Origin: Methanosarcinales archaeon
Lineage (GTDB): Archaea; Halobacteriota; Syntropharchaeia; Alkanophagales; Methanospirareceae
Length of the DNA: 10,479 bases
Assembly: GCA_003661125.1 (NCBI GenBank)
Contig: QMVO01000038.1
Coordinates: 1 to 10,479, forward strand
Reading direction: 5' to 3'
The notes under the pieces: model-generated
Databases searched by the model: none
The model's input: only the letters and a program-made list of their open reading frames with translations
What the model was told of the DNA's origin: nothing
In this document: piece after piece, positions 1 through 10,479 of the stretch
Layout of the letters: the number at the start of each line of letters is the position of its first letter
Position numbering within the stretch: position 1 is the stretch's first letter
Program-made: the position numbers and the translations under genes

Positions 1-8
1 ATAACAAA

Positions 9-347
9 ATGTCTAAACATGAGGAGCATGTATGGCTCGATACCGAAATTGTATTTTCATGTCCACTGTGTTCAACCGCATTCAGACTCCTTCATTGTGA
101 GCCAGATGGGAACCATAAATTCATATTGGATAAAGAGCAACGAGATGCAATAGTTGCAAGGCGCGTTACAGACAATATCGACACAACCTACGAATGGCTC
201 GCTATGAAATTCGGGATTACACGCAGTACGCTATTGCATGAGGTACTACGCAAAATAGATCAGGATAATAAAGTTCTGCAATGGGCTTCCAAAAAACTGA
301 ATATGTCCATTGATGATATTTTACGTGAGGTGAACAAATATGATTGA
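9..347 (+). CDS. putative DNA-binding regulator: N-terminal Cys/His zinc-finger-like segment (CPLC...HC...H) plus C-terminal helix-turn-helix-like segment (YEWLAMKFGITRSTLLHEVLRK); may be 5'-truncated by the window edge
   Basis: 112-codon ORF from the track. The reading frame stays open back to nt 3, so the true start may lie upstream of the window. No SD is visible before ATG 9. The Cys/His spacing and the HTH-like segment were read directly from the translation. Confidence 0.4.
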   Translation: MSKHEEHVWLDTEIVFSCPLCSTAFRLLHCEPDGNHKFILDKEQRDAIVARRVTDNIDTTYEWLAMKFGITRSTLLHEVLRKIDQDNKVLQWASKKLNMSIDDILREVNKYD

Positions 348-368
348 AAGGGTAGTAGGAGGAAAAAA

Positions 369-554
369 ATGAAACATTATTGTCCGCTAAAGCGTAAACG
401 ATACAAACGCAATGAGTTACTGCAAATCTGTCCAGGATGTGATTTCCCAGCACGCCATTCTTGCCCCGGAATTGTTCTCTTTAAGGAAAGCGAAAGGCAA
501 GAATATTTGGCATTAATGAATTTAGATTTCATATTAAAACGCTTTACGAAGTAA
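369..554 (+). CDS. small (61 aa) basic zinc-ribbon-like protein (CPLK...CPGC...SCPG), function unknown
   Basis: The ORF is preceded by GGTAGTAGGAGG (350-362), with AGGAGG 6 nt before the ATG. There are four Cys in two CxxC-like knuckles. It is compact and lies directly upstream of the tRNA. Confidence 0.5.
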   Translation: MKHYCPLKRKRYKRNELLQICPGCDFPARHSCPGIVLFKESERQEYLALMNLDFILKRFTK

Positions 555-568
555 ATAAATAGAAATTT

Positions 569-641
569 AGCCTGGTAGTGTAGCGGACAATCATTTGAGG
601 CTTTGGACCTCAAGACGGTGGTTCAAATCCACCCCAGGCTA
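569..641 (+). tRNA. tRNA-Gln (anticodon UUG), archaeal-type identity elements (A1:U72, A73), CCA not encoded
   Basis: Folded by hand. Acceptor stem AGCCTGG/CCAGGCT (7 bp). U8 A9 present. D-arm GTG..CAT with A14, G18 and G19. Anticodon stem TGAGG/CCTCA with loop CTTTGGA, so U33 and anticodon TTG. Variable loop AGAC. T-arm GGTGG-TTCAAAT-CCACC. Discriminator A at 641, followed by atc, so no CCA. Confidence 0.8.
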
Positions 642-644
642 ATC

Positions 645-668
645 TTTTGTAAACGTTCCCTTTTTAGC
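645..668 (+). promoter_or_regulatory. copy A of conserved motif TTTTGTAAACGTTCCCTTTTTAGC; candidate promoter (upstream element plus TATA-like T5A) for the HicB-like gene
   Basis: One of four same-orientation copies of TTTGTAAACGTYCC(N)TTTTTA. It lies 3 nt after the tRNA and 50 nt before ATG 698. An additional TTTTATTTAA box lies at 682-691. Confidence 0.4.
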
Positions 669-697
669 AAAAATAAAACATTTTATTTAATTGAAAA

Positions 698-862
698 ATG
701 ACGACTAAAAAAATATCTATTGTTATAGAAAAAGATGAAGACGACGATTTTTTTGTAGCCGAATGTCCATCTCTTCCGGGATGTTATACACAGGGGGAAA
801 CATTGGGTGAAGCTTTGAAAAACATACATGAAGTGATTGAATTGTGTCTTGAAGAAATGTAA
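698..862 (+). CDS. solo HicB-like antitoxin N-domain protein (UPF0150 / RNase-H-like-fold HicB family), 54 aa, no DNA-binding C-domain and no adjacent hicA
   Basis: The ORF is below the length cutoff of the track and was translated by hand: [54 protein letters not shown]. The signature of HicB-family antitoxin N-domains (I.IEKDEDGGYVAE.PDLPGC.TQGDTLEEAL.N..EAIEL.LE) is matched almost position for position. The stop TAA (860-862) lies inside motif copy B. Confidence 0.6.
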
Positions 863-883
863 ACGTCCCCTTTTTAATTCCGC
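857..883 (+). promoter_or_regulatory. copy B of conserved motif (ATGTAAACGTCCCCTTTTTAATTCCG); candidate promoter for the 901-2427 gene; TATA-like CTTTTTAATT centred ~26 nt before ATG 901 (leaderless geometry)
   Basis: Sequence identity to copies A, C and D. It overlaps the stop codon of the HicB-like gene. There is no SD before ATG 901, which is consistent with a leaderless transcript. Confidence 0.4.
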
Positions 884-900
884 TTCCCGTTTTTTCAAAT

Positions 901-2427
901 ATGCCATACAAAACCAATGCAGACTTACCAAAGAGCATTCGCAATAGCTTGCCTGAACACGCGCAGACGATATTCCGCAAAGCTTACAATGCTGCTTCTG
1001 AACAGTATGGCACGGATGATGAAGCACGATTAAACAAAATCGCTTGGGCTGCAGTAAAGAAAATTTACGAAAAGGTTGATGACAAATGGGTACTCAAGAA
1101 AGGCAAGAAAGCAATAGCTGATGCCTTGGAAATACATCCGCATGATCACAGACCGTATATGGTAAATGATGATGGCACTACATATAATTCATTTGATTTC
1201 AATCCAATCTATACAGCCGAATACAATAGTGACGATTGGGTACCAGTCGCAAAAGTCGGTCAGGCTATGCGATTAGCGGGAAATTCTTCCGAGTTCCCTT
1301 CTATTATCTTTCCCACGGCAGAAGGGTTTAAAAAAGCTGTCGAATTGTTCAACGAACTTAAGGCGCCTGGATATGTGAATAGAAATCACAATCCTGACGA
1401 TATTATACCAGGTGCAAACATAACAGCGCTGAAATTTGAAGACCCTTTCTTATATGCGAAATTCAACGAGACCGGTATTGCTGCCATAAATGACGCAGTT
1501 AAAGTCGGCAGGAGTATAGAAGCTATTCCATTCAAAATCGACAAGGATCATCTTCTTACTGATTTCTATGTATCTGGGATTTCTGTGCTAACAGAAGGTC
1601 ATACTCCCAGTTGCACTCCACAAATGGGTTGTGCTGATATTCCCGACATATTGGCAATTTCTGGAAAGCCAAAAACTGCACCTATCGATTCTGAATGGTC
1701 ATTTCGTGCTGCAGACTACACACAAGAGCAATTAGAGCGTGCTTGTGTTTGGGTTGATACAAGCAAACCAAAGAGCGAGCGTACCAAAAATGATTGCAAA
1801 CTGCCTATTGCACGACCTGACGGTACGATTGTTTGGCATGCCGTTCGCGCTGCCATGGCGGCTCTATTAGGTGCGCGAGGCGGAGTCGATATACCAGCGA
1901 AAGATAGAAAAACAGTCTATAACAAACTGGTAGCTGCATATCGGTTATTCGATAAAGAGCCGCCAAAATTAAAAGGAGGTGATATGATGGGAGAAGAAGT
2001 AGTCTATACTGCTGAGCAGTTAGAAGAGCGCATTGCAACTGCAGTTGCTGAAGTAACGGAAAAACTCAATAATGAACACGCAGTTGCTCTTGCGCAAATA
2101 AAAGAAGAGAAAGAGAAAGAAATAGCTGAAAAGGAAAAGGAATGGCAAGAGCAATTAAACGCAAAAGCAAAAGAACTGGAAGAATTGAGAAATCAGATAG
2201 CAAACGAAAAACGCGAGCAGATCAAAGCCAAATTACAGATGGATGAGGAAGCGGCAAAATTGCTTGAATCGTTTGAAATCCCTCATCTTGATACACTGCT
2301 AAAACTTGATCTGCCAATCGGACAACAAAATGTAGGTGTTGCAGTCGCTGGTTCGCCAGCATCAGAATCTCAGCAAAAAGTCAAAAAAGTGGGGAGATGG
2401 GATGGTACAAAATGGGTAGAAGAATAG
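901..2427 (+). CDS. head-morphogenesis protein candidate: N-terminal ChaB-like domain (~75 aa), large central domain, C-terminal Glu/Lys-rich coiled coil (scaffold-like); possible in-frame internal start at 1984 with perfect SD
   Basis: 508-codon ORF. The N-terminus [32 protein letters not shown]...[19 protein letters not shown] matches the ChaB family (E. coli ChaB begins MPYKTKSDLPESV..LP.HAQDIYKEAFNSA...AWAAVKHEY). The C-terminal ~150 aa ([61 protein letters not shown]...) is heptad-like and charged. It sits immediately upstream of decoration-like and major capsid genes. Confidence 0.55.
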
Positions 2428-2446
2428 AAGGAGGTGATAAAAAAAC

Positions 2447-3337
2447 ATGAGTGCATTTTCCGGTATCCAAAAACCGACAAACAAAATTGTTGCCGTTGGT
2501 GACCCACTCGTAGCTGATAGAAAAGTGGGTGGCACAGTAACAAATATGAAACCCGGTAGGTTAGTCAAACGTGGCTCTACTGACTTCGATATTGCCATAG
2601 GAACCGCTTTCGATGTCTGTGGATGGTTGGGCTATGAGCAAGCGCATCCAAGTTATCGCCCAACTGATGTTGATACTGCATATGCCGCAGATGACATGGC
2701 GCCAGTGCTATACGGCGGCAAATTCGTTATCGTAGGCTCGTTAGTTAAGGGATGTGTTGTCACACAAGGCGAGTATCTTGCGAATTGGACGAATGGGCAG
2801 GTAATAGGTCCGATAGCAATGATGGAAGGCGGGTTAGCTTTAGGTATCCCGTTCGAGAAAGCTACCTCTGAGCAAACAACCTACATCGAATTGCCGGCTG
2901 ATATGGTTGTGAAGGATGTGATTGTGGACGTATCTACAAATGTCGCATCATCGCATATTGACATCGGTATCCTTTCAACCGAATCGGGTGGCGATGCAGA
3001 TGGGTTCCTCGATGGCGAATCATGTGCAGCCGCAGGTAAGGTGGAGCATAATATGGTCGATGCTACTGCCGCGAACAACACTCTTGGTGCTTTGCTTGTC
3101 GAATCCGACATCAAGAGTGCCGATGGGACAGCTCTATTTTACAGCGTGCCCAAACAACCAGGACATGTCTGCGATGGTACTGCAAAGACTATTACGTACA
3201 CTACTTCAGATCATGCTATCGAAGGAACGTTCTGGGTAGTTCTCGAAGCAGAAGGATTTAATATCGTAGGCAAAGCAGTGGAATCCGTAGATGCGAGTTC
3301 CGCGGCACAAGACATAATGCTTTTAAGCAGCATATAA
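2447..3337 (+). CDS. hypothetical head-associated protein (possibly decoration or accessory capsid protein), 296 aa
   Basis: The ORF lies 10 nt after GAAGGAGGTGAT (2427-2438). It is positioned between the scaffold-like gene and the major capsid gene. It is rich in Gly/Asp/Thr/Val, typical of beta-rich virion proteins. I recognise no specific family. Confidence 0.5.
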   Translation: MSAFSGIQKPTNKIVAVGDPLVADRKVGGTVTNMKPGRLVKRGSTDFDIAIGTAFDVCGWLGYEQAHPSYRPTDVDTAYAADDMAPVLYGGKFVIVGSLVKGCVVTQGEYLANWTNGQVIGPIAMMEGGLALGIPFEKATSEQTTYIELPADMVVKDVIVDVSTNVASSHIDIGILSTESGGDADGFLDGESCAAAGKVEHNMVDATAANNTLGALLVESDIKSADGTALFYSVPKQPGHVCDGTAKTITYTTSDHAIEGTFWVVLEAEGFNIVGKAVESVDASSAAQDIMLLSSI

Positions 3338-3361
3338 AAAGGAGGTGAGAAAAAATAAAAA

Positions 3362-4228
3362 ATGGCTGATGCAACAAATTCGTTAGAAGAGTTCTCGAAG
3401 TATGTAGATGCAGAATTGGTAGAACCGTTACGTGCAGTTCTGATAGGCCGTAAAATCGTGCCAGTAACGCCAGAGCATGGACTCGGTGTGTCCGCAGTCG
3501 AATTCCACAAGATAGTGGAGATGGGTGAAGGTGTGGTAACATACAGTTTCTCCGATGCTGGCGAAGACGAAATCAATATTACACCAACCACACTTAAACT
3601 GCCGATACACATAAAAGATTACAGAATAGACCGCAGGCATTACGAATCGTATCGCGAGAAAGGTATAAATATTGATAACAGTACCGCGCTGAGTGCTGCT
3701 TTCGTTGCTGCAAACAAAGAAGATGCGACAATCATTCGTGGCTATGCTGGTGATGGGTCTACATATGATATCAAAGGGCTATATGAAGGTGCCGGCAACA
3801 CATACGCAGGCAGCGATTTTGGTACCGCCGGTAATCCCACGGATGCAGTCGCAGGAGCAATGGATGCATTGGAACAGGACGATGTCCCCGTTTCAAGCTG
3901 CAATCTCATTCTACATCCGACACAGCGAAATGAACTTCGTGCACTTCGGAATAGCTATGGAATACGAGAAGAGCCAGAAGTATTGGAAATGCTGAATGGA
4001 GGGGCAATTTACAGCTCGAAAGCACTCACTGCCGGTACGGGATTGCTCATTCCAACAGTAAATTTGGCAAGACCGTATTTCGACTATTTCCTTGGTGTCG
4101 ATTGGAGGACTGAGCATGGTACAGAAAGCGAGCACCCTGATACAAGCGATTTGCATGGACGTGTATATAGCACAGGCGTATTGAGAATCAAGCATGATGT
4201 AGCGATCTGCACAATCACGGGGATATAA
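3362..4228 (+). CDS. major capsid protein, encapsulin-like (Linocin M18 / family-1 encapsulin shell) HK97 fold
   Basis: 288 aa. Colinear with Thermotoga maritima encapsulin. LIGRKIVPV..HGLGVSAV compares with LYGRKFVDVEGPYGWEYAA. LKLPIHIKDYRIDRRHYESYREKGINIDNSTALSAAFVAANKEDATIIRG compares with [50 protein letters not shown]. The C-terminal NLILHP...YFLGVDWRTEH...RVYSTGVLRI compares with YTLVINT...LILGQDLSIGY...RLFITETFTFQV. The length also matches, and AAAAGGAGGTGA lies upstream. Confidence 0.7.
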   Translation: MADATNSLEEFSKYVDAELVEPLRAVLIGRKIVPVTPEHGLGVSAVEFHKIVEMGEGVVTYSFSDAGEDEINITPTTLKLPIHIKDYRIDRRHYESYREKGINIDNSTALSAAFVAANKEDATIIRGYAGDGSTYDIKGLYEGAGNTYAGSDFGTAGNPTDAVAGAMDALEQDDVPVSSCNLILHPTQRNELRALRNSYGIREEPEVLEMLNGGAIYSSKALTAGTGLLIPTVNLARPYFDYFLGVDWRTEHGTESEHPDTSDLHGRVYSTGVLRIKHDVAICTITGI

Positions 4229-4244
4229 CTATTATTTGCTGAAC

Positions 4245-4481
4245 ATGGCAACAACAGAGACACGCAAGAAGAAGAAAGTGAAAGAGACAGAAAAAGTACC
4301 AGAAAAAACAAAAAAACCACGATTCTTAGAACTCGTCAAAGTACGCGCACTAATCAATATCTCGTTTGGCAAACGTCCCGGGTATGACCGTAAAAGGTAT
4401 CAGAGAGGCGAAATATTTTATCTCACTCGTGAGCTAATCAAAGAATTAGGCGAAGGACGAGCAGTAGAAATAGTGAAATGA
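4245..4481 (+). CDS. small Lys-rich basic protein (78 aa), function unknown; the track starts it at TTG 4236, but ATG 4245 is more likely
   Basis: The ORF is immediately downstream of the capsid gene. Its N-terminus KKKKVKETEKVPEKTKKPR is highly basic. Its stop overlaps the start of the next ORF (ATGA at 4478-4481), suggesting translational coupling. Confidence 0.45.
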   Translation: MATTETRKKKKVKETEKVPEKTKKPRFLELVKVRALINISFGKRPGYDRKRYQRGEIFYLTRELIKELGEGRAVEIVK

Positions 4482-4735
4482 CATTGTCAGAGGAACAGTT
4501 GGAACAATTATATCGCATCACAGTAGAGAATCGGCGCGATATTGAATGGATCCGAAACCGACTACAGCAGGGAAACAGTGTAATGGATTCTCTCAATCAG
4601 CGTCTGAAGATGATTGAATCGGAAAGCGCGTATCTCAGAGGCAGAATAGGTGCTTTTCTCATTTTCTTTGCTTTCGCAATCTCGCTCGGTTTACAGGGAC
4701 TGAATTGGATTTTCTCATACTTCTGGAGGTCATAA
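4478..4735 (+). CDS. small coiled-coil protein with C-terminal hydrophobic (transmembrane-like) segment, 85 aa
   Basis: The N-terminal 55 aa are heptad-like (EEQLEQLYRITVENRRDIEWIRNRLQQ...). The C-terminus GAFLIFFAFAISLGLQGLNWIFSYFW is a ~23-aa hydrophobic stretch. The start overlaps the upstream stop. Confidence 0.45.
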   Translation: MTLSEEQLEQLYRITVENRRDIEWIRNRLQQGNSVMDSLNQRLKMIESESAYLRGRIGAFLIFFAFAISLGLQGLNWIFSYFWRS

Positions 4736-4742
4736 AGAAAAA

Positions 4743-5165
4743 ATGAATCTGATTTCGGGAACATACACCGATATGGATATAGTGAAGAATAATTATATCC
4801 TCACTGAGCTATATGATACAGACACTCTTGACGCTCAAATTACGAATGCTGCGCAGGAAGCAAAACGCTGGGTAAACAATTTCCTTGGACGTCAAACAGA
4901 TTTCACGGCTGCCGAATTAGAAGAAGCAGAGAATGAATGCATTGTATCCGCAGCATGTTTGCGAACTGCATGCATTCTACAACAGAAACAGCAAGAACGA
5001 GGTAGTATCGCAGAAGAAACTTTACGCGATTGCAAAGAAGCAGAAAAAATTTTAGCTATTTGGATGAAAAATCATGGCTTAACCCCGCCAGACGAAATGA
5101 AAAAAAGCGGACGTATCAATCCTGAACCTTTATATGTTTATCCTGACGTAGAGTATGTCATATAG
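4743..5165 (+). CDS. putative head-tail connector / neck protein (gp6-like by position and size), 140 aa
   Basis: GGAGGT (4722-4727) lies upstream. The ORF is in the block after the capsid gene, where head-completion proteins usually sit. It is an acidic protein. The family assignment rests on synteny only. Confidence 0.4.
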   Translation: MNLISGTYTDMDIVKNNYILTELYDTDTLDAQITNAAQEAKRWVNNFLGRQTDFTAAELEEAENECIVSAACLRTACILQQKQQERGSIAEETLRDCKEAEKILAIWMKNHGLTPPDEMKKSGRINPEPLYVYPDVEYVI

Positions 5166-5290
5166 GAGGATGAAAATAGGAATAGGAAAAATGACAATTG
5201 ATAGTTACTTTTCATATCCCGAAGATGAACAGGAAAGAAGAGAATATATAGAATTGGAGAAAAAAAGGAAAAAGACAGAGGTAAAAGAAA

Positions 5291-5605
5291 ATGGATAATA
5301 GAGAAAAGAAACTGTTTTTAGAAGAATTGGATAAGCGTGCACGGCGATGGCAAAGAAAACGCGAAGATGCATTAAGCCGACTTGAACAACCAAAAAACGA
5401 ATACGAAAAGAAGAGAGCTGAAATTGATTTGTCTGTTGCAGAGGCTGCATTAAAACGCATTGAAAAACGTAAAGAAGAATTGGTAACACCAAAAGAGGAA
5501 AAGAGCGAAGAGAAGAAAGAAGAAAAGAAAAGAGAAGAAAAAAAGCATAAAAAGGAAGCAAAAAGACAATGGGAAGCGACAAAAAACATAAAAGAGAATG
5601 ATTAA
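5291..5605 (+). CDS. Lys/Glu-rich low-complexity coiled-coil protein, 104 aa
   Basis: GAGGT lies 8 nt before ATG 5291. The product is almost entirely K/E/R (EKRKEELVTPKEEKSEEKKEEKKREEKKHKKEAKRQWE). The stop overlaps the next start (ATGATTAA at 5598-5605). Confidence 0.45.
   Translation: MDNREKKLFLEELDKRARRWQRKREDALSRLEQPKNEYEKKRAEIDLSVAEAALKRIEKRKEELVTPKEEKSEEKKEEKKREEKKHKKEAKRQWEATKNIKEND
5491..5566. repeat. purine-rich (GAA/AAG)-like low-complexity tract inside the K/E-rich gene
   Basis: Direct inspection shows long runs of A/G with few C/T. This explains the spurious antisense ORFs 5205-5589 predicted in this region. Confidence 0.6.
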
Positions 5606-6029
5606 ATCTATCTTAGATGGAATCAAGCATATTCTCCAGAATGATGCAGACACAAAAGACGTGATCAAATCCTATTATTATCATCTTCCCGTATCAGGTG
5701 CACGCGACCCTTGCTGCATCCTCGGATATAATATCTCGTTTAATATAGACAAAGAACGTTCTTATCTCAATAGTTCAATACCTGGACGATTCTGGTCTGC
5801 TTCTGTTTCTATTTTACTTTTAGGTAGAGTTTATGAACGTACTCCTTCGCGGTTTGAAGCAATGATAGAAATTCTGGATAAATTACAAGGCGATGCATAT
5901 GAAGCGCTCACGAATGACAAAACACTAAACGGTACAGTCCTCAAGAGTCAACCTGTTTCTATACACAATATCTTCCTCGATGAATACTATGGATATGAGA
6001 TATCTATTGAGATCACAAAATCTGATTAA
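5598..6029 (+). CDS. putative neck / tail-completion protein (position-based), 143 aa
   Basis: The ORF is translationally coupled to the upstream gene. It is the last gene of the + strand neck block before the reverse-strand cassette. I recognise no family. Confidence 0.45.
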   Translation: MIKSILDGIKHILQNDADTKDVIKSYYYHLPVSGARDPCCILGYNISFNIDKERSYLNSSIPGRFWSASVSILLLGRVYERTPSRFEAMIEILDKLQGDAYEALTNDKTLNGTVLKSQPVSIHNIFLDEYYGYEISIEITKSD

Positions 6030-6385
6030 AAGTAGTCTTCAAGTTTCTTATTAATAGCTTTCATTTCTTTTTTATTTTTTATCTCTTCTCTCCACCGCTT
6101 ATTTAGTTTTTCCAATGCACCCGGCATCACGTTTGGCCAGAACATACCGAAAAATGCGAACCCCAAACAGATGAAAATAGTAGCTGGGTCTAAGCCCGAA
6201 TAAATAGCAGTAGGGACATTTGAATACTTTGGGTATTCTCCTCTGCCTTTGAAACTAAGAACCCTCTCATTATACTCAATGTTGATGCCTGATGCTTCCG
6301 CGAGCTTAATTATTTCTTCGTAATTGCCATGCCATGCTTGGAATGTAAGTTCGATCATACGGTCTTCAATCATTTTTCCTATCAT
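6026..6385 (-). CDS. hypothetical 119-aa protein with central hydrophobic segment (ATIFICLGFAFFGMFW), co-oriented and downstream of the RNA ligase gene
   Basis: From the ORF track. Its start context on the reverse strand is AGGAAAAATGATTGAAG. It shares a TTAA overlapping-stop arrangement with the convergent + strand gene at 6026-6029. Confidence 0.45.
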   Translation of the reverse strand: MIGKMIEDRMIELTFQAWHGNYEEIIKLAEASGINIEYNERVLSFKGRGEYPKYSNVPTAIYSGLDPATIFICLGFAFFGMFWPNVMPGALEKLNKRWREEIKNKKEMKAINKKLEDYF

Positions 6386-6477
6386 TTTTTACATTGCCTT
6401 TCAATTCTGCTAAACGACTTTTCCAGAAGTATTCACGAATTTTCATATCGTCTTTATCTACATCTATTTGTCCTTTA

Positions 6478-7608
6478 TCATTTATTTTCATTTTTTATGG
6501 CAAACTCTTCTGACAAATAACTATATATCTTACTTGCTAATTTTTTATCATATTCTTGTGCAAAATACCGCATACAAGTTCTTTTATCGTGAACAATATC
6601 TAAATTTTCTTTCAAATACTTCTCTTTTATCTCCGCTTTAAATCTTTTCTCAAAAGCTACTTCATTCATTATCTTGCGAATCCTCTCTTCTTGTTGTACT
6701 ATATCACTTTCTTGGAACTCTTCTAAAAGCAACGATTTAATCAAATCAAAAGAAGGATTGTCTGTTTCTTCATAGGCGTTTATCACTGTTATTAATATTG
6801 AATGTTTTGGTATTCTATTGTCTTTCCAGTGCACATCCAAAACCAAATCAGGCTTCGCTTTATATTGTATTGCACTTTCTGAGATGACATACCAAACAGT
6901 GCCTTCTATACCTCTTACGATTCCCTCCGTATCCTGAAATATGTTTTCATTAAGCCATTTTCTTAGTGCTTCGTATTCTTCAATGAATTCTATTTTAGAT
7001 GTAAAATTCTTTAAAAGCTTTGCAGTTCTCAATCCATTCAATTTGAGTTCTGTGGGAGGGACTATTTTCTTAGGGAATACACCGAATAGCGCAGCGCAGT
7101 CAAGTAAAGTATCATACTCTACTAATATCTTATTTCTTTTTCCGTATAGTTCAAAGCTGATGTTACATTTATTCTTTAATATTATCTCAGGTATCTCGGG
7201 ATATGTGTCAAGCATTTCGCTCCACAAACTCCGGAAGTTACCAAATCGGGATTCCTCTAACGTTGGTCGTAGTCGTGTTTTATAACTCACAAATTCATTG
7301 CCTTCTGCATCAAAATAAGTATATCCTAAGATATTTGTCCCATCTAACTTTTCATATACTTCTATCCTGTCTACATTTTCAAAATGAATATAATTACCGT
7401 CCCTATCAAAAGGATATACCATCTTTGGTGTAGCCCATACATATTGAGGACATTCTTTATCATTTACATGGGTGATGTAAAGCATCCCATAGGTTGAATG
7501 TCCATCTCGTCTGATATATCCCTTTAATGTATTATTATTAAAGGTATCTCTCACTTCAAACTCTTCTACATTCTTGGAACTGATATTAAAAGGATATTCA
7601 GTCATCAT
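6478..7608 (-). CDS. ATP-dependent RNA ligase-like covalent nucleotidyltransferase (Rnl2/Rnl3-like), 376 aa, with ~50-aa N-terminal extension and ~120-aa helical C-terminal domain
   Basis: Nucleotidyltransferase motifs occur in the canonical order and spacing. Motif I is VYEKLDGTN with K87 (T4 Rnl2 has EKIHGTN; Rnl3 is the KxDGxN type). Motif III is ISFELYGK with E153, 66 aa after motif I. Motif IV is TEGIVRG with E228. Motif V is QYKAK with K250/K252, 22 aa after motif IV. The reverse-strand SD GAGGAG lies 5 nt before ATGATG. Confidence 0.6.
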   Translation of the reverse strand: MMTEYPFNISSKNVEEFEVRDTFNNNTLKGYIRRDGHSTYGMLYITHVNDKECPQYVWATPKMVYPFDRDGNYIHFENVDRIEVYEKLDGTNILGYTYFDAEGNEFVSYKTRLRPTLEESRFGNFRSLWSEMLDTYPEIPEIILKNKCNISFELYGKRNKILVEYDTLLDCAALFGVFPKKIVPPTELKLNGLRTAKLLKNFTSKIEFIEEYEALRKWLNENIFQDTEGIVRGIEGTVWYVISESAIQYKAKPDLVLDVHWKDNRIPKHSILITVINAYEETDNPSFDLIKSLLLEEFQESDIVQQEERIRKIMNEVAFEKRFKAEIKEKYLKENLDIVHDKRTCMRYFAQEYDKKLASKIYSYLSEEFAIKNENK

Positions 7609-7706
7609 TTCTCCTCATTCACTGCCTTGTTCACCACTAATATTTAGTCAGTTAGCATAAAAAGGTTTTCGGTCTTCTGGTTAGAACCATAAGTTCTTAC
7701 TATAAA

Positions 7707-7739
7707 ATTTGTAAACGTCCCCTTTTTATTTCTATTCCG
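7707..7739 (+). promoter_or_regulatory. copy C of conserved motif (ATTTGTAAACGTCCCCTTTTTATTTCTATTCCG); candidate promoter for the major tail gene, in the divergent intergenic region shared with the RNA ligase gene
   Basis: The TATA-like CTTTTTATTT lies ~50 nt upstream of ATG 7780. A leadered transcript would carry the SD AAGGAGGAAG. The 21 nt core is identical to copy B. Confidence 0.4.
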
Positions 7740-7779
7740 ATAAACTTCAACCGAAGAAAAAAGGAGGAAGAAGCAAAAA

Positions 7780-8694
7780 ATGGCAAAAATGCCGATTTCT
7801 GGTGCGAAGGCGATAGAATACGTCGCCGAGGATTCAATAGGGAGTGGTACTTACGGAGTAACACCAGACAATCCAACGATGAAATGGCTCGGATTAGTAA
7901 ATCCATTCACTCCACACATAGCCAAAGGGTACGAAGAAGTACGTTATCTCGGTGCTTACGATGCAACAGATATGTTGCAAAAAATGCGAAATATGAAAGT
8001 GGATGGAGAACTAACCGCATCACTGACTTACAAACCGCAGGATTGGGATTTCATGCAGTATATCACAGGCAGCACTACCGGTCTATCAGACTCTGTCGAT
8101 TCATTAAGCATCGCGCAGTACACAGATGAGAAATGGATATTGTATAAGGGATGTATGCTCACGAGATGGGAACTGACCTTGCCAAAAGAAGGAATTGCAA
8201 CCGTAGATGTGGATATGACAATAGGAGATGTAGCAGACCCGACTGGCACTGATTTCATAGGTACGGGCTCGCATGCATCAGAGAGTACAGATGACCCGTT
8301 CCTGTGGGAAGACATAACAGGACTTAAGATGGATTCTAATGATCCGCCTACTACAGAGATTGCGCATTCTGTCGGCGATCTGACACTCAGCATAACAAAT
8401 GAAGTCGAATTACCGAAAGATATTAGCTCAACGAAATGGACGCGAGCTGAAGGTGCAGTCGTAAAGAAGAGGGACATATCGGTCTCGATGGAATTGACCT
8501 GGGTTGATATTGATTCCTTTTTCACATTAGTGAAAAACGGCACGAAACAAAATTTGCAGTTCACACTCGGTGGTAAGACATTTACTATTAAGGGACTCAT
8601 TCCGCCTGAATACAATCCAGAGATTACACCCGATAACTTTATTGGTGAGACGGTTACATTCCTAATGGACCAGCCAGACTTGACAATAGCGTAG
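7780..8694 (+). CDS. putative major tail protein, 304 aa
   Basis: A strong SD (AAGGAGG) is present. The ORF is located directly upstream of the G/GT chaperone pair and the tape measure gene, the canonical siphovirus order MTP-G-GT-TMP. Its Thr/Asp/Gly-rich composition suggests a beta-rich protein. Confidence 0.5.
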   Translation: MAKMPISGAKAIEYVAEDSIGSGTYGVTPDNPTMKWLGLVNPFTPHIAKGYEEVRYLGAYDATDMLQKMRNMKVDGELTASLTYKPQDWDFMQYITGSTTGLSDSVDSLSIAQYTDEKWILYKGCMLTRWELTLPKEGIATVDVDMTIGDVADPTGTDFIGTGSHASESTDDPFLWEDITGLKMDSNDPPTTEIAHSVGDLTLSITNEVELPKDISSTKWTRAEGAVVKKRDISVSMELTWVDIDSFFTLVKNGTKQNLQFTLGGKTFTIKGLIPPEYNPEITPDNFIGETVTFLMDQPDLTIA

Positions 8695-8806
8695 CTTTAT
8701 ATATACCTAGTGTATAGCGGATTATATATGAGTGCCAGGGTGGGGCATAGGTTAAATTCTATGCGCAGGAAGGGAAAGGCACCATAAAACAAGGAGCAAG
8801 AACAAA

Positions 8807-9229
8807 ATGAGAACGAAAAAGATAGGTAATTACGAGTTTAAATTCTATTCTCGTGATGAAATTACATACGGTGCGATGCAGCGTGTCAAACGATTTTTGA
8901 TGACACGCGTGCTCGCAATGATGAAAGGCGCGGGCAAAGAAGAAGAAATATTCGAGCGGATGTTTGAGAACGCCGATAAACTCGCGGAATATATTCAGCT
9001 TGTACAGGAAGAAGAAGAAACAAATGATATCATTGCTATCATGCTCGTGACGAACAAGGACTACGATGAAATTGCAGATTTACCGATTTCAGTCATTGAA
9101 GCACTCAAGGAAGAAGTAAAAACAGAGGCGGGCGGTGATATTGCGGGTTTTTTGAATGGCTTAGGTATCAGTATCAGCTCGTATCTCGAAACGATGTTCA
9201 CGGAAGAGAAGGGCAAGAAAAAGATGTAA
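8807..9229 (+). CDS. tail assembly chaperone (gpG-like), 140 aa, acidic
   Basis: SD AAGGAG is present. The position between the major tail and tape measure genes is canonical. The ORF ends in a Lys run (KGKKKM) containing an A-rich slippery tract, and the -1 frame is open for 84 more codons. Confidence 0.6.
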   Translation: MRTKKIGNYEFKFYSRDEITYGAMQRVKRFLMTRVLAMMKGAGKEEEIFERMFENADKLAEYIQLVQEEEETNDIIAIMLVTNKDYDEIADLPISVIEALKEEVKTEAGGDIAGFLNGLGISISSYLETMFTEEKGKKKM

Positions 9230-9476
9230 TCAAATCTTTTCTCCCCAAGCCCGCTGGGCAATATGCTGAAGAAATAGCTCAGTGGCTAAAAGGAAAGAGC
9301 ATAAAAGACGACCGCATAATCGAATACACGCTCATGTCTCATTTCGGCTGGTCGGAGAAGACCTTATATGAGACTTCCCTGAATACTATTCAAAATGCAT
9401 TATTTATTTTAGAACGGATTGCAAAGCACGAACAGTTAATTCTTTCCAGATCGCGTAAAAATAAACAGCATTTGTA
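8807..9476 (+). CDS. predicted G-T fusion product made by -1 programmed ribosomal frameshift at AAG AAA AAG (9215-9223), extending to TAA 9474-9476
   Basis: The -1 frame has a stop at 9136-9138 and is open from 9139 to 9476. It overlaps the last ~30 codons of G and continues 83 codons past the G stop. The heptamer G_AAA_AAG lies at the overlap. This G/GT architecture is conserved in tailed viruses. Confidence 0.45.
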
Positions 9477-9500
9477 AACGTTCTATTTTAAACTTTCTAC
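9468..9500 (+). promoter_or_regulatory. copy D of conserved motif (CATTTGTAAACGTTCTATTTTAAACTTTCTAC); candidate promoter for the tape measure gene; TATA-like TATTTTAAAC centred ~28 nt before ATG 9518 (leaderless geometry)
   Basis: It shares TTTGTAAACGTTC with copy A. There is no SD before ATG 9518. The motif contains the TAA stop of the GT extension. Confidence 0.35.
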
Positions 9501-9517
9501 TTTTCCATTAAAATAAA

Positions 9518-10479
9518 ATGCCGGGAAATATTGTGGAGATTATTATAAAAGCAAGAGATTTAGCTTCCTCTGCATTTCGGCAAGTACAAAATCAAATAGC
9601 GACAACTAAAACTATTGGAGTTTCTGTTGCTTCCAAACTTAAGAATGTGGGGAGAGCACTTTATTCTACCGTAAATACATACTTTATTCCTGCAGCTCTC
9701 GCGATTGCAGGAGTTGCATTTGCTATTAAAGGACTTATCGATGCGTTTGGTGATTTTGATATGGCAATGAAAGGTGTGCAAAAGACAACAGGCATGTCAG
9801 AAGAAGAAATCGACGCCCTTGGCGAAGATTTTAAAGAAATGTCTACTCAAATTCCGCTTTCTGCAAAAGAACTCGCTGATATTGGAGCAATTGCCGGTCA
9901 ATTAGGTATTCAAGGTTCTGATAATATTACTACTTTTACCGAGAGTGTAGCAAGAGTTTCAATTGCTCTAGATATGACAGCAGAAGAGGCGGCAACATCA
10001 ATGGCAAAAGTCAGTAATGCTTTTGGGCTACCTGTTACTCAAGCTGATAATTTAGCATCTTCAATTAACACACTCGAAAATACTACTGCAGCAAAAGGCA
10101 GGGATATTATTGCATCTATGACTCGGATGGCAGCATCCGGGGCTCAATTAGGCTTAACTGCTGACGCTGCAGCTGCACTCGCTGCTACTCTCATCGCAAT
10201 GGGAATGCCTGCCGAGCGTGTTGGAACTCGACTCAATACAGCTTTTACACAGATGGCAAAAAATGTTGGGGATATGGCAGCGCAAATGGGGATGTCAGAA
10301 GAGGAATTACGAGCATGGATAGACAGAGATGTAATGGGGGCTCTCAATGCATACATAGAAATGCTGCGCGAAACTCCGAGTGAAATCGATAGAATAACAA
10401 TGGCAAATGAAGTTTTTGGTGCTGTTGGCGGTAAAGCAATTGCATCATTGGCAACAGGTTACGATGATTTACAAACGAA
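9518..10479 (+). CDS. tail tape measure protein, TP901-family type core, N-terminal 320 codons (continues beyond the window)
   Basis: Translated by hand: no stop is reached before the window end. There is an N-terminal hydrophobic helix (YFIPAALAIAGVAFAIKGLIDAF). The characteristic TMP core is present: FKEMSTQIPLSAKELADIGAIAGQLGIQGSDNITTFTESVARVSIALDMTAEEAATSMAKVSNAFGL...GRDIIASMTRMAASGAQLGLTADAAAALAATLIAMGMPAERVGTRLNTAFTQMAK. Confidence 0.85.
   Translation, partial: MPGNIVEIIIKARDLASSAFRQVQNQIATTKTIGVSVASKLKNVGRALYSTVNTYFIPAALAIAGVAFAIKGLIDAFGDFDMAMKGVQKTTGMSEEEIDALGEDFKEMSTQIPLSAKELADIGAIAGQLGIQGSDNITTFTESVARVSIALDMTAEEAATSMAKVSNAFGLPVTQADNLASSINTLENTTAAKGRDIIASMTRMAASGAQLGLTADAAAALAATLIAMGMPAERVGTRLNTAFTQMAKNVGDMAAQMGMSEEELRAWIDRDVMGALNAYIEMLRETPSEIDRITMANEVFGAVGGKAIASLATGYDDLQT

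Follow-up and report, generated by a model that had tools for sequence, protein, structure and literature searches.

An archaeal-type tRNA-Gln(UUG) gene in the head and tail module of a tailed virus with a probable archaeal host

The stretch of DNA analysed here (10,479 nt, hereafter the window) is the head and tail module of a tailed virus, with capsid, tube, scaffold and tape-measure genes. Near its left end, on the plus strand, lies an archaeal-type tRNA-Gln(UUG) gene (569..641), called with Rfam RF00005, ARAGORN, an archaeal covariance model (R1, described below) and a column comparison with 58 cellular copies. Downstream follow a solo HicB-like antitoxin-fold protein of 54 aa (698..862, plus strand; Pfam HicB_lk_antitox, E = 1.2e-9; PHROG 497), a ChaB-domain protein with a coiled-coil tail (901-2427), the HK97-fold major capsid protein (3362..4228, plus strand; Pfam Linocin_M18, E = 2.4e-16; PHROG 264), the tail tube (7780-8694) and the tape measure, which runs off the window end. 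The minus strand carries an ATP-dependent RNA ligase of 376 aa (6478..7608), placed by fold comparison in the Rnl1/Rnl3/Trl1-like group. The ORF list holds no HicA gene adjacent to the HicB-like gene, which agrees with an earlier reading of this DNA, made from the sequence only, that a solo antitoxin sits next to the tRNA.

RF00005 matches the window at 569-641 on the plus strand over model positions 1-71 of 71, with 59.9 bits (E = 3.1e-11; the gathering score is 29 bits). These are the coordinates at which the sequence-only reading had placed a tRNA-Gln(UUG) with A1:U72 and A73. ARAGORN also finds one tRNA in the window, a tRNA-Gln with anticodon TTG at 603-605, and its span (568-642) is wider than that of the covariance model by one base per end. 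The comparison of the two spans points to the U at position -1 (568..568, plus strand): it could form an eighth acceptor pair with the discriminator A641, and this accounts for the extension. The canonical register is that of the covariance model, with a 7-bp acceptor stem abutting the T-stem, U8 at 576, A569 as position 1, U640 as position 72 and A641 as discriminator A73. We rejected the ARAGORN register, in which U568:A641 is pair 1:72, because it needs an 8-bp acceptor stem and because RF00005 and R1 both put position 1 at 569. The sequence-only reading had staked its assignment on an A:U first pair, and A569:U640 is the first pair in both models. Of 21 stem pairs, 20 are standard; the sole exception, U13-U22, is also present in cellular homologues. 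The anticodon loop is CUUUGGA (positions 32-38, with G37 at 606). The gene has no intron and no encoded CCA, as ATC directly follows 641.

Published identity rules separate the two domains. Bacterial glutamine identity comprises G73, U1-A72, G2-C71, G3-C70, G10, U34-G36, A37 and U38 (PMC9976931), while archaeal GatDE recognises A1-U72 together with a small D-loop (PMC2943598, PMC2811023) and refuses tRNA-Glu owing to its enlarged D-loop (PMC2943598). The viral tRNA has A1:U72, A73, C3:G70, G37 and A38, and agrees with the bacterial set only at G2:C71 and G10. We scanned 185,579 species genomes with the pattern GGTRGTGTAGYGGNNNATCATNNNNNNCTTTG, which describes the viral D-arm and anticodon, fixes 23 of 73 positions and leaves positions 1, 72, 73 and 37 free. 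It matched 64 genomes, 64/64 archaeal and none bacterial, from Bathyarchaeia, Thermoplasmata, Hydrothermarchaeales, Methanococci, Methanolliviera, one Methanosarcinales, one Methanoregula and others. Among the intron-less cellular archaeal copies in register (n = 58), A1:U72 and G37 occur in 58/58 and A73 in 56/58, and positions 32-38 of the anticodon loop are identical to those of the viral tRNA in 58/58. The bacterial-side panel (seven phage tRNA-Gln genes, with hosts in six bacterial orders, plus E. coli) has U1:A72 in 8/8, G73 in 7/8 and A37 in 7/8. These counts bear out the rule given in the sequence-only reading that A1:U72 with A73 marks archaeal tRNA-Gln and U1:A72 with G73 bacterial tRNA-Gln; judged by such sequence comparison, the A1:U72/A73 combination is archaeal-type. 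Four of the 64 matches (L025, L030, L039 and L073) diverge just past position 37, consistent with canonical 37/38 introns.

The covariance model R1, built from 35 distinct archaeal tRNA-Gln sequences with the virus left out, scores the viral tRNA at 92.5 bits (E = 1.4e-23), the eight bacterial-side genes at 17-43 bits and two more bacterial-type viral tRNA-Gln genes at 39-40 bits; because the archaeal set was chosen by the viral D-arm pattern, the R1 score and the identities to that set are inflated, whereas the free identity positions (1, 72, 73 and 37) are unaffected by this selection. The D-loop has the length and layout of the archaeal set, and the viral tRNA aligns to R1 without gaps. In the phage collection, an identical search mode returned 331 records covering at least 80% of the query for E. 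coli tRNA-Gln and 0 for the viral tRNA. A close match to a bacterial tRNA-Gln, another outcome that the sequence-only reading had named as fatal to it, is not what these scores give.

A bacteriophage tRNA-Gln could mimic this result if A1:U72 were a register artefact and the true first pair were U568:A641, as in bacteria. The ARAGORN span does yield an outer U:A pair, and one capsid cluster (48% identical; P0052, P0071) is labelled 'Acetivibrionales bacterium' in one metagenome-assembled genome (MAG) and 'Deferribacteraceae bacterium' in another. These two bacterial labels are mutually contradictory, however, and sit on contigs of ~3.9 kb. The shifted register also needs the 8-bp stem that both covariance models avoid by starting at 569, and even then the discriminator would still be A instead of G and position 37 G instead of A. 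Together with a D-arm found in 64 archaeal and 0 bacterial genomes and the gap between 92.5 and 17-43 bits on R1, the register and A73/G37 effectively refute a bacteriophage origin, which we consider barely conceivable.

The viral tRNA stands apart from its cellular counterparts. Its best identity to any cellular copy is 59/73 (Hydrothermarchaeales copies) and its median 56; between one cellular copy and another, the median is 61. The closest cellular copies come from Hydrothermarchaeales, Thermoplasmata and Methanolliviera; the only Methanosarcinales match is 51/73 identical. With a GC content of 52%, it is poorer in GC than any of the 58 cellular copies (53-71%). The virus has changed three columns in which those 58 copies do not vary (C5 to U, G68 to A and G57 to A), giving the virus-specific U5:A68 at 573/636 and A57 at 625 (plus strand; column comparison); C5 is present in all 64 genome matches and the U5 variant in none. 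Relative to the nearest cellular copy (L054) there are 14 differences, 12 of which make up six pairs changed on both sides, all Watson-Crick, with no pair changed on one side only. Six doubly changed pairs that are still Watson-Crick imply that the gene has been selected to fold since the divergence. Such a pattern marks a tRNA that has shifted towards AT within a viral genome, its fold kept under selection, and we consider it highly probable that 569-641 is a maintained archaeal-type tRNA gene. The exact 37-mer of the viral tRNA had no match in IMG/VR, and its U5-type 5' half had none in the JGI metagenome collection. No tRNA was found in ~50 capsid-related loci, so there is no comparative series of viral tRNA-Gln genes.

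Downstream of the tRNA the DNA is clearly viral, and the upstream 568 nt consist of two ORFans (9-347 and 369-554). Among 5.8 billion proteins, ORF 9-347 has no homologue but itself; a look-up with it retrieved no longer contig upstream, and neither assembly extends further. The ENA assembly of the same virus (L001) was rejected as a source of different upstream sequence, as its first 69 nt (1-69) are Illumina Nextera adapter, an assembly artefact.

This position leaves room for a reading in which bases 1-641 are host chromosome, a host tRNA-Gln served as attachment site and the provirus starts directly behind it. Integration into tRNA genes is common among archaeal proviruses (PMC8651126), the contig was binned in an archaeal MAG, and the first clear viral signal, a repeated motif GTAAACGTYCCCTTTTTA, begins just 8 nt past the tRNA. 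Neither assembly reaches farther upstream, and the upstream ORFs lack informative homologues. The ORFan status of ORF 9-347 nevertheless typifies viral or mobile DNA and would be unusual in a neighbour on a chromosome, and the tRNA itself departs from the 58 cellular copies in its GC content and its three changed columns. As U5:A68 spans the 5' and 3' halves, a host/virus hybrid tRNA is unlikely, and the U5 variant is found in neither the 64 genome matches nor the JGI metagenomes. There is no integrase nearby and no att-like repeat, no 12-mer of the tRNA recurs in 12.7 kb, and neither GC nor strand skew shows a break at the tRNA. We therefore regard a host gene at a provirus junction as improbable and treat the tRNA as a probable part of the viral genome.

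The HK97-fold capsid protein is a marker of a tailed virus and ties the element to its relatives. It is identical to RLG34229.1, from a MAG labelled 'Methanosarcinales archaeon', and has a 50%-identical homologue in two assemblies of Methanosalsum natronophilum (order Methanosarcinales), where the gene adjoins a terminase and a Prim-Pol with a domain named for a Methanothermobacter plasmid protein. Further relatives occur on fermentation-metagenome (ENA) and other metagenome contigs. Neither the capsid nor the tube protein matched any of 50,697 phage and archaeal-virus records, and a single-sequence capsid search of IMG/VR gave no confirmed relative. Bin labels are inconsistent within the capsid family, and 'Methanosarcinales' is likewise a bin label; it is likely that viral contigs have been mis-binned into MAGs and HK97 capsids mis-named encapsulins. 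Several members of the capsid cluster are annotated 'encapsulin'.

Two features of the module's gene content were observed alongside. The protein at 901-2427 and its relatives in L008, L010 and L012 are fusions, in which an N-terminal ChaB domain precedes a large head-module protein with a scaffold-like coiled-coil C-terminus, and the fusion gene lies directly upstream of the cement-like and capsid genes, an order conserved across the viral group. Farther downstream, a minus-strand cassette of a 119-aa protein and the ligase (window 6001-7700) has a GC of 0.33, compared with 0.43-0.46 in the flanking head and tail genes; the contrast suggests that the cassette was inserted, in the manner of a moron, between the genes for head completion and those for the tail.

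The ligase had been one of the arguments for an archaeal host in the sequence-only reading, through an Rnl3-like KxDGxN motif. The motif is there (K87-L-D-G-T-N92). By fold comparison the protein is about equally near Rnl3, T4 Rnl1 and fungal Trl1; this comparison is its only placement, as searches of the PDB by single sequence and by profile gave no match. It belongs to a family of >300 metagenomic proteins, almost without Pfam annotation, in which the covalent nucleotidyltransferase motifs are all invariant (alignment A1), and which, from its sequences, may represent an undescribed clade of RNA ligases of phages and archaeal viruses. The family also occurs in large phages with bacterial-type tRNA-Gln; since bacteriophages share it, the ligase is no argument for an archaeal host. 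A GC of ~40%, previously taken to fit a methanogen-like host, does not discriminate between hosts, and we rejected both the ligase and GC content as host evidence.

What remains points the same way. An archaeal host, as proposed from the sequence only, is the best reading given the tRNA identity elements, the Methanosalsum capsid relative, the lack of enrichment in sigma-70-like promoters and a TATA-like box. Whole-window motif counts give 22 sigma-70-like promoters against 27.6 expected and 4 hairpin terminators against 8.1 expected, so neither is enriched. Altogether, an undescribed tailed lineage with an archaeal host is well supported. The host is probably a member or relative of Methanosarcinales, an order that is only suggested: the nearest cellular tRNAs lie outside Methanosarcinales, which leaves the order uncertain. 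More generally, the domain-specific identity elements of a virus-borne tRNA offer a cheap, alignment-free clue to host domain for an uncultivated virus whose proteins lack annotated matches; in this case it supports an archaeal host for a capsid lineage with a wide distribution in methanogenic habitats, one probably mis-binned into bacterial MAGs. Linking viruses to methanogen and ANME hosts through tRNA matches is routine practice (PMC9723712).

The flanks of the tRNA include putative archaeal signals. A candidate TATA-like box, ATATTAAAA, lies at 531..539 on the plus strand (-38 to -30, counted from the mature 5' end of the tRNA), within the 3'-terminal part of ORF 369-554. Bathyarchaeial tRNA-Gln genes have ATATTAAA at the same distance, and most TATA-like boxes with at least 6/8 matches are located at -55 to -35 upstream of cellular copies. 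Alternatively, the tRNA could be co-transcribed with ORF 369-554, a plus-strand ORF from the ORF list that encodes 61 aa, has no family match and ends 14 nt before the tRNA. Directly 3' of the tRNA is a T-rich tract, TCTTTT (643..648, plus strand), possibly an archaeal oligo-T context for termination or processing; a search of 300-1000 turned up no hairpin terminator of the bacterial type.

The repeat search placed the first copy of the 18-nt motif GTAAACGTYCCCTTTTTA at 649..666 on the plus strand, where it may serve as the HicB gene's viral promoter. The motif recurs exactly at 859-876 and 7711-7728, and with 3 mismatches at 9474-9491 (0.01 copies expected by chance). Each of the four copies is 42-69 nt upstream of a gene start: those of HicB, the ChaB-domain protein, the tail tube and the tape measure. 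GTAAACGTYCCCTTTTTA probably acts as a promoter, perhaps a late one, or as another regulatory element specific to the virus. One copy stands between the tRNA and the HicB gene, and none precedes the tRNA itself; the HicB gene is probably a transcription unit separate from the tRNA.

With a probability of about 0.55, we read 569-641 as an intact, functional archaeal-type tRNA-Gln(UUG) of an archaeal tailed virus that adds decoding of CAA. Host RNA polymerase would transcribe it, whether from the tRNA's own TATA-like box ~35 nt upstream or in one transcript with the two small ORFs that precede it. Trimming would then fall to host RNase P and a 3'-end nuclease, and the host CCA-adding enzyme would supply the CCA that the gene does not encode. 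Going by published identity rules, a non-discriminating host GluRS would charge the tRNA with glutamate and GatDE would amidate it to glutamine, GatDE acceptance being expected because A1:U72 and the small D-loop are kept. In Archaea, a viral tRNA-Gln must remain compatible with this two-step GluRS/GatDE route. The product would add decoding capacity for CAA during AT-rich late gene expression.

Supply of the virus's preferred CAA codon would be the simplest benefit, and we put it at about even odds. The viral genes use 66 CAA and 38 CAG codons (63% CAA), and the tape-measure gene 28 and 5. The CAA fraction (0.63) is below those of AAA (0.73) and GAA (0.76), so glutamine is no obvious bottleneck. 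Most tRNA-less relatives prefer CAG, even where GAA and AAA are preferred, and a UUG tRNA thus fits codon supply in a host that perhaps favours CAG. Three relatives with similar CAA usage (L003, L079 and L080) have no tRNA within 10 kb of the capsid gene. Many relatives (L098, L111, L115 and others) strongly favour CAG, with a CAA fraction of 0.09-0.3 despite a preference for GAA and AAA, a skew specific to glutamine.

The gene might instead be a passenger, captured from some archaeon and still intact, with no measurable benefit to the virus. That the tRNA is unique among the relatives and that no glutamine-codon bottleneck is evident would suit this. Six compensated stem changes and the retention of all identity positions, despite ~19% divergence and the shift towards AT, argue for purifying selection, and we think a mere passenger a poor bet.

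The sequence-only reading favoured another role, replacement of a host tRNA-Gln that is depleted or cleaved during infection, over codon usage. In such a counter-defence, a host or resident element would deplete or cleave tRNA-Gln(UUG), for instance with a VapC-, PrrC-, HEPN- or Schlafen-like nuclease, and the virus would replace it, possibly with help from the ligase. Cases are documented, all of them bacterial, in which a phage tRNA rescues infection from a defence that targets tRNAs: the T5 tRNA-Tyr acts against retron-Eco7, T1/T7 tRNA-Lys against PrrC170, and mycobacteriophages carry tRNAs with altered anticodon loops (PMC11555353, PMC10264068). This virus resembles them in having a single, lineage-specific tRNA in a genome that also has RNA-repair and antitoxin-like genes; the folds nearest to its ATP-dependent RNA ligase include the tRNA-repair ligase T4 Rnl1 and the tRNA ligase Trl1. 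In large viral genomes, relatives in the ligase family adjoin genes for RlaP, a metallophosphoesterase and Rnl2-like proteins; on one of these contigs, a tRNA-Lys(UUU) neighbours an Rnl2-like gene. The tRNA, single and absent from ~50 related loci, was by that token acquired in this viral lineage, and its stems are unlike those of all cellular copies.

Several observations speak against counter-defence. The anticodon loop (CUUUGGA) is the same as in 58/58 cellular archaeal copies and so lacks the mutations proposed as the signature of phage tRNAs insensitive to nucleases (PMC10264068). The available 12.7 kb encode no kinase or phosphatase for end healing, and 5.8 kb separate the tRNA from the ligase, which lies on the opposite strand in a low-GC cassette of its own. 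Among 34 viral loci with the ligase family, tRNAs are nearby in only 7, with diverse isotypes and only 2 for Gln. The HicB gene is parted from the tRNA by the repeated promoter-like motif. We know of no archaeal tRNA-Gln nuclease. The preference for replacement over codon usage thus gains no specific support here, given a loop of cellular type, no end-healing enzyme, a separate HicB gene and a match to CAA usage, and we judge counter-defence unlikely. A broader form, in which the tRNA-Gln, the Rnl1/Rnl3-like ligase and the solo HicB together make up a kit against host RNA-targeting immunity (tRNA-Gln depletion or cleavage, HicA-type toxins), seems to us quite unlikely; if true, it would be a first indication that archaea related to methanogens have tRNA-targeting defence and that their viruses evade it by means of tRNAs. 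For the roles of viral tRNAs in Archaea, the gene is a concrete candidate on which codon supply can be weighed against anti-defence.

Returning to the preferred reading of a functional archaeal-type viral tRNA, its closest known counterpart is the cellular archaeal tRNA-Gln(UUG), for example that of Methanothermobacter thermautotrophicus, which was crystallised with GatDE. The two share A1:U72, A73, G37, C32/A38, length and a 4-nt variable loop, as well as a D-arm with G10-U25, U13-U22 and a 9-nt D-loop, and the identity features that GatDE recognises are retained in the viral tRNA (PMC2943598, PMC2811023). They differ in the viral U5:A68 for C5:G68, in A57 for G57 and in five more stem pairs swapped relative to the nearest relative, and the viral copy sits among viral head genes. 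Bacteriophage tRNA-Gln(UUG) genes (T4-like, Listeria A511, Pseudomonas Kaya and others) have the same anticodon, often read as codon supplementation, but U1:A72 in all eight bacterial or phage genes tested, mostly with G73 and A37, and a GCCAAGCGGTAAGGCA-type D-arm.

Virus-borne tRNAs are already known in archaeal tailed viruses, so a single tRNA in one is unsurprising in itself; here the tRNA is in an undescribed viral lineage. Halomagnusvirus HGTV-1 encodes 36 tRNAs, two Rnl2 ligases and RtcB (PMC8651126), and the haloarchaeal Hafunaviridae, Druskaviridae and HGTV-1 are alike in being tailed archaeal viruses with one or more tRNA genes and an RNA ligase (PMC8651126). Unlike them, the present virus has a single tRNA, a likely methanogen-related host, a ligase that is Rnl1/Rnl3/Trl1-like instead of Rnl2, and a capsid without a detectable relative in the 50,697 phage and archaeal-virus records.

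Large viral contigs with the ligase family show a further arrangement (L119 1463-2192; also L119 18398-19108 and L120 5441-6136). A second, Rnl2-like ligase is followed immediately by a tRNA-Lys(UUU), with RlaP, metallophosphoesterase and dual-specificity-phosphatase genes near the pair, and the gene group looks like an RNA-repair module.

Follow-up and report, generated by a model that had tools for sequence, protein, structure and literature searches.

A conserved repeat with the layout of an archaeal promoter precedes structural gene blocks in a group of probable archaeal tailed viruses

The closest described counterparts of the element reported here are the repeats of halovirus HF2 and other Haloferacalesvirus members; for HF2, promoter activity and start sites have been shown experimentally, and the TATA box begins at -26 (PMC8707807). 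Those repeats resemble the present element in being repeated, intergenic, TATA-bearing and carried by an archaeal tailed virus, in being conserved in sequence and genomic position among related viruses, and in heading long transcripts, that of the morphogenesis module included (PMC8707807). In sequence, however, the two are not similar. HF2 has repeats of 58 and 29 bp with conserved blocks reaching downstream to the start site, and mutations in their BRE and upstream alpha block left activity unaffected (PMC8707807), whereas the unit described here measures 21 bp and its invariant 11-mer precedes the TATA box. The hosts also differ, being haloarchaea for HF2 and probably Methanosarcinales here, and the present motif, known from sequence alone, is conserved across much deeper protein divergence.

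Activator-dependent promoters such as those of TFB-RF1 in Pyrococcus, EarA in Methanococcus, the Sulfolobus ara-box and Ptr2 share with our element a non-consensus BRE beside a good TATA box and a conserved element upstream of or over the BRE (PMC5512572, PMC5937170, PMC5569661), and recruitment of TFB or TBP is the mechanism that we also propose. Those are single cellular operons served by known proteins, whereas ours is a multi-copy viral element with a putative reader that is unrelated to TFB-RF1 or EarA, and activation is here a proposal. In crenarchaeal viruses, SvtR (SIRV1), AvtR (AFV6) and F55 (SSV1) are likewise small viral ribbon-helix-helix proteins with sites at structural-gene promoters and a role in temporal control (PMC5569661). 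Their known sites consist of inverted or tandem repeats, imperfect in sequence, whose distance from BRE and TATA box varies, and they act mainly by repression and oligomerisation; our 11-mer, in contrast, is asymmetric, present singly and always in the same register with the TATA box, and it belongs to tailed viruses of Euryarchaeota. Class-specific promoters of phages and the stoperators and start-associated sequences of mycobacteriophages are also short, asymmetric, of one orientation to transcription, module-wide and conserved across related phages, as is our repeat. These systems are bacterial and are read by sigma factors, phage RNA polymerases or repressors, and stoperators are not tied to a promoter element, whereas every copy of our motif is fused to a TATA box.

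The window, by which we mean the whole 10,479-nt stretch of DNA analysed, contains four matches to TGTAAACGTYC, all on the + strand (648-658, 858-868, 7710-7720 and 9473-9483), against 0.32 expected by chance; none of 200 shuffles reached four. The 20-mer TTGTAAACGTYCCCTTTTTA was found at the same four places with 0, 1, 0 and 3 mismatches, respectively (0.01 expected), and a repeat search returned the motif as the top direct-repeat family of the window. A weight matrix derived from 32 sites on ten contigs scored the four copies at 30-36 bits and everything else on both strands of the window below 8 bits, revealing no weaker copies. The conserved unit comprises the 11-mer, two variable bases and TTTWWAT. 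The first-pass annotation had reported four repeats of the same orientation upstream of gene starts at 698, 901, 7780 and 9518, and we confirmed this, with all copies on the + strand and 50, 43, 70 and 45 nt between motif start and ATG. Some details needed correction: the ranges given were longer than the 21-bp unit, copy 2 begins with ATG and not TTG, and the 3' half of copy 4 is TCTATTTTAA.

Copy 1 (648-668, +) has the core TGTAAACGTTC at 648-658, the spacer CC and the T-rich box TTTTTAGC at 661-668; it begins 6 nt past a tRNA-Gln (UUG) gene (568-642, +) and precedes a HicB-like/UPF0150 gene of 54 aa (698-862, +). Copy 2 (858-878, +), with the core TGTAAACGTCC (858-868), spacer CC and box TTTTTAAT (871-878), lies ahead of the head operon (901-6029, +), which encodes a ChaB-domain protein (901-2427), a 296-aa protein (2447-3337), an HK97-fold major capsid protein (3362-4228) and a series of small, tightly packed or overlapping genes up to 6029; the Shine-Dalgarno sequence AAGGAGGTGA stands ahead of both 2447 and 3362. 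Copy 3 (7710-7730, +) has the same core TGTAAACGTCC (7710-7720), spacer CC and the box TTTTTATT (7723-7730), and is followed by the tail tube gene (7780-8694, +). Copy 4 (9473-9493, +), the most diverged of the four, combines the core TGTAAACGTTC (9473-9483) with the spacer TA and the box TTTTAAAC (9486-9493) and precedes the N-terminal part of the tape measure gene (9518-10479, +), which runs past the window end; the relatives examined have no promoter at the equivalent position. As had been noted earlier, the TAA within two copies doubles as a stop codon, at 860-862 for the HicB-like ORF and at 9475-9477 for a -1 frame chaperone extension.

Conservation was then analysed in ten related virus contigs (141 kb), in which the 11-mer stands exactly 2 nt before a TATA box (TTTWWAT) at 32 full sites. 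All 32 lie between genes and on the gene strand, with 0 on the other strand and a shuffle mean of 0.005; the scan of relatives thus returned only intergenic copies of one orientation upstream of genes, and not the genic or two-way pattern that would have spoken against a promoter. As the sites were gathered by a core match with at most one mismatch, there is some circularity in the invariance of positions 1-11, which the alignment defined by orthology and the gap in the weight-matrix scores help to offset. Upstream of nine orthologous tube genes, whose proteins share 47-72% identity, the sole invariant block is TGTAAACGT.C..TTT..A, with a largely conserved Shine-Dalgarno block further downstream. 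The motif is likewise conserved ahead of the ChaB-domain head gene in L021, V158, L164 and L165, at the same 43-nt offset in L021 as in window copy 2, and exact 11-mers occur even in V158 and L154, where identity to the window capsid protein is down to 41% and 36%, respectively. T14, T15, T16 and A19, positions that played no part in site collection, were present in 32 of 32 sites, and the spacer was always 2 nt long and variable in sequence. The distant relatives L022 and L028 keep (A)ACGTYC alone beside the TATA box. A genome scan with a stricter, window-specific pattern gave chance matches in bacteria only; the element may originate from the host.

The distance between motif and start codon followed a simple rule. 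At 15 of 15 sites with an ATG 42-50 nt from the motif start (mode 43-44) a Shine-Dalgarno sequence was absent, at 15 of 16 sites with an ATG at 61 nt or more it was present, and no site fell at 51-60 nt. In archaea, the centre of the TATA box lies ~27 nt before the transcription start, and promoters carry a proximal element at ~-10 (PMC5316973); the 32 sites show an A-rich peak at positions 33-35, that is, at ~-10. Counted from the first T of the motif, the spacing and the Shine-Dalgarno dichotomy would place the transcription start ~43-45 nt downstream, at a distance of ~27 nt from the TATA centre, in keeping with archaeal geometry. Judged from this geometry, the mRNAs would be leaderless or carry a short Shine-Dalgarno leader. 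For copy 1, a start at ~691-694 would give a 4-7 nt leader and a near-leaderless mRNA for the HicB-like gene (ATG 698). Leaderless mRNAs are predicted for the head operon and the tape measure gene, whose ATGs at 901 and 9518 follow the motif start by 43 and 45 nt, respectively, and lack a Shine-Dalgarno sequence, and a start at ~G7753 would give the tube gene (ATG 7780) a 27-nt leader with GGAGG at 7763-7767. The earlier proposal of leaderless mRNAs at 901 and 9518 and a Shine-Dalgarno-led one at 7780 agrees with the dichotomy.

These results bear on whether the motif could instead be a bacterial promoter, read by a phage-specific sigma factor or RNA polymerase. Some capsid homologues are binned with bacterial MAGs (Acetivibrionales, Deferribacteraceae), and strong GGAGG sites are equally typical of Firmicutes phages. 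However, the box lies 23-27 nt, and not 7 nt, from the leaderless ATGs; the spacer from TTGTAA to TATAAT would be only 10 nt; and pairs of sigma-70-like hexamers were rarer than in shuffles (22 vs 27.6), none of them fitting the motif. The window capsid protein is identical to RLG34229.1 from a Methanosarcinales MAG, a homologue with 50% identity is present in the Methanosalsum natronophilum genome, and the relative V158 encodes PCNA and an RFC-like clamp loader. A bacterial host is therefore scarcely credible to us, and these viruses are probably an uncultivated group of tailed viruses of methane-cycling archaea, with Methanosarcinales as the probable host.

Could the T-run and the TAA of the motif mean that the repeats mark gene ends, as terminators or as signals for RNA processing? 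T5 runs, at which archaeal RNA polymerase can terminate, are found in the window copies, copy 1 directly follows a tRNA gene, and in five cases the gene upstream takes its stop codon from the motif (window 858 and 9473, L021:623, V158:816 and L164:369). In the relatives, however, the T-run is replaced by TTTATAT, with three Ts only; no gene on the same strand lies upstream of copy 3 or of its counterparts in relatives; a terminator scan was negative at the sites; and V158 has a separate hairpin and T-tract ahead of the motif at 13837. As such a function would also leave the fixed ATG distance and the Shine-Dalgarno dichotomy unexplained, we regard it as highly improbable. Only slightly better is the case for recombination or mobile-element sequences, that is, 'linker' repeats at module boundaries or the ends of an inserted element. 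The genomes are mosaic, the motif tracks the tail and not the capsid lineage, and several copies have a foreign cassette immediately before them (window 6026-7608, homing-endonuclease genes in L164, and L150 777-1013). Yet the 32 copies are all direct with zero inverted pairs, no transposase or integrase is adjacent, and the copies are conserved in synteny and have the geometry of promoters; any recombination at such shared promoters could be a by-product and not what they serve for. This explanation is very unlikely.

Taken together, it is probable that the four repeats are one promoter cassette, used by the host archaeal RNA polymerase and heading structural (late) gene blocks. An archaeal TATA-box promoter with a virus-specific upstream half had been suggested from the first reading of the window, and every in-silico test that we ran (archaeal virus, conservation at orthologous sites, spacing, orientation, contrast with the reverse-strand cassette) supported it. 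The 3' half would be the TATA box bound by TBP, and the 11-mer, at ~-44 to -34, would cover the site of the BRE, the TFB recognition element, plus ~5 nt further upstream. The doubt raised earlier that the 5' half is a canonical BRE was well founded, as the 11-mer occupies the BRE position and is not A-rich. A likely promoter on the reverse strand of the window (7656-7673, -) offers a comparison: it has the BRE ACCGAAAAC (7673-7665) and the TATA box CTTTTTATG (7664-7656), followed by GAGGAG at 7616-7611 and an ATG at 7608. It is of the canonical A-rich methanogen type (ACCGAAAAC plus TTTTTATG; extended consensus quoted as MRCCGAAAAG, PMC5512572), and the TGTAAACGT element is absent from it; the reverse-strand gene had been said to lack the 5' half of the motif, and this is so, with the canonical BRE CCGAAAAC in its place.

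The distribution of sites was examined in V158, a 49-kb relative of which 45.2 of 48.95 kb were read. Each of its five full sites stands ahead of a structural gene (a probable portal gene, the ChaB head gene, the tube gene or one of two large fibre-like genes), and no full site occurs in the ~24 kb with PCNA, the RFC-like loader, a methylase and other non-structural genes. The motif is thus confined to structural (late) modules in V158, which suggests class-specific rather than general recognition. This restriction counts against the 11-mer being a BRE of unusual length and high affinity for which host TFB would suffice without a dedicated regulator, at strong constitutive promoters whose identity is kept by selection for strength. 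Such a reading would account for the fixed 2-nt TATA spacing in 32 of 32 sites, expected if the element is read within the TBP-TFB-DNA complex, for the G at position 8 (purines are preferred at the corresponding BRE position, -6), and for the retention of (A)ACGTYC alone in L022 and L028; extended BREs of 9-10 nt (MRCCGAAAAG) are known from strong Methanocaldococcus promoters (PMC5512572). Against it, the 11-mer is not A-rich and has C in 30 of 32 sites at BRE position -3, for which A is the chief determinant (PMC5512572), canonical A-rich BREs are present at other likely promoters of these viruses, and the BREs of cellular promoters are only loosely conserved (PMC5316973). We consider a long BRE possible but rather unlikely.

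A candidate reader of the 11-mer lies at the left edge of the window. The ORF at 3-347 (+), which the contig edge truncates, represents the C-terminal half of a protein of ~200-230 aa with a Zn-ribbon and a probable ribbon-helix-helix domain; the earlier label of Zn-finger/HTH protein holds for the Zn-ribbon part but not for the HTH. The ribbon-helix-helix assignment is weak, since only a 62-aa ORF of V158 passes the Pfam threshold, CopG was the top match in a PDB search at a non-significant score, and a fold search gave no match. Homologues adjoin the head-operon promoter in four of the five motif-bearing viruses with this region visible (window, V158, L164 and L165); the 660 nt visible upstream of the L021 promoter hold none, and none was found in three relatives without the motif (L022, L025 and L028). 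The earlier guess that the protein at 9-347 could be the regulator gains some support from this co-occurrence, and the protein is a plausible candidate for reading the 11-mer. The HicB-like/UPF0150 domain is fused to a ribbon-helix-helix domain in L164. In V158 the ribbon-helix-helix genes are themselves part of the late region, a location that fits poorly with a role as pure activator.

Alternatively, a repressor, for example the ribbon-helix-helix protein in a role like that of SvtR of SIRV1 or of a lysogeny repressor, might bind the 11-mer as an operator, cover the BRE and keep all structural promoters silent until late infection or induction. In archaeal viruses, most ribbon-helix-helix regulators repress, and the promoter that SvtR targets is that of a structural gene (PMC5569661); here the site overlaps the BRE position, a ribbon-helix-helix gene adjoins the head promoter, and the short ACGT/AACGTT dyad core could, in our reading, suit a ribbon-helix-helix dimer. 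However, an operator overlapping the BRE needs no single-base TATA register across 32 sites and deep divergence, promoters that lack a good BRE apart from this site would stay weak after de-repression, and an integrase or lysogeny module was not seen in 45 kb of V158, as far as its partial annotation goes. Repression is thus an unlikely role. We tentatively favour, at a little under an even chance, an adaptor encoded by the virus, which would bring TFB to a BRE that is weak by itself and for which the Zn-ribbon/ribbon-helix-helix protein is the candidate.

The element described here is clearly a new instance, while the kind of viral control signal is one already known and not a new type of system. 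The repeat, its conservation and orientation, its restriction to structural modules and its spacing and Shine-Dalgarno logic are observed features, while promoter activity and the start sites are predicted from them, and the candidate reader is much less certain than the promoter itself. Within the proposed cassette, the 11-mer would be read in fixed register with TBP and TFB, as a specificity element that would mark and co-regulate all structural operons of this virus lineage.

We searched the window for the 11-mer TGTAAACGTYC and found four copies, all on the + strand, at 648, 858, 7710 and 9473. Chance would give 0.32 copies, and none of 200 shuffled sequences reached four. A 20-mer version of the motif (0.01 expected) marked the same four places, and the copies constitute the largest direct-repeat family of the window. 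Scoring with a weight matrix gave 30-36 bits for the four sites and less than 8 bits for everything else on both strands; the window contains four clear copies and no degenerate ones. The first-pass annotation had reported four same-orientation copies upstream of gene starts, and this was confirmed, with each site lying 43-70 nt before an ATG. Copy 1 (648) lies 50 nt upstream of the ATG at 698 of a HicB-like protein of 54 aa, copy 2 (858) 43 nt upstream of the ATG at 901 of a ChaB-domain protein, which is the first gene of the head block, copy 3 (7710) 70 nt upstream of the tail tube gene (ATG 7780), and copy 4 (9473) 45 nt upstream of the tape measure gene (ATG 9518).

It had also been noted that in two copies the TAA of the motif doubles as the stop codon of the upstream gene, and we could identify both reading frames. 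The HicB-like ORF stops at the TAA within the motif, and the -1 frame extension of the tail assembly chaperone, entered via a slippery site, terminates at the TAA of copy 4. The chaperone gene (8807-9229) carries the canonical slippery heptamer GGGTTTT at 9145-9151, and no stop interrupts its -1 frame between 9139 and the TAA at 9475-9477. A product of programmed frameshifting of the G/GT type is likely, and its stop codon falls within copy 4 of the putative promoter. The 112-nt spacer 3' of the tube gene (8695-8806) opens with a perfect TATA-like TTTATATATA (8697-8706) and has no 11-mer; its predicted RNA fold was non-significant (z = -1.6), and it could hold an internal promoter of the chaperone gene at 8807. 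At the other end of the window, a tRNA-Gln ends 6 nt before the start of copy 1; the register of its acceptor stem is ambiguous as to whether it is of the archaeal type, and it was left out of the host evidence. A ChaB domain (Pfam E = 4e-20; region 901-1100) opens the first head-operon protein, whose N-terminal 10 residues are near-identical in two related virus contigs, L021 and V158.

Relatives were collected by three routes, using the capsid protein, the tube protein and an improved DNA pattern. In L021, the closest capsid relative (67% identity), the motif was found 43 nt before the orthologous ChaB-domain gene, just as in the window. Exact copies were present in all of the tube-protein relatives (47-72% identity; L150/151, L152, L153, L154, V158, L164 and L165), including V158, which was found in IMG/VR via tube-protein alignment, and in L155, found in IMG/VR with the improved DNA pattern. 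Three further capsid relatives (L022, L025 and L028; capsid identity <=58%) showed no motif and no weight-matrix matches, and a search for a repeated intergenic motif of their own found none. The capsids of V158 and L154 are only 41% and 36% identical to that of the window, yet exact 11-mers are present in both. Judged from these comparisons, the motif tracks the tail lineage and not the capsid lineage. In L022 (6366-6405, taacgtcaatttataag) and L028 (1343-1380, ggacgttcttaaatataa), (A)ACGTYC stands directly before a TATA box at leaderless distance to the orthologous ChaB-domain gene, and may represent either a diverged, shorter element or chance.

Across ten contigs (141 kb) we counted 32 full sites, against a mean of 0.005 in shuffled sequences. 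The genome-wide check proposed in the first-pass annotation, namely that copies be intergenic, upstream of an ORF and in one orientation, was run on this set. All 32 sites lie on the gene strand, and they fall between genes or share no more than a stop codon with the gene upstream, with the exception of the site at 6984 in L164, which falls within an automated gene call whose start we judged to be mis-called. Up to nine contigs share orthologous sites, which stand before the tube, ChaB-head, 85-aa and fibre-like genes. When the sequences preceding nine orthologous tube genes were aligned, TGTAAACGT.C..TTT..A was the sole invariant block within unalignable surroundings, with a largely conserved Shine-Dalgarno block farther downstream. 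The ends of a dispersed mobile element, which the first-pass annotation had named as a possible origin of such repeats, are an unlikely explanation, as the copies are all direct and occupy syntenic positions.

Exact-pattern scans of viral contigs, species-representative genomes and JGI metagenomes with the T5 version seen in the window, a pattern that misses TTTATA versions, gave single chance-level matches in unrelated bacteria and phages, and INPHARED yielded neither a DNA, capsid-protein nor tube-protein match nor any multi-copy hit to the motif. A literature search for the motif found no description, its sequence giving only unrelated primer matches. Within the window, GGCAAACGTCC at 4368-4378 matches the core with two mismatches, has no TATA box, and lies within ORF 4236-4481, 110 nt before the gene at 4478. 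This match is probably due to chance, but it could be a remnant; the orthologues of gene 4478 in L152, L154 and L155 have their own full promoter 44 nt upstream, whereas gene 4478 of the window starts within an ATGA that it shares with the stop codon of the gene before it.

The 32 sites allowed the anatomy of the 21-bp cassette to be described. Positions 1-11 are TGTAAACGTYC, an invariance partly built in by the way the sites were collected, and the spacer at positions 12-13 has a variable sequence but a constant length. T14, T15, T16 and A19 are found in all 32 sites, positions 17-18 hold only A or T, and TTTWWAT occupies positions 14-20 in 32/32. The earlier reading of the T-rich 3' half as an archaeal TATA box is borne out by the relatives, in which it is a textbook methanogen box (TTTATATA, TTTATAAT or TTTAAAA). 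A transcription terminator, suggested by a T5 run following a stop codon, is unlikely, since the run is not conserved (TTTATAT in relatives), no hairpin is seen at the sites, and copy 3 has no same-strand gene upstream.

In archaeal promoters, the 8-bp TATA box is centred ~27 nt upstream of the start and the BRE ~33 nt upstream, with an A/T-rich proximal element near -10 (PMC5316973). The centre of the box at motif position 17-18 therefore predicts a start at 44-45 and places an A-rich peak, seen at positions 33-35, at about -10. The 17 leader-bearing sites show this peak as well (12, 15 and 12 of 17), position 44 is enriched in A, and position 43 is without G, in keeping with a proximal element and with a pyrimidine/purine pair at -1/+1. 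The coding context provides an independent test of the predicted start. At 15 sites the ATG of the next long ORF lies 42-50 nt from the start of the motif (mode 43-44), and none of them has a Shine-Dalgarno sequence; at 16 sites the ATG lies at 61-89 nt, and 15 of these do. No site falls between 51 and 60 nt. This is the pattern expected if the RNA begins at about +44, where the ATG would be either at the 5' end of the RNA or far enough downstream to accommodate a ribosome-binding site. The leaderless ATGs are ~27 nt from the centre of the TATA box, which would put the box at the canonical distance from the predicted start. The proposal of leaderless mRNAs at 901 and 9518 and a Shine-Dalgarno-led ATG at 7780 agrees with this division, the three ATGs lying 43, 45 and 70 nt from the motif. 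Leaderless mRNAs make up ~16% in one member of the Methanosarcinales (PMC5378194).

A bacterial sigma-70 promoter is unlikely on counts and on spacing. Pairs of sigma-70 hexamers are not enriched (22, against 27.6 in shuffles), the spacer within the motif would be 10 nt where 16-18 is needed, and the box lies 23-27 nt from the leaderless ATGs where a -10 element would be expected at ~7. The orientation bias would fit sites resembling the stoperators of mycobacteriophage cluster A, which are asymmetric, lie in one orientation throughout transcribed regions and are independent of promoter elements. Unlike these, every functional-looking copy of the cassette is fused to a TATA box, and bare 11-mers are rare, lie within ORFs and occur on both strands.

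We then considered what occupies the BRE position. The 11-mer spans about -44 to -34, which covers this position and ~5 nt farther upstream. The equivalents of -6 to -1 read G-T-Y-C-N-N, in which the G at -6 fits a BRE; position -3 is C in 30 of the 32 sites, not A. As the first-pass annotation had proposed, the 5' half is not a canonical BRE, whose sequence is purine- or A-rich, a purine occupying position -6 and A position -3. The annotation had also described the reverse-strand gene as having a TATA box without this half, and the promoter of that cassette indeed carries instead a canonical BRE, ACCGAAAAC, with CTTTTTATG. The ACCGAAAAC element is close to the extended Methanocaldococcus BRE, MRCCGAAAAG (PMC5512572), and V158 has GAAAAC with TTTAAATA before one non-structural gene. 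A-rich BREs are thus present at other likely promoters of these viruses.

A non-consensus BRE with an adjacent conserved element is the hallmark of activator-dependent archaeal promoters (TFB-RF1, EarA, ara-box; PMC5512572), and the cassette shares it, with its conserved element at and just upstream of the BRE position. The 2-nt register between 11-mer and TATA box never varies, which argues that the reader of the 11-mer works within the TBP/TFB complex. We therefore favour a role of the 11-mer as a recruitment element, read by a dedicated adaptor or by TFB itself. That it is instead a repressor operator is less likely.

A candidate reader is encoded at the edge of the window. The ORF at 9-347 (DRN97_02985, annotated 'partial') is the C-terminal half of a protein of ~200-230 aa cut by the contig edge; it carries a zinc ribbon of the form CPxC...H..P.G.H and, C-terminal to this, a probable ribbon-helix-helix domain. 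The homologue of 62 aa in V158 passes the Pfam RHH_1 model (26.4 bits, cut-off 20.5), several other members fall just below the threshold, and CopG was the top but non-significant match in a PDB search; the ribbon-helix-helix assignment thus has moderate support. Structure prediction reached a pLDDT of 49 from the single sequence and 70 from an 8-sequence alignment, and Foldseek found nothing in the PDB below E = 0.5 with the model. A word-indexed protein search with the ORF matched only itself. The family is very small (8 representatives among 1.8 billion proteins, ~156-264 aa), and its members combine a Cys-rich N-terminal region with a zinc ribbon and a C-terminus resembling a ribbon-helix-helix; they include the window ORF (3-347), P0098-P0104, and ORFs at 74-571 in L165, 2-373 in L164 and 450-820 in V158. 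The window, V158, L164 and L165 each encode a homologue just upstream of the head-operon promoter, whereas L022, L025 and L028 have none. In this small sample the family occurs in 4/5 motif-bearing viruses versus 0/3 without the motif, a suggestive association that makes it a candidate cognate reader. In L164 a HicB-like domain forms one protein with the ribbon-helix-helix part; the window encodes the HicB-like domain separately (698-862).

That this viral protein, and not host TFB, reads the 11-mer is a tentative proposal that we consider rather doubtful at present. Such a reader would dock beside TBP in the fixed register and bring TFB and RNA polymerase to late promoters that have no usable BRE. 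If true, this would be a dedicated late-promoter specificity system of archaeal tailed viruses, a counterpart of the late sigma factors and activators of bacteriophages; we know of no such system described for tailed viruses of methanogens or methanotrophs.

The assignment of the cassette to late genes comes from V158 (IMGVR_UViG_3300024262_000003), a 49-kb contig reconstructed from IMG/VR, of which 45.2 of 48.95 kb was read. Two of its five full sites precede large fibre-like genes, and the other three precede the ChaB head gene, the tube gene and a probable portal gene that comes directly after the gene of the large terminase; ~24 kb of replication and modification genes contain none. The sole bare 11-mer in the latter region is on the opposite strand, within an ORF and without a TATA box. 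This structural-only placement indicates that the cassette marks structural operons, which are presumably late.

The window, an entire 10,479-bp NCBI contig binned with a Methanosarcinales MAG, is a fragment of a head-tail virus with an HK97-fold capsid protein (RLG34229.1), a tube protein and a tape measure protein. The contig occurs in samples ERZ1742239 and SRR6823441, and relatives occur in the ZHAN22-2 samples. Records from Methanosalsum natronophilum include a capsid protein with 50% identity, and the genes of V158 include those for a large terminase subunit, a PCNA homologue (above the Pfam threshold) and an RFC-like AAA+ clamp loader. Binning alone is weak evidence for the host; together, the capsid records, the genes of V158 and the absence from INPHARED point to an uncultivated lineage of archaeal tailed viruses. 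In V158 the large terminase subunit is apparently interrupted by an intein-like insert, as judged by eye, and an HNH endonuclease, DNA methylases and a tRNA-like sequence are also present (V158 features at 41626-44151, 28082-28837, 37209-37826 and just upstream of 38609 in our own coordinates). With PCNA and the clamp loader, this amounts to a rather full archaeal replication toolkit for a virus of 49 kb.

The capsid of the window is 55-58% identical to those of L022, L025 and L028 and 36-41% to those of V158 and L154; its tube protein is 57-60% identical to those of V158 and L154 and ~25% to those of L022 and L028. The mosaicism is strong: the head and tail modules have separate histories, with common promoters at their junctions. 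Between the head-completion genes and the tube promoter lies the reverse-strand cassette (6026-7673), which is low in GC (0.32-0.35) and encodes a 376-aa protein weakly matching an RNA ligase, besides two small ORFs (119 aa and 41 aa). Relatives carry other inserts at the same place, namely NUMOD3 homing-endonuclease genes in L164 (5306-6938), a minus-strand ORF in L150 (777-1013) and ORFs in L165 (8476-9817), and insertions seem to have a hot spot just before late promoters.

Among documented cases, the intergenic repeats of halovirus HF2 come closest; promoter activity was shown for them, and the genus conserves both their sequence and their position (PMC8707807). Like these, the cassette is intergenic, lies in the native orientation of the downstream genes (32/32) and is kept in position and sequence among relatives. 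Unlike the HF2 class I/II repeats, it lacks the motifs TCTTTAAGTC, CGTCTNNTAGAG and CCCTTTAC (PMC8707807), and the resemblance is, from these sequences, one of function and not of descent.

The 21-bp cassette is identical across viruses whose capsids are ~40% identical. To our knowledge, almost nothing is known of the timing of gene expression in tailed viruses of methanogens and related Methanosarcinales, of which there are few isolates. The cassette serves as a marker for annotating late operons and true start codons, leaderless ones included, in metagenomic contigs of this lineage, and could supply short candidate promoter parts for genetic work in Methanosarcina. To archaeal transcription biochemistry it presents a testable target, the reader of a non-A-rich element at the BRE position, and points to a candidate viral regulator. 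Promoter-bearing intergenic repeats, so far demonstrated in haloviruses, would thereby extend to a second, unrelated group of archaeal tailed viruses.

Follow-up and report, generated by a model that had tools for sequence, protein, structure and literature searches.

A solitary HicB-family toxin-binding core upstream of the prohead protease in a tailed virus of methane-cycling archaea

Known antitoxin systems and the viral locus

The canonical fold of HicB antitoxins has the order strand-strand-strand-helix-strand (PMC10865869). It is the N-domain, and especially its helix 1, which contacts the toxin HicA and masks its catalytic His (PMC11594946, PMC6159526). The abundance of hic genes peaks in ANME-1 and ANME-2. 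The HicA of ANME-1 acts as a toxin in E. coli; non-cognate HicBs can neutralise it, to a degree that follows their similarity (PMC13385816). An antiviral role of HicAB is still only proposed (PMC10865869, PMC11594946). Antitoxins without their toxin are known in phages: T4-like phages have a DarG-like protein, AdfA (PMC11825919), and the vibriophage ICP1 has an antitoxin mimic (PMC10760071), both of them viral homologues of host antitoxins, and in the case of DarTG an orphan antitoxin is an experimentally proven counter-defence (PMC11825919). A survey of viruses from cold seeps, which includes predicted viruses of ANME and Methanosarcinales, has proposed that genes of the vapB, relB and hicB types serve as counter-defence (PMC10504277).

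Here we describe a gene from an archaeal virus which has features of both kinds of system. The stretch of DNA analysed, which we will call the window, has 10,479 nt. It contains the structural module of a tailed virus, with an HK97-type capsid, a ChaB-prohead protease and a tail tube identified by Pfam and PHROG; the initial annotation was thus right in placing the gene in a virus. The host lineage of the virus is that of the methane-cycling archaea Methanosarcinales/ANME-2. The hicB-like gene (698-862, + strand) codes for 54 amino acids, a HicB toxin-binding core, and its product already has the name "HicB family antitoxin" at NCBI, where the sequence is filed in a bin labelled Methanosarcinales archaeon. 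It is followed by the first gene of the head operon (901-2427, + strand), which codes for a protein of 508 aa with a ChaB domain (Pfam, 72.5 bits) and a prohead-protease/scaffold-like part; its homologues include HK97-type prohead proteases, and we used it as the anchor for finding related viruses. Further on we find the HK97-type capsid protein (3362-4228; Linocin_M18, 60 bits; major head in PHROG), the tail tube gene (7780-8694; Pfam and PHROG), which has a leader with a GGAGG Shine-Dalgarno sequence, and a long open reading frame starting at 9518, which reaches 1062 aa in L001.

The same sequence is present without changes in a 12.5-kb ENA contig and in a 2.6-kb Logan contig. Scans for bacterial sigma-70 promoters and terminators gave fewer sites in the window than shuffled sequences predict, which is consistent with an archaeal system. 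None of the PADLOC defence models matched the small open reading frames or a ligase-like gene, and the ligase-like protein had no meaningful match among PDB sequences. No close relatives were found in IMG/VR when the capsid protein was the query, and an alignment-based scan with the protease gave three loci only.

The gene most similar to the viral one is the hicB of the compact Class 2 hicBA modules (Gerdes 2024, PMC10865869) of Methanosarcinales/ANME-2. Over strands 1-3 and helix 1 the identity is 70-81% in amino acids and about 70-79% in nucleotides, the signature EKDED...PGCYTQG is common to both, and neither has a DNA-binding domain. They differ in that the virus has no downstream hicA and no C-terminal part of about 25 residues; where the host has a Shine-Dalgarno sequence the virus has a promoter of its own and a very short leader, and the gene lies in the region of the head genes. 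With AdfA and the ICP1 protein it shares the condition of a toxin-less viral homologue of a host antitoxin, and the proposed mode of action would be alike: the viral protein would directly neutralise a host toxin which otherwise aborts the infection. However those cases are bacterial and experimentally shown, while ours is archaeal and known here from its sequence, and its target would be the HicA RNase, whose antiviral role is itself only proposed. The cold-seep survey (PMC10504277) coincides with our case in type of environment, host group and proposal, but it gives counts only. To these the window adds a conserved position by the protease promoter, a truncation after helix 1 and an alternation with RHH (ribbon-helix-helix) fusions and an MqsA N-domain. 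The gene combines a host-lineage HicB sequence and a viral context with the lack of hicA in the window. It is of a kind already known, an orphan antitoxin, and NCBI already names it HicB. What is new is the context of an archaeal virus, the recurrent truncation after helix 1 and an accessory position in which toxin-binding domains of HicB and MqsA type alternate.

The HicB core and its cellular relatives

The N-terminus of the 54-aa protein is fixed by an in-frame TGA at 692-694. The initial annotation assigned it to HicB/UPF0150, and all our searches agree. Both Pfam families are above their cutoffs: HicB_lk_antitox (PF15919) with E 1.2e-9 and 38.8 bits (cutoff 27), and UPF0150 (PF21748) with 32.3 bits (cutoff 27.3). 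PHROG 497, "HicB-like", is found with E 3.7e-12. Sequence matches in the PDB are TTHA1756 and Burkholderia HicB, and a profile search leads to the structures 6g1n/6g26 of Burkholderia HicB with E 2.7e-10. The AlphaFold model, for which 38 homologues were used, has a pLDDT of 85, with strands at residues 9-13, 18-22 and 30-33 and a helix at 36-53. When compared with the PDB by Foldseek, 17 of its 18 top matches are HicB or HicB/UPF0150-type domains, among them the HicAB complexes 6g26, 4p78 and 6hpb; the remaining one, 3kwr, bears the description of a putative RNA-binding protein in its PDB entry. The best match is 6g1c (rmsd 1.0 A, TMq 0.80). The product is a HicB-family toxin-binding core with the order strand-strand-strand-helix.

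It is not a complete canonical HicB fold: the fourth strand is missing, and the protein stops one residue past helix 1. The description of the product as a textbook N-domain is therefore correct for the core and incorrect for its end. The same annotation stressed the lack of a DNA-binding C-domain. Such a domain is indeed absent, but it is also absent from the nearest cellular homologues, so that its absence does not set the viral copy apart. The part which is really missing is the last 25 residues or so of the cellular proteins, a helix 2 and a strand-like tail. Past the viral C-terminus the cellular homologues continue with QKEEIVEHLDAIQEFSYHVVSAEI; in a monomer model of the host protein P0046 this tail appears as a helix at 57-66 and a segment at 68-79 with pLDDT <50. 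At least 15 further residues are present in 103 of 119 close cellular clusters (about 85%). Proteins which terminate at helix 1 are not exclusive to viruses, since 23 of 150 cluster representatives have their C-terminus no more than 6 residues away from the viral one; this count was made on the top 150 of 5,774 family representatives at E<=1e-3, and some of the 23 may be partial genes.

In a broad HicB alignment the viral protein retains all the invariant or nearly invariant residues (E11, K12, D13, E14, D16, G28, C29, T31, Q32, E45 and I47). When it is compared with the host proteins it departs from nearly invariant residues in three places: a Pro before strand 1 is changed to Ser, Asp37 is changed to Gly, and one Asp is inserted.

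We found 149 clusters of homologues. The 120 that are listed have 67-81% identity over at least 83% of the query, and their named sources are Methanosarcinales, ANME-2, Candidatus Argoarchaeum and Candidatus Methanogaster. The closest ones are cellular HicBs of Methanosarcinales/ANME-2 with 79-81 aa. For three homologues (P0046, P0034 and P0003) we looked at ten loci; all of them are chromosomal, and in all of them hicB is followed by a hicA of 75 aa which overlaps or abuts it. The host HicAs retain the GSH catalytic motif. The nucleotide similarity between virus and host spans approximately from the start codon to codon 53 and ends exactly at copy B of the motif described in the next section.

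The gene that follows the viral hicB is the prohead protease, unlike the hicA of the cellular loci. A profile made from host HicA proteins gave no match at E<=10 in any of the six reading frames of the window, which bears out the earlier statement that hicA is nowhere in it. It was also absent from the parts which we fetched, of 2.8-21.7 kb each, of the viral contigs L013-L019, L023 and L025-L027. The viral gene is not part of a hicBA module.

A similarly truncated solitary hicB of 54 aa is found in L020, beside a type I restriction-modification operon.

Comparison of virus and host genes gives pS values of 0.53-1.0, which are saturated, with pN 0.11-0.13 and dN/dS <=0.15; between hosts pN is 0.04-0.10. 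The saturated synonymous sites, together with the low pN, indicate an old capture, with the sequence kept under constraint. The hicB-like gene is under purifying selection. A recent capture is excluded by the synonymous saturation against host genes. There is no population signal: the nucleotide sequences of the three contigs with the gene are 100% identical.

Promoter motif and the region upstream of the protease

A motif of 19 nt, TGTAAACGTYCCCTTTTTA, is present in the window in three exact copies and a degenerate one, all of them intergenic and on the + strand. In shuffled sequences the mean was 0.28 matches, and none of 200 shuffles reached five. Copy A (TGTAAACGTTCCCTTTTTAGCAA, 648-670, + strand) starts 50 nt before the ATG of hicB. 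Copy B (TGTAAACGTCCCCTTTTTAATTC, 858-880, + strand) starts 43 nt before the ATG at 901 and contains the stop codon of hicB, TAA at 860-862. The initial annotation had likewise placed one copy 50 nt upstream of the gene and another one over its stop codon. Copy C (7710-7732, + strand) starts 70 nt before the tail-tube gene, at 7780. The degenerate copy D (TGTAAACGTTCTATTTTAAACTT, 9473-9495, + strand) starts 45 nt before the open reading frame at 9518 and contains the stop codon (9475-9477) of an upstream open reading frame of 47 aa.

The motif is shared by related viruses whose proteases are only 31-59% identical. It starts 43-45 nt before the protease in the window, L013, L015, L016, L023 and L025, and 48 nt before it in L018. 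It is also found 43 nt before portal-like genes of L013, L015 and L016, and 65-72 nt before tube-like genes of L013, L016 and L018; the tube-like gene has a Shine-Dalgarno sequence. The upstream half of the motif, TGTAAACGTCC, is conserved and non-canonical, while the 3' half in the relatives is TTTATATA. In archaea the promoters of leaderless mRNAs have a box rich in T/A about 25-31 nt before an ATG which has no Shine-Dalgarno sequence. From its sequence and spacing the motif is predicted to be a conserved promoter of this group of viruses. Copy B, which is orthologous to the motif preceding the protease in L013, L015, L016, L018, L023 and L025, would be the promoter of the operon of the ChaB-protease and head genes, and its spacing is consistent with a leaderless mRNA. 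Copy A is the predicted promoter of hicB, an extra copy which is particular to the virus of the window. The T-rich box of copy A precedes the hicB ATG by about 38-32 nt; with this spacing the leader would be only a few nucleotides long and would lack a Shine-Dalgarno sequence. Upstream of copy A the DNA resembles the leaders of host hicB genes, a resemblance judged by eye in an AT-rich sequence and to which we give no weight.

The two copies that frame the gene had been interpreted as direct repeats of a cassette. As it stands this interpretation is not supported: the motif appears to be a promoter of the whole group, with copies C and D elsewhere in the window, and the gene before the protease likewise has its stop codon inside the motif in L013, L015 and L018. 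The junction between the 3' end of hicB and copy B is thus ancestral and compact, and not the scar of an insertion. Something of the cassette idea is left, because copy A is extra and found only in this virus, and because its HicB is of a different lineage; however a HicB-like domain is present at the same position in L016, L025, L013 and L015, as we will now describe.

In L016 (9586-9906) and L025 (439-759) the position is occupied by a protein of 106 aa with an N-terminal RHH domain and a C-terminal HicB-like core. The same architecture is found in L013 and L015 with a degenerate HicB-like part, which has lost the conserved PGC-TQG signature; with this loss, binding to HicA cannot be taken for granted for every domain found at this position. 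L023 and L024 have instead an MqsA-like Zn-ribbon protein of 87 aa followed by an RHH gene of 62 aa. The match of the Zn-ribbon protein to PF15731 (32.4 bits, cutoff 30) covers profile positions 2-70 of 131: it is the toxin-binding N-domain only, with no HTH, and no mqsR accompanies it. In L018 there are two RHH genes upstream of the protease promoter. RHH_1 is above cutoff in L013 and L018.

The fusions of RHH and HicB form 21 protein clusters (P0225-P0245), with a mean identity of 87% within the core, all of them ending right after helix 1. They resemble the gene of the window in this end, in their position upstream of a ChaB-protease with the motif as its putative promoter and in the lack of a nearby hicA. 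They differ in several respects. The RHH domain is N-terminal, the reverse of the domain order in canonical HicB. They belong to another lineage of HicB: the viral core of the window has a mean identity of 71% with the host family and only about 49% with the fused domains, whose nearest cellular relatives are in another HicB subgroup. Finally, their promoter is of the canonical BRE/TATA type, with leader and Shine-Dalgarno sequence; the motif was not found upstream of the RHH-HicB genes of the relatives, so that copy A has no counterpart there. The difference in lineage means that two distinct HicB lineages, both ending after helix 1, are found at one viral position. The position may plausibly have undergone a replacement or a recombination.

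In the virus of the window the RHH and HicB modules are separate; an open reading frame of 61 aa, a tRNA-Gln and copy A lie between them. The first open reading frame (ORF1, 9-347, + strand, 112 aa) has a divergent RHH segment at residues 44-84 approximately. It had no above-cutoff match in Pfam, but it is the only one of the window that matches a profile of the RHH parts of the relatives (E 1.7e-5), and a pairwise BLASTP with the L016 fusion gave E 4e-5. These similarities identify it as the counterpart of the RHH gene or domain which precedes the protease promoter in the relatives. The second one (ORF2, 369-554, + strand, 61 aa), between the RHH frame and hicB, is a small Cys-rich protein with no assigned function; Pfam, PHROG and PADLOC gave nothing. 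A reading of either of them as an MqsA-like Zn-ribbon finds no support, as their similarity to the L023 protein is not significant. The tRNA-Gln (568-642, + strand, anticodon UUG; ARAGORN, Rfam tRNA 59.9 bits) is restricted to this virus among the loci compared, with no tRNA in L013, L015, L016, L018, L019 and L023. A joint capture of tRNA-Gln and hicB is not supported, since the cellular hicBA loci and the related viruses have no tRNA nearby.

The region upstream of the prohead-protease promoter thus appears to be an accessory slot, which in the relatives holds antitoxin-like modules; their presence fits a shared anti-toxin role.

Function of the solitary core

We consider that the most likely function of the gene, with a probability of about 0.5, is that of an orphan decoy against HicA, a HicB core of host type carried by a tailed virus. 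This reading, which comes from the sequence and which the initial annotation had also put forward, is favoured by the fact that the nearest homologues are cellular HicBs directly followed by hicA in the loci that we checked. The core would be transcribed during infection together with the head and tail genes, from a nearly leaderless mRNA. It would bind the HicA of the host through the sheet and helix 1 which it has retained. It would be a stable minimal HicB, which could hold the RNase inactive once the labile HicB of the host runs out, and the silencing of HicA would protect the viral mRNAs from an abortive-infection response.

The best comparison for the binding step is the HicB of S. pneumoniae, in which only the changes F22A and E47A abolished neutralisation, whereas two changes of the C-terminal region, F80A and T89A, had no such effect (PMC6159526, PMC11594946). 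Judging by their position, F22 and E47 would fall in strand 2 and helix 1, in the half that is kept by the virus. With a constant offset between both proteins, the viral T31, Q32 and E45 would correspond to T33, Q34 and E47 of S. pneumoniae. On the other hand strand 4 of the S. pneumoniae protein contributes to the HicA interface and to dimerisation of the N-domain (PMC6159526), so the affinity of the tail-less viral protein could be impaired.

In copy A the gene has its own copy of the putative structural-gene promoter of the virus family. Against a decoy, expression from such a promoter would probably be late, which is atypical of an early anti-defence gene, and the protein has lost helix 2 and the strand-like tail and departs from the host proteins at nearly invariant residues.

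A different role, which we consider unlikely, would be that of a subunit or accessory domain of a viral regulator of the RHH type, which would control the structural promoter or the timing of late expression and not HicA. Repression is already a property of canonical HicB proteins (PMC11594946). Upstream of their protease promoter the relatives always have an RHH gene or domain, which is fused to the HicB-like domain in L016, L025, L013 and L015, and the domains of L013 and L015 have been retained despite their divergence from the signature that contacts HicA; the upstream half of the motif could be the operator. However, the core of the window is a separate gene of the host-type lineage, with 70-81% identity as opposed to about 49% to the fused domains, and L018, L023 and L024 make do with RHH proteins alone and no HicB. 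The addition in L023 of the toxin-binding domain of MqsA, an unrelated antitoxin, fits a role directed at toxins better than one directed at a promoter. We know of no DNA-binding function of the HicB N-domain.

It is improbable that the gene is a leftover without function, derived from a hicBA locus captured from a host, cut short as the promoter motif came to lie next to it, and simply carried along. The truncation with respect to about 85% of the close cellular family would fit such an origin, and so would the substitutions at nearly invariant host positions, the lack of a Shine-Dalgarno sequence, which in host hicB genes is GGTGA, the low GC content (34.5%, with GC3 25%, against 40.5% for the window) and the truncated solitary gene of L020. 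Yet a remnant would not be expected to have an intact frame with saturated synonymous sites and so low a pN, nor to keep all the residues invariant in the family and a fold which is predicted with confidence. It also has its own exact copy of the predicted promoter, with the spacing found at the putative leaderless genes of this virus. Moreover the independent viral lineage of 21 clusters stops at the same structural point, which argues that the form terminated at helix 1 has been selected.

An ordinary toxin-antitoxin pair, with its cognate hicA elsewhere in the genome and serving for provirus maintenance or for the exclusion of other viruses, is very improbable: about 12.5 kb have been seen of a genome of probably 45-55 kb, and prophages and archaeal viruses with hicAB pairs are known (SNJ2 orf5/orf6, PMC10123103; Adephagia, PMC11594946), but in every cellular locus checked hicA directly overlaps or abuts hicB, here the protease takes its place, and no hicA was found in the fetched portions of the related viral contigs.

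Returning to the decoy, a wider proposal may be made tentatively. The slot upstream of the protease promoter could be an anti-toxin slot, which collects the toxin-binding domains of host antitoxins beside an RHH regulator, stripped of their other cellular parts. It would then contain a HicB core of host type in the virus of the window, a HicB of the other lineage, joined to RHH, in L016 and L025, and the MqsA Zn-ribbon in L023 and L024.

HicAB modules are especially abundant in ANME archaea, which resist culture, and the antiviral role of these modules is proposed and unproven. A toxin-less HicB core under constraint, together with the antitoxin domains at the same position in related viruses, is indirect evidence from the viral side that such toxins matter during infection. 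The motif, for its part, gives a handle on the transcription units and on leaderless expression in an uncultured family of archaeal viruses. If the slot is indeed directed against toxins, methane-cycling archaea would have in their type II toxin-antitoxin RNases a first line of defence against viruses, and HicA could be neutralised by no more than the strand-strand-strand-helix core.

Antitoxin-derived genes of viral and cellular loci

Two related viral loci, L023 and L024, have an antitoxin-derived gene of a different kind. Its product (5667–5930 in both loci) is a solo MqsA-like Zn-ribbon protein of 87 aa, which matches PF15731 with 32.4 bits against a cutoff of 30. It consists of the MqsR-binding N-domain only, with neither an HTH nor an accompanying mqsR, and its gene is found directly 5' of the ribbon-helix-helix (RHH) gene and the protease promoter. 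Thus a second antitoxin family occupies the same viral position as hicB, in the form of a toxin-binding domain. A host-type HicB of 54 aa is coded by the solitary gene of locus L020 (523–687): its truncation point is the same as in the viral HicB and no hicA is present in its context. A type I restriction-modification operon (HsdM, HsdS, Bro-N, HsdR) follows this gene directly, in surroundings that look like a defence island.

Predicted promoter motif of the virus family

The predicted promoter of this virus family has the consensus TGTAAACGTYC(C/T)-TTTATATA and is found 5' of structural operons, both in the window (648–670, 858–880, 7710–7732 and 9473–9495) and in its relatives: at 3934, 9956, 16825 and 20157 in L016, at 3667, 9958 and 20669 in L013, at 2226 and 8628 in L015, at 816 and 5558 in L018, at 6219 in L023 and at 846 in L025. 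The distance from motif to start codon is fixed at 43–45 nt for genes predicted to be leaderless and is 65–72 nt where the gene has a Shine-Dalgarno sequence. The RHH genes are preceded by a canonical-looking promoter, (A)AGTAAAC-C-TTTATATAC (about 5927 in L023 and 366 in L025). From GTAAAC to the TATA box there are 5–6 nt more in the structural-operon motif than in the RHH-gene promoter; the former may be a late-promoter class which requires a viral factor.

Other genes of the window and its relatives

The prohead-protease/scaffold-like protein (window 901–2427) has a ChaB domain at its N-terminus (72.5 bits), a fusion common to several relatives (L016, L018, L023). Related viral contigs also have, amid their tail genes, a reverse transcriptase (RVT_1) that is possibly a diversity-generating retroelement; an IS605 OrfB/Cas12f-like TnpB gene and a protein with an ADP-ribosyl exotoxin domain are found on such contigs too (the regions concerned are L016:15496–16521, L013:18496–19722 and L027:1–587). 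The counterpart in L016 (9133–9376) of a 62-aa ORF of L017 (5210–5398) is broken by an in-frame TGA (…GSWHVK*REHNP…); possible explanations are a pseudogene and a recoding event. Positions 1–69 of L001, the ENA contig NODE_6547 which carries the window sequence, are terminal Illumina Nextera adapter sequence (CAAGCAGAAGACGGCATACGAGAT...AGATGTGTATAAGAGACAG), an assembly artefact.

tRNA-Gln and ligase-like gene

A tRNA-Gln (UUG) is found inside the viral module (window 568–642), between the RHH ORF and hicB; it has no counterpart in any relative examined nor in cellular hicBA loci. Codon supply and substitution for a cleaved host tRNA are possible roles. Within the structural module there is also a gene in the opposite orientation (window 6478–7608, - strand), which codes for a ligase-like protein of 376 aa with a KxDG-type motif (EKLDGTN). 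Its GC content is low (32.9%); that of hicB (window 698–862) is close to it (34.5%, GC3 25%) and clearly lower than in the structural genes (42–48%). The Pfam RNA_ligase match is weak (E 0.0022, below cutoff), and no match was found among PDB sequences, PHROG or PADLOC. The protein is a candidate RNA or DNA ligase; if it is a ligase, it would suit a repertoire that deals with RNA damage.

Follow-up and report, generated by a model that had tools for sequence, protein, structure and literature searches.

A putative RNA-ligase-type enzyme that appears to fit no named Rnl family is moron-like cargo in the structural operon of a probable archaeal tailed virus

We analyzed a 10.5-kb stretch of DNA (the window) in which a minus-strand block, positions 6026-7608, has solely plus-strand structural genes as neighbors in the ORF list. 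An earlier note on this DNA had described the block as two ORFs, of 376 and 119 aa, interrupting a plus-strand structural operon. We found the same arrangement and add a possible third ORF of 41 aa. The features of the locus are:

5598..6029, plus strand: conserved 143-aa gene of the neck/connector region, left border of a variable slot; homologues lie immediately upstream of the slot in three other contigs (L136, L137, L138)
6026..6385, minus strand: 119-aa small membrane protein (115 aa from an alternative start at 6373), in which ~60 conserved, soluble N-terminal residues precede a single predicted transmembrane helix (~66-88); the tail, NKRWREE, is basic
6366..6491, minus strand: possible 41-aa ORF, highly charged, sharing 14 nt with the 3' end of the ligase gene and also overlapping the start of the 119-aa gene; placed here by gene callers on overlapping metagenome sequence (contigs L001 and L002)
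6478..7608, minus strand: predicted 376-aa ATP-dependent RNA-ligase-type enzyme, with an N-terminal four-strand beta module (~14-57), a nucleotidyltransferase (NTase) core (~80-252) and an all-helical C-domain (253-376)
7609..7779, no strand: AT-rich divergent intergenic region of 171 bp (GC 33.9%) separating the starts of the ligase and tail-tube genes
7780..8694, plus strand: tail tube protein gene (Pfam Phage_tube_2, E 1.2e-15), right border of the variable slot; homologues of 47-60% identity in L136-L138

Stop and start codons of the three minus-strand ORFs overlap, and the block may consist of three translationally coupled genes. The stop codons of the 143-aa gene (plus strand) and the 119-aa gene (minus strand) overlap on opposite strands. 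Both GC-skew and AT-skew invert across ~5750-7750, tracking the strand switch. A Shine-Dalgarno-like element, GAGGAG, lies 3 nt upstream of the ligase ATG (~6-8 nt from the element center). The cassette promoter presumably lies within 7609..7779, with the ligase gene expressed from its own promoter. A scan of the cassette for the sigma-70 consensus and for terminators found sites no more common than expected by chance.

Among the flanking plus-strand genes is one for an HK97/Linocin-type capsid protein (profile search, E 2.4e-16). Neither the capsid protein nor the tube protein had relatives in the phage genome collection or in IMG/VR. A non-coding RNA scan of the contig gave a single Rfam match, a tRNA-Gln. 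Binning had placed the contig with a Methanosarcinales archaeon. The virus is tailed and its host is probably archaeal; we infer the host from this binning and from the MCM and PCNA of the viruses that bear the closest ligase homologues.

We found that the ligase cassette is moron-like cargo in a variable slot, as its position had earlier suggested. In L136, a virus with a 60%-identical tube protein, 570 bp of empty slot separate the 143-aa-gene homologue from the tail tube gene. In L137 a single 149-aa gene occupies the slot, and in L138 three other genes do. The GC content of the cassette is 33.9%, compared to 40.5% for the window, and that of the ligase gene is 32.9%, compared to 44-47% for the capsid and tube genes. 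Neither direct nor inverted repeats were found at the cassette borders. We base its moron-like status on the empty or otherwise filled slot in these syntenic relatives, together with the opposite strand and the deviant composition.

The 119-aa ORF is not a chance ORF, because it has 10 homologues beyond its own cluster (61-74% identity). Its hydrophobic segment, already remarked upon in the earlier note, reaches a Kyte-Doolittle 19-residue maximum of 1.66 at residues 69-87. Three other viral contigs, all without a ligase, carry ~70%-identical homologues as solitary genes, and a homologue was absent from all of the ~120 ligase-bearing loci examined. Because its homologues occur in ligase-free contexts, the 119-aa protein is an independent passenger gene and not a ligase partner. 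The proposed pairing with the ligase did not hold up: the two genes lie side by side locally, within a cargo hot-spot, without forming a module. Neither a homologue elsewhere nor a Pfam match was found for the 41-aa ORF, and its status as a real gene is uncertain.

The 376-aa ORF is likewise not due to chance, because database searches recovered 308 homologues, at E-values as low as 1e-189. We aligned 50 homologues (37-76% identity) and found that the catalytic residues are invariant: K87-x-D89-G90 of motif I (within KLDGTN, 87-92), E153 and G156 of motif III (within FELYG, 152-156), E235-G236 of motif IV (EGTVWY), and K250 and K252 of motif V (within KAK, 250-252). Motifs III, IV and V follow motif I in the canonical order of the covalent nucleotidyltransferase superfamily, and K87 is the predicted AMP acceptor. 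Of the ordered ligase motifs named in the earlier note, KLDGTN, FELYG and KAK are thus invariant across the 50 homologues. The 'EGIV' at 228-231 that had been taken for motif IV is not conserved; motif IV is E235-G236.

The predicted structure of the 376-aa protein (pLDDT 90.2, pTM 0.85) contains an adenylyltransferase (NTase) fold. It also bears the extra N- and C-terminal modules that had been anticipated, and the region after motif V forms a single helical domain in the model. Foldseek comparison with viral models retrieved proteins mostly annotated as RNA ligases, and Pfam RNA_ligase matched 8 of the 50 family members (best E 7.7e-6). Some homologues contain inteins with LAGLIDADG endonucleases, inserted precisely at motif I and immediately behind motif V; active sites are the typical location of inteins. 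The extra length of the 720-760-aa homologues consists of inteins. Fused healing domains were considered for the ~500-aa homologues, and a Pfam scan found none. Motifs and modeled fold both place the 376-aa protein among the RNA-ligase-type covalent nucleotidyltransferases.

Public databases label the family 'hypothetical protein', and 0 of the 4 profile libraries scanned capture it. It comprises 733 clusters at 50% identity, with members in viruses, in archaeal-binned contigs and in bacterial chromosomes of many phyla, where it is a stand-alone gene with hundreds of homologues. The 376-aa protein had no significant match in Pfam, NCBIfam (none at E ≤ 0.1), PHROG or PADLOC, none among PDB sequences (phmmer and profile searches), and none by tblastn in 50,697 phage genomes. 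For the protein and the 50 homologues, Pfam gave a weak match to PF09414 alone; with the 376-aa protein this match scored 18.6 bits, which is sub-threshold (cutoff 27). The helical C-domain (253-376) matched no ligase C-domain, and its YqeY-like matches were at noise level. A 2016 study by Burroughs and Aravind may already list this family.

Judged by sequence and model, the 376-aa protein appears to fit no named Rnl family. Its NTase core is distantly related to that of T4 Rnl1 (PF09511; gp63/RnlA). An hhalign comparison with a T4 Rnl1 profile of 8 sequences gave 87.7% (E 3.4e-6), the signal coming from the NTase core. This alignment pairs K87, D89 and G90 with T4 Rnl1 K99, D101 and G102, and E235-G236, K250 and K252 with E227-G228, K240 and K242. 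PF09511 had no match at E ≤ 0.1 in the 376-aa protein and 50 homologues. T4 Rnl1 has a C-terminal helical domain that confers tRNA specificity, whereas the 376-aa protein is without an Rnl1-type domain. A match of the N-terminal module to T4 Rnl1 had been drawn by eye (F17/D21, Y40-G41 and K62/Y65 with T4 F19/D23, R54-G55 and K75/F77). It received no support from hhalign, and we therefore no longer treat either terminal module as homologous to T4 Rnl1.

The Rnl2/Rnl3-like assignment made in the earlier note was not sustained. Membership with T4 Rnl2 (PF09414) requires both the gathering score and an Rnl2-type C-domain, and the 376-aa protein falls outside; its PF09414 score is below gathering. 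Rnl5 (NgrRnl) belongs, with T4 Rnl2 / PF09414, among the closest known systems. Rnl3 is defined by the models TIGR01209 and PF18330 (PMC12153264). Unlike archaeal Rnl3 (MthRnl, 5d1o; Pyrococcus abyssi Pab1020), the 376-aa protein matches neither model, and its C-terminal region does not retrieve Rnl3. Rnl3 pairs into homodimers by way of a dedicated dimerization domain; in the model of the 376-aa protein, a single helical domain follows motif V. The Rnl3/HARP set also has a narrower phyletic spread, whereas the 376-aa family includes many bacterial phyla outside it. The C-domain of the fungal Trl1 ligase domain (Rnl6; 6n0t, 9r3w) is unrelated, and the isolated C-domain of the 376-aa protein retrieves no Trl1 chain. 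In contrast to Trl1, with its fused kinase and CPD domains, the 376-aa protein has neither. An RxxR after motif V is the proposed 2'-PO4 binder in Trl1-LIG (PMC6379707). We found no conserved counterpart after motif V in the 376-aa protein, where the sequence is PDLVLDVHWKDNRIPKHS, or in the family consensus.

The appended domains of other RNA ligases select the substrate. We lean, with moderate confidence, towards a ligase that would, during infection, reseal RNA breaks with 3'-OH/5'-PO4 ends, plausibly those in tRNAs, and so serve repair or counter-defense. In such a reaction, K87 of motif I would attack ATP to form a covalent lysyl-AMP, assisted by E153, E235, K250 and K252. The AMP would then pass to a 5'-phosphate RNA end, and a 3'-OH end would attack the adenylylated end, sealing the break. 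The family-specific helical C-domain would most likely select the substrate. We infer the enzymatic activity, the RNA (tRNA) substrate and the counter-defense role, as we do the archaeal host. The link to tRNA has soft support from the tRNA-Gln on the contig and from the neighbors of viral homologues. These include a CCA-adding enzyme with an HD domain, tRNA arrays nearby, a calcineurin-type phosphoesterase (6 loci), and RlaP with DSPc; the tRNA-related neighbors are sporadic, with no enrichment baseline. T4-type tRNA repair, in which Rnl1 and Pnkp act against an anticodon nuclease, includes an end-healing partner. Scanning the ORFs of the 10.5-kb window, part of an incomplete viral genome, revealed no kinase or phosphatase of this kind. 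Clustering of neighbor ORFs found no widely shared neighbor across 80 bacterial/archaeal MAG loci or 40 viral loci, nor was a neighbor conserved at the bacterial chromosomal loci examined, and we rejected a conserved operon on this basis. Because there is no end-healing enzyme in the window and no conserved neighbor, genomic context does not tie the ligase to RNA repair.

The family nearly always travels without end-healing enzymes, so specialization on 3'-OH/5'-PO4 breaks is possible. Ends of this kind are believed to result from cleavage by metal-dependent PIN/VapC-type tRNases. We regard as unlikely a narrower version in which an Rnl1-like N sub-domain, the NTase core and a unique helical C-domain, perhaps a tRNA-binding module of the GatB/YqeY kind, would seal these breaks as a one-gene antidote to a PIN/VapC-type toxin or defense nuclease. 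Archaeal Rnl3 circularizes C/D-box sRNAs and other single-stranded RNAs, and it is quite unlikely that the 376-aa protein circularizes or processes RNA in an Rnl3-like way, stabilizing or modifying viral or host small RNAs. Other neighbors would suit a role in viral genome replication, sealing nicks in DNA or in RNA-DNA hybrids, for instance while Okazaki fragments mature. In the three closest relatives with readable context (64-65% identity), the ligase heads an operon with an MCM helicase, a PCNA-like protein, DUF5131 and YopX. A clamp-loader-like AAA+ protein, UDG and DNA methylases neighbor other viral homologues, and no separate DNA ligase was seen in the fragments bearing these homologues. 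We nevertheless judge this role decidedly improbable.

The ligase, the 41-aa ORF and the 119-aa protein share a strand, and their stop and start codons overlap, a layout that points to co-transcription and translational coupling. On this ground they could form one module, such as a membrane-tethered RNA repair or counter-defense system. However, the 119-aa homologues are solitary in three ligase-free viral contigs and missing from the ~120 ligase loci, and the 41-aa ORF has no homologue anywhere; such a module is very improbable. A structural or assembly role resembling tail-fiber attachment by T4 Rnl1 (gp63) is suggested by the location inside a morphogenesis operon and by the distantly related NTase core of T4 Rnl1, which is annotated 'RNA ligase and tail fiber protein attachment catalyst'. 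This role we find scarcely credible. The slot is variable, and empty in a virus with a 60%-identical tube protein; the ligase gene is on the opposite strand and lower in GC; its closest homologues are in replication modules and hundreds more are in bacterial chromosomes. The invariance of the catalytic residues, together with the inteins lodged in the catalytic motifs, speaks for selection on an enzymatic activity.

The classification of RNA ligases into families follows the domains appended to their shared catalytic core, and these domains decide which RNA is repaired. The unmatched C-domain of the 376-aa protein would thus probably confer a substrate preference of its own. RNA resealing by this protein could add an RNA-repair or counter-defense tool to the sparse knowledge of archaeal virus-host conflict, and the family could be the source of a new ligase, possibly a thermostable one, for use in molecular biology. 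Characterizing one member would give a function to hundreds of genes.

We found that the 376-aa ligase gene lies in a reverse-strand block whose surroundings are entirely a + strand head-neck-tail operon. Both the GC skew and the AT skew are inverted across about 5750-7750. The 10,479-bp NCBI contig was assigned by binning to a 'Methanosarcinales archaeon' MAG, in which both cassette proteins (RLG34235.1 and RLG34234.1) are annotated as hypothetical. The features of the window are as follows.

Features of the window
568-642, +: tRNA-Gln, anticodon UUG (ARAGORN; Rfam tRNA 59.9 bits, E 3.1e-11)
698-862, +: 54-aa ORF, HicB-like antitoxin family PF15919 (E 1.2e-9) and UPF0150
901-2427, +: 508-aa protein, N-terminal ChaB domain (E 4.4e-20), with a long charged stretch resembling a coiled coil
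+ strand: HK97/Linocin-type capsid protein (E 2.4e-16)
5598-6029, +: p143, a 143-aa protein of the neck/connector region
6026-6385, -: 119-aa ORF (ORF listing)
6366-6491, -: 41-aa ORF (gene callers, overlapping metagenome contig L001)
6478-7608, -: 376-aa ligase ORF (ORF listing)
7780-8694, +: tail tube protein (Phage_tube_2 E 1.2e-15; PHROG 290 E 1.4e-21)

The ChaB-domain gene precedes the capsid gene, at the place expected of a scaffold or protease-scaffold gene, and the domain is unusual there. Just ahead of it is the HicB-like 54-aa ORF, which may encode a viral antitoxin directed at a HicA-type RNase toxin of the host. The tRNA-Gln gene precedes the whole structural operon. A virus-borne tRNA beside an RNA ligase may reflect conflict over tRNA, or simply codon-usage compensation.

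The 376-aa protein is very probably a ligase. The Pfam RNA_ligase model PF09414 scored it below the cutoff (18.6 bits, E 0.0022; cutoff 27), and there was no match in PHROGs, NCBIfam, PADLOC or PDB sequence searches. Beyond the curated models, the evidence is consistent and strong. A database search gave 308 homologues, 50 of which (37-76% identity) were aligned. Residues K87, D89 and G90 (motif I), K110, R112, E153 and G156 (III), E235 and G236 (IV), and K250 and K252 (V) are invariant in this alignment. The AlphaFold2 model built from it is confident (pLDDT 90.2, pTM 0.85), and most of the proteins retrieved in a Foldseek comparison with viral models carry an RNA ligase annotation. Eight T4-type Rnl1 proteins from annotated phage genomes were combined into a profile; it matched the family profile (87.7% probability, E 3.4e-6), placing K87, E235-G236, K250 and K252 on T4 K99, E227-G228, K240 and K242. 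PF09414 was matched independently by 8/50 family members (best E 7.7e-6). Nothing in the nucleotidyltransferase similarity, the predicted fold or the motif conservation went against the RNA ligase proposed in the earlier note. Its motif IV, however, must be moved: the EGIV at 228-231 is not conserved, and the true motif is EGTVWY at 235-240.

Homologues of 720-760 aa contain inteins with LAGLIDADG homing endonucleases, either at motif I (after about residue 89 in P0165 and P0226) or just after motif V (after about residue 253 in P0135 and P0154). Inteins are usually located in catalytic sites, and these positions thus agree with the motif assignment. A third insertion may be present in another homologue, P0251 (618 aa), in which a Hint module was matched weakly close to the N-terminus.

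RNA ligases are classed as Rnl1 to Rnl6 according to the domains attached to the nucleotidyltransferase core (PMC6379707). The C-domain of our ligase gave 0.7% against the Rnl1 profile with hhalign, and its profile had no meaningful match among PDB sequences. The models that define Rnl3, TIGR01209 and PF18330 (PMC12153264), had no match in Pfam and NCBIfam searches of the ligase or in Pfam searches of the 50 homologues. The Rnl6 marker is an RxxR after motif V; none is conserved in the ligase or in the alignment consensus. By the Rnl6-defining criterion, applied here to a predicted structure, the family would be a separate clade inside the Rnl1/Rnl3/Rnl6 supergroup.

The ligase and the 119-aa protein do not travel together, as the earlier note had thought they might. 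The 119-aa protein has 10 homologues outside its own cluster (61-74% identity), with a conserved N-terminal part (~60 aa), a single hydrophobic helix and the basic tail NKRWREE in common; the hydrophobic segment noted earlier was borne out (Kyte-Doolittle maximum 1.66, residues 69-87). Three other contigs, viral in appearance, each carry a solitary homologue and no ligase nearby, and none of the ligase loci examined encodes a homologue. The 'cassette' is therefore a local juxtaposition. Our guess is that the 119-aa protein is a small membrane-anchored moron product, e.g., a superinfection-exclusion or lysis-timing protein. The 41-aa ORF begins within the 3' end of the ligase gene and runs into the start of the 119-aa gene, and the block may be a translationally coupled unit of three genes. 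That the three form a true module is nevertheless very improbable, given the solitary 119-aa homologues and a 41-aa ORF without homologues anywhere searched. p143 and the convergent 119-aa gene share a TTAA palindrome (6026-6029) in which their stop codons overlap, leaving no intergenic space or terminator between them. Transcription of the + strand operon would continue antisense through the cassette, unless the tail genes are driven from a promoter in 7609-7779.

The p143/tail-tube junction serves this virus group as a cargo slot of variable content. Tail-tube homologues led to three syntenic loci (L136, L137 and L138), and the gene order in all is p140, p143, slot, tail tube, p140b.

Contents of the slot
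Window, 6029-7780: 1.75-kb reverse-strand block
L136, 977-1547 (tube 60% identical to window): 570 bp, no ORF >62 aa
L137, 5486-6368 (tube 57% identical): one + strand gene, 149 aa
L138, 8466-10001 (tube 47% identical): three genes, both strands; weak HTH-like matches in one, a weak RelB/PHD-like (antitoxin) match in another

The GC content of the ligase gene is 32.9%, below that of the capsid (46.5%) and tube (44.4%) genes; the adjacent p104 and p143 genes are likewise low (35-37%). No repeats bounding the cassette were found. The differing slot contents and the low GC uphold the moron-like position proposed earlier. They also make it extremely improbable that the ligase acts in assembly, as T4 Rnl1 (gp63) does in tail-fibre attachment: the slot is empty in L136. 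The tube homologues P0276 (512 aa), P0277 (509 aa) and P0281 (446 aa; L137 6368-7708) exceed the 304-aa window protein by 140-210 aa, presumably through a C-terminal decoration domain.

When 1.84 billion representative proteins were searched with the family profile, 733 clusters matched at E <= 1e-3; 350 reach E <= 1e-30. Relatives are encoded in 136 stretches of bacterial and archaeal species genomes, among them closed 4-Mb chromosomes (Binatia, Nitrospirales, Thermodesulfobacteriota) and numerous contigs from Planctomycetota, Verrucomicrobiota and Deltaproteobacteria-type MAGs. Neighbours in the genome loci examined were housekeeping genes (AMP-binding enzyme, DUF1302/DUF1329, ABC permease, GlgB), none common beyond one lineage. 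The gene is also on 34 IMG/VR contigs, the longest of 257 kb, and 40 viral loci compared had no other gene in common. The three closest relatives whose context could be read (64-65% identity) each stand first in an operon that also encodes a full archaeal-type MCM helicase, a PCNA-like protein, DUF5131 and YopX; only the ligase is shared with the window. At these three loci a conserved 301-311-aa gene lies a short distance upstream of the ligase on the same strand (L085 2338-3243; L086 860-1765; L089 1394-2329); it has no Pfam match and is unrelated to any window protein. With the ligase as the sole common gene in such varied contexts, the gene evidently moves alone between very different genomes and modules.

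Some viral neighbours are suggestive of RNA or tRNA work, although sporadic. A calcineurin-type phosphoesterase is near the ligase homologue in 6 viral loci, and RlaP and a dual-specificity phosphatase are encoded in L004. In L107, a CCA-adding enzyme (PolyA_pol head and HD domain; 9139-10533) lies directly downstream of the homologue (8001-9083), followed by eleven tRNA genes within 8 kb; L130 has a related ORF (14205-14975). There are tRNA arrays in L107, L121 and L109/L131. Other viral neighbours include DNA methylases, UDG and clamp-loader-like ATPases.

Covalent nucleotidyltransferases use an established three-step chemistry, by which ATP would adenylylate K87, the AMP would pass to a 5'-PO4 end, and a 3'-OH would attack. 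RNA is much more likely to be the substrate than DNA, since the protein is predicted to lack an OB domain and its structural scores against RNA ligases are twice those against DNA ligases. Replication-linked nick sealing is a distinctly unlikely role, and Rnl3-like RNA circularisation an unlikely one. During infection, the resealing of cleaved RNA, above all tRNA, would best fit precedent, namely T4 Rnl1 and Pnkp acting against PrrC. Jumbo-phage RNA ligases with RlaP are another precedent (PMC7824862). The tRNA-Gln, the HicB-like gene and the tRNA-related neighbours lend soft support; the window has no visible healing enzyme and the genomic context no conserved partner, which count against it. 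By analogy, we regard repair or counter-defence as a tentative role, at a little under even chances; enzyme class and role taken as one statement stand slightly above even.

The family may already be listed by Burroughs and Aravind (2016). Virus-encoded RNA ligases are known, also in archaeal tailed viruses (Rnl2 type in HGTV-1; PMC8651126), so this kind of enzyme is not new. What is new is that the family is unannotated, 'hypothetical protein' wherever named and without a significant Pfam, NCBIfam, PHROGs or PADLOC match, that its C-domain appears unlike those of Rnl1 to Rnl6, and that it is widespread as a stand-alone gene.
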